From contig CAJWLU010000001.1 of the NCBI GenBank assembly GCA_913043225.1, positions 128,001 to 192,000 on the forward strand: a stretch of DNA of 64,000 nucleotides. The letters are read 5' to 3'. The stretch comes from an uncultured Acidobacteriota bacterium (GTDB lineage: Bacteria; Acidobacteriota; Vicinamibacteria; Vicinamibacterales; UBA8438). Under the pieces are notes generated by a model. That model made no database searches, was not told the origin of the DNA, and saw only the letters and a program-made list of their open reading frames with translations. Below, piece after piece: positions 1 to 64,000 of the stretch (the first letter of the stretch is position 1; every line of letters starts with the position of its first letter). The position numbers were made by a program, and so were the translations under genes.

Positions 1-1
1 G

Positions 2-190
2 CTGGCCGGAGTGTCGCTGATGGTGTTCTTCGTGCTGGCTTGTCAGTGCATGAGCACGATCGTGGTCGTCAAGAAGGAAGCCGGCGGGTGGGGCTGGCCG
101 ATGTTCATGCTCGGCTACATGTCGGTGCTCGCCTACGGCGCGTCGCTGCTGGTCTATCAGACCGGACGGCTCATGGGCTGGGGACTCTGA
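2..190 (+). CDS. feoB: Ferrous iron transporter FeoB, C-terminal end (5'-truncated by window)
   Basis: Frame 2 reads LAGVSLMVFFVLACQCMSTIVVVKKEAGGWGWPMFMLGYMSVLAY...*, matching the FeoB C-terminal gate pattern (C-x-S-T...K/R-E-x-G-x-W-x-W). Not in the ORF track because the start is missing. Confidence 0.85.
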   Translation: MAGVSLMVFFVLACQCMSTIVVVKKEAGGWGWPMFMLGYMSVLAYGASLLVYQTGRLMGWGL

Positions 191-192
191 GA

Positions 193-363
193 ATGACCTG
201 GCAGGAACCGATCGCCGCCCTCGTCGTGGCCTGGGCCGTCGTTTCGCTCTACCGGCACCTCCGGAACCTGGTCGGTCCCCCCAAACCCGATGTCCCGAAG
301 ACGGACTGTCACAGCTGCGCCGGGGAAGAACAAGCGTCGAGCACGCCTCTCCCACGGCGCTGA
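193..363 (+). CDS. Small FeoB-associated Cys-containing membrane protein
   Basis: ATG 2 nt after the feoB stop; MTWQEPIAALVVAWAVVSLYRHLR (one TM helix) followed by CHSC; typical of the small genes that follow feoB. Confidence 0.7.
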   Translation: MTWQEPIAALVVAWAVVSLYRHLRNLVGPPKPDVPKTDCHSCAGEEQASSTPLPRR

Positions 364-370
364 CCCGGCC

Positions 371-1129
371 TCAGTCGCGGCTCTGCAGCTTCGCCAGCAG
401 CCGCAGAATCTCCAAATACAGCCAGATTAGGGTCACGAGCAGGCCGAAAGCTCCGTACCACTCCATGTACTTCGGCGCGCCTCGTTCGGCTCCTTCTTCG
501 ATGAAATCGAAGTCAAGCACCAGGTTCAGGGCGGCTATCACCACCACGAACACGCTGAACAGGATACCGAACATCCCGCTGGAGTGAACGAGCGGGATGC
601 TCATGCCGAAGATCCCGAGGACGAAGTTAGCTAGATACACCAGGCCGATTCCCCCGGTGGCGGCGAACACACCGAGCTTGAAGTTCTCGGTGGCCTTGAT
701 CAGGCCGCTCCGATACGCCAGCAGCAGCGCCGCGAGCGTGCCGAAAGTGAGAAACACCGCCTGGGCCACGATGCCGGGATAGGCCTGCTCGAAGAAGAAA
801 GAGATGCCGCCCAGAGCCAACCCTTCGAGCGCCGCATAAAGCGGGGTGGTGATCGGCGCCCAAGTCTGCTTGAACGCAGTGACGAGCGCCACGACCAAAC
901 CGCCCAGGATACCGCCCCAGATAAGAAAGGTCGGCACGTCGCCAGAGGCCGCCCGCCCCCACACGTACATGGCGGCGGTGAACAGCACCACCAGCGACAT
1001 CGCGGTCTTGTTGACCGTGCCCCCGATGGTCATCGTCTCCGATTCCACCCGGGGAAGCGGCGGCACACGGGTAAAGGTGTCGGCGCCGAGCGCCGGATTG
1101 CCTGACCGCAGGGCGAGATGCGCGGACAT
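371..1129 (-). CDS. Bax inhibitor-1/YccA family membrane protein
   Basis: About 7 TM helices; motifs SGNPAL, MTIGGTVNKT, LNLVLDFDFIE, EWYGAFGLLVTLIWLYLEILRLL. Confidence 0.85.
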   Translation of the reverse strand: MSAHLALRSGNPALGADTFTRVPPLPRVESETMTIGGTVNKTAMSLVVLFTAAMYVWGRAASGDVPTFLIWGGILGGLVVALVTAFKQTWAPITTPLYAALEGLALGGISFFFEQAYPGIVAQAVFLTFGTLAALLLAYRSGLIKATENFKLGVFAATGGIGLVYLANFVLGIFGMSIPLVHSSGMFGILFSVFVVVIAALNLVLDFDFIEEGAERGAPKYMEWYGAFGLLVTLIWLYLEILRLLAKLQSRD

Positions 1130-1247
1130 CGTCTACTCCTCCACGACGGCGTTAGTGCGGCGCCGTCATAATAGTGAGAGGGTACCGGCTCGCACGCCGG
1201 TTCCCAAGACACACTCTACCAGCTCAGCTCAGTCCGCCCCCCATTTA

Positions 1248-3146
1248 ATGGAACCGCACGCACATCCCGAGCTCACCGTCGCCCTCGCACTCGCCGCCGG
1301 CATCCTGGCGCAGTCGGTGTCGAGGCTGATCAGGTTCCCCGGCATCGTGCTGCTACTGGCCGGCGGCGCATTGCTGGGACCGGAAGGGCTCGGGTGGCTG
1401 CAGCCGCGAGCCCTCGGCGACGGTCTGTTCGGCATCGTCGAGTTCGGCATCGCCATCATCCTGTTTGAAGGTGGCCTAAACCTCCAGTGGTCGCGGCTCA
1501 AGCGTCAGGAGGCGCCGATCCGACGACTCATCACCACCGGCGCACTCGTCACTCTCGTCGGCGCGGCTCTGCTCGCCGCCCTCGTCCTCGGATGGAGCCT
1601 GCACCTCGCTCTCCTCTTCGGGGCTCTCGTCGTGGTAACCGGGCCCACCGTGATCCAACCGCTCCTGCGAGACATGCGGCTGCGGCCGCGGGTCAAGACG
1701 GTGCTGGAAGCCGAGGGGGTCCTGATCGACCCGATCGGTGCCCTGGCCGCCGGATTCATCCTACAGTTCGTCGTCGCGCCCCGCGTGATGACCCTCGCCT
1801 CGGAAACGCTGAGCGTGATCGTTAGCATCGGCTTCGGCCTGGTGGTGGGGCTCGCGGCCGGCTTCCTACTTGCGGTAGCGCTCCGATATCGCCGCCCTAT
1901 AGCCGCCGGCCACGAGAACGTGTTCACACTGGCCTCTGTGGTGCTACTCTTCGAGGCCTGCAACACCCTGATTGAGCCGAGCGGTCTGGTAGCGGTCACC
2001 GTGGCCGGGGTCGTCATCGGCAACATGGAAACCCGGGTAGGCCACGAACTTCGAGAGTTCAAGGACCAGCTGACGGTGCTGCTGGTGGGGATGCTGTTCA
2101 TCCTGCTCGCCGCCGACGTAGCGCTGGCCGACATCCGAGCACTGGGTCGCGGCGGCGCCATCGTCGTCGCCGGCCTCATCCTGGTGGTCAGGCCACTCTG
2201 CGTTTGGTTCGCAACGCGCGACTCTCGCCTCACAACCAAGGAGCGGATTTTCGTGGGCGCTATCGCGCCCCGTGGCATCGTGGCGGCTGCCATCGCCTCG
2301 GTCACGGCCGCGGCGCTCGACAGTCAGGGTGTCGACGGTGGCACTCCGCTCCGGGCGCTAGTCTTCTCGACCATCGCCGGCACGGTGATACTCTCGGGCC
2401 TGCTTGCCTACCCGCTCGCTTGGATCCTCGATCTCCGTCTGCCTCGGCGTGATCGGATCGCTATCCTGGGTGCTCACGGTCTGGGAGTGCCGCTGGGCGA
2501 CGCACTCCGGGACGGCGGGTTGACAGTCTCCTTCATCGAGCCGGATCCGAGACGCTCGCACACCGCGGAGCAGTCGGGCCACACCGTGGTCTTCGGCGAT
2601 CCCCTCGACGAGCGCACGCTGCAGCGGGCCCGGATGGAACTGGTCGGCTCGGTCGTGGGGCTGACCTTCAACGAACATGCGAACAGCCTGTTCGTACGGG
2701 AAGCGAGAGAACACTACGGGATCAAGCGCGCTTTCGTCGCCATGCACTCGACCGACGAGCAGGCGTCGCAGCTGGTCCGTCGGGCCGGAGTCAGCATGCT
2801 CTTTGATGGCCCCCATGACCAGGCGCGGTGGGACGTCCGCTGGCGTCACGGCGAGTTGGTGGTCGGCCACTTCGAGTACCGGCCGGATGCCGCTGGAGAG
2901 CCCCCCCCCGGCTCGGTCCCGCTGGCCGGCGCCGACCCTCGGTCAGAGCCACAGGAACCGTTCGCGTTCCTGACCGTGCAGCGAGGAAGACGGATCGGGC
3001 CATACCACGCCGAGCACGAACCGCAGCCAGGCGACCGCAGCGTCGTCGCCTTGCACACGCCGGTCCTCGACGAGGCGAGACGTATGCTCGCCGCCACCGG
3101 GTGGCAACCGGTCGAGGAGAGGCCCTTGCTTTCTCCGACCGTCTGA
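1248..3146 (+). CDS. NhaP-type (CPA1) cation:proton antiporter with C-terminal TrkA-N/RCK domain
   Basis: ILFEGGL, VTGPTVI, EGVLIDPIG and APRGIVAAA motifs; C-terminal IAILGAHGLG...VVFGD Rossmann-like domain. Start moved to ATG 1248. Confidence 0.85.
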   Translation: MEPHAHPELTVALALAAGILAQSVSRLIRFPGIVLLLAGGALLGPEGLGWLQPRALGDGLFGIVEFGIAIILFEGGLNLQWSRLKRQEAPIRRLITTGALVTLVGAALLAALVLGWSLHLALLFGALVVVTGPTVIQPLLRDMRLRPRVKTVLEAEGVLIDPIGALAAGFILQFVVAPRVMTLASETLSVIVSIGFGLVVGLAAGFLLAVALRYRRPIAAGHENVFTLASVVLLFEACNTLIEPSGLVAVTVAGVVIGNMETRVGHELREFKDQLTVLLVGMLFILLAADVALADIRALGRGGAIVVAGLILVVRPLCVWFATRDSRLTTKERIFVGAIAPRGIVAAAIASVTAAALDSQGVDGGTPLRALVFSTIAGTVILSGLLAYPLAWILDLRLPRRDRIAILGAHGLGVPLGDALRDGGLTVSFIEPDPRRSHTAEQSGHTVVFGDPLDERTLQRARMELVGSVVGLTFNEHANSLFVREAREHYGIKRAFVAMHSTDEQASQLVRRAGVSMLFDGPHDQARWDVRWRHGELVVGHFEYRPDAAGEPPPGSVPLAGADPRSEPQEPFAFLTVQRGRRIGPYHAEHEPQPGDRSVVALHTPVLDEARRMLAATGWQPVEERPLLSPTV

Positions 3147-3230
3147 CGACGAGCTCCTCGGTCTGCTCCGCTGGTGCAGCTGCGTGGGTGCCTGCCAGAA
3201 CGAGTCGCTCGAGATCGCGTGAGAGGTCTC

Positions 3231-4682
3231 TCAGGCCAGCTCGGTCAGCGTCGCGGCGACAAGGCAGTAGAACCGCTCAACCGAGGCGATATGCACCCGC
3301 TCATCGGGCGAATGCGGAAACTCGATCTGTGGCCCGAACGAGATCATGTCCATGCCTGGCACCTTCTTGCCGAGGATGCCGCACTCGAGTCCCGCGTGTA
3401 TCGCCTTGACCTCGGGCTCGCCCCCAAGCTCACGCCGATGCACGGCTTTCATCACCTCGAGCAAATGTGACTCGAGGTCCGGCTTCCAGCCGGGATACGC
3501 GTTGTCTTCCTCTACCTCGGCGCCCGCTAAGAGTCCGATCGCGCGCACCCGCCGGCGGAGCGCCTCGAGCGCGGTATCGATGGAGGAGCGGCTGCTCAGC
3601 CCGATCCGTAGGGTGCCGTCCGCTTCCTTTATCGTCGCCAGATTGACGCTGGTCTCGACCAGGTCAGGAATGTCGTAGCTCATCGCCTCGACGCCATGAG
3701 GCATGGCGTTGATCAGCCGCAGTATCTGCTTGGTCGTCGTCTGGTTCCAGACCGAGTCGGGCGAGGCCGTATCCTCGACCGCCACGTCCATGTCCGGGTC
3801 GGCCGGACCGTACTCGGTGCCGATGGCAGCCATCTCCTGCTCAACGGCAGCCATCACCGCCGCCCGGCCCACCTGCTCGACCACCAGAGTGGCGAACGCC
3901 TCCCGGGGGATGGCATTGTGGGCACTCCCGCCGTCAATGGCAGCGAGCCGGAACGGGGTGTCGGCGTACGCCGCCGACAGGACCCGACCGAGCAGCTTCA
4001 CGGCGTTCCCGCGCTGCAGATGGATATCGCAGCCCGAGTGGCCGCCCTTGAACCCGGTCAACGCCACCGAAAGAGCCATAGTCCTGGCCTCCGGCGGCTC
4101 GGAGGCCAGCGACACCACGACCTGGCTGTCGCCCCCACCGGCGCACCCGACGTAGACGATGCCATCCTCCTCTGAATCCAGATTGATCAGCTGTCGCCCC
4201 TGCAGCAGGCCAGCGTCGAGCTCGGCCGCACCGGTCAGGCCCGTTTCCTCGTCGATCGTGAACAGCAGCTCCAGCGGTCCGTGGGCAAACGCGGTGTCGC
4301 CCATCAACGCCAGCATCGTGGCCACGCCGATCCCGTTGTCGGAGCCGAGCGTAGTGCCGTCGGCGGTCAGGTAGTCGCCGTCACGGACGGGCACAATCGC
4401 GTCGGAGGTGAAGTCGAATGCAACATCCGAGTTCTTTTCCTGCACCATGTCGAGATGCGACTGCAGGATAGTAACCGTGGCGCCTTCCCGCCCCGGTGTC
4501 GCGGGCTTACGCACCACGACATTGCCAGCGGCGTCCACCTGATGTGGGAGGCCGTGTCGGATCGCCTCGGCGATGACGTGGTTCCGCATCCGGTCTTCGT
4601 CTTTAGAGGCTCTCGGGATGGTCAGAATGGTGTCAAAATGCTGCCAGACGACCGTGGGCTCGAGTTCCGCGACGAAGGTCAT
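3231..4682 (-). CDS. pepD: Aminoacyl-histidine dipeptidase (peptidase M20C)
   Basis: LQSHLDMV, GTTLGSDNGIG, DEETGLTGA, INLDSEE, GGHSG, IHAGLECG, HSPDER motifs; start at ATG 4682. Confidence 0.92.
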   Translation of the reverse strand: MTFVAELEPTVVWQHFDTILTIPRASKDEDRMRNHVIAEAIRHGLPHQVDAAGNVVVRKPATPGREGATVTILQSHLDMVQEKNSDVAFDFTSDAIVPVRDGDYLTADGTTLGSDNGIGVATMLALMGDTAFAHGPLELLFTIDEETGLTGAAELDAGLLQGRQLINLDSEEDGIVYVGCAGGGDSQVVVSLASEPPEARTMALSVALTGFKGGHSGCDIHLQRGNAVKLLGRVLSAAYADTPFRLAAIDGGSAHNAIPREAFATLVVEQVGRAAVMAAVEQEMAAIGTEYGPADPDMDVAVEDTASPDSVWNQTTTKQILRLINAMPHGVEAMSYDIPDLVETSVNLATIKEADGTLRIGLSSRSSIDTALEALRRRVRAIGLLAGAEVEEDNAYPGWKPDLESHLLEVMKAVHRRELGGEPEVKAIHAGLECGILGKKVPGMDMISFGPQIEFPHSPDERVHIASVERFYCLVAATLTELA

Positions 4683-4770
4683 CTCTAGGTTCTCCCGGGT
4701 GGACCAATATCCGGAGGTGAGCATCGGAAGACACGCACCCACGGTTCAACTATCATCAGACTACTCGATC

Positions 4771-5574
4771 ATGTGGAGCCCCCGCAGCGTCCGGCTGACC
4801 GTCACCCTGTGGGTGTATATCCTGGTACTGGCCGTGTCAGCGGCGGCCCAGAACCGGCCGAATGGTAAGGCCGACGAGACCGAGAGCGCCTCACTCGAAC
4901 GGATCCGACAGGCCCTCGCCGTCGAACAGACCCCGCTTGGCCCCAGCCTCACCGAACTCGACTTCCGCGACCCGACGCTGTTCCTGAACGACGGCCGCGG
5001 CCGACGGGATCTCCCAGGGTTCCAGCTGGTTACCGGCATCGATGTGTGGTCCGCCACCAGCCCGGGCGGCAGCATTCCGCTAGGCGGCCCAACCCATCGA
5101 TCGATGCTGGACATGATGATTCCAGACGACGTGCGGGAAGTGGCCTCGAGCGACGTGCTGGGTATCGCAACCGCCTCGGCGTTCGCCGTGGTGCCCTACG
5201 CCGTGCGGTCCATCGCCAACCTGTTCCGCAGCGCGCCTGGTAACCGGATGGTGCCGGTGCTCGACGCGGGGCAGGAAACCAGCGTGGTCGAGGCAACGAT
5301 GACGGGCACCGAGATCCTGCACGCCGGCATCGACCAGTCAGGCCGGACCGTGGAGCTAAGTCTCGTGGTACCGGAACGCACCAGCGCCCGCCAGGCCCGC
5401 AGACTTGGCCGGCGGTTCGTGTGGCTCGTGAAGACGAACTCGCTGCACGAGCTGGACCCCGAGCGACTGCTCGGCGCCGGCGTCTTCGACTACATCGTGC
5501 GGGTGGTCACTCCCAGCAACAAGGTGCTCGCCGAAGGCGGCAAGAACACCACAGACGAACAACTAACCTGGTAG
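4771..5574 (+). CDS. Hypothetical exported protein
   Basis: Signal-peptide-like N-terminus (...LWVYILVLAVSAAA-Q); fills the gap between pepD and the next gene; no recognisable family. Confidence 0.6.
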   Translation: MWSPRSVRLTVTLWVYILVLAVSAAAQNRPNGKADETESASLERIRQALAVEQTPLGPSLTELDFRDPTLFLNDGRGRRDLPGFQLVTGIDVWSATSPGGSIPLGGPTHRSMLDMMIPDDVREVASSDVLGIATASAFAVVPYAVRSIANLFRSAPGNRMVPVLDAGQETSVVEATMTGTEILHAGIDQSGRTVELSLVVPERTSARQARRLGRRFVWLVKTNSLHELDPERLLGAGVFDYIVRVVTPSNKVLAEGGKNTTDEQLTW

Positions 5575-5587
5575 GTTCTCCGGGAAC

Positions 5588-6862
5588 CTAGTCAGTGCCG
5601 CCGTAGCGGGCGACACGCACGTCACAGGTGATGGCGTGGGCCAGCATCCGCTCGGTCTCGCACTGGCGCGCTGTCACCTTGCCTACCTCGACCGATGCCT
5701 CCGGCGTCATCTTCTGGTAGGTCACCGTCTTGAGAAACTTCCCGACCCAAACACCGCCGGTGTAGCGAGCTGAACGGCTCGTGGGCAGGATGTGATTGGT
5801 GCCGATCGCCTTATCCCCGTAGGCGACGGTCGTCTCCTCGCCGATGAAGAGCGAACCGTAGTTCCGGAGTCGGTCGTGGTAGTAGTCCACGTTGGCGACA
5901 TGGAGCTCTAGGTGCTCGGGCGCCCAGTCATCGCTGAGGGCGATCGCTTCATCCGGATCGTCGGCCACCACTACCCGACCGTTATCGCGCCAGGACACTC
6001 CGGCGATCTCGCGGGTCGGGAGCACCTCGAGCTGCCGTTCGATCTCGCCGAGCGCCTGGCAGCCGAACGCCTCGCTGAGACAGACGAGGATCTGGCCGCT
6101 GTTCGGGTCGTGCTCAGCCTGTCCCAGTAGGTCGCTCGCCACAAGTGACGGATCGGCAGTGTTGTCGGCGATGACCGCGATCTCAGTGGGTCCAGCCAGT
6201 AGATCCAGCCCGCACTGGCCGAAGAGCTGCCGCTTGGCCTCGGCCACGAACCGGTTGCCCGCGCCGCACAACATGTCGGCCGGCGGCACCACGCCCATGC
6301 CGTAAGCCATCATCGCGAACGCCTGCACCCCGCCGAGCACGAAGATGCGATCGGCGCCCGCCTGGCGCATCGCGTTGATGGTGGCGGGAAAGTAGCCTCG
6401 GCCCTTGATCGGCGGCGTGCAGCCCACCACGGTGTCAACGCCGGCCACCTTCGCTGGAATGATGCTCATCTGGGCCGAGCCGAACATCGGATAGCGTCCG
6501 CCCGGCACGTAGCTGCCGACGCAGCTTACCGGAATGTGGCGATGCCCGAGCACCACGCCGGGCCGGATCTCGGTTTCGAGCGGCAACAGCGTCTCGAGCT
6601 GGGCCTCGGCGAAGGCGCGCACGTTGCCCTGGCAGAATCCGGTGTCGGCCAGCACCTGCGGGTCGCACTTCCCGATCGCCTCCTGGATCTCGGCCTCGCT
6701 CAGCTCGAAGTCGGCCGGAGCCCACTCGTCGAACTTCCGGCTGTATTCACGAACCGCATCCACACCCCGAGCCCGGAGGTCACGCAGCAAATCGGCCACG
6801 TATCTAGTGGTTTCTTCATCTTCCTCGAACAGGCGATGACCGCCATCTTTGAGTATCTGCAT
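5588..6862 (-). CDS. Histidinol dehydrogenase paralogue, HpsN (sulfopropanediol 3-dehydrogenase)-like clade
   Basis: YVPGGRYP, GNRFVAEAKR, QAEH, APEHLEL; GEETTVAYGDKAIGTNHILPT follows the HpsN-type YGDK pattern rather than the HisD GDY pattern; no other his genes nearby. Confidence 0.8.
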   Translation of the reverse strand: MQILKDGGHRLFEEDEETTRYVADLLRDLRARGVDAVREYSRKFDEWAPADFELSEAEIQEAIGKCDPQVLADTGFCQGNVRAFAEAQLETLLPLETEIRPGVVLGHRHIPVSCVGSYVPGGRYPMFGSAQMSIIPAKVAGVDTVVGCTPPIKGRGYFPATINAMRQAGADRIFVLGGVQAFAMMAYGMGVVPPADMLCGAGNRFVAEAKRQLFGQCGLDLLAGPTEIAVIADNTADPSLVASDLLGQAEHDPNSGQILVCLSEAFGCQALGEIERQLEVLPTREIAGVSWRDNGRVVVADDPDEAIALSDDWAPEHLELHVANVDYYHDRLRNYGSLFIGEETTVAYGDKAIGTNHILPTSRSARYTGGVWVGKFLKTVTYQKMTPEASVEVGKVTARQCETERMLAHAITCDVRVARYGGTD

Positions 6863-7055
6863 GCGCTCAGCTCGTCACTGCTCTGTCTCGCAGGTCTGGC
6901 TACAGGTTACCGGCAATGCCTGGCGAGTATCAGTCGGCACTGTCTGGCAGTCCGATAAGTAGGTGGCACCGGACTGCCGGCTACGGGCTATAGGAAACCT
7001 CGAGCGCCTGAAGCTTGGAGCCTGAAGTCCACAGGCGTGAGGATATCAACGCCCG

Positions 7056-8543
7056 TCATAGATCCATCACTCCCTCGATGTCGGGATCGAGGCGCGGGGG
7101 TGGCGATACCAGGGAGATACCAAAGAACAGAGTCAGCGACAGCAGCAGCGCCACGAAGCCGGCGTTGATACCGTAGGGCACTGCGATCCCCAACAGCTCG
7201 ATGCCGAAGTTCACGACGAGGCTGGTCACAATGGCCACGTTAGCCGCCGTCGCGGTGGCCCGTTTCCAGTTGAAGCCGATGGCCACGGTCGGCACGAGCG
7301 CCGCCGCGAAGGTACCCCACCCGAACGCCCCCAGCAACGCCACCAGGTCCTGGCGCGAATAGAGCACGAACACGGCGGAGCCGACCGCGAGGAGCACGGT
7401 GGCCACCCGCGCCCAGAACAGCTCGTTCGACAGCGACCGACCGGTCAGCGCACGCGGGATATCGTGAACCACGGCTGCCGCGCCGAGATTGAGGAAACTG
7501 TCGGCAGTTGACATGATGGCGGCGAACAAGCCGGCGAACACGACCCCGGCCAACATCGGCCCGGCGTGGAACTGGAGAAACTGCGGTGCCGCCTCGTCTG
7601 GGCCGGCCAGTTCGGGATGCCCCCCCTGGATGACCAGCGCGCGCATCGCCAATCCGATGCTCAGCCAGAGCAGCGAGCAGAGCGCATAGCCGGCGGCGCT
7701 GACCGGAAGCGTACGGCGGGCGTCCTCGACCCGCTTGTTCATCATCAGCTTGGTGATGACATGCGGCTGCCCCGCCATCCCAAGCACGAAGACCACGAAC
7801 CAGGACAGCGCGCCGATCATACCCAGGGTGCCCCACGGACTGATCGACTCCGGGTCGTCTTCGAGTAGCGTCGTGGCGATCCCAGCGAGGCCGCCATCGA
7901 CCGCTGTGATGGCCGCGAAAAAGACGAAGATCGCCGCCACGATCATGATGGCGCCCTGCACTAGGTCGGTGTAGACCGACGCCAGGATACCGCCTGTCAC
8001 GCAGTAGAACACCAGCACGGCACAGGCGATCGCCATGCATGTAATCAACGATACGTCGGGGATGAACGAGACGTTGTTCAGTACGTCCCGCAACACCGTG
8101 GCCATGGCCAGAATCTGGGTGCCGAGATAGCCGACTACGCCTAGCAGGATGGCGATGGCGGTAAGCAGACGCGCGCGTTCGCTGTTGTAACGCGCCGCCA
8201 CGGCATCTGGCAGCGAGATCGACTCGCGCAGCTCGGCCACCATCCGCAGACGCTTGGCCAGGAGATAGAAGACACAGCAGAACCCAAGCGGCGCGATCAC
8301 TGTCATCCAGGCCGAGCTGAGCCCCATCCGGTAGACCAGACCTGGGCCACCGACGAACCCGAAACCGCTCATCGTGCTGGAAAAGACGGCCAGGCCGGTG
8401 ACCAGGATTCCCAGATCCCGTCCGGCCATGAAGAAGTCGCGAGTGGAGGTAGTACGACGCAGGGCCCACAGTCCCACCCCGATGCACATCGCCAAATAAC
8501 CGGCCACCCAGGCGAGCACGATGAGGGGGCGTGAGTCGTCCAT
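7056..8543 (-). CDS. Sodium:solute symporter (SSS; PutP/PanF-like)
   Basis: DFFMAGR, MSGFGFVGGPG, GGILASVYTDLVQG, GQPH, AAIMSTADS; about 13 TM helices. Alternative GTG start at 8552 overlaps the upstream stop. Confidence 0.9.
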   Translation of the reverse strand: MDDSRPLIVLAWVAGYLAMCIGVGLWALRRTTSTRDFFMAGRDLGILVTGLAVFSSTMSGFGFVGGPGLVYRMGLSSAWMTVIAPLGFCCVFYLLAKRLRMVAELRESISLPDAVAARYNSERARLLTAIAILLGVVGYLGTQILAMATVLRDVLNNVSFIPDVSLITCMAIACAVLVFYCVTGGILASVYTDLVQGAIMIVAAIFVFFAAITAVDGGLAGIATTLLEDDPESISPWGTLGMIGALSWFVVFVLGMAGQPHVITKLMMNKRVEDARRTLPVSAAGYALCSLLWLSIGLAMRALVIQGGHPELAGPDEAAPQFLQFHAGPMLAGVVFAGLFAAIMSTADSFLNLGAAAVVHDIPRALTGRSLSNELFWARVATVLLAVGSAVFVLYSRQDLVALLGAFGWGTFAAALVPTVAIGFNWKRATATAANVAIVTSLVVNFGIELLGIAVPYGINAGFVALLLSLTLFFGISLVSPPPRLDPDIEGVMDL

Positions 8544-8548
8544 CAGCC

Positions 8549-9112
8549 TCACTCCGTGCGCGCCCGGCGCGCGGCCACGATCTCACGGAAGCGCGTCATG
8601 TCATCCGGGGTCACCACGGCCCGGTGGAAATACAGCACGAAGAGCACGACCACCAGGAACTGAGTAGGCCAGAAGGCGTAGATGAACCAAGCGGTCGGCA
8701 ACGGAAGCCCGAGCATTAGTGGCCCGCCCGGGTCGGCTAGATACCGCGCATAGGTGGCCACCATCAGGGTCAACAGCGTGGCCAGGGTAACGCCACTCAT
8801 CACCAACGGCCACCTGAGTAGGCCCGGGTGACGAAGCCCCATGAAGAGCGACCCGATAATCAGCGCCAGCTGCACAAGCGCGAACGCCCAGGCCATCCAC
8901 AGACGACCGCCATGCCGGGCCGGACCGTCGCCACCGTGGTCCATCGAAGGAAACCGCTCGTGCGAGGCGCCGTGCCCCAGATACACCCGCTCGACTTGGC
9001 CGTCGGTGACAACCTCTTCGCTCGGCTGCTCCTCGAGGACGAAGGTCAGCGCGAACAGGGCACAGAGCGCCAGTAGCAAACCGAACAACGCGCGCGCCAG
9101 GCGGTCGGGCAT
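8549..9112 (-). CDS. Membrane protein, probable small partner of the SSS transporter
   Basis: About 4 hydrophobic segments; LGLPLPTAWFIY near the C-terminus; stop abuts the symporter start. Confidence 0.6.
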   Translation of the reverse strand: MPDRLARALFGLLLALCALFALTFVLEEQPSEEVVTDGQVERVYLGHGASHERFPSMDHGGDGPARHGGRLWMAWAFALVQLALIIGSLFMGLRHPGLLRWPLVMSGVTLATLLTLMVATYARYLADPGGPLMLGLPLPTAWFIYAFWPTQFLVVVLFVLYFHRAVVTPDDMTRFREIVAARRARTE

Positions 9113-9175
9113 GAGAGGCGCAGTGTAGCGTGGTCGGGGAGTAGAATCGAACCGATGGGCAGGTCGAAGGGCACC

Positions 9176-9478
9176 ATGGCACCCTCGGCGGTCGACGGGC
9201 TGGTGGCTTTGCTGGACGAAAGCTACGACCGGCAGTCGTGGGACAGCCCGAATTTGCGGAACAGTCTCCGGGGGGTCGGCCCGGAGCCGGCCCGGAAGGA
9301 GTGCTTCGCATTGCTCGCCCAGCTGCGACCGCCAGTAACCGCACTCGATGTCCGTGATTTCCCTCGGCGACTGGGCCGGGGACGGGACACCGGCGGGAGC
9401 CTGGCGCGTGGCGAGACGGCCCACGATCTCTATCATGCCGGCCAGATCCGGCTCAACCGGCGTCTCCACGAGAGCTAG
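9176..9478 (+). pseudogene. Internally deleted, degenerate DinB-superfamily gene
   Basis: N-terminal LLDESYDRQSWDSPNLRNSLRGV and C-terminal AHDLYHAGQI match DinB-family ends, but the central region with the first His ligand is absent; only 100 aa. Confidence 0.55.
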
Positions 9479-9488
9479 GAGACTCACT

Positions 9489-10724
9489 ATGCGATACGCG
9501 GCGACCGGAGTGATGATAACAGCGCTTGCAGTTGGTGGAGCGATGCCGGCCCTGTCCCAAGACGCGGGCGACTACCCTCAGTGGCGTGGGCCGAACCGTG
9601 ACGGCGCGGCGGCCGGCTTCGCCGCACCCACCAACTGGCCCCGCCGTCTCACCGAGCACTGGCAGGTCGAGACCGGGCGCGGCTATGCCACCCCGATCCT
9701 GATCGGTAACCGAGTGTTCACTTTTGGTCGCATCGATACCGACGAGGTGGCGATGGCGCTCGACGCCGGAACCGGCGCGGTCGAATGGCGCACCGCCTAC
9801 AACGCGCCCTATCGACAGAACGCCGGCACCCAGCGCCATGGGCCAGGCCCGAAATCGACGCCGCTGTACCACGATGGTCGACTGTTCACGCTCGGTATCA
9901 ACGGCGTGGTCTCGGCTTTCGACGCGGACACGGGAGCGCTGCTCTGGCAGAAGCCGGCGCAGTCGAGCGAGCCCCTCTACGCGACCTCGCTCTCGCCCGT
10001 CGCCGATGGCACCCGCGTCATTCTGCACGTGGGCGGTCATGACGACGGCGCGCTGACTGCGTATACCGCCGACACCGGCGCGGTAGCCTGGGAATGGCGA
10101 GGTGACGGACCGGCCTACGCGTCGCCGATGGTCGCCCTACTGAACGGAGTCCGACAGGTAGTGACCGTCACCCAGACCAAGGTGGTCGGCGTCGACGCAA
10201 ACGACGGGCAGCTGCTGTGGGAGCGGCCCTGGGTATCTCGTTCAACCAATAACTCCATCACCCCGATCATCGACGGTAACGAGGTAATCGTGACCGGGCA
10301 CGAACTGGGCGTCATTCGATTCCGGCCCCTGCAGGTCAACGACCGCTGGACCACCGAAACGATCTGGCAGACCGACGACGTGTCGATGTTCATGAGCAAC
10401 CCGGTGCTGTCTGGCGATACCCTGTATGGCATGTCGCACCTACGGGCCGGCCAGTTCTTCGCCCTCGACGCCGCGAGCGGTGAAACGCTGTGGCGAACCG
10501 AAGGCCGCGAGGCCACCAACTCGTCGGTGGTGATGGCCGACGATCTATTGTTCCTGCTCAACAACGACGGCGATCTGGTCGTCGCACGCACCGACCGGGA
10601 CGGCTTCAGCCAGATCACTCGCTACGAAGTAGCCGAGAGTGCTACCTGGGCGCAGCCGGCCATCTCCGGCAACCGACTGTTCATCAAGGACGAGGCGCAC
10701 GTCACGCTGTGGACGATCAACTGA
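9489..10724 (+). CDS. Exported PQQ-binding-like (BamB-like) beta-propeller protein
   Basis: AGGAG RBS, signal peptide, YPQWRGPNRDG, repeated ALDAxTGxxxW, GPKSTP, YASP, TWAQPAIS. Confidence 0.85.
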   Translation: MRYAATGVMITALAVGGAMPALSQDAGDYPQWRGPNRDGAAAGFAAPTNWPRRLTEHWQVETGRGYATPILIGNRVFTFGRIDTDEVAMALDAGTGAVEWRTAYNAPYRQNAGTQRHGPGPKSTPLYHDGRLFTLGINGVVSAFDADTGALLWQKPAQSSEPLYATSLSPVADGTRVILHVGGHDDGALTAYTADTGAVAWEWRGDGPAYASPMVALLNGVRQVVTVTQTKVVGVDANDGQLLWERPWVSRSTNNSITPIIDGNEVIVTGHELGVIRFRPLQVNDRWTTETIWQTDDVSMFMSNPVLSGDTLYGMSHLRAGQFFALDAASGETLWRTEGREATNSSVVMADDLLFLLNNDGDLVVARTDRDGFSQITRYEVAESATWAQPAISGNRLFIKDEAHVTLWTIN

Positions 10725-10738
10725 ACCAGGACACGCCC

Positions 10739-12058
10739 GTCATCAAACGCAGATCGATCGCGTGGGTCCGTCCCGGCTGGCTGCTGGGCGGCGCGGCGAG
10801 CCTGCTGGGTGTGATCTGCCTGACGGTGGGCCTCGATGGCCAACGCGGCGGCGTCTTCCGGGAATCGCGCGACCATCCGGCCATCCGCTACACCGACGGC
10901 ACCACGACCGACGAGGTTACCCGACTCGCCGAGTCCCTCGCGGCTGGCACCACGACACTCGACTTCACAGAACGGACCGGCTACCTCTCTGCCCTACTCC
11001 AGGCCCTAAAGATACCGATAGAGTCGCAGGTCACGGTCTTCTCCGACACCAGCTTTCAGGCCGACCAGATCGACCCTGAGAATCCGCGCGCGATCTACTT
11101 CAACGACACAGTGGCGGTGGGCTGGGTGCGCGGAACCGACGTGCTGGAGATCGCGGCCCTAGACCCCACCCAGGGGGTGCTGTTCTTCTCTCTGCCGCAA
11201 GAACCATCGGCGCCACCCGAGATCACGCGGACCGAGGTCTGTCTGGCCTGCCACCTGTCCTGGGACACGCTCGGTGTCCCCGGGTTGATGACCATCAACA
11301 CCTTGCCGATGCCGGACGACCCGAACGCCTACGCAGTCGGCTGGACCACCGACCACCGCACCCCTCTGGCCGAACGGTGGGGTAGCTGGTATGTCACCGG
11401 CGCGCCCGAGGCTATCCGCCATCTGGGTAACTCGACCGAGCCGATTGACTACGTGCCCGGCGACGTACCCCCGGCGCCGCCCGTTCTTGACACGCTGGAC
11501 GGACTCTTCGACCTGGACGGGTTCCCGACCCCCTACAGCGACATCGTGGCGCTGATGGTGCTCGAGCATCGCAACCACATGAGCAACCTGCTCGTCCGCA
11601 TCGGCTGGGAAGCACGGGTGCTGGCGCACCAAGCAGGTGCCGCGAGGAGCGGCGACAGCGGGATCGACCTCGCAGATACGGCCGAAGAGCTGGTGGATTA
11701 CCTATTGTTCGTGGACGAGGCGCCGCTGCCAGCTCCCATCACTGGTGGGTCTGGTTACGCCGAGCGCTATTCAGCGCTCGGCCCGTTCGACAGCCAGGAC
11801 CGGTCGCTGCACCAATTGGACCTCAAGCAACGGCTGCTAAAGTACCCGGCCAGCCCGCTCATCTACACCGAAGCGTTCGACGCACTGCCGGCACCGGCTC
11901 GAGATGCCATCTATCGTCGGATGTGGACGGTGCTCTCGGGGGCGGCGACCGAACCCCGCTACCAGCGCCTCAACCGCGACAACCGCCAGGCGATCGTCGA
12001 GATCCTCCGCGACACCAAACCGGCCCTGCCCGAGTACTTTGGCGGGACGGTCGGCTAA
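10739..12058 (+). CDS. Exported hypothetical protein with one CxxCH (putative c-type heme); start uncertain
   Basis: CLACH, NPRAIYFND, ERWGSWYVTG, SDIVALMVLEH; no ATG near the apparent signal peptide. Confidence 0.7.
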   Translation, partial: VIKRRSIAWVRPGWLLGGAASLLGVICLTVGLDGQRGGVFRESRDHPAIRYTDGTTTDEVTRLAESLAAGTTTLDFTERTGYLSALLQALKIPIESQVTVFSDTSFQADQIDPENPRAIYFNDTVAVGWVRGTDVLEIAALDPTQGVLFFSLPQEPSAPPEITRTEVCLACHLSWDTLGVPGLMTINTLPMPDDPNAYAVGWTTDHRTPLAERWGSWYVTGAPEAIRHLGNSTEPIDYVPGDVPPAPPVLDTLDGLFDLDGFPTPYSDIVALMVLEHRNHMSNLLVRIGWEARVLAHQAGAARSGDSGIDLADTAEELVDYLLFVDEAPLPAPITGGSGYAERYSALGPFDSQDRSLHQLDLKQRLLKYPASPLIYTEAFDALPAPARDAIYRRMWTVLSGAATEPRYQRLNRDNRQAIVEILRDTKPALPEYFGGTVG

Positions 12059-12711
12059 CCGGTCAAATCCAGCTGATTGAGACCGGCAACCAGCTGCACC
12101 TCACGCTCAGTGCGCTCACCGCCGTAGAGGACTACGACCGTATACGTGCCTGGAACCACACCGTCGAGACTGAAGCTGCCGTCGGCCTCAGCCATCACGA
12201 AGTACGGCGTGTCGAAGGCCAGGATGTCGGCGAACATCTCGGTGTGGGTGTTGCAGATCACGACGTACTCTCCCGGTTTTTCCACCAGAAAGTCGTAGCG
12301 GCTGCCATTGATGGTCGCCACGTTGATGAGGGACTCGCCCGCCTCGTCCTTCACATGCACCGTATGCAGGTCGTCTTCGCTGTTGGTGAAACGGACGGTC
12401 TGCCCAGCCTGCACCATGAGGAAATCGGGGATAAAGAGACGCCCATACTGGTCGATGACCGGCACCTCCTCGGACACGGGCTCATCGAGCTCGGCGTGCG
12501 GTTCGAGCGCGATAATGGAACGTACCATCCCGCGGGCCGGCAGGGCGATCCCCGCGATCCGGGCGGCGCCGTCGTCCTCGACCGAAGCGTCGCCGGTGTC
12601 GGGAGGAATCTCGACGGGCGGCGGAGTCTCGGACGGCGCCGCGCCACCACAGGCCACGATGGCCGACAGCAACAACGACAGGAGTGCATGCAAGGCGCGT
12701 ACGGCGGACAT
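12055..12711 (-). CDS. Cupredoxin-domain lipoprotein with carboxypeptidase-regulatory-like C-terminal domain
   Basis: Lipobox IVA-C; type-1 Cu ligand pattern HTVH...CNTHTEM; GQTVRFTNS; GSFSLDGVVPGTY. Confidence 0.75.
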   Translation of the reverse strand: MSAVRALHALLSLLLSAIVACGGAAPSETPPPVEIPPDTGDASVEDDGAARIAGIALPARGMVRSIIALEPHAELDEPVSEEVPVIDQYGRLFIPDFLMVQAGQTVRFTNSEDDLHTVHVKDEAGESLINVATINGSRYDFLVEKPGEYVVICNTHTEMFADILAFDTPYFVMAEADGSFSLDGVVPGTYTVVVLYGGERTEREVQLVAGLNQLDLTG

Positions 12712-12828
12712 TGAGCGGCGATCGTACCAAAACAGCCCGGTCTCTGGCGACAGCACGCCCACCCACCGGCGCTATAATCGCCGCCTCGACCCCACAGCAC
12801 CAGTTCTCTTCCAGGAGCAGGCCAGCCC

Positions 12829-13860
12829 ATGACCCGCAGACCTAGACGTACCGTGACCTCGGTCCATTTTCGCGCCACCTTGGCGTTCACGCTCGTTGCG
12901 GTACTGACGGCGACGATTACCGCTCAGGAGCGTCCCGAGATTCGGACGAAGACGGACTTCCTGCGAGCCATGGAGGAGCTCTCGAACTGGGGCCGATGGG
13001 GCGCCGACGACGAACTGGGTGCGGCCAATCTCATCACGCTCGAAAAGCGCAAAGCTGCCGCGTCACTGGTCACAGAAGGTATCAGCATCTCGCTGGCGCA
13101 CGACGTCATCGAGGAGGACGCGGTCGATGGCGGTACCTACCTGGACCGGGAGGTGACCCGCGTGGGCCCGTCCGGGGCCGCCGACCGCTATCGATATACC
13201 GGCACCTATCACGGCACCATCCACAGCCACCTCGACTCGGTGGCCTGCCACGTGATGTACGACGGCCAAGGCTACAACGGCTACACGCAAGCGTCGATCG
13301 AGGAAGCCGGTCTATGCCCCCAGGGCAGCATCCACGCCTTGCGCGACGGCATCGTGACCCGTGGCGTGCTGTTCGACGCCACGCTCCTCCCAGGTAAGAC
13401 CACCCCAGAGGGCTGGGTGGTGCCCGGCACGGAGATCACCTGGGCCGACCTCGAGGAGTTAGAGCGGATCCAGGGCGTCAGGGTGTCGGAGGGAGACGTC
13501 ATCCTCCTCTACACCGGACGGTGGAAGCGTCGCGAGGCGCTCGGTGCCTGGCCCACCTCCGAGGGCGTGGCCGGATTCCAGGCCGACGTCGCCTACTTCC
13601 TGAAGGAACGGGGTGTAGCCTTCATCGGCCACGACATGTTCAACGATGTCTCGCCGCACGGGTTCCCGCCAGAAGTTGGCCTCCCGCTGCACCGGCTGGC
13701 GCTTGTCTCTCTGGGCGTGTCGATCTTCGACAACCTCGACTTTGAGCGGCTCGCGGAGAAAGCGCGACAACTCGGGCGCTACGAGTTCATGTTCACCGCT
13801 GCGCCGCTGCGGATCCGAGGTGGCATGGGGTCGCCGCTTAACCCGATTGCCACATTTTGA
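12829..13860 (+). CDS. Cyclase family (kynurenine-formamidase-like) metallohydrolase, exported
   Basis: NWGRWGADDELGAAN, HSHLDSVACH, GIVTRGVLFD, GDVILLYTG, GSPLNPIA. Confidence 0.85.
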   Translation: MTRRPRRTVTSVHFRATLAFTLVAVLTATITAQERPEIRTKTDFLRAMEELSNWGRWGADDELGAANLITLEKRKAAASLVTEGISISLAHDVIEEDAVDGGTYLDREVTRVGPSGAADRYRYTGTYHGTIHSHLDSVACHVMYDGQGYNGYTQASIEEAGLCPQGSIHALRDGIVTRGVLFDATLLPGKTTPEGWVVPGTEITWADLEELERIQGVRVSEGDVILLYTGRWKRREALGAWPTSEGVAGFQADVAYFLKERGVAFIGHDMFNDVSPHGFPPEVGLPLHRLALVSLGVSIFDNLDFERLAEKARQLGRYEFMFTAAPLRIRGGMGSPLNPIATF

Positions 13861-13935
13861 CGGGGTCGCGGCGGCGGTTCGCACGATAATTAGCCATTCC
13901 GTTTCCGCTGAGCTCATTTGGCGAGGAGGTGCTCG

Positions 13936-15141
13936 ATGTCGTACCTGAAGCAGTTCGGACCCATGCCGGCGCTCACGCTGCTGGCGATTGCGGCGGCGTG
14001 CGGCGGCGGGTCTGGACCAACGGAAGCTCCGGCCGAGGCTCAGGCTGGCTCCACGGCACCAGGCATGAACGGGCCTCAGGTGCCGATGTTCGCCGTCGAC
14101 CCGCTCTGGCCGAAGCCGCTGCCGAACCACTGGCTGCTCGGCTCCACCATCGGGGTGGACGTGGACGCCCAGGATCACGTCTGGATCGTGCACCGCGGCA
14201 ACCTGGCCAACAACGAGACGCCAGTACTGGCCGAGCCACCCTTCGCCGAGGAGTGCTGCCGGCCGGCACCGCCAGTCCTCGAATACGATCCCGAGGGCAA
14301 CCTCGTCGGCCACTGGGGCGGCCCGGGCGACGGCTACGACTGGCCGATCTCGAACCACGGCATCACCGTGGACCACATGGACAACGTGTGGATCGGGGGA
14401 AACGGCGGCGGCGACAGCCACGCGCTGAAGTTCAGCCGAAGCGGTCAGTTCCTACTGCAGATCGGCGTGGCCGGACGCCCGGTCGACAGCCTCAGCACCA
14501 ACAGCTATGGACGGATCGCCAAGATCGCTGTCGACCCGGAGGAGAACGAGATCTACTTCGCCGATGGCTATGGAAACCGCCGCGTGGCGGTAGTCGACGC
14601 CGACTCAGGTGAGCTGAAGCGGTTCTGGGGCGCCTACGGCAACGAACCGGACGACGACTACAACGAACGGTATGTCCCGGGCGGCGAGAACCTGCAGCAG
14701 TTCCTCAGTCCGGTGCACTGCGCCGAAGTATCGGCCGACGGGCTGATCTACGTCTGCGACCGCGCCCACGACCGGATCCAGGTCTTCCAGAAGGACGGCA
14801 CCTACGTGGACGAAATGCTGGTGATGCCCAACACCACCGGCTCTGGCGCCGCCTGGGACCTTGACTTCTCACACGACGCCGACCAGGCGTTCATGTATCT
14901 GGCCGACGGAGTGAACCAGCGGGTGCACATCATCGACCGGATGACCCTCGAGGTGGCAACCAGCTTCGGTGACGGCGGACGCCAGCCGGGTCAGTTCTTC
15001 GGCACCCACAGCATCGCCGTCGACTCGCAGGGCAACATCTACACAACCGAGACCTACGAAGGAAAACGGGTCCAGAAGTTCACCTTCATGGGCATGGGTC
15101 CGGTGCCGAGCGAGTATCAAGGCGTGGTGTGGCCGAAATAG
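13936..15141 (+). CDS. NHL-repeat beta-propeller lipoprotein (PAL-like)
   Basis: GAGGAGG RBS; lipobox AAA-C; VDPLWPKPLP, HGITVD, ADGYGNRR, YVCDR, HSIAVDSQGNIY. Confidence 0.85.
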   Translation: MSYLKQFGPMPALTLLAIAAACGGGSGPTEAPAEAQAGSTAPGMNGPQVPMFAVDPLWPKPLPNHWLLGSTIGVDVDAQDHVWIVHRGNLANNETPVLAEPPFAEECCRPAPPVLEYDPEGNLVGHWGGPGDGYDWPISNHGITVDHMDNVWIGGNGGGDSHALKFSRSGQFLLQIGVAGRPVDSLSTNSYGRIAKIAVDPEENEIYFADGYGNRRVAVVDADSGELKRFWGAYGNEPDDDYNERYVPGGENLQQFLSPVHCAEVSADGLIYVCDRAHDRIQVFQKDGTYVDEMLVMPNTTGSGAAWDLDFSHDADQAFMYLADGVNQRVHIIDRMTLEVATSFGDGGRQPGQFFGTHSIAVDSQGNIYTTETYEGKRVQKFTFMGMGPVPSEYQGVVWPK

Positions 15142-15164
15142 ACGCGACCGAAAGTATGCCTGTC

Positions 15165-15192
15165 GGCTTACGGCTCTGGGCTTCAGGCTTTG
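15165..15192 (+). repeat. Degenerate heptamer repeat (GGCTNNN)x4
   Basis: GGCTTAC-GGCTCTG-GGCTTCA-GGCTTTG between convergent genes. Confidence 0.55.
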
Positions 15193-15204
15193 AGCCGCGC
15201 GAGG

Positions 15205-16194
15205 TCAGGGACTGTCGCTTGCCTCTTGCACCCTGGCACCAATGAGGAGATTCGTCATCCCGTAGTTGCCTTCGTGGCAGGCGTACTCGAAGAGCGGCGC
15301 GTTGGTCCGCTTCATGGGAATGGTGGCGGTGAACGACGCCACGAACGTCTTAGGGTCGTCTACGGTGAACTGATACATCAAAGTGTCGTCGTCCACCCGG
15401 GTGAACCGCTCGACCAAGTCGAGCGTGGTCCCTGAACCGTAGCTCGAGACGATGGTGTAGAAGCTGCCGGTCTTGTCCGTGTAGCCAGTACTCTCAACCA
15501 CCAAGGTGTCCCCCTCCCAGCGTCCACGTCCGTCGCCCATCCACTGCCGCATGTGGTCCGGGAGCGGTTGACGTCCATCGAGCGGCACGATCCTGGCCTC
15601 GTGAATCATCTCGCTGACGATCACCACATGATCCTCGGTCTGAAACAGCTGCACGTTGTTGTTGTAGGCGCTCGGCAACATCGGCGGTCCCGAGTTGAAC
15701 CCGAGCATGCAGCGCTCCGACAACCCCAGGTCCTCGGGGCCATGCGCGGGTGACCCGACCAACACCCGTCCACGCACGGGCCGCAGCCCGTTCTCTCGTT
15801 GCGCAGTCATCCAGGCCTGAGCCTCAGGTGTCAGAGCCGGGATCCGCCCGTCTGGAGGATCGACAATGAGCGAAGTCCGCATGTCGTCGGTCAGGTCGTT
15901 GCCCCAGTCCCACCAGAAATCGTTGTAGGCCCGCTCTACGTCGCGCGCCGCCCCTCCGTCGCGACGGTCGGCGTTCCTGCCCTCGATCGCCTGCTGCTGG
16001 AACACAGCCGCCTCCTCGGGAGTCAACGTCGCCTTGTCGAGACCCGTCGGCCGTTCAAGCGGGGTGATGGTCCGAAAATCCCAGACCCCATTCAGGTCGG
16101 GCATCCCCCAGGACGTGCGGGGTACAACGTCCTGCGCTCCCGCCACGCTCGCCAACACCAGCAACACCGCCGCACAGATTCCCAATCGCACCAT
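15205..16194 (-). CDS. Exported conserved hypothetical protein, 'PDLxGxW...EYACHEGN' family (copy 1)
   Basis: GGAGG RBS, signal peptide; PDLNGVW, SLIVDPPDGRIP, ERC, GRWEGDTLVV, ERFTR, FEYACHEGNY. Confidence 0.85.
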   Translation of the reverse strand: MVRLGICAAVLLVLASVAGAQDVVPRTSWGMPDLNGVWDFRTITPLERPTGLDKATLTPEEAAVFQQQAIEGRNADRRDGGAARDVERAYNDFWWDWGNDLTDDMRTSLIVDPPDGRIPALTPEAQAWMTAQRENGLRPVRGRVLVGSPAHGPEDLGLSERCMLGFNSGPPMLPSAYNNNVQLFQTEDHVVIVSEMIHEARIVPLDGRQPLPDHMRQWMGDGRGRWEGDTLVVESTGYTDKTGSFYTIVSSYGSGTTLDLVERFTRVDDDTLMYQFTVDDPKTFVASFTATIPMKRTNAPLFEYACHEGNYGMTNLLIGARVQEASDSP

Positions 16195-16229
16195 GACCAC
16201 CTCCGCTAAAGACAGCGACGCCGCCAGGT

Positions 16230-17555
16230 TCAGTCCTCAAACAGCGCAAGATCGACCGCCTGGGCCATCACCCGATAGCCCTCGTCGCTTGGATGCAGCC
16301 AGTCGCCCGACTGATATGACTCGACCATCTTGCTAGGTGCTGCCGCATCCCTCACCGCGGCGTCGAAGTCGATCACCCCGTCATAGACACCGGACGTGCG
16401 CATCCACTCGTTGAAGGCCTGCCGCTTCTTCTCACCAATCGGACGGAAGTAAAACGCCCCCTCGAAGGGTGCGAGCGTGCCACCGTAGATCTTCAGACCG
16501 CGCGCATGGGCCCGCTCGACCAATTCGGTGTGACCCGCGACGATCTCCTCCACCGTCGGCGTCTCCGACTCGAACGCCATCCCGATGTCATTAGTTGACT
16601 CCAGCACGATGACGTGTGTCACGCCAGGCTGTGACAGCACATCGCGGTCGAAGCGCTTCAGAGCGGCTGGACCAAACTGGGCGTTCGGGTTCGCCAGCGG
16701 CGCATTGGCGTTGCCCAGCAACTGCGCGAGGCCGGCGTTATCGCTGAGCACCCGGTTCCCGGCGATTCCCAGATTCAACACCGCTGGCGGTGTGTTGCCG
16801 GGACGCGCGATGAGCCGCCGGGCCAGGAAGTCTGGCCAGCGGCTGTTGGTGTCTGGTGTCGAGGCCGTGCCATCGGTGATCGAGTCGCCGAGGGCAACGA
16901 TGACCGGTGTCCCGGCGGCAGCCTCCACCTCGACCCGGGACAAATAGAACCAGTTCTGGAAGGTACGATCGACCGGCAGGGTACTGGCGCCCGCATGGTT
17001 CCCAGCCTTGGACAGGTAGTTGGTGGTGAGACCGGTTCCATGGACCGTCGCTCCACTCGGATCGGAGGTCGGAATTCCCGGCAGATACAGGTCGACCGCC
17101 AGGTCGCCGAGCGCCGGGACATCGAGCTCCACCGGATCACTGATGGCGACGTCGCCCGGCGGCACGGCAGTCGTGGGCTGACCGCCAAACTGGAGCGTCC
17201 GGGACGTTCCGGACACTAGCGCCGCTCCATCCGCCCGAAGCGCGACCTGTGCGGCGCCGATCTCCAGCGGCTGGCTCCCGAAGACGTTGGTGATGACCAC
17301 CCTCACTGCGGCTCCGCCGATACTAGTGCGCACGATTTGGCGCAATGTCTGCCCGTCGATCTCCATCTGGGCCGGTCCGGGTCTGGCTGGCGGAGTTCCG
17401 TCGGCTGGCGGTAGCGCCACCGGCGCGGTGGCCCAGGTACCTACCCACGCGGTCCCCTGCGCCTCCGCAGCGACGGGCTGCAGCCCCACCACAGCCACGA
17501 CAGCAACCGCCAGCGCCAATCGAGAACACCGTGAAGCGACTTTTCGGCTCAGCAT
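16230..17555 (-). CDS. Exported SGNH/GDSL hydrolase
   Basis: WVGTW, TLRQIV, ALGDSITDG, GIAGNRV, STNDIG, DWLHP catalytic blocks. Confidence 0.9.
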   Translation of the reverse strand: MLSRKVASRCSRLALAVAVVAVVGLQPVAAEAQGTAWVGTWATAPVALPPADGTPPARPGPAQMEIDGQTLRQIVRTSIGGAAVRVVITNVFGSQPLEIGAAQVALRADGAALVSGTSRTLQFGGQPTTAVPPGDVAISDPVELDVPALGDLAVDLYLPGIPTSDPSGATVHGTGLTTNYLSKAGNHAGASTLPVDRTFQNWFYLSRVEVEAAAGTPVIVALGDSITDGTASTPDTNSRWPDFLARRLIARPGNTPPAVLNLGIAGNRVLSDNAGLAQLLGNANAPLANPNAQFGPAALKRFDRDVLSQPGVTHVIVLESTNDIGMAFESETPTVEEIVAGHTELVERAHARGLKIYGGTLAPFEGAFYFRPIGEKKRQAFNEWMRTSGVYDGVIDFDAAVRDAAAPSKMVESYQSGDWLHPSDEGYRVMAQAVDLALFED

Positions 17556-17674
17556 CGGTCTACTCCCTCATCTACGCTCAGGCTGGCGTCTTCTGTCCAA
17601 GGACGCCGGGTGAAGGTCCTGCGTTGCTCCAACTTCGGCGAAACGAAATACGTCGGCTTGTTCTTCCTGTACAG

Positions 17675-17710
17675 AATAAGGGGACGGAGCCTGCACCCCG
17701 TCCCCTTATT
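17675..17710 (-). terminator. Intrinsic terminator-like hairpin (possibly bidirectional)
   Basis: Perfect 13-bp inverted repeat AATAAGGGGACGG/CCGTCCCCTTATT; extends to 15 bp on the minus strand through a G-U pair; T-rich tails on both strands. Confidence 0.65.
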
Positions 17711-18055
17711 TTCCCAGCATGACAGTGGTCCTGATCTGTAGCAAATTCCAGCCATGAACACCCCTCTCAACCAGAAAACGTCATCTGGCTGGATGGTGAT
17801 GCGCCCCGGCTTTCTCCAGCTCACCAGCGGCCGGTCGGTGGGCCTTGTAGGTGCGGGCAGCGTCGGGCGTATCTTCAAGGGGCGTCTGGCCCGGGTCCCC
17901 CCGGTATCGTAAGCTCGGATCTTAGTGGATACCTGCCGCTTCGGCCTGCTGCGTCGCCTCCTCGACCCCGTAACGGACGTACGCCTCGCCCTCGACGGTC
18001 ACCGTCGGGCCGACGGCCGCCCAGAGGTACAATCCTGAGGTTTCGGAGACGACAG

Positions 18056-20032
18056 ATGAGCAAACACATCGCCGCATGCCTGACTTTCAGCCTCGCCTTG
18101 ACGGCTGCCGACCAGACCCACGCCCAGCAGGGGGCGCCTGACGGCGAGTGGCCGACCTACGGCGGTGACCTGGGGCATACCCGCTATTCCGCCCTCGACC
18201 AGATCGACGCCGAGAACTTCAACGAGCTCGAACTGGCCTGGCAATTCAGCACCGAGAACCTGGGCCCTGGCCCCGAGTACATCTTCCAGTCAACACCGCT
18301 CATGGTCGACGACGTGCTCTATAGCACCGGTGGTACGCGACGCGCCGTGGTCGCCCTCGACGCCGGCACTGGGGAGTTGTTGTGGCTCCACCGGCTCAAC
18401 GAAGGGGAGCGCGGGGCCAGCGCCCCTCGGCGGCTGTCAGGACGAGGACTGACCCACTGGGATGACGGCGGCGACGGGGTCGTCTTCTATGTCACACCTG
18501 GCTACCAGCTCATCGGACTGAACGCCCAGACCGGGCGCCGGCTGGCCGGATTCGGCGAGAACGGACTGGTCGATCTCAAGCAGAACATGGATCAGGACCT
18601 GGGCCCGCTCGCCGAGGTGGGGCTGCACGCGGCCCCGATCATCGCCGACGGCGTCATCGTGATCGGCGCGGCCCATTTGGCGGGGGTAGCGCCGACGACC
18701 AAGGAGAAGCCGAAGGGTCACATCCGCGGCTATGACGCCCGGACGGGCGAGCGGAAGTGGATCTTCCACACGATCCCCGACGCCGACGAGTTCGGCAACG
18801 AGAGCTGGGGTGCCGACTCCTGGCGTTTTACCGGCTACACCGGCGTCTGGGGCCAGATGACCATGGACCCCGAGCTGGGCTACGTCTACCTGCCGGTGGA
18901 GATGCCGACCGGCGACCTGTATGGGGGCCACCGGCCGGGCGACAACCTGTTCGCTGACAGTATCGTGGCGCTCGACATCCAGACGGGCGAGCGCGTCTGG
19001 CACTTTCAGACGATCCACCACGACGTCTGGGACTTCGACCTGCCGAGCGCGCCGATCCTGGCCGACATCACCGTGGACGGCCGGGCCGTCAAGGCGGTGG
19101 CGCAGCCCTCCAAGCAGGGCTTCCTTTATGTCCTGGACCGCACCAACGGCGAACCGGTCTGGCCGATCGAGGAGCGCGCGGTGCCCCAGTCGGACGTGCC
19201 GGGCGAGATCACCTCGCCCACGCAGCCGTTCCCGACCAAGCCACCACCGTTCGACCGGCAAGGGGTCTCCCTCGACGACCTGATCGACTTCACGCCCGAA
19301 CTGCGGCAACGGGCCGAGGAGGCGATCCAGGGCTACCGCATCGGTCCACTCTACACGCCACCCTCGGTCGCCTCCTACGAGGGGACGCTGGGCACGCTGC
19401 ACCTCCCGGCGCTGACCGGCGGCAGCAACTGGCCCGGCGGCTCGCTCGACCCGGAGACCGGCATCTTCTACATCTACTCGAAGACCGAGATCAGCAACAT
19501 GGCTCTGGTCAGCAACCCCGAGCGCTCGAACATGGACTACATCATGGGGTTTGCGCGTCCGCCGGCGGGGAGCCCTCGGCGCGGTTTCGGCTTCGGCGGC
19601 CCGAACATCGACGGCCTCCCGGTCATCAGGCCACCGTATGGGCGCATCACCGCGATCGATCTGAACGTGGGCGAGATCGTGTGGCAGGTCGCGCACGGTG
19701 AGACGCCGGACAACATCAAGAACCACCCGCTGCTCGAAGGCATCGACGTGCCGCAGACCGGTGTCGCGAACGCCCGCATCGGCACCCTGGTCACCAAGAC
19801 CCTGGTGGTATCGGGTGACCCCGGGATGTTCACCGACGGGGAGGGTGAGCGGCGTTCGGCGCTTCGCGCCTACGACAAGGCCACGGGTGAAGAGGTCGGC
19901 GCGGTGCCGATCCCGGTACCGACCACCGGCGTGCCGATGACCTACATGCTCGACAGCGAGCAGTACATCGTGGCCGCCATCGCCGGCGGTGGCTTCGCGG
20001 GCGAGCTGTGGGCGTTCAAGGCACCCGAGTAG
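18056..20032 (+). CDS. PQQ-dependent dehydrogenase, glucose/quinate/shikimate family (soluble, exported; copy 1)
   Basis: EWPTYGGD, QSTPL, GHIRGYDARTG, GHRPGDNLF, WHFQTIHHDVWDFD, GGSNWPG, PPYGRITAIDL. Confidence 0.9.
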   Translation: MSKHIAACLTFSLALTAADQTHAQQGAPDGEWPTYGGDLGHTRYSALDQIDAENFNELELAWQFSTENLGPGPEYIFQSTPLMVDDVLYSTGGTRRAVVALDAGTGELLWLHRLNEGERGASAPRRLSGRGLTHWDDGGDGVVFYVTPGYQLIGLNAQTGRRLAGFGENGLVDLKQNMDQDLGPLAEVGLHAAPIIADGVIVIGAAHLAGVAPTTKEKPKGHIRGYDARTGERKWIFHTIPDADEFGNESWGADSWRFTGYTGVWGQMTMDPELGYVYLPVEMPTGDLYGGHRPGDNLFADSIVALDIQTGERVWHFQTIHHDVWDFDLPSAPILADITVDGRAVKAVAQPSKQGFLYVLDRTNGEPVWPIEERAVPQSDVPGEITSPTQPFPTKPPPFDRQGVSLDDLIDFTPELRQRAEEAIQGYRIGPLYTPPSVASYEGTLGTLHLPALTGGSNWPGGSLDPETGIFYIYSKTEISNMALVSNPERSNMDYIMGFARPPAGSPRRGFGFGGPNIDGLPVIRPPYGRITAIDLNVGEIVWQVAHGETPDNIKNHPLLEGIDVPQTGVANARIGTLVTKTLVVSGDPGMFTDGEGERRSALRAYDKATGEEVGAVPIPVPTTGVPMTYMLDSEQYIVAAIAGGGFAGELWAFKAPE

Positions 20033-20035
20033 ACG

Positions 20036-21703
20036 CTACTGGGTCGGCGCGTAGGGCAGCCAGTTGAACTCGGGCTGCATCTGGGTGGCGCGGCTGGAGG
20101 GGTCGAAGTTGGCCTCCATCCAGTCGTCCCGTTCGGCCACGGCACGGATCTGGTCCATCCGGGTCTGCAGACAGTCGTAGCACACCTCGCCGGGCACCCG
20201 GTGGGCGTCGCCCTCGGTGTCGAGCCCGCGCTCCTGCATGATCTCTTCGAGCCGGGCCGCGGTGTGCACCTGGGCCTTGTAGAAGTCCGAGTAGCTGAGG
20301 CCGCGTGCGATCGCGAGGGCTGACCAGCCGTCATCGGTCAGCGCGGTCAGATCAGCGCCCTGCTCCACCAGATAGTCGACCACCAGATTGACGCCGCGGA
20401 ACCCGACGCCGTGCAGCGCGGCCTCGCCCCGGTAGTTGGTGGCGTTGACGTCGTTACCACCTTCGAGACACAGCTTCACCGCCTCGAGCACCTCTTCTTC
20501 CTGTCCCGTGAACGACCCGCCGTCCTCACCAGGATTCCAAATGGCCAGGCCCGAGGCAACCATCAACGGCGTGGTCCCGTCGGCAGTCGGTATGGTTGGG
20601 TCGGCGCCGGCGTCCAGCAGGATCCGCATCGCTTCGACGTCGGTGACCTTGGCCGCCAGCATGAACGCGGTCGCGCCCAGCCGGTTGAACCGGTTCCGCT
20701 GACCGTCGCGCATCCCGTTCCGGGTCATCCGGGCATTCACATCCACCCCGGCCGACAGCAGCTTGTGGAGCAGGTCGCTACTGTCGAGCGTGCCGGCCGC
20801 GAAAGGTCCGGGTGTTCCGAAGTACAGGTTCATCCGGCGGGTGCGGATCGTCTGATGGAGGGCATTCCACCCGGCGCCCGCGTGTCGCACGTCGGCCCCA
20901 CGGTCGAGCAGGTACGCCGCGAGCTCCCAGTTGGCGTTGGCGGCGGCGACCACGAGCGCGCTCTGGCCATCCGACACCGTGTCGTCCACGTCGGCCCCGG
21001 CATCGAGCAGCACCCGCGTAGCGTCGAGATGCCCGGCGCGAACGGCGAACATCAGGGCCGAAAAACCGGTCGGCGGGGCGTAGGCGAACGTGCGGCCGCG
21101 ACTGGCCGGGGGATTGTCCGTCCGGGCCTGCAGGTCGGCGCCCTGCTCGGCCAGCGCGTGCACCGCCTGGGCATTGTTGTTGGCCGCCGCCCACATCAGC
21201 GCCGTCTGGCCCCGCGTCTCCTCTCGCCGGTTCGGATCGGCGCCGCGGGCCAGCAACGCCCGCACCGTGGGCGCATCGCCCGTGCGAGCGGCCGTCATCA
21301 GCAGGGTCTCGCCGCCCGGCATCGTCTGGTTCGGGTCGACACCGGCATCGAGCAACGCGGTCAGGATGGCGGCGTTGCCGTTCTCGGCCGCCAGCGACGC
21401 CGGTCCCACACTGAAGCGGTTGGCCACCGCGACCGAGGCTCCCGCCTCGAGCAGCACCGTCACGACCTCCGGCTGGTCGGCATGCACGGCCCACAGGAGC
21501 GCCGTCGCACCGTCTGGCGTGGCCGTCTCCACGTCAGCGCCCTCGTCGAGGAGCGCCCGCACCGCAGCCACATCCCCTGCGGTGACCGCATCGATCAACG
21601 GCACATCGGCCGGCGCCGCGATCGCGCGCGCCGCCATCAGCAGGGCGGCAGCCGCAAGGGCAAGCGGGAACGTCTTCTGTCTGCTGTCTTCTGTCTTCTG
21701 CAT
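20036..21703 (-). CDS. Exported ankyrin-repeat protein (DUF1592/DUF1552 cassette 1)
   Basis: Many G-x-T-A/P-L-x-x-A...LL-x-x-GADxN repeats; signal peptide; C-terminal CYDC. Confidence 0.9.
   Translation of the reverse strand: MQKTEDSRQKTFPLALAAAALLMAARAIAAPADVPLIDAVTAGDVAAVRALLDEGADVETATPDGATALLWAVHADQPEVVTVLLEAGASVAVANRFSVGPASLAAENGNAAILTALLDAGVDPNQTMPGGETLLMTAARTGDAPTVRALLARGADPNRREETRGQTALMWAAANNNAQAVHALAEQGADLQARTDNPPASRGRTFAYAPPTGFSALMFAVRAGHLDATRVLLDAGADVDDTVSDGQSALVVAAANANWELAAYLLDRGADVRHAGAGWNALHQTIRTRRMNLYFGTPGPFAAGTLDSSDLLHKLLSAGVDVNARMTRNGMRDGQRNRFNRLGATAFMLAAKVTDVEAMRILLDAGADPTIPTADGTTPLMVASGLAIWNPGEDGGSFTGQEEEVLEAVKLCLEGGNDVNATNYRGEAALHGVGFRGVNLVVDYLVEQGADLTALTDDGWSALAIARGLSYSDFYKAQVHTAARLEEIMQERGLDTEGDAHRVPGEVCYDCLQTRMDQIRAVAERDDWMEANFDPSSRATQMQPEFNWLPYAPTQ
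21673..21700 (-). repeat. Tandem heptamer repeat (CAGAAGA)x4, one variant
   Basis: Minus strand ATG-CAGAAGA-CAGAAGA-CAGCAGA-CAGAAGA at the start of the ankyrin ORF. Confidence 0.75.
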
Positions 21704-21713
21704 TCTAGGAGGC

Positions 21714-23060
21714 CTACAAATCGCTCAACCGCCCCGTGCTGTCCGAGATCCGGTCGACATGCACGCCCACCTTGTCGAGCAGCGTGAGCCCGAGATTCAT
21801 GAACGGCGTGTCCATCTCGTATTTCAGGTGCCGACCACCCGCCAGCTGACCGCAGCCGTTGCCCACGAGCGTCACCGGCAGGTTGTAGGGCGTGTGATGG
21901 TCGCCATCGCCCATGCCGGTGCCATAGAGCATGATGGTGTGGTCGAGCAACGTGCCGTCACCATCCGGGGTGTTGTGCAGCCGATCCACCAGCTTGGCGA
22001 AGAGCGACATCTGGTGGGTGTTGATCTTCGTGTACTGCTGGATGTTGTGCGGATTCAGCTGGTGATGCGACACGCTGTGGTGGGCCTCCGGCACGCCGAT
22101 ACCCGGATACGTGCGGCCGCTCAGCTCACGCGCCATCTGGAAGCAGCTCACTCGAGTGACGTCGGCCTGGAACGCCAGCGCGAGCAGGTCGAACAGCACC
22201 TCGACATGCTGGTCGTACTCGTCGGGCACTCCCGCCGGCTGCGAGAGCTGCGGCAGCGGCGTCGAGGCATTGTTCTCCTCGGCGCGCTGGATACGACGCT
22301 CGATCTCACGCACCGCGTCGAGGTAGTCCTGGACGGCCGACCGATCGCGCAGGCCCAGCCGCCGGTCGAGCTGGCCGATACTCTCGTTGACCGAGTCGAG
22401 GATGCTGCGGTCGGTCCGCATCTGCGCCATCCTGGCCTCGACACTCCCACCGTCGCCGAACAGCCGCTGGAAGACCACACGCGGATCCCGCTCGTGCGGC
22501 AGCGGGGTGGTCGCCGTTCGCCAGGACGTCGAGTTCTGGTAGGTGCAGCTGTAGCCGTTCTCGCAGTTGCCGACCGTGAAGCTCGACTCGGTGGTGAGCT
22601 CAAGCGACCGCAGCGACGTGTCGGCGCCGAGCACGTCGGCCGCATACTGGTCGACCGTCTTGCCAGCCTCGATGTCGGCCCCCTCGGTCCGCTTCGGCAA
22701 CACTCCGCTCAGCCAGCCGCCGTGGGCCCGCGTGTGCACACCGCCGCCCTCGTTCGGGCTGACCAGTCCCCTGTTGCTGAGTCCCGACACCACGACCATC
22801 TGGTCGCGATAGGCCTCAAGCGGCTTGAGGATGGGGGTGATGGCATACCCGGTGCCTCCGCCGCCAGCCGGGTGGAAGTTGGGCAGGAACATCCCGTTCG
22901 GCGCATAGATGAAGCCCAGCCGCGGAATGGCGGGCGCCGCCGCGGTCCGGCTCGTGGCCGTCAGCGCGGGTGCCATGGCGTCCAGAAACGGGAGGGCCAC
23001 CGTAGCCCCGAGCCCCCGGAGCACGGTCCGACGTGGCAGCGCCTTCTTGGTGACGATCAT
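21714..23060 (-). CDS. DUF1552 (HXXSHH) protein with Tat signal (cassette 1)
   Basis: LPRRTVLRGLGATVALPFLDAM, CENGYSC, FQRLFG, SILD, HHSVSHH, GTLLDHT. Confidence 0.9.
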   Translation of the reverse strand: MIVTKKALPRRTVLRGLGATVALPFLDAMAPALTATSRTAAAPAIPRLGFIYAPNGMFLPNFHPAGGGGTGYAITPILKPLEAYRDQMVVVSGLSNRGLVSPNEGGGVHTRAHGGWLSGVLPKRTEGADIEAGKTVDQYAADVLGADTSLRSLELTTESSFTVGNCENGYSCTYQNSTSWRTATTPLPHERDPRVVFQRLFGDGGSVEARMAQMRTDRSILDSVNESIGQLDRRLGLRDRSAVQDYLDAVREIERRIQRAEENNASTPLPQLSQPAGVPDEYDQHVEVLFDLLALAFQADVTRVSCFQMARELSGRTYPGIGVPEAHHSVSHHQLNPHNIQQYTKINTHQMSLFAKLVDRLHNTPDGDGTLLDHTIMLYGTGMGDGDHHTPYNLPVTLVGNGCGQLAGGRHLKYEMDTPFMNLGLTLLDKVGVHVDRISDSTGRLSDL

Positions 23061-25498
23061 GACTCTGATCTCCTGTGCAGGAACGGATAGCTGTTCACAA
23101 TGCCCACGATGATCGACTGCATCGAGTAGTCGGACGCGGCCGCGTCGCGCACGATACGGCGCACGGCCGGCATGTCGTAGTGCCCCAGGCCTCGACCGAG
23201 CGCATAGGTCATGAGCTTCTCGGTCACGGTGCCCACGAAGCGATCGGGACGCGCCACGAGCGCCTCGCGGAGCTCGGCTACCCCGTCGAACGCGGTCCCA
23301 TCTGGAAGCACCCCGGAGGTGTCGAGCCGGTTGAACGATTCGTCGACGACCCGAGCGCGGCCGATCGCATCGAAGCCCTCGAGCGCGAACCCGGCCGGGT
23401 CGATCATCGAGTGACAGGCCGCACACACCGGGTTGGCCCGATGCGCCGACAACCGCTCGCGGACGGTCGCCACCCGGGCCTGCGTCTTGCGATCGTCTAG
23501 GGCTGGAATGTTGGGCGGCGGATCCGGGGGCGGCGTCCCGAGGATGTTGTTGAGAATCCACTTGCCGCGGAGCACCGGCGAGGTGCGAATGGCGTGGGAG
23601 GTCAGCGTCAGAATGCTGCCCTGTCCCAGCAATCCACCCCGAGCACTGTCGGCAGGCAGGCTCACCCGCCGGAAATGCGACCCTTGCACGCCCGGGATGT
23701 CGTAGTGCCCGGCCAGCCGACCGTTCAGGAACGTGTAGTCGGCGGTCAGCAGATCCAGCACGCCGCGATCGTCCCGCACGATGCTGTCGAAGAACAGCTC
23801 TGTCTCGGTGATCATCGCCTGCCGCAGCGTCTCGTCGAACGCCACCGCATGGGGGTCGCCCGGCCGGATCACCGTGGCCAGGTTCCGCAGCTGAAGCCAC
23901 TGGCCGGCAAAGTTCGCGGTCAGCGCTTCGGACCGAGGGTCGGCGACCATTCGGCGCACCTGCCGCTCGAGCTCGGCGGGCTCACTCAGTGCGCCACGCT
24001 CGGCCACGCGGAGCAGCTCGTCGTCCGGAATGCTGCTCCAGAGAAAGAACGAGAGTCGCGACGCCAGCTCGAGGTCGCTCACCGCATACGGCGCGTCGGG
24101 ACGGGCCTCGTTGGGATCTGCCTCGATTCTGACCAGGAACTCCGGGCTCACGAGGAGGCGCCGGAGGGCGAGCTCGATGCCATCCTCGAAATCGCCTCCA
24201 CTCGCACGCCCCATCTCGTAAAACTCGAGCAACACCGAGAGGTCCGCTTCCGCCACGGGACGGCGATAGGCGCGTCGCGCGAGCGACGACAGAATCTCTC
24301 GCGCGCACCCGGCTTCTTCGGACGCCGCGGCAGGCTGACAGCGGAAGACCCTGTCTCGACTCGGCGTGGTTCCTGCCCCACGCGCATCGAACGGCCCCGC
24401 GATGGTGACGCTCGACACGAACGGAATCGAGCCACCTGGACCGCCCGAGTTGCCCGAGGTCCGCGGGTTCTGGAACCGCTCGCGGACCTGCTCGATGAGC
24501 ACCGGTGGCTTCCGATGGAACGCCACCCCGATGTCGCGGGGACCGGCGTCGATCGAGACACGGCGCTCGATCGTCGAGCCGCTAAAGTAGACGCTCTCAC
24601 TTCCGTCGCCCGCCGGGCCCAACGTGATCAGCTCGAGACGAGCACCATCCACGGTGATCTCGAGCGGATGCTCCTCGCTCAACCCGCGGGTCCCGCTCAG
24701 CTGGATGGTGAGGTCGTAGTCGGCATCGAGCGGGATCTGCTGACTGACCAGCATGCCGCCACGGGTGCCAAAAGGCAGACCGGTGGCCCGCTCATGCTGC
24801 TGCTCGTCCTGGGCGGCCCGATAGGTCTCGGAAAAGGGCGCCGGGGGTGGGCTGCCCACCGCCAGGCGGCTGATGGTCCGGCTGGCTTCGAGATAGCGCT
24901 CAAGGAGCGACTGCGACATACGCAGCACGCCCCCGATGTTGTCGAATCCGAAGCTGGCGTCGTCGGCCGGGAGGAAATCGTCGACCGGAATCTCGAGAGC
25001 GAGCAGGTCGCGGATGGCGTTGCGATACTCGGCGCGGTTCAGGCGATGAAAGGTTGCCGTGCGCCCCGGGTCCGGTCGCGCGGTCGCCGCCGCGTCGAGC
25101 CCGCTCTCGAGCCACGCGCGAAAGCCGTCGAGCGTCGCCTCATCCGGGCGCGGCCGGCCGGCTGGCGGCATCAGCCCGGCACGGAGCTTTCGGACCACCG
25201 CCTCCCAGTGGGCGGCGTCGGTGGACAGGGTCTCGAGGTCCAACGAGTCCAGGGCCAGTCCCACCGCACGCAGCTGGGACGTCAGAGGCGTGGAACGCCC
25301 AGACTCACCGTCCACGAGCGCCTGGTTGTGGCAGGTGACACAGTAGCGACCTAGGAGCGCACGGTACTCGGTGGCCTGCGCGGCGGCCATCGTCGGCTGC
25401 CACGCGAACCCGCCCAGGACCAGCGCAATCGCCGCCGCAGGTGTCGACCAGCGACACCACCGCCCGCCGACGTTCCGACGTTCGGGACAGGATTCCAT
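23057..25498 (-). CDS. DUF1587/1595/1592/1588/1585 protein with two CxxCH motifs (cassette 1)
   Basis: YCVTCH; RLNRAEYRNAIRDLL; ELASRLSFFLWSSIPD; TSPVLRGKW; CAACH; EKLMTYALGRG; ATGA overlap with the DUF1552 gene. Confidence 0.9.
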   Translation of the reverse strand: MESCPERRNVGGRWCRWSTPAAAIALVLGGFAWQPTMAAAQATEYRALLGRYCVTCHNQALVDGESGRSTPLTSQLRAVGLALDSLDLETLSTDAAHWEAVVRKLRAGLMPPAGRPRPDEATLDGFRAWLESGLDAAATARPDPGRTATFHRLNRAEYRNAIRDLLALEIPVDDFLPADDASFGFDNIGGVLRMSQSLLERYLEASRTISRLAVGSPPPAPFSETYRAAQDEQQHERATGLPFGTRGGMLVSQQIPLDADYDLTIQLSGTRGLSEEHPLEITVDGARLELITLGPAGDGSESVYFSGSTIERRVSIDAGPRDIGVAFHRKPPVLIEQVRERFQNPRTSGNSGGPGGSIPFVSSVTIAGPFDARGAGTTPSRDRVFRCQPAAASEEAGCAREILSSLARRAYRRPVAEADLSVLLEFYEMGRASGGDFEDGIELALRRLLVSPEFLVRIEADPNEARPDAPYAVSDLELASRLSFFLWSSIPDDELLRVAERGALSEPAELERQVRRMVADPRSEALTANFAGQWLQLRNLATVIRPGDPHAVAFDETLRQAMITETELFFDSIVRDDRGVLDLLTADYTFLNGRLAGHYDIPGVQGSHFRRVSLPADSARGGLLGQGSILTLTSHAIRTSPVLRGKWILNNILGTPPPDPPPNIPALDDRKTQARVATVRERLSAHRANPVCAACHSMIDPAGFALEGFDAIGRARVVDESFNRLDTSGVLPDGTAFDGVAELREALVARPDRFVGTVTEKLMTYALGRGLGHYDMPAVRRIVRDAAASDYSMQSIIVGIVNSYPFLHRRSES

Positions 25499-25570
25499 TT
25501 TGAAGGGTCGATCGTAGACCGGAGGCGTGGTGGAGGCAAGCGCGAGAGGGCCGAATCGCGGCCGCCGCGG

Positions 25571-26563
25571 CTAGGGTGAGGCGGCCAGGCCGAACCGGGA
25601 CGTGAACGCCGAGCTCGGCGCGCGGCGAACGTGATCGCCATCCCGATCCCGGGTGAGGAACAGCACGGCGAGGCCTTCCTGCTCGGCAAGCCGCAGCCCT
25701 GCCTCCGGGCCGAGCACATAGAACGCCGTGGAGAGGATGTCGGCGGCCAGCGGGTCGGCGTGCCACACGGTCACCGACGCCGAGCGGGCCACCGGGCGAC
25801 CGGTGCGCGGATCGAGCAGGTGGGTGACACGAGTGCCATGATCCCAGGACCGCTCAGAGTCACCACTCGTGGCCAGGGAACCGTGGTCGAGGGTGAGCTC
25901 GGCGACAACCCGGGTGCGGTGCGCCGGATGCGCCAGTGCGACCGCATGCGCTCGCCCAGACACTGCCACCTGTCCTCCCAGATCGACCAGCCACGACTCG
26001 CCCCCCTCTGCCCGAGGCAACCGGGCCAGTGCGGCACCTTTGCCGAAGGCGCCGGCGTCGAGCGTAACCTCCCTAGTCCGGACCAGCGTGCAAGCAGGCT
26101 CGTCGAAACGAAGGTACTCAAGGCCCGAACGGCCAGCGGCCGAGGACCATTCATCCTCGGTCGGCACTCGCCCCTCCTCTCGCAATCCCCACGCGTCACG
26201 CCAAGCCCCAATGGCCGGATCGAATGCCCCGTCAGTGGCGTCATGCCACATGACCAGGCCTGACCAGAGGCGGCAGACAGAATCGGGAAGCTGAAACGGA
26301 TCGCCGAGGGGGTGTCGGCTCGCCCGACTCAACACACTGGAGTCGCGCCAGGTACTGAGCTCGGCCTCAGTCTGTTCCAGGCTCCGGAGCAAAGAATCGA
26401 GTCGTTCTCTGGCCATGCGGCCAGTGTTCGCCTCGGCAACCAGCGTGACCCGGGTGCCCATGAGATACACGACCCGCTCGGCCGCCACCGGCTGCGCGTC
26501 GACAAGTGCAGCCGAGCCTGCCACCAGGCCGACGACCAGCGCTGCAGCGGCCGACACCCGCAT
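25571..26563 (-). CDS. apbE: FAD:protein FMN transferase (flavinyl transferase)
   Basis: LMGT, GAFDPAIG, DAGAFGKG, DLGG, LATSG, HLLDPRTG, ADILSTA; signal peptide. Confidence 0.85.
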   Translation of the reverse strand: MRVSAAAALVVGLVAGSAALVDAQPVAAERVVYLMGTRVTLVAEANTGRMARERLDSLLRSLEQTEAELSTWRDSSVLSRASRHPLGDPFQLPDSVCRLWSGLVMWHDATDGAFDPAIGAWRDAWGLREEGRVPTEDEWSSAAGRSGLEYLRFDEPACTLVRTREVTLDAGAFGKGAALARLPRAEGGESWLVDLGGQVAVSGRAHAVALAHPAHRTRVVAELTLDHGSLATSGDSERSWDHGTRVTHLLDPRTGRPVARSASVTVWHADPLAADILSTAFYVLGPEAGLRLAEQEGLAVLFLTRDRDGDHVRRAPSSAFTSRFGLAASP

Positions 26564-26570
26564 TGGAGAC

Positions 26571-27041
26571 TCAGGAAGGTTGCCCGACAGTTCTTCCGAG
26601 CGAACGGAGGGCGGAGGGACTGGTCAAGCGCCACCCGATAACCAAATGCACACCATACCCAACGACGAAGACCAGGCTGGTCGCCACATGCAACCAGATG
26701 GACGCAGTGACCCAGGAGGGACTCGATGCGACCTGTACAAAGTAGCCTGACAACGCCATCAGCGAGAAGCTCACGACCGAGGTCCATCCCGACCGCCGGT
26801 TCCGGAGATCCCGACTGAGGATCTTTCTCAGGGAGTGCGACCGAAAGAGGATGCCGAAGAATGCGATGAACACGGGAGCCGCCAGCAAGTGCGTCGACAG
26901 CATCATTGGCTGCCAGGGATGGTTGGCAATCGAAAAAGGGTCGGTCGGCGTGACGAAATACTTCATGTAGAAGTACACGACCCCAGTCACGGCGACCACG
27001 CCATGGAACGTGTTGAACGTCCACCGCTCCCACCGGGTCAT
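26571..27041 (-). CDS. Four-TM membrane protein with His in TM segments (DUF4405-like putative b-type cytochrome)
   Basis: TFHG, STHL, RSHS, WLHV, GVHL within or next to hydrophobic helices; lies between the FMN-binding gene and apbE. Confidence 0.6.
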   Translation of the reverse strand: MTRWERWTFNTFHGVVAVTGVVYFYMKYFVTPTDPFSIANHPWQPMMLSTHLLAAPVFIAFFGILFRSHSLRKILSRDLRNRRSGWTSVVSFSLMALSGYFVQVASSPSWVTASIWLHVATSLVFVVGYGVHLVIGWRLTSPSALRSLGRTVGQPS

Positions 27042-27056
27042 GTATCAGTCCGAGCC

Positions 27057-27620
27057 CTATTGGTCGGTCTCCGCAAGTACCTGGTCGATCGCCATCACCC
27101 GCCGTGTGGCATCGGTGGCGGCGTGGGTGGTCAGCGTAGCACCGACTATCGGGCGAATCAGGCGGTGCATCGCAAGGTCGTCGTTCAAGGGGTGTCCCAC
27201 GGCCTGACCGAGCCATCGGTCCGGAGCGATGTACATGCGGGGCTCAAAAAAGGCTGTGACGTCGATACGTTTGAGGGTCCCATCGTCGGCGAGAGAAATG
27301 AGCAGGCTCTCCCGCTTGGTCCGCACGACGTGCGTATCGATATAGGCGCGACCGATGACCCGTCCACCCTGGGTGGCCACGTATCGCGCAATCAGGCCGG
27401 TATCAAGGTCGACCCGGGAGATCTCTTCAATCGAAGTTCGCTGCGCGTCAGTCAGGAAGACTCGCTCAGCCGCGATTTCCGCACCGGGGAAGAGGGCGGC
27501 GAGTGCCTGTTCTCTAGTAGGCAACCCGCCGTCTTGTGCGGAAAGCGTGGAACCAGCCACCAGCCACACAAGGCCGGTCGCTACGAGCACACGGTGTCTA
27601 ATGGCTGGTTCCAACATCAA
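27057..27620 (-). CDS. Exported FMN-binding (flavinylation substrate) protein
   Basis: Signal peptide; AYIDTHVVRT, FFEP, IVGATLTT (variant of the [S/T]GA[S/T] motif); two genes upstream of apbE. Confidence 0.75.
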   Translation of the reverse strand: MMLEPAIRHRVLVATGLVWLVAGSTLSAQDGGLPTREQALAALFPGAEIAAERVFLTDAQRTSIEEISRVDLDTGLIARYVATQGGRVIGRAYIDTHVVRTKRESLLISLADDGTLKRIDVTAFFEPRMYIAPDRWLGQAVGHPLNDDLAMHRLIRPIVGATLTTHAATDATRRVMAIDQVLAETDQ

Positions 27621-27646
27621 GACCGATCTAGCGGCAACTCTGGGCC

Positions 27647-29050
27647 CTAGAAGGCATACCCCAAGTTGATGTTGAACTGGTTAACTGCGTCGTTAGCGTC
27701 GTTGCTCGCCCACGCATGATCCAGCTTCAGCACGATGTTCGGAATTGGCTTCAGTTCAATGCCCGCAGTGATGAACCTAATGTCGGTCGAAAGGCTGCGA
27801 GTAAACCCGACCGGCATCACGGCCTGGGTATCGACCACCTCGTAGCGGATATATGGTGTCAACGCGACCCCGGCATTGCCGGTCACCTGGGACAACACGT
27901 CGTAACCGAACGAAATGTAGGAACCCTGCATCTGCTCGGCAACGCCCTTGCTTCCACTCAGCCCCAAGGCCTCGTTAAGCTTCGCCGCATCGCTCAGATT
28001 CGCCCGTGCAAACAGCGCACGGATGTCAACACCTCGAACCTGTGCCTGCCCGTGCAGATCCCAGATCGTGGTTTTGATGCCATATTCAATCCCGTCAACA
28101 TCGATCTCACCCTGACCGGAGTCCCCACTGTAGAGACTGGCACCGAAGAACACTCCTGGCGTCGGGGTGACATCCACGCGGCCGGTGAACGCTAGGCTTG
28201 TGGACTTCGCCTTGGCACCCTTCTGCCGTCCCCCACGAACGCCTTTCGACGAAAACTTAGATCCGTTGAAGCCGTTCATGACATAGGCACGGAACGCCAC
28301 GTTACTGAACGCCCCGTAGATGCCACCGCCGTTCTCCCGCCAAGTAGACGGAATAATCCGATTCTCAGTAACCGGACGCTCGGCACCAATAAACACGTTC
28401 GGCTCGTGGTACTCGTTGACGAGTCCCATGGGCGCAAGCAACATGCCACCGCGAAGGCCAAAATTCTCAGTTGCCTGATAGTCGACGTAGGCGAACTCGA
28501 CGTAAATTTCCTTGCCGTGCTCAACCTCGATCTCGGAGTTGAACAGGAACTTATCGTTAAACCGATACCCCGTATACAGGATGGCGCGCAAGAAGTCGGA
28601 CTTGGTATACGCATTGGTCGGCGCGCCGCCTTGGTTCGTATCTGCGTAGTTCTCGATCAGCAATTCACCGTAACCGGCGATAGAGACACCCCGCTCCACT
28701 CCATAGGTGGCTGCCGCGGACGGTGCCAGACCTAGTGCACGGGCACGGTCCACGTCCACTGGCTCAGCGACATCGCCCGCTCGGAGACGCTCGACCTCCT
28801 CGGCCAGTGTGTCGAGTTGACGCTGGAGCTCCGCAACGTCTGGCTGCTGCTCGACCTCCTCGGCGCCTTCGGGCGATTCCTCGCCAGCGGCTTCGTTGGT
28901 GTTCTCAGGGGCCGGAGCGCCCGCTGCGCCGGCTGTCTGGGGCAGCACGACACCTTCCTGCTCCTGAGCGACGGCTGGCGCGGCAAGAACAAATGCGACC
29001 AGCAAGAAGAATGTCGAACGGAGCAACTGCAATATTCGTCGAATTGTCAT
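27647..29050 (-). CDS. Outer-membrane beta-barrel porin with N-terminal coiled coil
   Basis: Signal peptide, coiled coil (ELQRQLDTLAEEVERLR), IAGYGEL, FNSEIEVEH, VEFAYVDY, NEYHEP, IIPSTWRE; C-terminal LGYAF beta-signal. Confidence 0.85.
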   Translation of the reverse strand: MTIRRILQLLRSTFFLLVAFVLAAPAVAQEQEGVVLPQTAGAAGAPAPENTNEAAGEESPEGAEEVEQQPDVAELQRQLDTLAEEVERLRAGDVAEPVDVDRARALGLAPSAAATYGVERGVSIAGYGELLIENYADTNQGGAPTNAYTKSDFLRAILYTGYRFNDKFLFNSEIEVEHGKEIYVEFAYVDYQATENFGLRGGMLLAPMGLVNEYHEPNVFIGAERPVTENRIIPSTWRENGGGIYGAFSNVAFRAYVMNGFNGSKFSSKGVRGGRQKGAKAKSTSLAFTGRVDVTPTPGVFFGASLYSGDSGQGEIDVDGIEYGIKTTIWDLHGQAQVRGVDIRALFARANLSDAAKLNEALGLSGSKGVAEQMQGSYISFGYDVLSQVTGNAGVALTPYIRYEVVDTQAVMPVGFTRSLSTDIRFITAGIELKPIPNIVLKLDHAWASNDANDAVNQFNINLGYAF

Positions 29051-29070
29051 GGGCTTATCCCTCTACCTTG

Positions 29071-29100
29071 TTGCAAGCCCAGGCGGTCTTTCCTTAAAAT
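29071..29100 (+). promoter_or_regulatory. Putative sigma70 promoter of the antisense sRNA
   Basis: TTGCAA (29071-29076), 18-nt spacer, TAAAAT (29095-29100). Confidence 0.55.
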
Positions 29101-29107
29101 GTTCACC

Positions 29108-29197
29108 GCTGGACGCTGCATCTCTGTTGCACCTGAATGGGTGTAGCGCGTGTTCAGCTGGCCCGTTGGGTGTCACCGCACCCCGCGGGCCTTTTTT
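29108..29197 (+). ncRNA. Candidate ~90-nt small RNA antisense to the porin-operon leader
   Basis: Starts 8 nt after the -10 box. Hairpin 29108-29158 (GCTGGAC/GTTCAGC and GCTGCATC/GGTGTAGC, with G-U pairs valid only on +), then terminator hairpin 29160-29191 and T6. Confidence 0.55.
29160..29197 (+). terminator. Rho-independent terminator
   Basis: GGCCCG-TT-GGGTG-TCACCG-CACCC-CG-CGGGCC followed by TTTTTT. Confidence 0.7.
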
Positions 29198-29248
29198 GTC
29201 TCGGCGGCTGGCGCACAGGCAAGCGCACAACTCAAAAGCCGAGACTGA

Positions 29249-29269
29249 AACTGAGACTCAGTCTCAGTT
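29249..29269. promoter_or_regulatory. Fur-like operator palindrome 1
   Basis: Perfect 10-1-10 palindrome AACTGAGACT-C-AGTCTCAGTT; overlaps and is preceded by extra GAGACT/GAAACT hexamers; just downstream of the porin-operon -10. Confidence 0.7.
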
Positions 29270-29278
29270 ACTGGACAA

Positions 29279-29307
29279 AGTGTATATCCGACCGATCTTG
29301 TCGTCAA
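29279..29307 (-). promoter_or_regulatory. sigma70 promoter of the porin-FMN-apbE operon
   Basis: Minus strand TTGACG (29307-29302), 17-nt spacer, TACACT (29284-29279). Confidence 0.7.
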
Positions 29308-29315
29308 TCTAAAAA

Positions 29316-29330
29316 TGAGACCCGGTCTCA
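29316..29330. promoter_or_regulatory. Fur-like operator palindrome 2
   Basis: Perfect 7-1-7 palindrome TGAGACC-C-GGTCTCA just upstream of the -35. Confidence 0.65.
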
Positions 29331-29475
29331 AGACTTTCCAGAGCCCCTCCCCCCTGGAACTTAAGGAATTAAGGATCATTTACCCGAGTAAAGAGGAAGC
29401 GTTGCGGAGGAGAACAGTCTGTTCGAACCGATCCATCGACTGCTGGGCCTTACCTGCAACTGAGCTGGCAAGACA

Positions 29476-29508
29476 AGGGCCCGGGCGCTGTTCACGCGAC
29501 CGGGCCCT
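29476..29508 (-). terminator. Possible terminator hairpin of the NHL gene
   Basis: 9-bp inverted repeat AGGGCCCGG/CCGGGCCCT, 17 nt past the stop at 29526; weak U-tail. Confidence 0.4.
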
Positions 29509-29525
29509 CGACCAAGAAAACGCCG

Positions 29526-30608
29526 TTACTCGTCGTCGGTGGGTAGCGTGGTCTGGTTCAGCAGCAGCTTCTGCACCCGCCAGTTGTTCATGTCGGCGAC
29601 AATGAGGGTGTTCTCGTCCCGGCAGGAGATGCCGTGGAGCCAGTTGAACTGACCGGGGGCTCGACCAGACCCACCCAGCCAGCCGAGGATCTCGCCGTCG
29701 AGCGACAACTTGTAGATCCGGCCCGGATGCTCGTCGGAGGCGAACAGATACTGCGTCTCGCCGCCGGAGACGCACAGGGTCCAAGGCGCGGTGTTGTCCG
29801 GCATATTCGGACGCGGATTCCCCAGTACCGGCTGCATGTTCTTGTCATACGGCACGTTCAGGAGAATAGTCTTCACAAAGTTGCCGTCCGAGTCGTACTT
29901 CTGGATACGGCGGTTCGTGCGGTCGGCCACGTAGACAAAGCCGTCCCGGTCGACCTGTAGGTTGTGCGGCAGGCGAAGCTGATCGTCGCCGGTGCCGTAA
30001 CTACCCCACGACTTGATCCAGTTGCCCCAGGGATCCATCTTGGCCACGCGCGAGTTCATGTAGCCATCGCTGACGTAGATGTTGCCGTCAGCATCCCAAC
30101 CCACATCGGTTGGACCGGCGAAGTAGCCGTCCACGTGACGGGCATTCTCGGGAGCCACGTGCTCGTAGTGGTCGAAACCCTCAGGTCGGCGCCCGAGGTT
30201 CAGCACCACGTAGCCGGACGGGTCGAATTTGGTAACGGCGTTAGTGCCCTTATCGACCACCCAGAGGTTGTCCTCAAGGTCGAAGCGCACTGCATGGCCG
30301 TAGCCGAGCCCATAGACGCCCTGGCCGAGTTCGCGAACGAAATTTCCCTGATCGTCAAATTCGAGCAGGTTGGTTGTGGCATTGCCATAAAGCGGTCCGG
30401 CGGTCGCCGTGCCAGGGTGATTCAGCAGGATGATATGACCCTTGGAGTTCTCGGCCACCGCCAGCGTTTCACCGAGGTTCATGCTCGGCGGATACTTAAG
30501 GAAGTTCGGCACCGAGACATACGGAATCTCAGGCGCGTCGACGGTCTGGGCAGACGCGGGAACCGCAACCAACATCAGCGCGACCGCGGCGAGGATCAGA
30601 CGTTTCAC
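29526..30608 (-). CDS. Exported NHL-repeat (PAL-like) protein
   Basis: AAGGAGG then GTG start; HAVRFD, PTDVGWD, YVSDGYMNSRV, PHNLQVD, YVADRTNRRIQ. Confidence 0.85.
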   Translation of the reverse strand: MKRLILAAVALMLVAVPASAQTVDAPEIPYVSVPNFLKYPPSMNLGETLAVAENSKGHIILLNHPGTATAGPLYGNATTNLLEFDDQGNFVRELGQGVYGLGYGHAVRFDLEDNLWVVDKGTNAVTKFDPSGYVVLNLGRRPEGFDHYEHVAPENARHVDGYFAGPTDVGWDADGNIYVSDGYMNSRVAKMDPWGNWIKSWGSYGTGDDQLRLPHNLQVDRDGFVYVADRTNRRIQKYDSDGNFVKTILLNVPYDKNMQPVLGNPRPNMPDNTAPWTLCVSGGETQYLFASDEHPGRIYKLSLDGEILGWLGGSGRAPGQFNWLHGISCRDENTLIVADMNNWRVQKLLLNQTTLPTDDE

Positions 30609-31001
30609 GGAGACCTCCTTGAAGCCCGGTCGCCGACCGGGTGCACACGAACAGTGGATCTCGAAAGTCGTATCATAGCTCACTCTAGGTGGCTGATCAG
30701 CCAGGGAACCCAAGGCCGCCCGGCTGTGTTAGGGTGGCGTTCCAGCGTGCGGCCACGGCAGCCGGGAACCCGGCCGCCACGCCGATGCTGACAGAAATCC
30801 GACGGTGAGAATCCGAATTATCAGCTTCGCGTCATAGCCTGCCACCTTCGTATTGCTCTGTCAGATCTGCCCGGGACACATCGTCCCACTCTTCATCACG
30901 GCCGATTTGCCGACCACCCCGGTGCGGTGAGGAGCCGGTCACCAATCGGCGATGGGTGTCGTTCTGATCACCTGCGTCTTACGGCGTAGCCAAGTTGTGT
31001 C

Positions 31002-32414
31002 ATGTCGTATCCGGAACCCACCGCTCGAAGCCCTAGACTCTGGGTGGACATCGTCGGTTCGATCCGAGGAGTGCCCCGCGACTACACCAAGGGCGCGATC
31101 GGTCGCGCGGTCATCTTGGCCGCCATCCCGATGGTGCTCGAGATGTCGATGCAGTCGCTCTTCGCGGTGGTCGACGTCTTCTTCGTGGCGCGGCTCGGGC
31201 CGGAGGCGGTGGCGATTCTGGGTCTCTCGGACTCACTACTAGCGCTCGTCTTCTCGGTGGCCATCGGGCTCTGCATGGGCGCCACCGCGATGGTAGCTCG
31301 GCGGATCGGAGAGGGCTCACCGGAAGGGGCAGCCGTGGCGGCCGTACAGGCCCTCCTGACCGGCCTTGTGCTGTCGGTGCTGATGAGCTTGGCCGGCGTG
31401 GTGTGGGCCACGGACCTGCTGCAGCTCCTGGGCGCCACCCCAGAGTTGGCGTCGAACGGCCGACTGTTCGCGGCCATCATGCTGGGCGGCAACCTCACGG
31501 TGATGTGGTTATTCCTGATCAACGCCATCTTCCGTGGAGCAGGCGATGCGGCGGTCGCTATGCGATCGCTCTGGCTGGCCAACCTGATCAACATTGCGCT
31601 GGATCCGATCCTGATCTTTGGCTGGGGACCGGTCCCCGCCCTAGGCCTAGAGGGCGCAGCGATCGCCACGACTCTGGGACGCGCCATCGGCATTGCCTAC
31701 CAGTTCCGCCAACTGAGCAGTGGGCACGGTCGAATCGTCATCCGCTGGTCACAGGTGGTTCCCAATGTGGGCGTTATAGTTCGACTGCTCCGCGTCAGCG
31801 GCATCGGCGTGCTGCAGTATCTGGTGAGCACCGCCAGCTTTCTGGGTCTGGTCCGAATCCTGGCGCCGTTCGGCGACACGGCGCTAGCCGGTTACACGAT
31901 CGCGATCCGGATCATCATCTTCATCCTCCTGCCAGCCTGGGGGATGGGGAACGCCGCGGCGACGCTGGTCGGACAGAACCTGGGCGCCGGCAACCCGAAC
32001 CGTGCCGAGCACTCGGTCTGGTTCACGGCCAGATGCAACGCTGGCTTCCTCGGCTCGGTGGGGGTCCTGCTGATCATCTTCGCCGAGTCGATCGTGGCGC
32101 TCTTCACCACCGACATCTCGGTTGCGGCGATCGCCGTCGATTGTCTGGGGATCGTGAGCTACAGCTATGCGTTCTGGGCCTTCGGCCTGGTAACGGTCCA
32201 AGCCTTCAACGGCTCGAGCGACACGACGACACCCACCTGGATCAACTTCTTCGTCTTCTGGGTGGTCCAGTTGCCGGTAGCGTGGGGCCTGTCGGGACCG
32301 CTCGGGTGGGGACCGGCCGGCGTGTTCTGGGCCATCGCCGGATCACAGACGCTACTGGCCCTGGTGGGCGGGGCAGCGTTCCGACGCGGAGGCTGGAGAA
32401 ACAGGGAGATCTGA
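31002..32414 (+). CDS. MATE family efflux transporter
   Basis: DYTKGAIGRA, VVDVFFVARLG, FRGAGDA, NIALDPILIFG, GAAIAT, VGQNLGA. Confidence 0.9.
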   Translation: MSYPEPTARSPRLWVDIVGSIRGVPRDYTKGAIGRAVILAAIPMVLEMSMQSLFAVVDVFFVARLGPEAVAILGLSDSLLALVFSVAIGLCMGATAMVARRIGEGSPEGAAVAAVQALLTGLVLSVLMSLAGVVWATDLLQLLGATPELASNGRLFAAIMLGGNLTVMWLFLINAIFRGAGDAAVAMRSLWLANLINIALDPILIFGWGPVPALGLEGAAIATTLGRAIGIAYQFRQLSSGHGRIVIRWSQVVPNVGVIVRLLRVSGIGVLQYLVSTASFLGLVRILAPFGDTALAGYTIAIRIIIFILLPAWGMGNAAATLVGQNLGAGNPNRAEHSVWFTARCNAGFLGSVGVLLIIFAESIVALFTTDISVAAIAVDCLGIVSYSYAFWAFGLVTVQAFNGSSDTTTPTWINFFVFWVVQLPVAWGLSGPLGWGPAGVFWAIAGSQTLLALVGGAAFRRGGWRNREI

Positions 32415-32444
32415 TGAAGGTCGAAGAAATCGAGCAGAGATGAT

Positions 32445-32651
32445 ATGACCGCAAAGAGCGAACGAATCGATGCGCTGGAAGCGCACGTGGCGTTCCAGGA
32501 CGACACCGTCCGCCAGCTGAACGACGCGCTAGTGGCACAGCAGGTGCGTCTGGATCGGATGCAGGCCGAGCTCGAACAGGTCGTCAACGCAATGAAGGCG
32601 TGGAACGAGACCTCGCCGCCGCCAGGCGACGAGCGACCGCCGCACTACTGA
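32445..32651 (+). CDS. slyX: SlyX family protein
   Basis: RIDALEAHVAFQDDTVRQLN...ERPPHY signature. Confidence 0.9.
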   Translation: MTAKSERIDALEAHVAFQDDTVRQLNDALVAQQVRLDRMQAELEQVVNAMKAWNETSPPPGDERPPHY

Positions 32652-32668
32652 GACACCCTCCGTCGCCG

Positions 32669-34501
32669 CTAGCTTTCCTTCTTCGGTCGCTGGTTCGCCG
32701 CGAGCACCCGCTTCCGTAGCCGAATGCTGCCGGGCGTGATCTCGACGAGTTCGTCGTCGTTGATGAACTCGATCGACTGCTCTAGGTTAAGCAGGCGGGG
32801 GGGCACGAGTCGCAGGGCGTCGTCGGCGCTGGCAGCGCGCATGTTGGTGAGCTTCTTCTCTTTCGTGACATTGACGTCCATGTCGGCCGGGCGGGCATTC
32901 TCGCCAATGACCATCCCCTCATAGACCTCGGTGCCAGTGTCGATGAAGATCTCGCCGCGCTCCTGCAGATTGTAGATGGCATAGGCGGTCGACTTCCCGT
33001 TGCGGTCGGCAACGAGCACCCCGCTCGGGCGTCCGGCGATCGGGCCGTGCCACGGTTCCCACCCGGCAAACAGGTGGTTCATGATGCCGGTGCCCCTGGT
33101 ATCGGTCAGGAACTGCGAACGGAACCCGATCAGGCCTCGGGTGGGGATCCGGAACTCCAGCCGGATGCGCCCGCTCCCGTGGTTCACCATCCGGGTCATC
33201 GTCGCCCGTCGGTTCCCAAGCTGCGCGATGACCACGCCCTGGTAGTCCTCGACCACGTCGATCACCAGATCCTCGACCGGCTCCTCCACGACCCCTTTCT
33301 GCTCTCGGGTGACGATCTCGGGGCGGGACACCTGCAGCTCGTAGCCTTCGCGCCGCATCATCTCGATGAGAATCGAGAGCTGGAGCTCTCCCCGGCCCAC
33401 CACCTTGAGCTGCTCGGGCGAATCGGTGTCCTCAACCCGGATCGAGACGTTGCCGATCAGCTCCCGTTCGAGGCGGTCGCGCAGATTGCGAGAGGTGACG
33501 TACTGGCCGTCGCGGCCTGCCATCGGTGACGTGTTCACCCCGAAGATCATCGAAACGGTCGGCTCGTCGACATGGAGCGGCGGAATCGGCTGCGGGTCGT
33601 CGGGATTGGTGATGGTCTCGCCGATGGTGATGTCCTCGATGCCGGCCAGGCAGATCACGTCACCGGCGGCAGCCGCCTCAACTTCGGTCCGTTGCAGGCC
33701 GTCGAACATGTAGAGCTTGGTCACGCGGGTCCGACCGACCGAGCCATCGAGCTTGGAGACCGCGATCGGATCTCCCAGCGCCACTCGCCCGTTGACGATC
33801 CGGCCGATCGCAATCCGCCCCAGGTAGTCGCTCGAATCCAGGTTGGCGACTAGCACCTGCAGCGACGCTTCGGGGTCGCCAGCCGGGGGCGGCATACGTT
33901 CGACGATGGTGTCGAGCAACGGCCTGAGGGTCTCCCCGGGCTCGGCCAGGTCGAGGGTGGCAGTACCCGCCTTCGCGTTGGCGTAGATGACCGGAAACTC
34001 GATCTGCTCCTCGCTGGCATCCAGGTCGATGAACAGGTCATAGACCTCGTCGAGCACCTCGGCCGGCCGGGCGTCCTGCCGGTCGATTTTGTTGATAACC
34101 ACGATGGGGGGCAGCCCCTGTTCGAGCGCCTTCCGCAACACGAACCGGGTTTGCGGCAGCGGGCCCTCCGAGGCGTCCACGAGCAGTAGGACACCGTCGA
34201 TCATCGTCAGCGTCCGCTCCACCTCACCGCCGAAATCGGCGTGCCCTGGGGTGTCGACGATGTTGATGACGAGGTCGCGATACCGGATGGCCGTGTTCTT
34301 GGCCATGATGGTGATCCCGCGCTCGCGCTCGAGGTCGATGTTGTCCATCGCCCGTTCCTCGACACGCTCATTCGCTCGGAAGACGCCGCTCTGGTGTAAC
34401 AACGCGTCGACGAGCGTCGTCTTTCCGTGATCGACGTGGGCGATGATGGCGATGTTGCGTCGGAGAGGATTGGCCACTCCGGCGTCGGCAGGTGCTCTCA
34501 T
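32669..34501 (-). CDS. typA: Translational GTPase TypA/BipA
   Basis: [55 protein letters not shown]. Confidence 0.97.
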
Positions 34502-34625
34502 GATTGATACGGTCTCGGTCGACGTGCGTAACCTCTAAGTACACCACGAATCAGACTGGTAGATGCGTATCCGCCCTGCAATAATCGGAGCTTCTCGAAC
34601 AAATTTTCGCCAAGGAGTCAATCAA

Positions 34626-35921
34626 ATGAGACGCAAGTTCGACCTGCGCTGGCTTTCGCCGGTTCTTCTCGCGGCGCTCTCCACGGCCTGTACCGCCCCG
34701 GTGGGCGGCGCAGCGGTCGAGGCAGACAGCGCTCGTGACCTCGCCGTGGTCGCCCCCGAGTCAGTGGGCGTCTCGTCGGCTCGCCTGGAGCGCCTGGAAG
34801 AGGGCATGCAGGCCTTTGTCGACGACCGGCGGCTCTCGGCGGTCCACACGGTGATGGCCAGACACGGCAAGATCGTCCACTCGAGCCTGGCTGGAGTGAG
34901 GGACATCGAGAGCGGCGAGCTGCTGACCGAGGACTCGATCTACCGCATCTACTCGATGACCAAGCCGATCACCGGCGTGGCCATGATGATGCTCTACGAA
35001 GAGGGAAAATGGCGGCTCAACGACCCGGTGACCAAGTTCGTCCCCAAGTTCGAAGGGCTGCAGGTCTATGCCGGCGATGATGCCAATGGCGACCCGATCC
35101 TCGAGCCGGCCAAGCGCTCGATGACCATGCAGGAGCTGATGAGCCACTCGTCCGGGCTGGCCTATGGGCTCGGCGCGGGGAACGCGGTGGACCAGATGTA
35201 TCGCGAGCGACGGGTGCTCGACTTCAGCCAGCCGCTCCAGGCGATGATCGACAACCTGGCGGAGATCCCGCTGCTCTACCAGCCGGGGGACCGCTACTTC
35301 TACAGCATCGCCGTCGACGTCCAGGGCTACATCGTGGAGAAGCTCTCAGGGCAATCGTTCGACGAGTTCCTGCAGGAGCGCATCTTCGACCCGCTCGGCA
35401 TGATCGACACCGCCTTCTACGTGCCCGAGAGCAAGATCGACCGGCTGGCATTGATCCATGGCGAGGACGAGGAAGGCGCTTTGACGCTTCCGCCCATGGG
35501 CGCGATGCCCACCACGCCTCCGGCAGGCAGCTCCGGCGGCGGTGGCCTCTACAGCACGATGGCTGACTACGTCCGGTTCGTGCAGATGGTGCTGAACGAG
35601 GGTGAGCTGGACGGCGTGCGTTTCCTGGCGCCGCGGAGCATCGAGCAGATGCGGACCAACCACCTGAGCGACCAGGCGCTGTCGACGATGTCGCCGGGCA
35701 ACGGCTTCGGCCTCGACTTCGGTGTCGTGATGGATCCGGCCGCGGCCGGCGAGCCCTACTCCAAGGGGGCGTTCCGCTGGGGCGGCGCCGCCGGCACCTG
35801 GTTCTGGATCGACCCGGTCGAGGACTTCGTGTTCGTCGGCATGATCCAGCACCGCGGGCGAGCGGTCCGAGACGTGCAGGGCCAGTCGCGGAATCTCGCG
35901 TACCAGGCGATTCTGGACTGA
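34626..35921 (+). CDS. Serine hydrolase (beta-lactamase class C-like) lipoprotein
   Basis: AGGAG RBS; lipobox STA-C; SxxK (SMTK), LMSHSSGL, YS, GGGGLYST, WGGAAGT. Confidence 0.9.
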   Translation: MRRKFDLRWLSPVLLAALSTACTAPVGGAAVEADSARDLAVVAPESVGVSSARLERLEEGMQAFVDDRRLSAVHTVMARHGKIVHSSLAGVRDIESGELLTEDSIYRIYSMTKPITGVAMMMLYEEGKWRLNDPVTKFVPKFEGLQVYAGDDANGDPILEPAKRSMTMQELMSHSSGLAYGLGAGNAVDQMYRERRVLDFSQPLQAMIDNLAEIPLLYQPGDRYFYSIAVDVQGYIVEKLSGQSFDEFLQERIFDPLGMIDTAFYVPESKIDRLALIHGEDEEGALTLPPMGAMPTTPPAGSSGGGGLYSTMADYVRFVQMVLNEGELDGVRFLAPRSIEQMRTNHLSDQALSTMSPGNGFGLDFGVVMDPAAAGEPYSKGAFRWGGAAGTWFWIDPVEDFVFVGMIQHRGRAVRDVQGQSRNLAYQAILD

Positions 35922-35931
35922 CGCCGCTAGG

Positions 35932-35979
35932 AGTCAGGAGACAGGAGTCAGGAGAAAACCTGGCTTCTGTCCCCTGACT
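35932..35979. terminator. Hairpin built from heptamer repeats between convergent genes
   Basis: AGTCAGG-AGACAGG-AGTCAGG, 6-nt loop, CCTGGCT-TCTGTCC-CCTGACT: 21-bp stem with one mismatch and two G-U pairs. Confidence 0.6.
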
Positions 35980-35989
35980 ACCAGCGGAG

Positions 35990-37171
35990 CTAGTTGGCGA
36001 CGTACTTGGTGATGCCGCCGCCAGCGGTGGGGCGCGAACCGGGGCCCTCGGCCGCGTAGATGTTCCCGTCGGCGTCAACGGCCACACCTTCACCCGCCAC
36101 GCCCTGCAACACGCGCGTCTGGTGCGCATGCGGCGGGACGAAGCCGGTCAGCTGATCCTCGCCGGCCGGCCCGATCCGCACTCCCGTCATCCAACCAGGG
36201 TGGTTCCCAGGTGTCGACTCGGAGTCGATCGCGTAAAGCGTGTCGTCGTCGGTGATAAACAACCCGCTGATCCGGCTGTAGGCCATCAGGATCAGCGGCT
36301 GCACGCCGTCGGCGTTCGGATTCCCGTCGATCGCGTTGCCGTCGAGGTCGAACACCTGGATGCGGTGATTGCCACGGTCGGCCACATAGAGCCGTCCCTG
36401 CGAGTCAATCTCCATCGCGTGCGGCGTCCGGAACTGGCCAGGCCGGAACCCGATCTCGCCCCACTCCTTGATGAAGTTACCCTCGCTGTCGTACTTAAGG
36501 ATGCGACCGGTCGCGCCCTCGGGCGGGTTGAGGCCCTGGCCGCTATGCCCATCCGAGACGAAGATGTCGCCATTGGACGCCGTGATCACGTCGCACGGCT
36601 CGTTCAGCTGACCGGGGCCACTTCCGGGCTGTCCGGCAGTCCCGAGCCGAAGGAGTTCTTGGCCCTCGGGGCTGAACTTGATGACCTGATGGCCCTTGGT
36701 CCCGGACTCGTTCCCCTGCGAGTCGGTGACCCACACGTTGCCGTCGTCATCGACGTGCAGACCATGCGGCAGGACGAACAGACCGGCGCCGAAGCTGGCC
36801 ATGATCTCGCCGGTGTCCTTGTTGAACTTGTAGACGGGGTTGCGCTCCGGATTCTCCTCACAGCCCCCGGCCAGCGCCAGCCCGCCGCAGCGGTCGTAGG
36901 CCCAGATATGGCCATCCGGTCCGACATCGATGCCGGCGGTCGAGCCCCACTCCTGTCCCTCGGGCAACGGCGCCCAGTTCAGAATGACTTCGCCAGTCGG
37001 ATTCGGCAGGTTGCCGTCGACCCAGTGGCTGTTGCCAGCGTCGGCCGGCGGCGCGGCGGTCTCGACTTCGGCCGCCGGGTCCGCCATCTCGCCGCCGCCA
37101 CACGCGATCGTCGTCGCACACGCGAGGGTCAGAGCCACGACCCCGCTCCGCCTCGTCAGAAACAGTCTCAC
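35990..37171 (-). CDS. NHL-repeat (PAL-like) lipoprotein
   Basis: AAGGAGG then GTG; lipobox TIA-C; PHGLHVD, GHQVIKF, PCDV, FVSDGH, PHAMEID, YVADRGNHRIQ. Confidence 0.85.
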   Translation of the reverse strand: MRLFLTRRSGVVALTLACATTIACGGGEMADPAAEVETAAPPADAGNSHWVDGNLPNPTGEVILNWAPLPEGQEWGSTAGIDVGPDGHIWAYDRCGGLALAGGCEENPERNPVYKFNKDTGEIMASFGAGLFVLPHGLHVDDDGNVWVTDSQGNESGTKGHQVIKFSPEGQELLRLGTAGQPGSGPGQLNEPCDVITASNGDIFVSDGHSGQGLNPPEGATGRILKYDSEGNFIKEWGEIGFRPGQFRTPHAMEIDSQGRLYVADRGNHRIQVFDLDGNAIDGNPNADGVQPLILMAYSRISGLFITDDDTLYAIDSESTPGNHPGWMTGVRIGPAGEDQLTGFVPPHAHQTRVLQGVAGEGVAVDADGNIYAAEGPGSRPTAGGGITKYVAN

Positions 37172-37236
37172 GTCCACCTCCTTGCTTCGTCGGTTTCCGG
37201 GGATCCTACCCCGCTCTCTTAGCCGGCGCACCCGCC

Positions 37237-37818
37237 TCAGCTCGTGGTTCGGTCGAGCCACTTCTCGGTGACCGGCGCCTCGTAGGCGTCCATCCGCTCC
37301 AGCAAACGCTCGGGACCCGTCTCGACGGCCAACATGGCCAGGTGCTCGGGCCGCACGAACCGCTCGGCCACCATCCAGTCGAGAAACTCGAGCAGCGGGT
37401 CGAAGTACGCGTCGACCTGGAGCAGGCCGCACGGCTTGGCGTGAAGCCCCAGCTGGCCCCAGGTCAACATCTCGAACAGCTCTTCCAGCGTCCCGAGCCA
37501 GCCTGGCAGTGCGACGACACCATCGGACAGCTCGGACATCGTCATCTTCCGCTCGTGCATCGACTCGACGACGCGGAGCTCGGTGAGCCCGGCGTGCGCG
37601 ACCTCCCGGGTGGCAAGATGGGACTGAATCACCCCCACCACCTCACCGCCCGCCGCGAGCACGGCATCGGCCAGCACCCCCATCAGCCCCACCCAACCGC
37701 CGCCGTAGACTAGGCTCGCCCCACACTCGACCAGTGCCGTCCCCAGAGCCCGGGTGGCCTCGCCGTAGGCCGGTCTGGCGCCCGGGCTAGCGCCGGCAAA
37801 GACACAGATCCGGTTCAT
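37237..37818 (-). CDS. LOG family (TIGR00730) nucleotide phosphoribohydrolase
   Basis: ICVFAGAS, LVYGGG, GLMG, MHERK, PGWLGTLEE (variant of PGGxGTxxE), TWGQLGLH. Confidence 0.88.
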   Translation of the reverse strand: MNRICVFAGASPGARPAYGEATRALGTALVECGASLVYGGGWVGLMGVLADAVLAAGGEVVGVIQSHLATREVAHAGLTELRVVESMHERKMTMSELSDGVVALPGWLGTLEELFEMLTWGQLGLHAKPCGLLQVDAYFDPLLEFLDWMVAERFVRPEHLAMLAVETGPERLLERMDAYEAPVTEKWLDRTTS

Positions 37819-37911
37819 GGCCATCGATTCGCGCGCAGTATACCGGCCTCCGTGTAAACCGGTGTATCCTGCTGCCTTTGACAGGACGAAACCCGGTGTC
37901 TGGAGGCACGT

Positions 37912-39105
37912 GTGGGCAAGATTGAACAAGCGTGGCGAGACGGAATCTCTCGGAGACAAGCGCTGGCCGGCCTCGCATCGTTCATGGCCGCCTCGCCGCT
38001 GGTGCATGCGCAACGCGACCCCTGGCCCCTCGGCCCCCATCGCCGCTTTCTCGGTTTCGACGAGATGCGCGACGTGTTCGACTTCGAGCCGCTGTTCCGG
38101 GCCAACGTGCCACTCTCCATCTACGACTACACCGCGCACGGCACCGAGTCGGAGTTCACGCTCTACCGGAACCGCGACGCGTTCGACTGGGTGCAGCTGG
38201 TCGGTGGCGGTGGCGTCGACCCCGACACGGTGGACACCACCACTGAGCTATACGGGCGCAGCATGCCGAGCCCGATCATGCTGGCCCCGACCGCCCGACA
38301 GCGCGACTGCCACCCGGAGGGTGAGCTCGGCATGCACCGCGCCGCGACCACCGTCGGGGCGACCATGATCGTCAGCAATGTCTCGAGCTTCAGGTTTCCT
38401 GAAATCGCCGAGGCGGCAGAGGGCCCACTCTGGTTCCAACGCTACGCGACCGAGCAGATGGGTCCTAACGAAGAGGTGCTCGGCATGGCCCAGGAGGCCG
38501 GGGCCGAGACCATCGTGGTCACCATCGACCAGCAGGCGTCCTTCTACGAGCGCGACCTGCACGTGCGCCACACGGGCGGACGTCCTCGGACGGTCACCCG
38601 TCGCACACCCCAGAACCCGCCCAACCCCTATCGAGTCGGCGCGGGACGACTCTGGTACACGTGGGAACTCTTCGATGCGCTGAAACCGATGTGCGAGGTC
38701 CCCATGCTGGCCAAGGGCGTCCTCACCGGTGAAGGCGCGAAGAAGTGCCTGGACTACGGCGTCGAGGGCATCATCGTGTCGAATCATGGCGGCCGCGGCA
38801 TCGACTACGGCCCGTCGAGTCTCGAGGTGCTCGAAGAGGTGGTCGATGCGGTTGGCGGCCAGGTGCCGGTGCTCGTCGACAGCGGCTTCCGCCGCGGCAG
38901 CGACGCGCTGAAGGCGTTGGCGCTCGGCGCCAACGCCGTCTGCTTCGGCCGGGCCACCCGCTGGGGCCTGGGCGCGTTCGGCGAACCGGGCGCCCAGAAG
39001 GTGCTCGAGATCCTGAACGCCGAGCTTAAGCAGGCGATGGCGGCGGCCGGGGTCAAGTCGATCGCCGAGATCGACCGTAGCATCGTGAAGACGAAATTTC
39101 CGTAG
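37912..39105 (+). CDS. FMN-dependent alpha-hydroxy-acid oxidase/dehydrogenase with Tat signal (copy A)
   Basis: ISRRQALAGL...VHA; PIMLAPT, WFQ, VTID, AKGV, VSNHGGR, DSGFRRGSD, GR. Confidence 0.88.
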   Translation: MGKIEQAWRDGISRRQALAGLASFMAASPLVHAQRDPWPLGPHRRFLGFDEMRDVFDFEPLFRANVPLSIYDYTAHGTESEFTLYRNRDAFDWVQLVGGGGVDPDTVDTTTELYGRSMPSPIMLAPTARQRDCHPEGELGMHRAATTVGATMIVSNVSSFRFPEIAEAAEGPLWFQRYATEQMGPNEEVLGMAQEAGAETIVVTIDQQASFYERDLHVRHTGGRPRTVTRRTPQNPPNPYRVGAGRLWYTWELFDALKPMCEVPMLAKGVLTGEGAKKCLDYGVEGIIVSNHGGRGIDYGPSSLEVLEEVVDAVGGQVPVLVDSGFRRGSDALKALALGANAVCFGRATRWGLGAFGEPGAQKVLEILNAELKQAMAAAGVKSIAEIDRSIVKTKFP

Positions 39106-39168
39106 TCCCTCAGGAGACAGCAGACGCGGGAGGGCTTCGCCGGGATCGGACCTCAGTACGGAGACGAG

Positions 39169-40191
39169 ATGACGATCGACAGACGGGAATCATTGCGACG
39201 GTTCGGGCAGTTCGTGACGGGCGCGTCCGGACAGGAACCGACCGGGGGCGGCGCCCCGCCCAACGATCGACTGGCGCCGGTGCTCGAACTGGTGAACGTC
39301 CCAGAGTTCGAAGCCATGGCGCGGCTCGTGCTCTCGGGGAAGCAGTACGGCCGGGTGAGCGGCGGCCAGCGACGGTCGTTCGACAAGATGACCTTCCGCC
39401 AGCGGCTGATGGTCTATGCGTCGGACCTCGATCTGACGACGCCGCTTTTCGGGCATGACATGTTCGCGCCGATCATCGTCGGACCGGTGAGCGGTCAGCG
39501 CGCGCTCCACCCCGAGGGTGAGGTGGCCACCGCGCGCGGGGCGTCAGACGGGAAGGCCGTGATGGTCGCCACCGGCGACTCGCCGGTCGACGAAGTGGTG
39601 GCGGCCAGCCAGCAGCCGGTCTGGTATCAGGTGTATGCCGACGCGTCAGGCGCGAGCGATGACGCGAGTCGGGCGGTCGACGCCGGGTGCCAGGCGGTGT
39701 GCGTGACCCTGGCGGTGTCGGAAGGGGGAGCCCCGACGGCCATCGACTGGGACACGCTCTCGAGCCTCAGCGCGGCCATCGACGTTCCGGTGCTGGCCAA
39801 GGGGATCATGAGCGTCGACCAGGCCCGCGCCGCACTCGACGCGGGTGTCGACGGCCTGGTGGTATCGAACCACGGCGGCGTCGTGGGCGGAGGCCAGGCG
39901 CTCCCGATCGACGTGTTGGCAGAGGTCTCGGACGCGGTGGCCGGAGCAGTTCCGGTGCTGGTCGACGGAAGCTTCCGCCGAGGCACGGACATCTTGAAGG
40001 GGCTCGCACTTGGCGCCAGCGCCGTGATGGTGGCCCGGCCGCCGATGTGGGGGCTCGCCGCCTACGGCGCCGAAGGGGTGCAGACAGTGCTCGAGCTGTT
40101 CCAGACCGAGCTGGCGAGGAACATGGCGTCGTCCGGACGACCGAAGATTGCCATGATCGACCGTGAGCTGGTGAGGCTCGACCAGTGGTGA
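39169..40191 (+). CDS. FMN-dependent alpha-hydroxy-acid oxidase homologue (copy B, divergent active site)
   Basis: DRRESL; PIIVGPV, WYQ, AKGI, VSNHGGVV (lacks the Arg), DGSFRRGTD. Confidence 0.85.
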   Translation: MTIDRRESLRRFGQFVTGASGQEPTGGGAPPNDRLAPVLELVNVPEFEAMARLVLSGKQYGRVSGGQRRSFDKMTFRQRLMVYASDLDLTTPLFGHDMFAPIIVGPVSGQRALHPEGEVATARGASDGKAVMVATGDSPVDEVVAASQQPVWYQVYADASGASDDASRAVDAGCQAVCVTLAVSEGGAPTAIDWDTLSSLSAAIDVPVLAKGIMSVDQARAALDAGVDGLVVSNHGGVVGGGQALPIDVLAEVSDAVAGAVPVLVDGSFRRGTDILKGLALGASAVMVARPPMWGLAAYGAEGVQTVLELFQTELARNMASSGRPKIAMIDRELVRLDQW

Positions 40192-40193
40192 AC

Positions 40194-42146
40194 ATGACCG
40201 CGCTCGTGACCCGAGGAACAATCGCCGCGGTCGCCTCAACCCTTTGCGTTGCTCCGGCGGCCGGGCAGATGGTCGAGTGGCGTCAGGTCGGCGCCGACCA
40301 GGGCGCATCGAAGTACTCGAGCGTCGGCGACATCGATCGATCCAACGTCAGCGAGCTCGAGATTGCCTGGGCCTGGGAACCCAACGAGCTTCCGAATCGC
40401 GAATTCAACACCCGCCCCGGCAGTTTCGAAGCGACGCCGCTGATGATCGACGGCGTGCTCTATCTGTCGACGATGTATACGCGCGTGGTCGCCCTCGATG
40501 CCGCCACCGGCGAGCAGCTCTGGGCGTTCGACCCCGAGGCGTATCGCACCGGGCCGCGGGGCGCCGGCCCCGGGGGCTACAAGCACCGTGGCGTCGCCGT
40601 CTGGGGCGAGGGCGACGACATGCGGGTGTTCATCAACAGCCGCGACAAGCTCTTCTCCCTTCGTGCTAGCGATGGCAGCCAGATCCGCTCGTTCGGCGAC
40701 GACGGGGCGGCGCTGCTGACCGAGAACTTCCCGAATCCGGTCACCAACGACGAATTCGACCAGACCTCGCCGCCGGTGGTCTTCGACGACCTGGTGATCG
40801 TGGGCAGCCGGGTGCCCGACCGGGTGCAGCGACGATTCGATACGCCTGGCTCGGTCCAAGCGTTCGATGTCCACACGGGTGAGCGGCGTTGGGTGTTCTA
40901 CACCGTCCCCCAATCGAACGACGCGTTCGGCGTCGATACCTGGGAGGACGGGTCGTGGCGCTTCACCGGTCACGCCAATGTGTGGGGTCTGATGTCGCTC
41001 GACGAAGAGCGCGGCCTCCTGTATGTGCCGACGAGCACCCCGAGCAGCGACTTTTGGGGTGGCCGTCGCCTGGGCGCCAATCTGTTCGCCGAATCGCTAG
41101 TGGTGCTCGACGCACGCACCGGCGAGCGAGAGTGGCACTTCCAGACGGTGCATCACGGCCTGTGGGACTACGACCTGACCTCGGCCCCGAACCTGGTCAC
41201 CCTCGACATCGACGGCAGAACCATCGAAGCGGTGGCAGAGGTCTCGAAACAGGGATTCACCTACGTCTTCGACCGCGTGACCGGTGAGCCGGTCTGGCCG
41301 ATCGAAGAGCGGCCCGTCGACGTCGAAACGGATGTGCCGGACGAAGTACCGTATCCGACCCAGCCGTTTCCAACCAAGCCGCCGCCCTTTGCCACCCAGG
41401 GCGTCTCACTTGAGGACGCGAACGACCTGACGCCGGAGATTCACCAGATTGCGGTCGAGGAGATGCAGACGTTCCGGCTGGGCCCGCTCTTCACCCCGCC
41501 GAGTCTTCGGGGCACCTTGCAACGGCCGCGGGTCGATGGCGGGGCCAACTGGGGCGGCGCCGCGCTCGACCCGGCCACGAACTTCCTCTATGTCCGCACC
41601 TCGGAAGGCGTGTCTCCGAATCAGGTATGCGCCATCGACCCGGGCGTCCCGGACGTCGACGTACCCTACACGAACAACTGTCCGCGGGGCGGATCGGCCG
41701 GCATTTTCCAGTATGTTGACGGCTACGTGCCGACCGAACGAAGCCGGCTTGGACCGATTCCGCTGATCAAGCCGCCCTACGCCAAGTTGGTTGCGATTGA
41801 CCTCAACGCGGGCGAGATCGCCTGGAGTGTCCCGTTTGGTGAAGGCAGCCGCATTCTGCGCAACCACCCGCTTCTCCGCGGAGTCGATCTGCCGGAGCGC
41901 CTCGGCACTCCTGGGGCGAACGGCCCGATGGTCACCGCCGGCGGTCTGGTCTTCCTGGGAGGCGGCGACCCGTATCTCTACGCGTTCGACGCGGCCACCG
42001 GAGATGAGGTGCACCGCGTACCGACCGAGTTCCGCACCAGCGGAAACCCGATGAGCTATCGCACGGCCGACGGCCGACAGCTGATCGTCATCGCCACCGG
42101 CGCCGGACCCGACGCCAGGCTGGTCGCCTTCGGGCTACCGGAGTAG
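40194..42146 (+). CDS. PQQ-dependent dehydrogenase, glucose/quinate family (copy 2)
   Basis: FEATPL, TSPP, PGSVQAFD, WHFQTVHHGLWDYD, GGANWGG, PPYAKLVAIDL. Confidence 0.9.
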   Translation: MTALVTRGTIAAVASTLCVAPAAGQMVEWRQVGADQGASKYSSVGDIDRSNVSELEIAWAWEPNELPNREFNTRPGSFEATPLMIDGVLYLSTMYTRVVALDAATGEQLWAFDPEAYRTGPRGAGPGGYKHRGVAVWGEGDDMRVFINSRDKLFSLRASDGSQIRSFGDDGAALLTENFPNPVTNDEFDQTSPPVVFDDLVIVGSRVPDRVQRRFDTPGSVQAFDVHTGERRWVFYTVPQSNDAFGVDTWEDGSWRFTGHANVWGLMSLDEERGLLYVPTSTPSSDFWGGRRLGANLFAESLVVLDARTGEREWHFQTVHHGLWDYDLTSAPNLVTLDIDGRTIEAVAEVSKQGFTYVFDRVTGEPVWPIEERPVDVETDVPDEVPYPTQPFPTKPPPFATQGVSLEDANDLTPEIHQIAVEEMQTFRLGPLFTPPSLRGTLQRPRVDGGANWGGAALDPATNFLYVRTSEGVSPNQVCAIDPGVPDVDVPYTNNCPRGGSAGIFQYVDGYVPTERSRLGPIPLIKPPYAKLVAIDLNAGEIAWSVPFGEGSRILRNHPLLRGVDLPERLGTPGANGPMVTAGGLVFLGGGDPYLYAFDAATGDEVHRVPTEFRTSGNPMSYRTADGRQLIVIATGAGPDARLVAFGLPE

Positions 42147-42149
42147 TCG

Positions 42150-42485
42150 ATGATCCTCAGATTCCTGATTGGCGCTGTCGTCGTGTTCCCCCTAGCTATC
42201 GCAACGCCGGCGTCTGCTCAGGAAGAGCATGCTGGCGCCGAACCGTATCGGCTGGTGTGTCAGACCTGTCACGGCGAGGAGGCGAAGGGCGACGTGGCGC
42301 CGCCGCTAGTCGGAGGCGCGCTGGATGCCGACTACGTGCTGGCCATCGTCCGGGAAGGCTTCGGCCAAATGCCGCCCATCTCGACTCGAGAGCTCACCGA
42401 CGACCAGGTGCGCGACATCGTCGGCTACATCGACTGGCTGAACGAGCGCGCAGCCGACCCGGCCGCCACCTCACGGCATCGATAG
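42150..42485 (+). CDS. Class I monoheme cytochrome c
   Basis: Signal peptide, CQTCHG, GQMP (axial Met), LTDDQVRDIVGYI. Confidence 0.9.
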   Translation: MILRFLIGAVVVFPLAIATPASAQEEHAGAEPYRLVCQTCHGEEAKGDVAPPLVGGALDADYVLAIVREGFGQMPPISTRELTDDQVRDIVGYIDWLNERAADPAATSRHR

Positions 42486-42493
42486 CCCGCCTA

Positions 42494-43504
42494 CTACCCG
42501 CCCTCGGCCTCGCGCAGCTCGACGTGGCGGGCACCGCCCAGGATCCCGGTCACCGCCCGGTTGCCCTCGTGGCAGGCGTATTCGTAGATCGTGTAGTCGT
42601 TGTCGAGTCGGAGCGGCAGCTCCAGGGTCCAGGGCTGCGTGTAGACGTTCGGATCGGTGACTCGCACCTGCCAGTCGAGCACGCCCGGCCCCACCCGCGT
42701 GAACCGCTCCACCAGCCGTAGCTCGCGACTCACCGGCACGCCGTGCATCCGCCCGGCATTCTGATTCGGCGTGATCCAGCCCTTCTCGGTAAAGTTGGTC
42801 GTTTCGACCACCAGGGTCTCCCCCTCCCAGCGACCACGCGTGTCGCCCATCCACTGCCGGATCTTGCCGTCGATGTGCGGACGGTCGTCGACTGGGATGA
42901 TCCGAGGTTCACGCACCATCTCGTAGAGGATGATGACGTAGCCTGGCACCTGGAGAATCTGGTTCCCCGTGTTGTAGCCGTTGGGCACCATCGACCCCGG
43001 CATGCCGCGCGTGATGCAGCGGCTGTACGGGCTCATGTTCAGGTGATCGTCAGCCCGATGCTCGACCAGCCACCGGGCTCGCTCTTCCGCCTCGGGCGTC
43101 GTTGGCACCCGACCGGTCGACGGATCGGCGATCATCGACGTACGACCGGTATACGCCACTGAGTCCCGGGTGTCACTCCAGAACCGGTTGTAGCCGCCGC
43201 CGAACCGGCCCGCCTGCGTGCGTCGACCTCCCGGGGCGCCGTCACGAGCGAGCGACTCATCGTTGTTACGTCTCACCTCCGCGATCTCTTCGGCGGTGTA
43301 GAACTCCTTGTCGCCCAAGCGCCGGGGACGCTCGAGAGGCGTCAAGGTGTCGTTGCGCCAAATGCCGGAAATGTCCGGTTGACCGTCAGACGTACGCGGA
43401 GCGCGGTAGCCGTCCACCGGGCCCGCGCTCTGGCCGGCCCACACCGGTGCGGCCATCCCGAGCATCACTGCTATCACCACGAACCATCGCCGAGCACTCT
43501 GCAT
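42494..43504 (-). CDS. Exported EYACHEGN-family protein (copy 2)
   Basis: GGAGG RBS; PDISGIW, SRCITRG, GRWEGETLVV, ERFTR, YEYACHEGN. Confidence 0.85.
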   Translation of the reverse strand: MQSARRWFVVIAVMLGMAAPVWAGQSAGPVDGYRAPRTSDGQPDISGIWRNDTLTPLERPRRLGDKEFYTAEEIAEVRRNNDESLARDGAPGGRRTQAGRFGGGYNRFWSDTRDSVAYTGRTSMIADPSTGRVPTTPEAEERARWLVEHRADDHLNMSPYSRCITRGMPGSMVPNGYNTGNQILQVPGYVIILYEMVREPRIIPVDDRPHIDGKIRQWMGDTRGRWEGETLVVETTNFTEKGWITPNQNAGRMHGVPVSRELRLVERFTRVGPGVLDWQVRVTDPNVYTQPWTLELPLRLDNDYTIYEYACHEGNRAVTGILGGARHVELREAEGG

Positions 43505-43734
43505 CCCTCCATTGTACCGGTGGCACCCGGGCACCGCAGCCTCCTCCGCGACCGTGCTATGCTGCGCAGGCTACCAAACGGGAGCTCTCGATGATGCACC
43601 GTGAGAGCGACAGCATGACCAAACGCGCGAGCGTGGCGGCCGGCAAGGTCATCCTGCTGGACAGCGGTCGGGCTACGGTTCTGGACTGATCCCACGCCGT
43701 TGACGGCCGAAATTCAAGGGGAGATTGGCAGGTC

Positions 43735-43759
43735 GACAATGAGATTGCGTCTCATTATC
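43735..43759. promoter_or_regulatory. Fur-like box upstream of bfd
   Basis: GACAAT-GAGATT-G-CGTCTC-ATTATC (hexamer F-F-x-R-R arrangement); overlaps a putative TCGACA-17-TATCAA promoter. Confidence 0.75.
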
Positions 43760-43782
43760 AAAACAATTATGATCTGGATGCG

Positions 43783-43977
43783 GTGACGAGACAGCCACCA
43801 CCCGAGCGGACCGATGTCGTCTGCGAATGCCTGCAGGTGACCGAGTGCCAGTTGCTGGCCACGCTCACCCAGGGGGAAGTGCAGACGCTCCGCGACCTGC
43901 GCCAAGCCACTGGGGCCGGCGACGGCTGCACCGCCTGCCACCACCTGCTCAAGCAGTACGTCCAGCGCCGCGCCTGA
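43783..43977 (+). CDS. bfd: Bacterioferritin-associated ferredoxin ([2Fe-2S], BFD-like)
   Basis: VCECLQVT...TGAGDGCTAC (CxC...CxxC); adjacent to bfr; Fur-like box upstream. Confidence 0.85.
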   Translation: MTRQPPPERTDVVCECLQVTECQLLATLTQGEVQTLRDLRQATGAGDGCTACHHLLKQYVQRRA

Positions 43978-44022
43978 AGGCGACGCCCTCGCACCCCAAA
44001 CTCCCTCTGACTCTGCTGCGGC

Positions 44023-44499
44023 CTAATCGTGGCCGCCCAGCTGCTCTGTCAGGTAGTTCTCGAGTCCAACACTCTCGATTCGGAAAAGTTGGGTCTCGAG
44101 CCAGTCGACGTGCTCCTCAGACTCGGACAGGATCGGTTCGAGCACCTCACGCGTCCCGTTGTCCTTGAGGCTGGTGCACAGCTCGATCGCGGCGTTGTAG
44201 GTTTCGACTCCTCGCTGCTCCAGTGCGAGATCTACCTCAAACTGCTCCTTCACATTGGTGCCGACCCGGATAACGTCGTAGCGCGCGATCTCCGGCGTGC
44301 CTTCGAGGAAGAGGATGCGATCGATCAACTTTTCGGCATGCTTCATCTCGCCCATCGACTCATGCACGTGTTTCTCACCCAGGATTTTGAAGCCCCAGTT
44401 GTGACACATCTTGCCCTGGCAGAAGTACTGGTTGATCGCGGTCAGCTCAATGGTAAGCGCGCCGTTCAGCGCGTCAATAACTTCTGGTTTGCCCTGCAT
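44023..44499 (-). CDS. bfr: Bacterioferritin
   Basis: MQGKPEVI, ELTAINQY, EMKHA (heme Met), RILFLEG, SEEHVDWLETQ; ferroxidase residues intact. Confidence 0.95.
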   Translation of the reverse strand: MQGKPEVIDALNGALTIELTAINQYFCQGKMCHNWGFKILGEKHVHESMGEMKHAEKLIDRILFLEGTPEIARYDVIRVGTNVKEQFEVDLALEQRGVETYNAAIELCTSLKDNGTREVLEPILSESEEHVDWLETQLFRIESVGLENYLTEQLGGHD

Positions 44500-44537
44500 T
44501 CTCGCTCCCCCTCTAGCACCCCTATTGTAGCGCCGCC

Positions 44538-46565
44538 CTAGCGCAGCGTGGCGAAGATCGAGCTGTAGTCGTCGGTCCAGATCCGCTCGACCGGCGGACC
44601 GGACCAGGCTGCGGCCGCCGGCGCTAGGGCCTCGGCCAAACGGTGGGCAGAGGTCAGCACCACCCACTCGGCGGCGAACGCCCCTAACCCGTCGTCGGTG
44701 CTGACCAGCGGAAAGGCATCGTACTCCAGCGTCTGTGCCAAACCTCGCAACACTGGTTGCAGATCGAGGTGACGGTTCGAGATGTGAACGGCGATGGTCC
44801 CGCCCAACGCCAGATGGCTGGCGTAGAGCTCGAAGGCTTCCTTCGTCAGCAGATGCACGGGAATGGCGTCGCCCGAGAAGGCGTCGACGACGAGGAGATC
44901 GAAGCGTCCGGGCCGACCTGCGCTCAGCTCCGCATCAAGCAGGGCGCGAGCGTCGCCCACCACGGTCTCCACCGACGCTGCCGACTCGGCCAGATAGAAG
45001 AAGTGGTTTTCGGCGATGCGGACCACATCCGGGTCCACCTCGTAGAAACGAAAGCTGTCATTCTCGCGGCCATGCGCCGCGATAGTGCCGGCGCCAAGGC
45101 CGATGCCACCTATGCGGAGCCCTCTCGCATCGGCACTCATGGAGTGAAGGGCCGCGATGGTGAGCCCCACGCCGCTGTCAATCCCGTAGTAGGTGGTAGG
45201 TAGGGCGCGCAGTTCTTCCTCCACATACTGGCTGCCGTGCACCGTGCTCCCGTGGTAGAACGACCGCGCAACGACAGACTCCCTCATGCCCACCTCACGG
45301 TCGTAGACCCGAAGGATGCCGTAGAAGTTGCGGGCCGACGTGACCAACTCGCCCCGGCGGTCCGATGTCCCCACCGACAACCAGATCACGGCCACACCCA
45401 GCGCGGCTACAGTGACAATCGGCCGCCAGGTGGCCCGCCATCCTCGACCCTCTTCGTGACCTATAGTGACCGCCAGCAGCACTCTAGTGGCGACCAGCGC
45501 CAGCGGAAATTCCCAGGTATCAATGAACACCCGTGGCGCCACCTGCGACGCCAGAAAGCCTCCCAGCGCACCACCAGCCGCGACCATAAGGTAGAAGTCG
45601 GTCAACCGTGTCGGATGTGGCGCAAGCCTGGCCAGCTCGCCATGACACACCATGCAGCTCGTTACCAGCGCCAGCGCATAGACGCCGATCTGGACAGGCA
45701 GTCCCAATGGGGCATCAGCGCCCGCCCGCCAGTACAGCAGCACGACGGCGGCGAGACCCAGCACGTAAGCAGTGGTCCAGACAGACCGGCGATACCACCG
45801 GGAGTGGTCGAACGAGACAACAAAGGTCGTGAGATAGAGCGCGAGCGGCAACACCCAGAGAAACGGGACCGCGGCCACGTCCCGGGTCAGCTGACTGGTG
45901 GTAGACAGCAGAACCAATGACCCGCAGGCGGCCAGCGAGAGCCACAACCCGCGTAGCCCGATCGCCACAAACGGACCACTCGGCGCCTCGGCCCTCAGCA
46001 AGCGCTGACGCGCCGACCACCCGATGACAGTCACCAGGATGACGTAGCAGACAAACCCGGCCGACCAGAATCGAGCCTGGGCCTCAAGCGACAGAAACGG
46101 CTCGACCAGAAACGGATAACTGACCAGCCCCAGCAGCGACCCGGCGTTAGAAACGGCAAACAGCCGGTAGGGCGATCCAGTCTCAGCTGCGCGCCAGTGC
46201 TGCAGGAGCGGACTTGACGCGGCCAAGATCAAATACGGCACCCCGACCAGTCCGGCTAACTGCAGCGTGATGCTCCACGTCGGTCGAGAAGGATCGACCA
46301 GGCCCACGTCGAGCGCCAGCGGCAGGAACGTCAATGACGCCGCCATCAGGGCGGCATGGACGATCGGCTGCCGAGCACCATCCAGCCTAGTGAGCCGATG
46401 CGCGTACCAATATCCTCCCACCAGCAGCGCCTGGAAGAAGAAGAGACAAGAGGTCCAGACCACGGCGCTGCCACCGTAGTGAGGAAGCAGCAGACGGGCC
46501 ACGAGCGGTTGCACGAGAAAGAGGAGCACCGCGCCGAGAAACACGGCTGCGGGATAGGCCGTCAC
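44538..46565 (-). CDS. Fused membrane domain / spermidine-synthase-like SAM-binding protein
   Basis: GGSAVVWTSCLFFFQ, SNAGSL, CHGEL, RNFYG, HGSQ, GLGAGT, YEVDP, GDAR, DAFSGDAIPVHLLT, WTDDYS; GTG start assumed. Confidence 0.85.
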   Translation of the reverse strand: MTAYPAAVFLGAVLLFLVQPLVARLLLPHYGGSAVVWTSCLFFFQALLVGGYWYAHRLTRLDGARQPIVHAALMAASLTFLPLALDVGLVDPSRPTWSITLQLAGLVGVPYLILAASSPLLQHWRAAETGSPYRLFAVSNAGSLLGLVSYPFLVEPFLSLEAQARFWSAGFVCYVILVTVIGWSARQRLLRAEAPSGPFVAIGLRGLWLSLAACGSLVLLSTTSQLTRDVAAVPFLWVLPLALYLTTFVVSFDHSRWYRRSVWTTAYVLGLAAVVLLYWRAGADAPLGLPVQIGVYALALVTSCMVCHGELARLAPHPTRLTDFYLMVAAGGALGGFLASQVAPRVFIDTWEFPLALVATRVLLAVTIGHEEGRGWRATWRPIVTVAALGVAVIWLSVGTSDRRGELVTSARNFYGILRVYDREVGMRESVVARSFYHGSTVHGSQYVEEELRALPTTYYGIDSGVGLTIAALHSMSADARGLRIGGIGLGAGTIAAHGRENDSFRFYEVDPDVVRIAENHFFYLAESAASVETVVGDARALLDAELSAGRPGRFDLLVVDAFSGDAIPVHLLTKEAFELYASHLALGGTIAVHISNRHLDLQPVLRGLAQTLEYDAFPLVSTDDGLGAFAAEWVVLTSAHRLAEALAPAAAAWSGPPVERIWTDDYSSIFATLR

Positions 46566-46590
46566 CGAGGCGTCATGGTATCGCACCTCC

Positions 46591-46740
46591 CATGCCTTGC
46601 TGATCGAGACCAGTCTGCTCGACCCGACGGTGGCCGCCACCGTCTCGCTACTGCTGGGCACCGTGTGCTTCCTCCCCAGCTGACTCCCGGTCCGGCAGGC
46701 TGGGCGGGTGGAGCCAATCGGCGCCTTGCGCGCGGAGTAG
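46591..46740 (+). pseudogene. Remnant C-terminus of an ADOP/MacB-FtsX-type ABC permease
   Basis: Reads HALLIETSLLDPTVAATVSLLLGTVCFLPS*LPVRQAGRVEPIGALRAE*, resembling the family tail ...DP...ASWLPARRAARVDPxxALRxE; internal TGA at 46681; no 5' part. Confidence 0.7.
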
Positions 46741-46781
46741 ACTAGGACGACTGTCGTTGCACCCGTTACAAGGAGTCGCCG

Positions 46782-47843
46782 TTGTTCCCTACCCCCACCC
46801 GTCGAGAATTCATCACCACCGCATCGATGGCAGCCATGGCCGCCCGAAGCCTTGGCGCCCAGACGAGCCCGGACCGCTCGTTCAGCTTCGAGCAGATCGC
46901 AACCAACGGAATTGCGCTCCGCTGCGCCGTCGAAGGGAACGGACCGCTGGTCATCATGGTCCACGGCTTCCCCGAACTCTGGTACTCGTGGCGTCACCAG
47001 ATCCGCCCGGTGGCCGAGGCCGGCTTCAAGGTCGTGGTGCCTGACGTTCGGGGATACGGCGGCAGCGACAAGCCGGAGGGAGTTTCCGCCTACGACATGA
47101 TTAACCTGACCGGCGACGTCGTCGGTCTAATCGACGCAATGGGAGAAGATCAGGCGATTCTCTTTGGGCACGACTGGGGCGCACCCATCTGCTGGAACAC
47201 GGCCGCGCTTCACCCGGACCGCGTGGCGGCGGTGGCCGGACTGAGCGTGCCGTTCTTCCAGCGAGGCGCCGCCCCCAGCATGGACCAGTGGCGAGCACTC
47301 TATGGCAACGGCTTCTTCTACCAGCTGTACTTCGAACCGGAGGGCGTGGCGGAAGCGGCGCTCGAAGTAGATGTACGTACCGGACTGCGGAAGCTTTACT
47401 ACACCATCTCGGGCGACGGCGCCGACGCCCCGCTCCACAGCCTGTCACATCCCGAACCGGTGGACGACTTCATCGGCATGATGGTCGACTCCGATCCCTT
47501 TCCGGCCTGGATGACCGCGGCCGACCTCGACTACTACACGGCGGCCTTCGAGCAGAGCGGCTTCCGCGGCCCACTCAACCGCTACCGCGCACAAGGACGC
47601 GACTGGGAGATGCTGCCGCAACTATCGACGGCACAGATCACCCAGCCGAGCCTATTCATCGGCGGTTCAGAGGACCCGGTCCGGACGTTCGTCCCCGGCG
47701 TCGACATCTACGCGGGCGCCGGCGCCAACTGCATCGACTTCCGCGGCTCGACCATCATCGAGGGCGAGGGGCACTGGATCCAGCAGGAGGCGCCCGAAGC
47801 GGTGAACGCGGCGCTACTCACGTTCCTCAACAGCCTCGACTAG
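46782..47843 (+). CDS. Epoxide hydrolase-like alpha/beta hydrolase with Tat signal
   Basis: AAGGAG then TTG; TRREFI; HGFPE, GYGGS, GHDWGA (Asp nucleophile), NRYR, GHWIQQE. Confidence 0.88.
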   Translation: MFPTPTRREFITTASMAAMAARSLGAQTSPDRSFSFEQIATNGIALRCAVEGNGPLVIMVHGFPELWYSWRHQIRPVAEAGFKVVVPDVRGYGGSDKPEGVSAYDMINLTGDVVGLIDAMGEDQAILFGHDWGAPICWNTAALHPDRVAAVAGLSVPFFQRGAAPSMDQWRALYGNGFFYQLYFEPEGVAEAALEVDVRTGLRKLYYTISGDGADAPLHSLSHPEPVDDFIGMMVDSDPFPAWMTAADLDYYTAAFEQSGFRGPLNRYRAQGRDWEMLPQLSTAQITQPSLFIGGSEDPVRTFVPGVDIYAGAGANCIDFRGSTIIEGEGHWIQQEAPEAVNAALLTFLNSLD

Positions 47844-47960
47844 TGAAGCGACCTCATGCCCGCTTCGATATTCCGCTCGGCGGCATTCGCGTGCATCCTT
47901 TCCGCATTCCCAGCCTGAGCGTAAACCAGCCAGCCCGGCCTGTGCTACGCTGGTCTGGTT

Positions 47961-48206
47961 ATGCCGATCTTCGAATACGAGTGTCGCAAGTGCCACAACC
48001 AGTTCGAGCAGCTCGTGTTGAAAGGCGACTCCCCCGCCTGCCCCGCCTGCAAGGCCACCGATCTCGACCGACTGTTGTCGATCACTTCCGTCAGCACCGA
48101 AGGCACGAAGGAGCGAAACCTCGGCAAGGCTCGGCACGCGGCCAAGAAGGTCCAGCGAGACAAGGCACACGCCGAACACGAGGCGTATCACCACCATCAT
48201 CACTAG
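47961..48206 (+). CDS. FmdB-family zinc-ribbon protein with His-rich tail
   Basis: MPIFEYECRKC...CPAC; C-terminal HAEHEAYHHHHH. Confidence 0.85.
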   Translation: MPIFEYECRKCHNQFEQLVLKGDSPACPACKATDLDRLLSITSVSTEGTKERNLGKARHAAKKVQRDKAHAEHEAYHHHHH

Positions 48207-48250
48207 TCGGCTGCACCCATGACCGACCGGGTTGAGGTTTGGGTGAGGCG

Positions 48251-50404
48251 CTAGGCGTTCGTCTGGATCCCGGCGAGGAGGGCCTTCTGGGCGTCTACGG
48301 GATCGGCCCCCTCCGGAGGAACGACCCGAACGTAGTGGCCGTCCGAACCGAGTTCGAACGCCCGAGCGGTGTCGGCTAGGCAGGCATCGAGCACCGCGTA
48401 TCGCAAGGTGTCTGCGATCTCCGAATCACGAATGAAGCATAGTGCCTCGACGCGGCGGTCGAGGTTCCGTTCCATCAGGTCGGCGCTCCCGATAAGCACC
48501 TCTGGCTGACCAGCGTTCTCGAAGTAATAGACGCGGGAATGCTCGAGGAACCGGCCCACAATTGACCTCACGGTGATTTTGTCGCTCACCCCTGGGATAC
48601 CCGGGCGGAGACAGCACACGCCGCGAACCACCAAGTCGACCCGCACCCCGGCCTGCGACGCGCGGTAGAGCGTCCGGATCATCTCGGGGTCGGCAATCGA
48701 ATTGTTCTTGATGATGATCCGGGCGGACCGACCCTGCCGGGCATGCTCCGCCTCCCGCTCGATGAGGGCAGTCATACCGCTGCGAAAGTTGAACGGCGCC
48801 ACCAGTAGTTCCGAATAATCCCGCTGGTTGGAATACCCCGTGAGGTGATTGAACACCTCGGTTATCTCGTCGATGACGGCTGGGTTCGCGGTGAACAGCC
48901 CGAGGTCGGTGTAGACCTTGGCCGTCGCCGCGTTGTAGTTCCCGGTACCGACGTGGGCGTAGCGCTTGATGCCGCCATGCTCGTGACGCACCACGAGGCA
49001 AAGCTTGCAGTGAGTCTTCAGGTGCAGCAGGCCGTAGACCACGTGGATCCCGGCCGACTCCAGCCGGTGCGCCCAGGCAATGTTGTTCCGCTCGTCGAAC
49101 CGCGCCTTCAGCTCGACCAGCACCGCCACCTGCTTGCCAGCCTCGGCCGCCTCGATCAACAGATCGATCAGCGGCGAGTCGGACCCAATCCGGTAGAGGG
49201 TCATCTTAATGGCCACCACGTGGGTGTCATCAACGGCAGTCCGGAGGAATGTCTCGACCGACGAGAACGAATCGAACGGGTGGTGGACCAGATAGTCGCG
49301 CTCGCTGATCTGATCGAAGACGCCTTCGGTATCGGCCTCGGTCCAAAGCACGCGCGGCGAGAAGGTGGGGTCCTTCAGCTGCGGTAAATGGATCTTGGTC
49401 AGCTCCATCCAGTCACCAAACGACATCCGGTCGCCAGTCCGCTCCACGACATCCTCTTCGATCTCGAAGTTCTCCATGAGGATGTTGAGCACGCGCGTCG
49501 GCATGTCCGACTCGACGAGCAGCTGCGAGAGCTCCCCCCAGCGCAGCCGCTTGAGCGACCTGTCGACGGTCTCGAGAAGGTCATCCGCCTCGTCTTCCTG
49601 AATGACCATGTCAGTGTCCCTGATGATCCGGAACAAGTGCGCGCTGGCAATCTCGACCCCAGGAAAGAGCATGTCAAGACCGACTTTGACCACGTCGGAG
49701 AGAAACGCGAACGTGGACCCAGGCCGGCCGGTCACCGACTCTGGCACAGCGATGAACTGAGGCACAACGTGCGGGAGTTTCACGCGGGCGAACCGGGTGC
49801 GCCCCTCGTGCCGCACCGCAACGGCCAGGTTTAAGCTCAGGTTCGAGATAAATGGGAACGGGTGCCCGGGGTCGAAGGCGAGCGGGGTCAAGATCGGGTA
49901 CACGTTCTGACGGAAGTACGCTCGCAAATAGCCACGAATCGCAGCAGTGTAGTCGCTTGGCTCAAGAAAGCGCACCCCGCGCACCGCCAACTGAGGCCGC
50001 AGCATGTCGGACCAGCACCGGGCCTGATCGAACATCATCTGGCGTGCCCGACGACGAATTGCCTCGAGCTGCTCGGCTGTGCTCAGACCGTCCGGAGACA
50101 CATCTTCGCTACCCGCCCGAAACTTCCGGTTCAGCGTGGCCACCCGCACCATGAAGAATTCGTCGAGGTTGGTGCCCACAATGGCCAGGAACTTGACCCG
50201 CTCTAGCAACGGGTGATGCCTGTCCTCGGCCTGCAGGAGTACCCGCTGGTTGAACTCAAGCCAGCTGAGCTCGCGGTTGATGTAGAACCCCGGATCGGTG
50301 AGGTCAACTTGGTCGTCGAGCGGGGCGGCCGCTAGATCGGGTACCTGCGGGTCCGACGGCATAGCCTCGGGCAGCGGCACGACGGGCTCATTCGGAGTAC
50401 TCAT
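48251..50404 (-). CDS. ppk1: Polyphosphate kinase 1
   Basis: NRELSWLEFNQRVL, NLDEFFMVRV, HPFPFISN, HHPFDSF, ELKARFDE, KTHCK, GTGNYN, RFLEHSR, SADLMERNL. Confidence 0.97.
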   Translation of the reverse strand: MSTPNEPVVPLPEAMPSDPQVPDLAAAPLDDQVDLTDPGFYINRELSWLEFNQRVLLQAEDRHHPLLERVKFLAIVGTNLDEFFMVRVATLNRKFRAGSEDVSPDGLSTAEQLEAIRRRARQMMFDQARCWSDMLRPQLAVRGVRFLEPSDYTAAIRGYLRAYFRQNVYPILTPLAFDPGHPFPFISNLSLNLAVAVRHEGRTRFARVKLPHVVPQFIAVPESVTGRPGSTFAFLSDVVKVGLDMLFPGVEIASAHLFRIIRDTDMVIQEDEADDLLETVDRSLKRLRWGELSQLLVESDMPTRVLNILMENFEIEEDVVERTGDRMSFGDWMELTKIHLPQLKDPTFSPRVLWTEADTEGVFDQISERDYLVHHPFDSFSSVETFLRTAVDDTHVVAIKMTLYRIGSDSPLIDLLIEAAEAGKQVAVLVELKARFDERNNIAWAHRLESAGIHVVYGLLHLKTHCKLCLVVRHEHGGIKRYAHVGTGNYNAATAKVYTDLGLFTANPAVIDEITEVFNHLTGYSNQRDYSELLVAPFNFRSGMTALIEREAEHARQGRSARIIIKNNSIADPEMIRTLYRASQAGVRVDLVVRGVCCLRPGIPGVSDKITVRSIVGRFLEHSRVYYFENAGQPEVLIGSADLMERNLDRRVEALCFIRDSEIADTLRYAVLDACLADTARAFELGSDGHYVRVVPPEGADPVDAQKALLAGIQTNA

Positions 50405-50559
50405 CGGGTAGTCGGCTGGAGCGGGATGGAGGCCAGCCCGATGATAGCAGACGGCTCCGTCACAACTGTGACGGAGCCCGCCACGCAAGAGCTTCCTACC
50501 CAGAAAGAAACGCGGCTGACCGTAGCCAGGGGGGACCGAGCAAGCGCACGCCGCGGCGC

Positions 50560-51915
50560 CTACACCGACAGGTGCTCGATCTGACCCGTGCTGTCACCGA
50601 GGTGATCGGTCTCGACGCCAACGGCGTCGAGCAGGGTCAGTTGGAGGTTTGTCAGGGGCGTCTCGTCGGCCACTTTCAGGTGACGGCCGCCCTTGATCCG
50701 ACCGTTCGCCCCACCCACCAGCATAACGGGCAGGTTCACGTGCAGGTGCTGGTTGCCATCGCTTATGCCGCAACCATAAAGCATGGTCATCGTATCGAGC
50801 AACGAGCTATCGCCGTCCGGCGTATTCGCCAGCCGGTTGACAAAGTAGGCGAACTGCTCAATGTGGTGCAGGTTGACCTTAGCCAGCTTCTCCATCTGCG
50901 CCGGGTTGTTCTGGTGGTGCGACAGCCCGTGATGCGGATCCGGAATACCCAGCTCCGGATAGGTGCGCGGGCTGACCTCGCGCGACATCATGAAGGTGAT
51001 GATGCGGGTCATGTCGGTCTGCAGCGCCAACACCTGCAGGTCGAACATTAACCGCGCATGGTCGGCGAACGTGTCCGGAATGCCGCCGGTCGGTCGCGCC
51101 AATTCTGGCAGTTCCACGTCCGCCTGCCGCTCGGCCAGCTGGATGCGGCGCTCGATGTCCCGGATGGCGTCCAGATACTGGTTGACCTTGTCGCGATCAC
51201 TGGGGGCAAGCGAGTTCCGGAAACTGCCCACCTCATGAACCAGCGAGTCGAGAATGCTGCGGTCTTCGCGGATGCGGGCCAGTCGCGCGTTGGTGCTCGT
51301 GTCGTCGGTATCGCCGAACAGACGCTCGAACACCGCCCGCGGCTGATTCTCCATGGGGAGCGGCGTGGTCGGATTCCGCCAGGAGAGGGTGTTGGCGTAG
51401 GCGCAGCTCCAGCCCGCCTCGCAGGCGCCGATCAGCTCGTTTGGATCGAGGCTGAGCTCAAGCGACGTCAGCTGCGTGTCCTGCCCGATCTGGGCCGCGG
51501 CAATCTGGTCCATCGAGGTGCCACCACGAATGTCCGGCCCCTCGGTTTTCTTGGGATGCACACCGGTCAGGAACGCGGCGGCCGCACGCACGTGGTCACC
51601 GGTGCCTTCGCCCGGCAGCGGGAACATCGGCTCGCTCGCCAGTCCAGTCACCACCGTGACCTTGTCCCGATAGGGCGCCAGGGGCGCCAGCGTCTGAGGC
51701 AAGTCGATACCGTCGCCCTCGGCGGACGGCGTCCACTGGTCCATGATGACGCCGTTCGGGACATACCCGACGTAGAGCCGAGAGACAGACCCACCCGCCG
51801 CGCGCGCGCTCGCCGACAGCGCCGGCACCATGCTGTCGAGCAGCGGCAGCGCGAGGGTCGCACCGACTCCGCGCAGGAACGTCCGGCGTGGCAACGCCAT
51901 CTTGGTGATGATCAT
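50560..51915 (-). CDS. DUF1552 protein with Tat signal (cassette 2)
   Basis: LPRRTFLRG, YVPNG, CEAGWSC, FERLFG, HHGLSHH. Confidence 0.9.
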   Translation of the reverse strand: MIITKMALPRRTFLRGVGATLALPLLDSMVPALSASARAAGGSVSRLYVGYVPNGVIMDQWTPSAEGDGIDLPQTLAPLAPYRDKVTVVTGLASEPMFPLPGEGTGDHVRAAAAFLTGVHPKKTEGPDIRGGTSMDQIAAAQIGQDTQLTSLELSLDPNELIGACEAGWSCAYANTLSWRNPTTPLPMENQPRAVFERLFGDTDDTSTNARLARIREDRSILDSLVHEVGSFRNSLAPSDRDKVNQYLDAIRDIERRIQLAERQADVELPELARPTGGIPDTFADHARLMFDLQVLALQTDMTRIITFMMSREVSPRTYPELGIPDPHHGLSHHQNNPAQMEKLAKVNLHHIEQFAYFVNRLANTPDGDSSLLDTMTMLYGCGISDGNQHLHVNLPVMLVGGANGRIKGGRHLKVADETPLTNLQLTLLDAVGVETDHLGDSTGQIEHLSV

Positions 51916-54302
51916 GACGGTGGTGTCCTCATCTGGAACGGCACGCTCCGGGCGATCCCAGCGATGATCGCCGACCAGCGGTAATCCTCAGCGGCGGCAT
52001 CGCGCACAATGCGACGTACCGCCGGGGCATCGAAATACTCTACACCGCGACCCAATCCATAGGTCAGCAGTTTCTCGGTCACGGTGGTGACGAAACTCTC
52101 GGGCCGTATTAGCAGCGCGTCCACCAGCGACGCCGGGCCATCCACCGGGGTGCCGTCACCCAGCACCCCGGCGCTGTCGACCGGTGTGCCCCCGTCGCCT
52201 TCCGACCGCCATCGTCCGATGGCGTCGAAGTTCTCCAGGGCGAAACCTAGCGGGTCCATCACCCGGTGACACGAGGCACACACCGGATTCTCGCGGTGCA
52301 CCTCCAGCCGCTCGCGCACCGACCGGGGAGGCGCATCGGAATCGTCATTCTCGGCTAGGGCCGGGACATCGGCTGGCGGGGGGGGCGGCGGAGTACCGAG
52401 GATGTTCTCGAGCAGCCACTTTCCGCGCACTACCGGTGAGGTCCGGTGTGCATACGAGGTCACCGTCAACAAGCTGCCCTTTCCGAGCAGCCCACGACGC
52501 GGAGCGAGCTCGCCATCGAGGGTAATGCGACGAAAGTGGTTGCCGTAGACGTTCGGGATGCCGTAGTGCTCGGCCAACCGCTGATTCACGAACGTCTGGT
52601 CCGAGGTCATCAGCTCTAAGACACTGTGGTCTTCGCGAATCTGGCTGTCCACAAACAGCTCCATCTCGCGAGCCATCGCCCCCCGCAGGTTCGCGTCAAA
52701 ATCAGCGAACGCATAGGGGTCTGGGGCTACCAGCGCCATGTTCCGGAGATACAGCCACTGCCCTCCGAAGTTGTCGACCAGGGTGCTGGCGCGAGGATCG
52801 ACCAGCATCCGCGCCACCTGGGCCTCGAGCACCCCCGAGGCTCGCAGCTCACCTCGCTCGGCCAACCCGAGCAGCTCCTCGTCCGGGATACTGCTCCACA
52901 AGAAGAAGGACAGACGCGACGCCAGCTCCACTTCGCTAATGGCGTACGGCTCGCCCGGGGCCTGCCCCGGGGGGTCCTGCTCGCGCCTGAACAGAAAGTC
53001 TGGACTCACCAGGATCCGGCGGAGCGCCATCTCGATACCGGCGGCGAAATCGCCCTGCTCGCGGCCCATACTGAAAAACTCGAGCAGCATGTCGAGATCA
53101 CGGAGCTCGAGCGGCCGACGGAACGCGCGACGCCCCAGACGGCCGAGAATCTCCCGCGCGCACGCAAGCTCGTCGTCGGAACCTGCCTGGGCATCGGCCC
53201 GCGGGCGGCAGCTGAAGATAGTCCGCCGACTCGGGGTATCGCCACGACCGGTCACCGCGTAAGGCCCTCGCAGCTCGACACGACTAATCCCGGGGTCGAG
53301 CGTCTGGTCGCCGGCGTACTCGTAGCTGGTCACGGCATAGTGCGGCCGCTTCATCCCTTCGAGCACGGCCGCCTGATCGACGAAGCTGACCGCAAGAAGA
53401 TGCGGTCCGGCCGGCGCCGTGAATCTGACCTCCTGCCCGTCATCGTCGGCATTGCGGAGATCGCGCCGTCGCGGCTCGCCGTCGGCGTCGAGGAGCTGCC
53501 CCCCAACTGTCAAGCTGTCGACCAGCGCACCATCGAGACGCACCTCAAGCGCGTGCTGATTGGCCAGTCCGCGGACCCGACCGTCATAGGTCCGCGACAG
53601 ATAAACCTTGATGACGTAGTCGCCGTCGACTGGGAAGATGTGTCGTACGGCCAGACCACCCCGCGAGCCGAACGGCAGGTCGTCGCTGACACGGCCGTCT
53701 TGCTTCAAATATTTGTCGACCTCGAACATGTTGGTCGAGGGCGCCTGGGTGGGGTCGCCAACCGCCAGACGACTGATCTTACGTGCCGCAGAGAGATACC
53801 GCTCGGTCAGCATGGGCGACACCGAAAGCACGTCGGCGATGTTGTCGAACCCGAAACCGGAGTCGTCGGCCGGCAGCAGCGTGCGGGTGTCGACCTCGAG
53901 GTTGAGCAGGTCGCGGATGGCGTTGGCGTACTCGGCCCGGTTCAACCGGTGCACGGCCGGTCGACGGCCCGGGTTGGGCGCCGCGGCCGCAGCGCCATCG
54001 ATCGTCTCCTCCAACCTGGCCAGGAATCCATCATACGCAGCCTCCTCTGGACGAGGACGACCGGGTGGCGGCATGGCCCGGGTACGCAGCTTGCGAACCA
54101 CCTTCTCCCAGACGTCGGTTGTCTCGTGCCCAGCCGTGGCCGGGTCGGCGTCTTGCAGGGAAAGGTCGGCCGCGAGGGTCCGACCGTTGTGGCAGCCGAT
54201 GCAATACTGCTGCAGGAGCGTCTGGTCGTCAGTCGATTGGGCGAGGGCAACACCCTGCAACAGGGCAGCCAGTAACGCCGCGAAGAAAGGCCGCCTCATC
54301 AT
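51912..54302 (-). CDS. DUF1592-family protein with two CxxCH motifs (cassette 2)
   Basis: YCIGCH; RLNRAEYANAIRDLL; ELASRLSFFLWSS; TSPVVRGKW; CASCH; ATGA overlap with DUF1552. Confidence 0.9.
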   Translation of the reverse strand: MMRRPFFAALLAALLQGVALAQSTDDQTLLQQYCIGCHNGRTLAADLSLQDADPATAGHETTDVWEKVVRKLRTRAMPPPGRPRPEEAAYDGFLARLEETIDGAAAAAPNPGRRPAVHRLNRAEYANAIRDLLNLEVDTRTLLPADDSGFGFDNIADVLSVSPMLTERYLSAARKISRLAVGDPTQAPSTNMFEVDKYLKQDGRVSDDLPFGSRGGLAVRHIFPVDGDYVIKVYLSRTYDGRVRGLANQHALEVRLDGALVDSLTVGGQLLDADGEPRRRDLRNADDDGQEVRFTAPAGPHLLAVSFVDQAAVLEGMKRPHYAVTSYEYAGDQTLDPGISRVELRGPYAVTGRGDTPSRRTIFSCRPRADAQAGSDDELACAREILGRLGRRAFRRPLELRDLDMLLEFFSMGREQGDFAAGIEMALRRILVSPDFLFRREQDPPGQAPGEPYAISEVELASRLSFFLWSSIPDEELLGLAERGELRASGVLEAQVARMLVDPRASTLVDNFGGQWLYLRNMALVAPDPYAFADFDANLRGAMAREMELFVDSQIREDHSVLELMTSDQTFVNQRLAEHYGIPNVYGNHFRRITLDGELAPRRGLLGKGSLLTVTSYAHRTSPVVRGKWLLENILGTPPPPPPADVPALAENDDSDAPPRSVRERLEVHRENPVCASCHRVMDPLGFALENFDAIGRWRSEGDGGTPVDSAGVLGDGTPVDGPASLVDALLIRPESFVTTVTEKLLTYGLGRGVEYFDAPAVRRIVRDAAAEDYRWSAIIAGIARSVPFQMRTPPS

Positions 54303-54371
54303 CGCTCTGCTGTATCGAAACACGCCGCCTGCATTATCATGAGAGCTACAACAGCGAGTCAAGAAACAGAC

Positions 54372-55898
54372 ATGCGCTCCAGAACTCCCGTGCTCAAGAC
54401 GTCAGTGCTCTTGGTGACGTTATGTGTCGTCGGCATTCCGGCGAACGGCCAGACTACCAACGCCGACGGGTTGGCGCTGATCGAGGCCGCCCGGCGGTCG
54501 AATTCCGACCAGGTTCAGACGCTGCTCGACGCGGGAACAGAGGTCGACAGCCGGTTTGGCGACGGCACCACCGCGCTCCACTGGGCCGCTCATCGGGACA
54601 GTCAGCCCCTTGTACAACTGCTGCTCAAGGCGGGTGCGAGCGCAAACGCGACCGACGACCACGGGGTAACCGCACTCTCGCTGGCCGCTGTCAACGGCAG
54701 CGCGAAGGTGGTTCAACAACTGTTGAACGCCGGCGCCGAGCCGAACATCGCCCGGACCAGCGGTGAAACGCCGCTGATGACGGCCGCCCGGGTAGGCAAC
54801 CTCGAAGTCGTTCGCCTGCTCCTCACCGCGGGCGCCGACCCCAATGCCACCGAGGGCGCGCTCAAGCAGACCGCGCTGATGCTGGCGATCGTGGAGAACC
54901 ACGTCCCGGTGGTCCGGCTGCTGCTCGAGGTGGGAGGCTCGGCCACGGCGAGGACCGCGAATTGGTTCACGCCGCTGCTCTTCGCCGCGCAGCAAGGCAA
55001 TCTCGACGCGGCCCGGCTGGTGCTGGCCGCCGGAGCCGATGTCAACGAGGCCGCGCCCGACGGCATCGGTGGCAACACAAACGCCAGCGCACGTTTCGTC
55101 GCCGACACCGAAGCCGCGGCGCTGCTCGTGGCGATCGACAGCGGGCACCCCGAGATGGCGCTGTTCCTGCTAGAGCGGGGCGCCGACCCGAATCATGCCG
55201 GTGCCGGACGGACCGCCTTACACGCAGCCGTACAGCGAAAGATGCCTGAGGTGGTCGGCGCGCTCCTGGCCCGCGGCGCAGATCCGAACGCCCGGCTCGC
55301 CAAACGGCTGCCGTTTGTCTCTCGCCGGATCACCCAGGCCAACGGCCTGACACCGAACCAGATCGGCGCGACACCATTCTTCCTCGCCGCTAGCTTCAAC
55401 GATCTGGACAGCATGCGACTACTAGTTGAGGCGAACGCCGACCCCCAGCTGCGGACCGACGACAACACCACGGCGCTGATGGTGGCCGCCGGGGCCGACT
55501 ACGTGGACGGAGCAGACAAGTACGGTGTGCGGTGGTTCGGGGACAACCTCGCGCTGCAGGAATTAGCGCTTGCCTCGGTGGAGTATCTGCTGGGGCTCGG
55601 GCTGGACATCAACGCCAAGAACGACGTGAACCAGACCGCGCTCCATGGCGCAGTCTATCTCGGCGGCACGACGCTGGTGCCTTATCTGCTCGAACGAGGC
55701 GCCGACATCAACGCGATCAACGATCGCGGTCAGACCCCCTGGATGATCGCCTGGGAAGGTGAGTACCGCTCTGGATCGTTCTACACCCAGAAGGAGACGG
55801 GTGCGCTCCTCGAACGGCTCGGCGCCGACACCAGCCTAGGTAAAGACCTTGGCGTCACCTTTCGGCGAGTGCTCGAAGAGCGCGCGCAGCAACAGTAG
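54372..55898 (+). CDS. Exported ankyrin-repeat protein, divergent from cassette 2
   Basis: Multiple GTTALHWA/GETPLMTA repeats; signal peptide; same layout as 20036-21703 (GATPFFLAA, TTALMVAAG). Alternative start 54339. Confidence 0.9.
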   Translation: MRSRTPVLKTSVLLVTLCVVGIPANGQTTNADGLALIEAARRSNSDQVQTLLDAGTEVDSRFGDGTTALHWAAHRDSQPLVQLLLKAGASANATDDHGVTALSLAAVNGSAKVVQQLLNAGAEPNIARTSGETPLMTAARVGNLEVVRLLLTAGADPNATEGALKQTALMLAIVENHVPVVRLLLEVGGSATARTANWFTPLLFAAQQGNLDAARLVLAAGADVNEAAPDGIGGNTNASARFVADTEAAALLVAIDSGHPEMALFLLERGADPNHAGAGRTALHAAVQRKMPEVVGALLARGADPNARLAKRLPFVSRRITQANGLTPNQIGATPFFLAASFNDLDSMRLLVEANADPQLRTDDNTTALMVAAGADYVDGADKYGVRWFGDNLALQELALASVEYLLGLGLDINAKNDVNQTALHGAVYLGGTTLVPYLLERGADINAINDRGQTPWMIAWEGEYRSGSFYTQKETGALLERLGADTSLGKDLGVTFRRVLEERAQQQ

Positions 55899-55910
55899 CA
55901 GTAGGAGCCA

Positions 55911-56339
55911 CTAGCCCCTCAAGTGGGACATCAGCGCGTCGATGCCGGCCTGGGCCACCACTTCATCCTGGTCTGGCGTGCCCGAGCTACATCCGATGCC
56001 GGCCACGATCTGGTCGTCGACAAACACGGGGAGCCCGCCGGGGACGATCATGAAACGACCCTGGTTGCTGACATGGATGCCGAACGCCGGACCTCCCGCC
56101 GCGCCGGCAACACCGTAGTCGCGGGTCGATTTGCGAGCCGCGGCCGCCGTGAACGCCTTGCTGATGGCCACGTCGATACTGGTAATCCGACCGCCGTCCA
56201 TCCGCTGAAACAGCAGCAAGCTGCCGTTGTCGTCGGTGATGGCAATGTCCATATCGACGCCGATCTCGATTGCCTTGGCTTCGGCGCCGGCCATCATGGC
56301 GCGAGCGTCGTCAAGCGTGAGCTTCTGCACGGTTCGCAT
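55911..56339 (-). CDS. GlcG/HbpS (DUF336) heme-binding family protein
   Basis: IAITDDNG, FQRMDG, AISKAFTAA, GGLPV, GIGCSSG, DEVVAQAG. Confidence 0.88.
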   Translation of the reverse strand: MRTVQKLTLDDARAMMAGAEAKAIEIGVDMDIAITDDNGSLLLFQRMDGGRITSIDVAISKAFTAAAARKSTRDYGVAGAAGGPAFGIHVSNQGRFMIVPGGLPVFVDDQIVAGIGCSSGTPDQDEVVAQAGIDALMSHLRG

Positions 56340-56390
56340 TCGGTGTTCCTCCTAGGCGAAATTATAGACGTGGCCTGAAACCGGATCCTC

Positions 56391-56579
56391 ATGAACGCGC
56401 ACCTCATCTCCTGTCCCTACTGCGGTGAGGGCCTGGAGGTCGCCGTCGACCGCTCAGTTCGCCGGCAGGAATATATCGAAGACTGCCAGGTCTGCTGCCG
56501 CCCCATGGTGTTGGCGGTGACGGTCGACCTCGACGACCCGAACGACATCCAGATCGACGTCCACGGCGAAGACGACTGA
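56391..56579 (+). CDS. CPXCG-motif cysteine-rich small protein
   Basis: CPYCGE...YIEDCQVCCRP signature. Confidence 0.85.
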   Translation: MNAHLISCPYCGEGLEVAVDRSVRRQEYIEDCQVCCRPMVLAVTVDLDDPNDIQIDVHGEDD

Positions 56580-56725
56580 ACGGCTCGGTGATCCTGACGC
56601 CGACCTACGACACAGCGCACGGGCGGCAGGTACGGCGAACCGGTGACCGAGCTGATGCAGTGCGCCGAGCTTGAAGTCTCCCGACCATAGCGAGCCAGCC
56701 GCGCCAGTGATAGGATCCGACCAAC

Positions 56726-57868
56726 ATGAAGCGACAGATTCGCCGTGACGTTCTGGCCGGCGCGTTGGCGGCCCTCGTACTCGGCGTGGGACCGTCCGCG
56801 ATGCAGTCCAGAGACGCGATCGACGTGGCTTCGCTCGGCCCGCAAGTGGGCGAGCGCGTACCCGACTTCAGCCTCCCAGACCAGAACGGAAGAATGCGCA
56901 ACCTGAGCTCAATTCTCGGGCCCAACGGGGGCATTCTGCTCTTTCATCGGTCGGCCGACTGGTGACCGTACTGCAAAGCGCAGCTCGTGGAGCTGCAAGA
57001 CCGGCTGGAAGAACTTCGGGGCCGCGGACTGGCCGTGGCCGCCATCAGCTACGACTCGGAGGCGATTCTTAAGGATTTCGCCGAGCGGCGCGGGATCACG
57101 TTCCCGCTGCTGTCGGACGACGATTCGGCTGTAATCACCGACTTCGGCATCCTGAACACGGTGGCCGCCGAGGCGATCGGTCCGAACAAGGACAATCCGC
57201 ATGTGCAGGCCGACGCGAGGAAATATGTGTCGGTGTTCGGCGCCAGCGAGATGATCGTGGGTACGCCGTACCCCGGCACCTTTATGCTCGACGGCGAGGG
57301 ACGCGTCAGCTCGCGGTTCTTTGAGGAGTTCTACCGGGAACGAAACACCACCGCCAACGTCATGTTGAAGCTGGGCGCCGGCTTGTCCCCGATCGAGGCG
57401 ATTTCTGGGGAGACCGCGCACCTCAAGCTGACCGCCTACGCAAGCGACCCGAGCGTGACCGTCGGCACCAAGTTCTCGATCGCAGTCGAGGTCGAGCCAA
57501 ACCCAAACATCCACGTCTATGCCCCGGGGGCAGACGAGCTCGGGTATCGGATCATCGGGCTGGACCTAAACCCGCTCGAGTACGTCCGCTTCGAGCCGGT
57601 CGAGTTTCCGGAATCTGAGATCTACCACTTCGAGCCGCTCGACGAGCGGGTACCGGTCTACATGCGGCCGTTCACGCTGCTGCAGGAGGCAGTGGTGTCA
57701 GGGGAGCCCGGGGTCGAGGAAGCGTTTGCCGAAATGGACGGGATGACCGTCAGCGGCAGCCTCAACTACCAGGCCTGTGACGACAAGCTGTGTTTCGATC
57801 CAGTGTCGGTGCCCATTCAGCTGACGCTCGACGTGGTTGTACTCGACCGTCAGCGTGCGAATCGGTAG
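56726..57868 (+). CDS. Exported selenoprotein: AhpC/TSA-type redoxin (UxxC) fused to a DsbD-N-like domain; TGA 56963-56965 read as Sec
   Basis: ORFs 56726-56965 and 56987-57868 are in frame. Read-through gives GERVPDFSLPDQNG...FHRSADW-U-PYCKAQLVELQ...AISYD...FPLLSD; C-terminal HVYAP...YQACDDKLCF. Confidence 0.85.
56980..56996 (+). promoter_or_regulatory. Putative bacterial SECIS hairpin
   Basis: GCAGCTC-GTG-GAGCTGC perfect 7-bp stem; G-initiated apical loop begins 21 nt after the UGA. Confidence 0.7.
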
Positions 57869-57888
57869 CACCGTAGCCAGCGCGGACC

Positions 57889-60318
57889 ATGCCATCGGTC
57901 AAGCGCCTGTTTCGGGCGGCGCCCATCCCGGGCGCCATCGCCCTGGTGATCTTCGCGTCGAACGCCTCGGCCCAGCCGGTTGACCGGTTCGACACCGAGG
58001 TGCGTCCATTTTTGACCGCCTACTGCGGCAACTGCCACAACAATGACCTGCTGGTCGCTGACCTGACGTTCGAGCTATTCGGCACCGGTGCTGACCCCAC
58101 CGAGCATTCCGACCTGTGGAAGCAGGTGGCCGAGCGAATCCGCTCCGGCGAGATGCCTCCACGAGGCCGACCTGCTCCCGAGAGGGCCGAGATCGAGTCG
58201 GTGGCAGCCGTACTCGATACGCTCGTCGGCCCCTCCAATGGGGATACCAGTGGCCCGGGCCGCGTCACCGCCCGGCGGCTCAACCGTGTCGAGTACGACA
58301 ACACGGTCCGTTCACTGCTCGGCGTGCACGCCAGACCGTCGGTCGACTTCCCCGCCGACGACTCTGGCTACGGATTCGACAACAACGGAGATGTGCTATC
58401 GGTCTCGCCGTTGTTGATGGAGAAGTACATCGCCGCGGCGCGCCGTCTGTCGCAGGAAGCAGTGTTCGGTCCGGCCCCACCCGATGCTCCCGTCCAACTC
58501 GCGCACTACATGGGTCGGCGCTCACATGACGCCGACGGCAGCCTCGATGCGGCCGACACCTTGCCATTCTCGATGCGAGGCGCGCTCTATGGGTCGCACC
58601 TGTTCCCGTGGACCGCGGACTACGAGTTCCGGTTTCGTATTGCCAACTATCGGCGTCGGCCGCCACGCCCAGAGGGTGCCCCTCCGACGCCACCACTGCC
58701 GACCGACACCGAAACCGAACGGGCACAGTTCATCGAGGAGATGCGCCAGGCTGCACCGCCCGTGCCGGTGGTGGCCACCCTCGACGGACAGGTCTTCAAC
58801 ACCACCATCGTGGAGGGCGTCAATGCCTTCGGCTACGAACGCGGCGAAATCGTGACCCGACTGCGGGTCGAAGCGGGCGAGCACGACTTCCGGGTCTCGT
58901 ACCCGCACGTAGCCAACATTTCCGATCCGCGTGACAACCTACTTCCGGACGGACGCCGCATCCTATACATCGACTACCTCGACATCGTGGGACCGTTCAA
59001 CCAGAGCCTGGAGCCCCCCGCGAGTTACGAGCGGATCTTCATCTGCCAGCCCTCGGCGGCCGGTTACGACGAAGGTTGCGCGAAAAAGATTGTCACAAAC
59101 CTGGCGCGTCGCGCCTACCGGCGCCCGGTGACCGAGGGCGAGGTCGCTCGACTGACCGGCCTGGTCGAGCAGGCGGTGGCCGAAGGTGACTCGTTCGACG
59201 AGGGGGTGCGACTGACGGTCCAGGCAGTCCTCCTTTCGCCCCACTTCCTGTTCAGAATCGAGCGGGATCCGGTGGGCTCGAACGACCCGCACCAGGTATC
59301 AAACCACGAGCTAGCCAGCCGGCTCTCGTACTTCCTGTGGGCCGACATGCCAGACGATGAGCTCTCCGCCCTGGCCGACGCCGGCCAGTTGCACGAGCCG
59401 GACGTCCTGCGGGCCCAGATCGAACGGCTGTTGATTCACCCGAAAGCGGCGGCGCTGGTCGACACCTTCGCAGCGCAGTGGTTGCAGCTGCGCAACCTTG
59501 ATCGGGTCAAGCCAGACCCCGCGCGGTTTCCCACCGTCGACGACGAGTTGCGCGACGCCATGCGACGGGAGACAGAGCTGTTCGTGGAGGCGGTGATCCG
59601 GGAAGACCGCAGTGTGCTGGACCTGCTGGACGCGCCGTTCACTTTCCTAAACGGTCCTCTGGCCCGCCACTACGGCATCGAGGGGATTGACGGCGAGGTA
59701 TTCCAGCGCGTCGAGCTCGATGGCGACCAGCGGGGCGGTCTGGTTACCCAGAGCAGCATCCTCACCGTGTCGTCCTATCCCACCAGGACCTCTCCGGTGC
59801 TTCGCGGTAAGTGGGTACTGGAAAACCTCCTCGGCTCGCCACCGCCAGACCCTCCCGACGGGGTACCGGCCCTGGACGAAACCGTCGTCGGGACCACCGG
59901 GTCGCTCCGCAGCCAGCTGGAGCAGCATCGGGCCAACCCGACCTGTGCGGTGTGTCACGACCAGATCGACCCACTCGGATTCGGTCTGGAACGCTACGAT
60001 GCGACCGGAGCCTGGCGAACCCACGACGGCGAGTTCGAAATCGATGACTCGGGCACATTGCCCGACGGCACGTCTTTCCGAGGGTCGCGAGAGCTAAAGA
60101 CCATCCTGCGGGACGAGAGCGAGGCCTTCACCCGCAATCTCGCCGAGAAGCTGCTGACCTACGGACTGGGCCGTGGTCTCGAATCGGCAGACGACACGAC
60201 CGTCGACGCTATCACCCGTGACACGATGGACGATGGTTACCGATTCTCGACGCTCGTACACGGCGTGGTAAAGAGCGAGCCGTTCCGTCTCCGTCGTCCA
60301 GAGGAGCCCACACCATGA
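57889..60318 (+). CDS. DUF1592-family protein with two CxxCH motifs (cassette 3)
   Basis: YCGNCH; RRLNRVEYDNTVRSLL; ELASRLSYFLW; TSPVLRGKW; CAVCH. Confidence 0.9.
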   Translation: MPSVKRLFRAAPIPGAIALVIFASNASAQPVDRFDTEVRPFLTAYCGNCHNNDLLVADLTFELFGTGADPTEHSDLWKQVAERIRSGEMPPRGRPAPERAEIESVAAVLDTLVGPSNGDTSGPGRVTARRLNRVEYDNTVRSLLGVHARPSVDFPADDSGYGFDNNGDVLSVSPLLMEKYIAAARRLSQEAVFGPAPPDAPVQLAHYMGRRSHDADGSLDAADTLPFSMRGALYGSHLFPWTADYEFRFRIANYRRRPPRPEGAPPTPPLPTDTETERAQFIEEMRQAAPPVPVVATLDGQVFNTTIVEGVNAFGYERGEIVTRLRVEAGEHDFRVSYPHVANISDPRDNLLPDGRRILYIDYLDIVGPFNQSLEPPASYERIFICQPSAAGYDEGCAKKIVTNLARRAYRRPVTEGEVARLTGLVEQAVAEGDSFDEGVRLTVQAVLLSPHFLFRIERDPVGSNDPHQVSNHELASRLSYFLWADMPDDELSALADAGQLHEPDVLRAQIERLLIHPKAAALVDTFAAQWLQLRNLDRVKPDPARFPTVDDELRDAMRRETELFVEAVIREDRSVLDLLDAPFTFLNGPLARHYGIEGIDGEVFQRVELDGDQRGGLVTQSSILTVSSYPTRTSPVLRGKWVLENLLGSPPPDPPDGVPALDETVVGTTGSLRSQLEQHRANPTCAVCHDQIDPLGFGLERYDATGAWRTHDGEFEIDDSGTLPDGTSFRGSRELKTILRDESEAFTRNLAEKLLTYGLGRGLESADDTTVDAITRDTMDDGYRFSTLVHGVVKSEPFRLRRPEEPTP

Positions 60319-61679
60319 GCTCGACTCGAGTGCTGCCCCGACGCACGGTGCTGCGCGGCCTGGGAGCGACCCTAGCGCTTCCCGTCCTCGACGCCATGAC
60401 ACCGGCCTATGCCCGCGGCGCCGCGGCTCAGATCGCCACGCCGGATCGAATGGCCTTCGTGTATGTGCCAAACGGCATCATCATGGATGCCTGGACCCCA
60501 CCCGGGGTGGACGGGACCTTCCCGCTACCGGCCGCACTGCCCCGCATCCTGCAGCCGGTGACCGGCTTCAGCGACCAGTTCTCGATCCTGTCGGGTCTAA
60601 CCCATAACAGGGGCCGCGCCCTGGGCGACGGTCCGGGCGACCACGCCCGCGCCGGCGCCAGCTATCTGACCGGGACACACCCCAAGAAGACCTACGGCGC
60701 AGACATCCATGCCGGTGTGTCTGCCGACCAAATGGTGGCCGAGTCTCTGCGGGGTGAGACACGGCTGGCATCACTCGAGATCGGCTGTGAGGAAGGACTC
60801 TTTGGCGGCAACTGCGACAGTGGCTACAGCTGCTCCTACAGCAACACCATCTCGTGGCGCACGCCCTCGTCCCCCATGCCGCAGGAGATCAGCCCACGCG
60901 CGGTGTTCGAGCGACTGTTCGGCACCGACGACTTCGACCCAGACCCGGTGCGCCGCGCTCGGCGCGCGCGGCGCGACCAGAGCGTGCTGGACCTGGTTCA
61001 GGAAGAGGCGCGGAGCCTCCAGATCACGCTGGGTCCCACCGACCGGCGGAAGCTGGATGAGTACCTGTTCTCAGTGCGTGACATCGAGCGCCGTATTCAA
61101 GCCGCCGAACAGGCCGAAGCCGTCGATCCCGGCATGGCTCGCCCACAGCGGGGCGTCCCCCATAGCTTCATCGAGCACGCGCGGCTGATGTTCGATCTGA
61201 TGGCGGTGGCCTTCGAAGCCGACATCACCCGTGTTATCACCTTCATGGTCGGTCTCGAACTGGGGAACAAGGTCTACCACGAGACGGGAATCACCGAAGC
61301 CCACCACGGTCTGACCCACCATCGTGGCGATCCAGACAAAATCGAGAAGATCACCAAGCTAAACCGGTTCCACGTCGAACAGTTCGCCCACCTGCTCGAC
61401 CGACTATCACGCGCCGAAGAGGGGGACGCTTCGGTGCTGGATCACACAATGCTCGTCTACGGCGGAGGCATCTCAGACGGCAACCGCCATCTGCATCACG
61501 ACCTGCCGACGCTGCTGGCCGGTCGCGGGAACGGACGCTTCACACCTGGCCGGCACGTCTCGCTCCCGCCCGAGACACCGATGGCCAACCTGCTGGTCAC
61601 AATGCTGGACCAAATGGGACTCCCTGGAGAGACGCTTGGCGACAGCACCGGCTCGCTCGAGGAGTTAACGGACCTGTAG
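60315..61679 (+). CDS. DUF1552 protein with Tat signal (cassette 3)
   Basis: LPRRTVLRG, YVPNG, CDSGYSC, FERLFG, HHGLTHH; ATGA overlap. Confidence 0.9.
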   Translation: MSSTRVLPRRTVLRGLGATLALPVLDAMTPAYARGAAAQIATPDRMAFVYVPNGIIMDAWTPPGVDGTFPLPAALPRILQPVTGFSDQFSILSGLTHNRGRALGDGPGDHARAGASYLTGTHPKKTYGADIHAGVSADQMVAESLRGETRLASLEIGCEEGLFGGNCDSGYSCSYSNTISWRTPSSPMPQEISPRAVFERLFGTDDFDPDPVRRARRARRDQSVLDLVQEEARSLQITLGPTDRRKLDEYLFSVRDIERRIQAAEQAEAVDPGMARPQRGVPHSFIEHARLMFDLMAVAFEADITRVITFMVGLELGNKVYHETGITEAHHGLTHHRGDPDKIEKITKLNRFHVEQFAHLLDRLSRAEEGDASVLDHTMLVYGGGISDGNRHLHHDLPTLLAGRGNGRFTPGRHVSLPPETPMANLLVTMLDQMGLPGETLGDSTGSLEELTDL

Positions 61680-61724
61680 ATAACACCAGATACCTTGCAC
61701 ACTCAACAGTGATTGGATCACCCA

Positions 61725-62657
61725 ATGACGACACGACGCACGCTCCTCACCACTCTCGCGACCCTGATACTCGCCACCCCGACGCTGGCTCAGAACTACA
61801 CACAGCCCACGACGCCGGACGGACAACCGGACATCTCAGGGATCTGGACCAGCTTCGACACAACCCCCTTCGAGGTTGAGACCCCAGAGGTCCTCGCCGA
61901 CCTCAAAGCGCTGGCCTACTGGTTCCCAGGCGTCGACGGCGGCGAGGGCGGCCCCGGCGTCGGCCCGTCCGGTGACTTCTCGCAGGCCGAGCCGCATGCC
62001 GCCCAGAACCAGCGGCGACGCTCAATGGTGGTCGACCCGCCAACGGGCCAGGTTCCGATCCTGGACTCGGCGAGATCGGTGCGAGACGACAACCTTAATC
62101 GTCTCGCCGATCACTGGGTGCACAACACGCCCTGGGAGCGCTGCATCACCCGCGGCGTACCCGGAAACATGTTTCCGACTTACAACACCGGCCACCTGAT
62201 CCTGCAGATCCCTGGCTACGTGATCATCTCGTCAGAAATGATCCATGTCAGCCGCATCATCCCGATCGATAACACCCCGCGGCCGCCGGGCGCCATCCGT
62301 CAGTGGAACGGCAACTCACGCGGCCACTGGGAGGGCAACACGCTGGTGGTTGAGACGGTGGGCTACAACACCAAGGGCACAGTGGGCACCAACGTAGCGA
62401 CCCGCAGGATTCGCGGTATCCCTCAGAGCGAAGAGATGAAGGTCGTCGAGCGCTTTATCCGGGTCGACGAGGACAACATGACCTACCAGGTCACCGTCGA
62501 GGACCCGAACGCCTTCGAACACGCTTGGACCGTTGAGCTGCCGATGAACTACTCGCCGGACTACCGCATCCTCGAATACACCTGCCACGAAGGAAACTAC
62601 GGGCTGGAGAACACCCTACGCGGCGGCCGCGCCGAGGACAAGGCGCGGGGTCAATAG
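61725..62657 (+). CDS. Exported EYxCHEGN-family protein (copy 3)
   Basis: TTRRTLL signal; PDISGIW, ERCITRG, GHWEGNTLVV, LEYTCHEGNY. Confidence 0.85.
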   Translation: MTTRRTLLTTLATLILATPTLAQNYTQPTTPDGQPDISGIWTSFDTTPFEVETPEVLADLKALAYWFPGVDGGEGGPGVGPSGDFSQAEPHAAQNQRRRSMVVDPPTGQVPILDSARSVRDDNLNRLADHWVHNTPWERCITRGVPGNMFPTYNTGHLILQIPGYVIISSEMIHVSRIIPIDNTPRPPGAIRQWNGNSRGHWEGNTLVVETVGYNTKGTVGTNVATRRIRGIPQSEEMKVVERFIRVDEDNMTYQVTVEDPNAFEHAWTVELPMNYSPDYRILEYTCHEGNYGLENTLRGGRAEDKARGQ

Positions 62658-62669
62658 CGACGCCATCCG

Positions 62670-63878
62670 CTAGTTCTGGCCACTCGTCGAGGTCGTACTC
62701 GTGTGTCCGACCTCAGCGGAGCGCCATCTGAGGAGTCCGTCCTCTCGTTCGGTCCAGAACACGCGGAACCCCTCGCCCGTCGTCACCACCAGCGGGTGGG
62801 ATGCGACGGCTTCTGGGCGAGAAAGCCGCATCTCTGGGACCCACCCTTCGCCGCCGGCGACCGAGCGAGAGGCCCAGATTGCACCCGACTCGTCCCACAC
62901 GGCGACCGCGGTCGAACCGGCAGTCGCCAGATCCCCGTGACGGGCCCGCTCGCCGCCCATCCTCACGGGCGACGACCACGAGTTGCCGTCGTCGGCCGAA
63001 CGGACCACATACAGGCCGTGCCGCTCCTCATGGCCTGTCCAGACAAGCGCGACGAGCTGTCCCAATACGCCGCCACTGATCCAACCAAGCCCTCCACCCA
63101 CGTGGGGGCAACCAGGAAATTCCCAGTCGAACTCGCCCACCGTGCCGCCGAGCGTCCAGCTCGCGCCTCCGTCGTCGGTCGTCGCCAAGCGCATATCTCG
63201 CACGCCGTGGTCCCGATAGAGGACGTGTACCAGCCGTTCTGGAGTGGTGGCCATACGATTCCAACAGCAGGCGCAACTTGAGTCGTCAGCCAGCTGGCTG
63301 TGCTCCCACGTGGCACCATAGTCGGTCGAGCGAGCCACCCCGAGACCTCGTCGTGCCGGTCCGTCATGACTCCCGATCCAGGCCACGTAGAACACGCCCG
63401 CGACATCGGCGGTCATGTCGGCGAAGGTCTGCGCGTCGGCAGGGTCGTTGCCGGCAGGACCCGCCACCGGGCGCCAGGTAAGCCCCCCGTCACTGGAGCG
63501 CGCGGTCACCATCGGTCCGGCGCCGAACCGGGACGAGCCGGTGGTAGACCACTGCACCAGCACATGGTCGCCATGGGCCACCACTTGAGGCTCATTGCCT
63601 CGGCTGGCGATCGAGATCGGCGCGCTGGAGGTGTCTATGCGCCGGCGCGGGCTCCAGGTCTGCCCACCATCGGTCGAGCGCTGGTGACCGAGTTCCAGCT
63701 GCGAACCGCGCCGTTCGGTGGTGAGCAGATCAAGGACCGGCCCCTGCGCGAACACGTCCAGCGAAGCGATGCCGTCCCCGGCCGCGGGCCGCGCCGGACG
63801 CCCATGCTGGGCGACGGTGGAGGCGGCCACTGTCAATAGGAGCGCCAAGGCTCCCACGTTACGTCTTAGGTTCGTCAT
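62670..63878 (-). CDS. Exported BNR/Asp-box (sialidase-like) beta-propeller protein
   Basis: Five Asp-boxes (STDGGQTW, SSDGGLTW, STDYGATW, TDDGGASW, SADDGNSW); SCACC and GCPHVG motifs; signal peptide. Alternative start 63887. Confidence 0.8.
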   Translation of the reverse strand: MTNLRRNVGALALLLTVAASTVAQHGRPARPAAGDGIASLDVFAQGPVLDLLTTERRGSQLELGHQRSTDGGQTWSPRRRIDTSSAPISIASRGNEPQVVAHGDHVLVQWSTTGSSRFGAGPMVTARSSDGGLTWRPVAGPAGNDPADAQTFADMTADVAGVFYVAWIGSHDGPARRGLGVARSTDYGATWEHSQLADDSSCACCWNRMATTPERLVHVLYRDHGVRDMRLATTDDGGASWTLGGTVGEFDWEFPGCPHVGGGLGWISGGVLGQLVALVWTGHEERHGLYVVRSADDGNSWSSPVRMGGERARHGDLATAGSTAVAVWDESGAIWASRSVAGGEGWVPEMRLSRPEAVASHPLVVTTGEGFRVFWTEREDGLLRWRSAEVGHTSTTSTSGQN

Positions 63879-64000
63879 CCCTATCATTCCCTTGAGATAT
63901 CTGTCTCGCGTCTGGGTTCAGGTCGCGGTGTAGCGCTACGTGACCAAGCAGCGGCTCGACCCGTGAGGGCCCAGCCTGGCGAACACCGGGACCAGCAGTC

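Follow-up and report, generated by a model that had tools for sequence, protein, structure and literature searches.

We analysed a 64-kb stretch of DNA (64,000 nucleotides; "the window" refers to all of it) from a bacterium of the order Vicinamibacterales. The locus of interest is an operon on the minus strand that begins with the gene for a porin-like outer-membrane protein and includes the gene for an ApbE flavin transferase (Table 1). Neither Pfam nor NCBIfam has a family that matches the 467-aa porin-like protein, and the closest clusters in the Atlas are 'Porin family protein' and another in which 35% of the members have Porin_O_P. (Directly downstream of ApbE is an 813-aa protein, 23057-25498 on the minus strand, with the 'planctomycete' PSD/PSCyt domain set DUF1592/1588/1585/1587/1595.) The operon promoter is kept as TTGAC(C/G)..GGTCGGATATA across the family and the order. 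Based on this conserved promoter, the mRNA is predicted to start near 29272, which gives a leader of ~220 nt.

Between the porin start codon and the minus-strand promoter lies a unit that reads in the other direction. It has a promoter-like sequence, a long hairpin (P1), a GC-rich hairpin (P2), and a run of T, and we predict that it encodes a small RNA (sRNA). The predicted mRNA start lies upstream of the entire sRNA gene, and the predicted start sites of the sRNA and the operon are ~165 bp apart. A first-pass annotation, made from the sequence of the window alone, had described these elements as an antisense unit inside the leader. All of them are at the positions it gave, and comparative data (see below) place them far beyond chance. 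The unit does lie entirely within the predicted leader of the minus-strand operon and is convergent with that operon's conserved promoter.

Table 1. Features of the porin-ApbE locus, and palindromes and sRNA copies elsewhere in the genome. Promoters, the sRNA, and Fur-box-like sites are predictions.
Feature	Position	Strand	Basis or remark
ApbE flavin transferase, operon	25571-26563	-	PF02424, E = 3.9e-55
156-aa membrane ORF, operon	26571-27041	-	weak DUF4405 / cytochrome b561 hints
187-aa ORF, operon	27057-27620	-	
Porin-like outer-membrane protein gene, 467 aa, first in operon	27647-29050	-	ORF; ATG at 29050
sRNA promoter: -35 TTGCAA, 18-nt spacer, -10 TAAAAT	29071-29076 (-35), 29095-29100 (-10)	+	promoter scan, 9/12
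Predicted sRNA, ~90-93 nt	29105-29197	+	fold and covariance model R1, 82.8 bits here
P1 long hairpin, conserved base GCUGGAC / GUUCAGC with near-invariant G-U pair	29108-29158	+	fold, alignment
P2 GC-rich hairpin, then T6	29160-29191, then 29192-29197	+	intrinsic-terminator-like 3' end
Promoter-proximal Fur-box-like palindrome TGAGACTCAGTCTCA	29252-29266		between operon promoter and sRNA 3' end
Operon promoter TTGACG-17-TACACT	29279-29307	-	reads toward porin gene through sRNA gene
Distal Fur-box-like palindrome TGAGACCCGGTCTCA	29316-29330		upstream of operon -35
NHL-repeat gene, upstream of operon	29526-30713	-	
Third palindrome site in the window	43740-43754		
Other palindrome sites	G000:C1:125659, C3:193131, C3:195063, C3:197426, C2:150375, C3:165894, C6:98124		
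sRNA copy, porin-ApbE operon	the window copy	+	R2 44.3 bits
sRNA copy	C51:5696-5800	+	R2 66.5 bits; new; TTGCAC-17-TACAAT; opposite CbiX-like gene; cut at contig end
sRNA copy	C3:195147-195250	-	R2 64.3 bits; in training set; antisense in flavodoxin leader
sRNA copy	C3:193026-193127	+	R2 49.5 bits; outside training set; antisense in leader of CbiX-like 593-aa gene

Two other sequences near the operon promoter may be functional. The promoter's spacer contains an inverted repeat, CCGACC-N5..7-GGTCGG (TTGACCGACC..GGTCGGATATA; 29283-29310, minus strand), which is conserved over the order; it is imperfect in the window and is found also at L229:4170-4197 and most related loci. Its appearance suggests either a second operator or an element specific to this promoter. 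In addition, a T-run comes after the distal palindrome on the minus strand, and a scan marked this palindrome as terminator-like. As it lies just downstream of the NHL-repeat gene, it may double as that gene's terminator.

We then examined the sRNA unit itself. Promoter-like sites are more common in the surrounding 2.5-kb region (3) than in shuffled sequences (0.8 +/- 1.0). The RNA from 29105-29197 (+) has a predicted folding energy of -52.6 kcal/mol (z = -5.61), and none of 200 shuffles were as stable. The reverse complement reaches -38.6 kcal/mol (z = -2.58; 3 of 200 shuffles were as stable). Judging from the sequence, the 5' end of the sRNA would be near 29105-29108 and the 3' end would be the T-run. 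In the window copy, the GC-rich hairpin is followed directly by the U-run, as in an intrinsic terminator. (A simple terminator scan missed this plus-strand hairpin because its stem is bulged, but it is visible in the fold.)

The region does not seem to encode a protein. The plus-strand ORFs that overlap it (28723-29097, 28817-29146, 29049-29312, and 29137-29364) are mechanical ORFs, and the differences in length among relatives are indels that are not multiples of three. We also considered a small peptide, as an ATG that overlaps the sRNA's -10 opens a 15-codon frame in the window; this frame is absent in most relatives, and we rejected it. As the first-pass annotation had proposed, we compared the locus to Rfam (release 15), and the sRNA does not belong to an Rfam family: across the 64-kb window, there were 0 matches at the gathering score. 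Around the locus at E <= 10, there were only chance matches far below threshold, and none over the sRNA (29105-29197).

The palindrome TGAGA-N5-TCTCA does not occur between 29051 and 29105, and the nearest site starts at 29252, 55 nt beyond the terminator. In other words, no Fur operator overlaps the sRNA promoter, as would be the case for an RNA of the RyhB or PrrF type. Since its promoter lacks an operator, the sRNA should be constitutive. As a side observation, the 12-nt stretches on either side of the sRNA's -10 (~29083-29112) show a modest excess of complementarity, in relatives as well (-8.4 kcal/mol observed versus -7.5 kcal/mol permuted; 0 of 200 permutations were as low). In the sense mRNA, these bases might form a hairpin shortly ahead of the ribosome-binding site.

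The unit is widely conserved. We searched 41 related genomes with the DNA of 29051-29340. Two blocks stood out as conserved, one over P2 (29151-29200) and one over the palindrome/promoter region (29238-29330), and blastn placed both in synteny with the porin and NHL genes. When ten of the loci are placed side by side, the plus strand retains TTGCnn, a spacer of 16-18 nt, TAnAAT, GCTGGAC, a variable interior, GTTCAGC, and P2. We built a covariance model (R1) from ten RNAs; each sequence began downstream of the -10, which kept the promoter out of the model. Within the same family, R1 matched 89 of 104 genomes at E <= 1e-3 (72 of the 79 high-quality genomes), mostly with one match each. In a sample of the order, 43 of 151 genomes had matches at E <= 0.01, and 31 of these genomes belong to 14 other families. 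In a sample of the phylum, R1 matched 0 of the 140 genomes outside the order, which doubles as a control for specificity. Named public records with the motif are from Vicinamibacterales, Vicinamibacteraceae, and Acidobacteria. The organism is accordingly an acidobacterium, and we rejected a planctomycete origin, which the PSD/PSCyt domains might suggest. (A pattern search of public records gave 78 matches, and we take ~30 of these, in unrelated GC-rich phyla, as chance.)

To describe the family's loci, we took the best match per genome as well as second-contig matches from two genomes, or 90 loci, and left out L088 and L111 (secondary or weak matches that lack this context). In 85 of the remaining 88 loci, TTGnnn-16..18-TAnnnT is found directly upstream, and it ends at most a few bases from where the model starts. 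(The exceptions are L037 and L057, with a 15-nt spacer, and L081, which has no -35.) The bases of the -10 are T (88), A (88), any (7 A, 29 C, 34 G, 18 T), A (84), A (88), and T (88), which is the sigma-70 pattern TAnAAT. In 87 of the 88, the porin gene lies upstream and is encoded on the opposite strand (L047 is at a contig end), and in 84 of 88, the palindrome GAGA-N5-TCTC lies within 450 nt downstream, with the operon's minus-strand promoter between or beside the palindromes. The least regular part of the unit is its tail: across the family, the 8 nt after P2 include 2-8 T, and 44 of the 88 loci have at most 4. Given the poor T-run in many relatives, termination there is uncertain outside of this genus. 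Overall, these sequence comparisons indicate that the conservation of the unit is not due to chance.

If the conserved element is an RNA, which strand is it on? For the ten loci, the RNAalifold consensus has 22 pairs on the plus strand (-33.3 kcal/mol) and 19 pairs on the minus strand (-23.3 kcal/mol). We then aligned 95 sequences with the guidance of the model (alignment A4) and dropped 7 secondary or partial rows to leave 88. Across the 22 pairs in these 88 rows, there are 1,584 Watson-Crick pairs, 234 G-U, 40 A-C, and 78 others. The key pair of P1 is G-U in 47 of the 88 rows (and A-U in 34 and G-C in 6), all of which pair on the plus strand; on the minus strand, those 47 would be A-C. In all 95 rows, 94.4% of the cells are paired and 15 of the 22 pairs have changed on both sides (0 of 500 shuffles reach these values), while slid controls give 33-42% pairing. 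In P2, 8 of 13 pairs have changes on both sides. The minimum free energy also favours the plus strand; this holds for 86 of the 88 family loci (on average, a difference of -8.7 kcal/mol) and for all 20 loci from other families (-12.8 kcal/mol).

A caveat is that fitting an alignment to a model biases it towards the structure in that model, and that related sequences are not independent. We also considered a separate set of 31 rows from other families and second copies. Without 5 partial rows, the 26 sequences have 451 Watson-Crick pairs, 70 G-U, 7 A-C, and 44 others. Furthermore, a fresh MAFFT alignment of 25 of them, given to RNAalifold without any model, recovered both P1 and P2, with 13 of 19 pairs compensated. 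The excess of G-U over A-C (234:40) implies that the plus strand is the structured strand; the structure is not best supported on the mRNA strand, as would be expected for a sense-strand leader element. The first-pass annotation had used the G-U pairs of the one sequence to argue for the plus strand, and both sets (234:40 and 70:7) agree with it. The covariation analysis upstream of homologous porins that it suggested reveals compensatory changes in both helices. Its claim of an independent plus-strand unit thus has comparative support from the recurring promoter, two compensated helices, and the asymmetry between G-U and A-C.

What does the operon have to do with iron? TGAGA-N5-TCTCA has 10 sites in this genome, versus 0 for a control pattern. 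Two of these flank the promoter of the porin-ApbE operon. One is 33 nt ahead of a feoA-feoB fusion gene; one is ahead of a flavodoxin gene, inside the spacer of a TTGAGA-17-TATGTT promoter; and one is ahead of a CbiX-like 593-aa gene. The site at 43740 is ahead of a 64-aa Bfd-like ORF (43783-43977) and beside a ferritin-family gene (44023-44667, minus strand). The remaining four have other or unclear neighbours. The genome encodes one FUR-family protein (94.6 bits). We read the palindrome as the candidate Fur operator of this clade, which would mark a candidate iron regulon. The first-pass annotation had described the operon promoter as iron-controlled, and this fits, in the sense that the promoter is flanked by a palindrome that also precedes feoAB, bfd, and flavodoxin in a genome with one FUR-family gene.

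The unit is not confined to porin operons. We retrieved 20 loci from elsewhere in the order, outside this family; in these, the palindrome and the same minus-strand promoter come after the RNA. For 13 of these 20 loci, we checked the gene on the opposite strand: 11 encode TonB-dependent receptors with a Plug domain, one encodes a PepSY_TM protein, and one encodes a homologue of the porin. With a second covariance model (R2), built from the other-family and second-copy sequences, we found four copies of the sRNA in this genome, each antisense in a leader (Table 1). The copy at C3:193026-193127 has the canonical palindrome and promoter. Three of the four copies are flanked by Fur-box-like palindromes, and the fourth is truncated by a contig end. 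A DNA search of the genome with 29071-29200 did not find a second close copy, and the paralogues emerged only with the covariance models. The four copies have a mean column identity of 57%, so each is perfectly complementary to its own leader alone. On the other hand, the sequences of the base of P1 and of P2 are similar among the paralogues. R2 also identified one to two copies each in four other complete or near-complete genomes, and further contexts include Kelch-repeat, CbiX-like, and PQQ-propeller genes.

Two further arrangements are of note. In G115 (L235:1701-1804) and G107 (L088:1701-1803), promoter-less copies are found in the sense orientation, ~40 nt upstream of a lipoprotein gene and directly past the stop codon of the preceding gene. 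These copies may have been reused as a terminator or 5' UTR. And in G011 (C1:5749606-5750666), as elsewhere in its genus, a pair of sRNA units point towards each other across ~850 nt and are antisense to two genes that diverge from a common Fur-box region.

We also asked where the unit has been lost. The porin has a protein match (E <= 1e-20) in 103 of the 104 family genomes, with none in G003; in G054, G074, G094, and G095, the match is only to paralogues that are ~41% identical. We examined ten genomes in which an orthologue of the porin is present and the family scan for the sRNA found nothing. Two of them (G016 and G053) have divergent copies that score 27.5 and 26 bits with filters off. 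In G098 and G100 (L268 and L269), the copies have decayed and their promoters are degenerate too. Five others (G042, G017, G014, G020, and G093) have short leaders in which the palindromes and promoter directly abut the ribosome-binding site, and in G052, only the -35 and the spacer remain. (The loci of these six sRNA-deleted lineages are L261 and L263-L267.) The unit is thus lost or decaying in 8 of the 10 genomes, and sister species in the same genera, such as G051 and G005, retain it. As the porin is kept in these genomes, the sRNA unit is dispensable, and the short leaders imply that the long leader is there for the sRNA gene alone.

Is the region transcribed? Eight marine RNA runs contain parts of this stretch of DNA, all as unstranded contigs, and we examined four of them. 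Such contigs do not give the strand, the ends, or the level of an RNA, and DNA carry-over is possible. Run X1 includes this organism's porin coding sequence (at least 99% identity); the contigs of this organism in X1 leave a gap over 29033-29139, which proves nothing. Contigs from close relatives in X3 cover the leader (record 16, 28864-29172, and record 17, 29150-29296). In X2, record 13 joins the 5' part of the porin coding sequence to P2 and ends 2 nt past the T-run. Record 5 of X1 is a 203-nt contig whose loose ends are both identical to the homologue of the sRNA region in G018; assuming colinearity, it would begin with the base that follows the sRNA's -10 and extend to ~7 nt past the operon's -10. 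These contig ends are suggestive, but they are contigs only and come from one study, so they give no basis for the ends or the strand of the sRNA. That the sRNA region is present in RNA libraries is what these data establish, and no more than that.

Taken together, we think it probable that 29105-29197 (+) is an independently transcribed sRNA gene that acts mainly in cis, within the Fur-box-controlled leader of the porin-ApbE operon. If iron is present, a Fur-like repressor would shut the operon's promoter. The constitutive sRNA would pair perfectly, over ~90 bp, with any leaky transcript of the leader, and the duplex would be marked for double-strand cleavage and decay. (RNase III, which could carry out the cleavage, is encoded in the genome.) If iron is absent, the derepressed operon promoter would fire through the sRNA gene and the sRNA promoter. 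This convergent firing would lower the output of the sRNA, by collision or occlusion of polymerases, and the remaining sRNA would be out-titrated. The expected outcome is a tight off state and a threshold- or switch-like induction. The complement of the sRNA stops ~55 nt short of the start codon and leaves the ribosome-binding site uncovered, so direct occlusion of that site is unlikely, and any effect must use RNA decay, attenuation, or interference. We favour action in cis because the same geometry is found at unrelated iron-starvation genes and because the copies have diverged within one genome.

Alternatively, the sRNA could be real and work chiefly in trans, or in both ways, with its position in the leader serving as a sensor: convergent transcription in low iron would silence the sRNA and make it a regulator specific to iron-replete conditions, with a logic opposite to that of RyhB. 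The similarity of the paralogues at P2 and the base of P1 is not needed for pure cis action, and so it hints at a shared partner or a role in trans. Also, sequence and structure are kept over the order while the overlapped gene varies (porin, TonB receptor, flavodoxin, and others), and a motif in the interior of P1, GC(A/G)ACC, is partly conserved in the family. However, no seed-like motif is common to all subgroups, and the four copies in this genome have diverged to the extent described above (57%). Hfq was not found in the genome, which is 96% complete. Furthermore, every copy with a promoter is convergent within a leader, which would be superfluous for an RNA that acts purely in trans. We consider this alternative to be unlikely. 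(We also noticed, by eye, possible pairing of the P1 motif GCAACC with the mRNA complement of the -35, and of the sRNA's interior with start-codon regions; since neither extends beyond some of the groups and this genus lacks both, we set them aside.)

Two other explanations would do away with the regulatory sRNA, and we give little weight to either. The promoter and the stable hairpins might form a duplicating and largely neutral cassette that spreads among Fur-box leaders with little regulatory consequence. There are multiple copies (four here, and one to two in each of four other genomes), several lineages have lost the unit and kept the operon, and two genomes have the promoter-less sense copies upstream of a lipoprotein gene. 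But the promoter and the helices, with their compensatory changes, persist across the order; the unit always has the same orientation and placement with respect to the Fur-box promoter; and 29071-29200 has no second close DNA copy in the genome. We consider a neutral cassette very unlikely, and the explanation to which we assign the lowest probability is that the conserved structure is a sense element of the minus-strand leader, either riboswitch-like or protein-binding, and that the plus-strand hexamers are incidental. Such an element would recur in the leaders of co-regulated genes, as the unit does; most of its pairs are Watson-Crick and so are possible on both strands; and the excess complementarity (-8.4 versus -7.5 kcal/mol) flanks the -10, where only the mRNA is transcribed. 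Against this, there are the ratios of G-U to A-C (234:40 and 70:7), the A-C mismatch that the minus strand would have at the key P1 pair in 47 of 88 loci, and its weaker consensus fold (-23.3 versus -33.3 kcal/mol). A sense element would also not account for the sigma-70 pattern of the -35 and -10, at a spacing of 16-18 nt, in 85 of 88 loci, or for the degenerate promoters of the decayed copies in G098 and G100. The first-pass annotation had named hairpins kept solely as minus-strand leader structure as the result that would overturn its reading, and the comparison came out the other way.

If the sRNA acts mainly in cis, as we favour, then abundant soil and marine Acidobacteria would sharpen Fur's control of outer-membrane iron uptake with antisense RNAs that are embedded in leaders. 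The comparative signal is clean, with a defined promoter, a covarying structure, and natural deletion lineages as ready controls. Also, with one cassette on different genes, it would be practicable to tell antisense pairing apart from transcriptional interference. A broader and more speculative proposal, which we find rather unlikely, is that a portable cassette (a Fur-box promoter and a leader with a convergent sRNA gene) has been attached repeatedly in Vicinamibacterales to unrelated iron-starvation genes (porin-ApbE, TonB receptors, flavodoxin, CbiX-like, and PepSY_TM). Polymerase collision would then be the iron sensor for sRNAs that are specific to iron-replete conditions and that act on their own leaders as well as, by way of P2 and the conserved base of P1, on a shared partner or on each other's leaders. 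If true, this would be an inverse-RyhB layer of regulation. To our knowledge, Acidobacteriota is a phylum without characterised sRNAs, and in a limited search of the literature, we did not find a paper on noncoding RNAs of Vicinamibacter or on sRNAs of Acidobacteria that are linked to Fur.

Finally, we compared the unit to known systems. The promoters of RyhB and PrrF carry a Fur box, and these RNAs are produced in low iron. They are also small RNAs that are tied to the Fur regulon, but here there is no palindrome over the sRNA promoter, the predicted logic is inverted, and their Rfam models had no match. Two antisense RNAs that act on iron-related genes lie within coding sequence: IsrR is within the coding part of isiA rather than in its leader, and RNA-alpha of Vibrio anguillarum is several hundred nt long. 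The present sRNA has no relation to IsrR in sequence or structure (the Rfam scan found nothing). As described in excerpts of PMC8635728, IsrR of Synechocystis opposes a Fur-repressed gene that is induced by iron starvation; it is abundant when iron is plentiful and is degraded together with the mRNA, which leads to a threshold and a delay. Going by that description, both are small antisense RNAs against an iron-starvation gene. IsrR differs in that it is opposite the isiA gene itself and is found in cyanobacteria only, whereas the present unit has multiple copies on several unrelated genes. RNA-alpha, from plasmid pJM1, is antisense and lowers fatA and fatB in iron-rich conditions, beside Fur (excerpts of PMC5524678). 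As far as those excerpts go, it is similar in being an antisense RNA on iron-transport genes under iron-rich conditions. It differs in that its synthesis needs Fur and that it is plasmid-borne and single-copy. As1_flv4 is also among the closest cases that have been described (PMC3460422).

The DonS family of Bacteroides is another of the closest described cases. According to excerpts of PMC7366714, these are cis-antisense RNAs of 78-128 nt at many loci with susC homologues, where they oppose the 5' part of genes for TonB-dependent outer-membrane transporters and repress them. DonS, as portrayed there, is likewise a repeated family of cis-antisense RNAs at genes for TonB-dependent transporters. 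It is from another phylum, its signal is glycans and not iron, and it has no relation to a Fur-type operator (we compared the two by description only). The unit is most likely a brake on iron-starvation genes that works by cis-antisense and convergent transcription, similar to IsrR or DonS. Cis-antisense sRNAs against stress-induced or outer-membrane transporter genes are a known kind; what is unusual here is the modularity, as the sRNA unit recurs in several Fur-controlled leaders.
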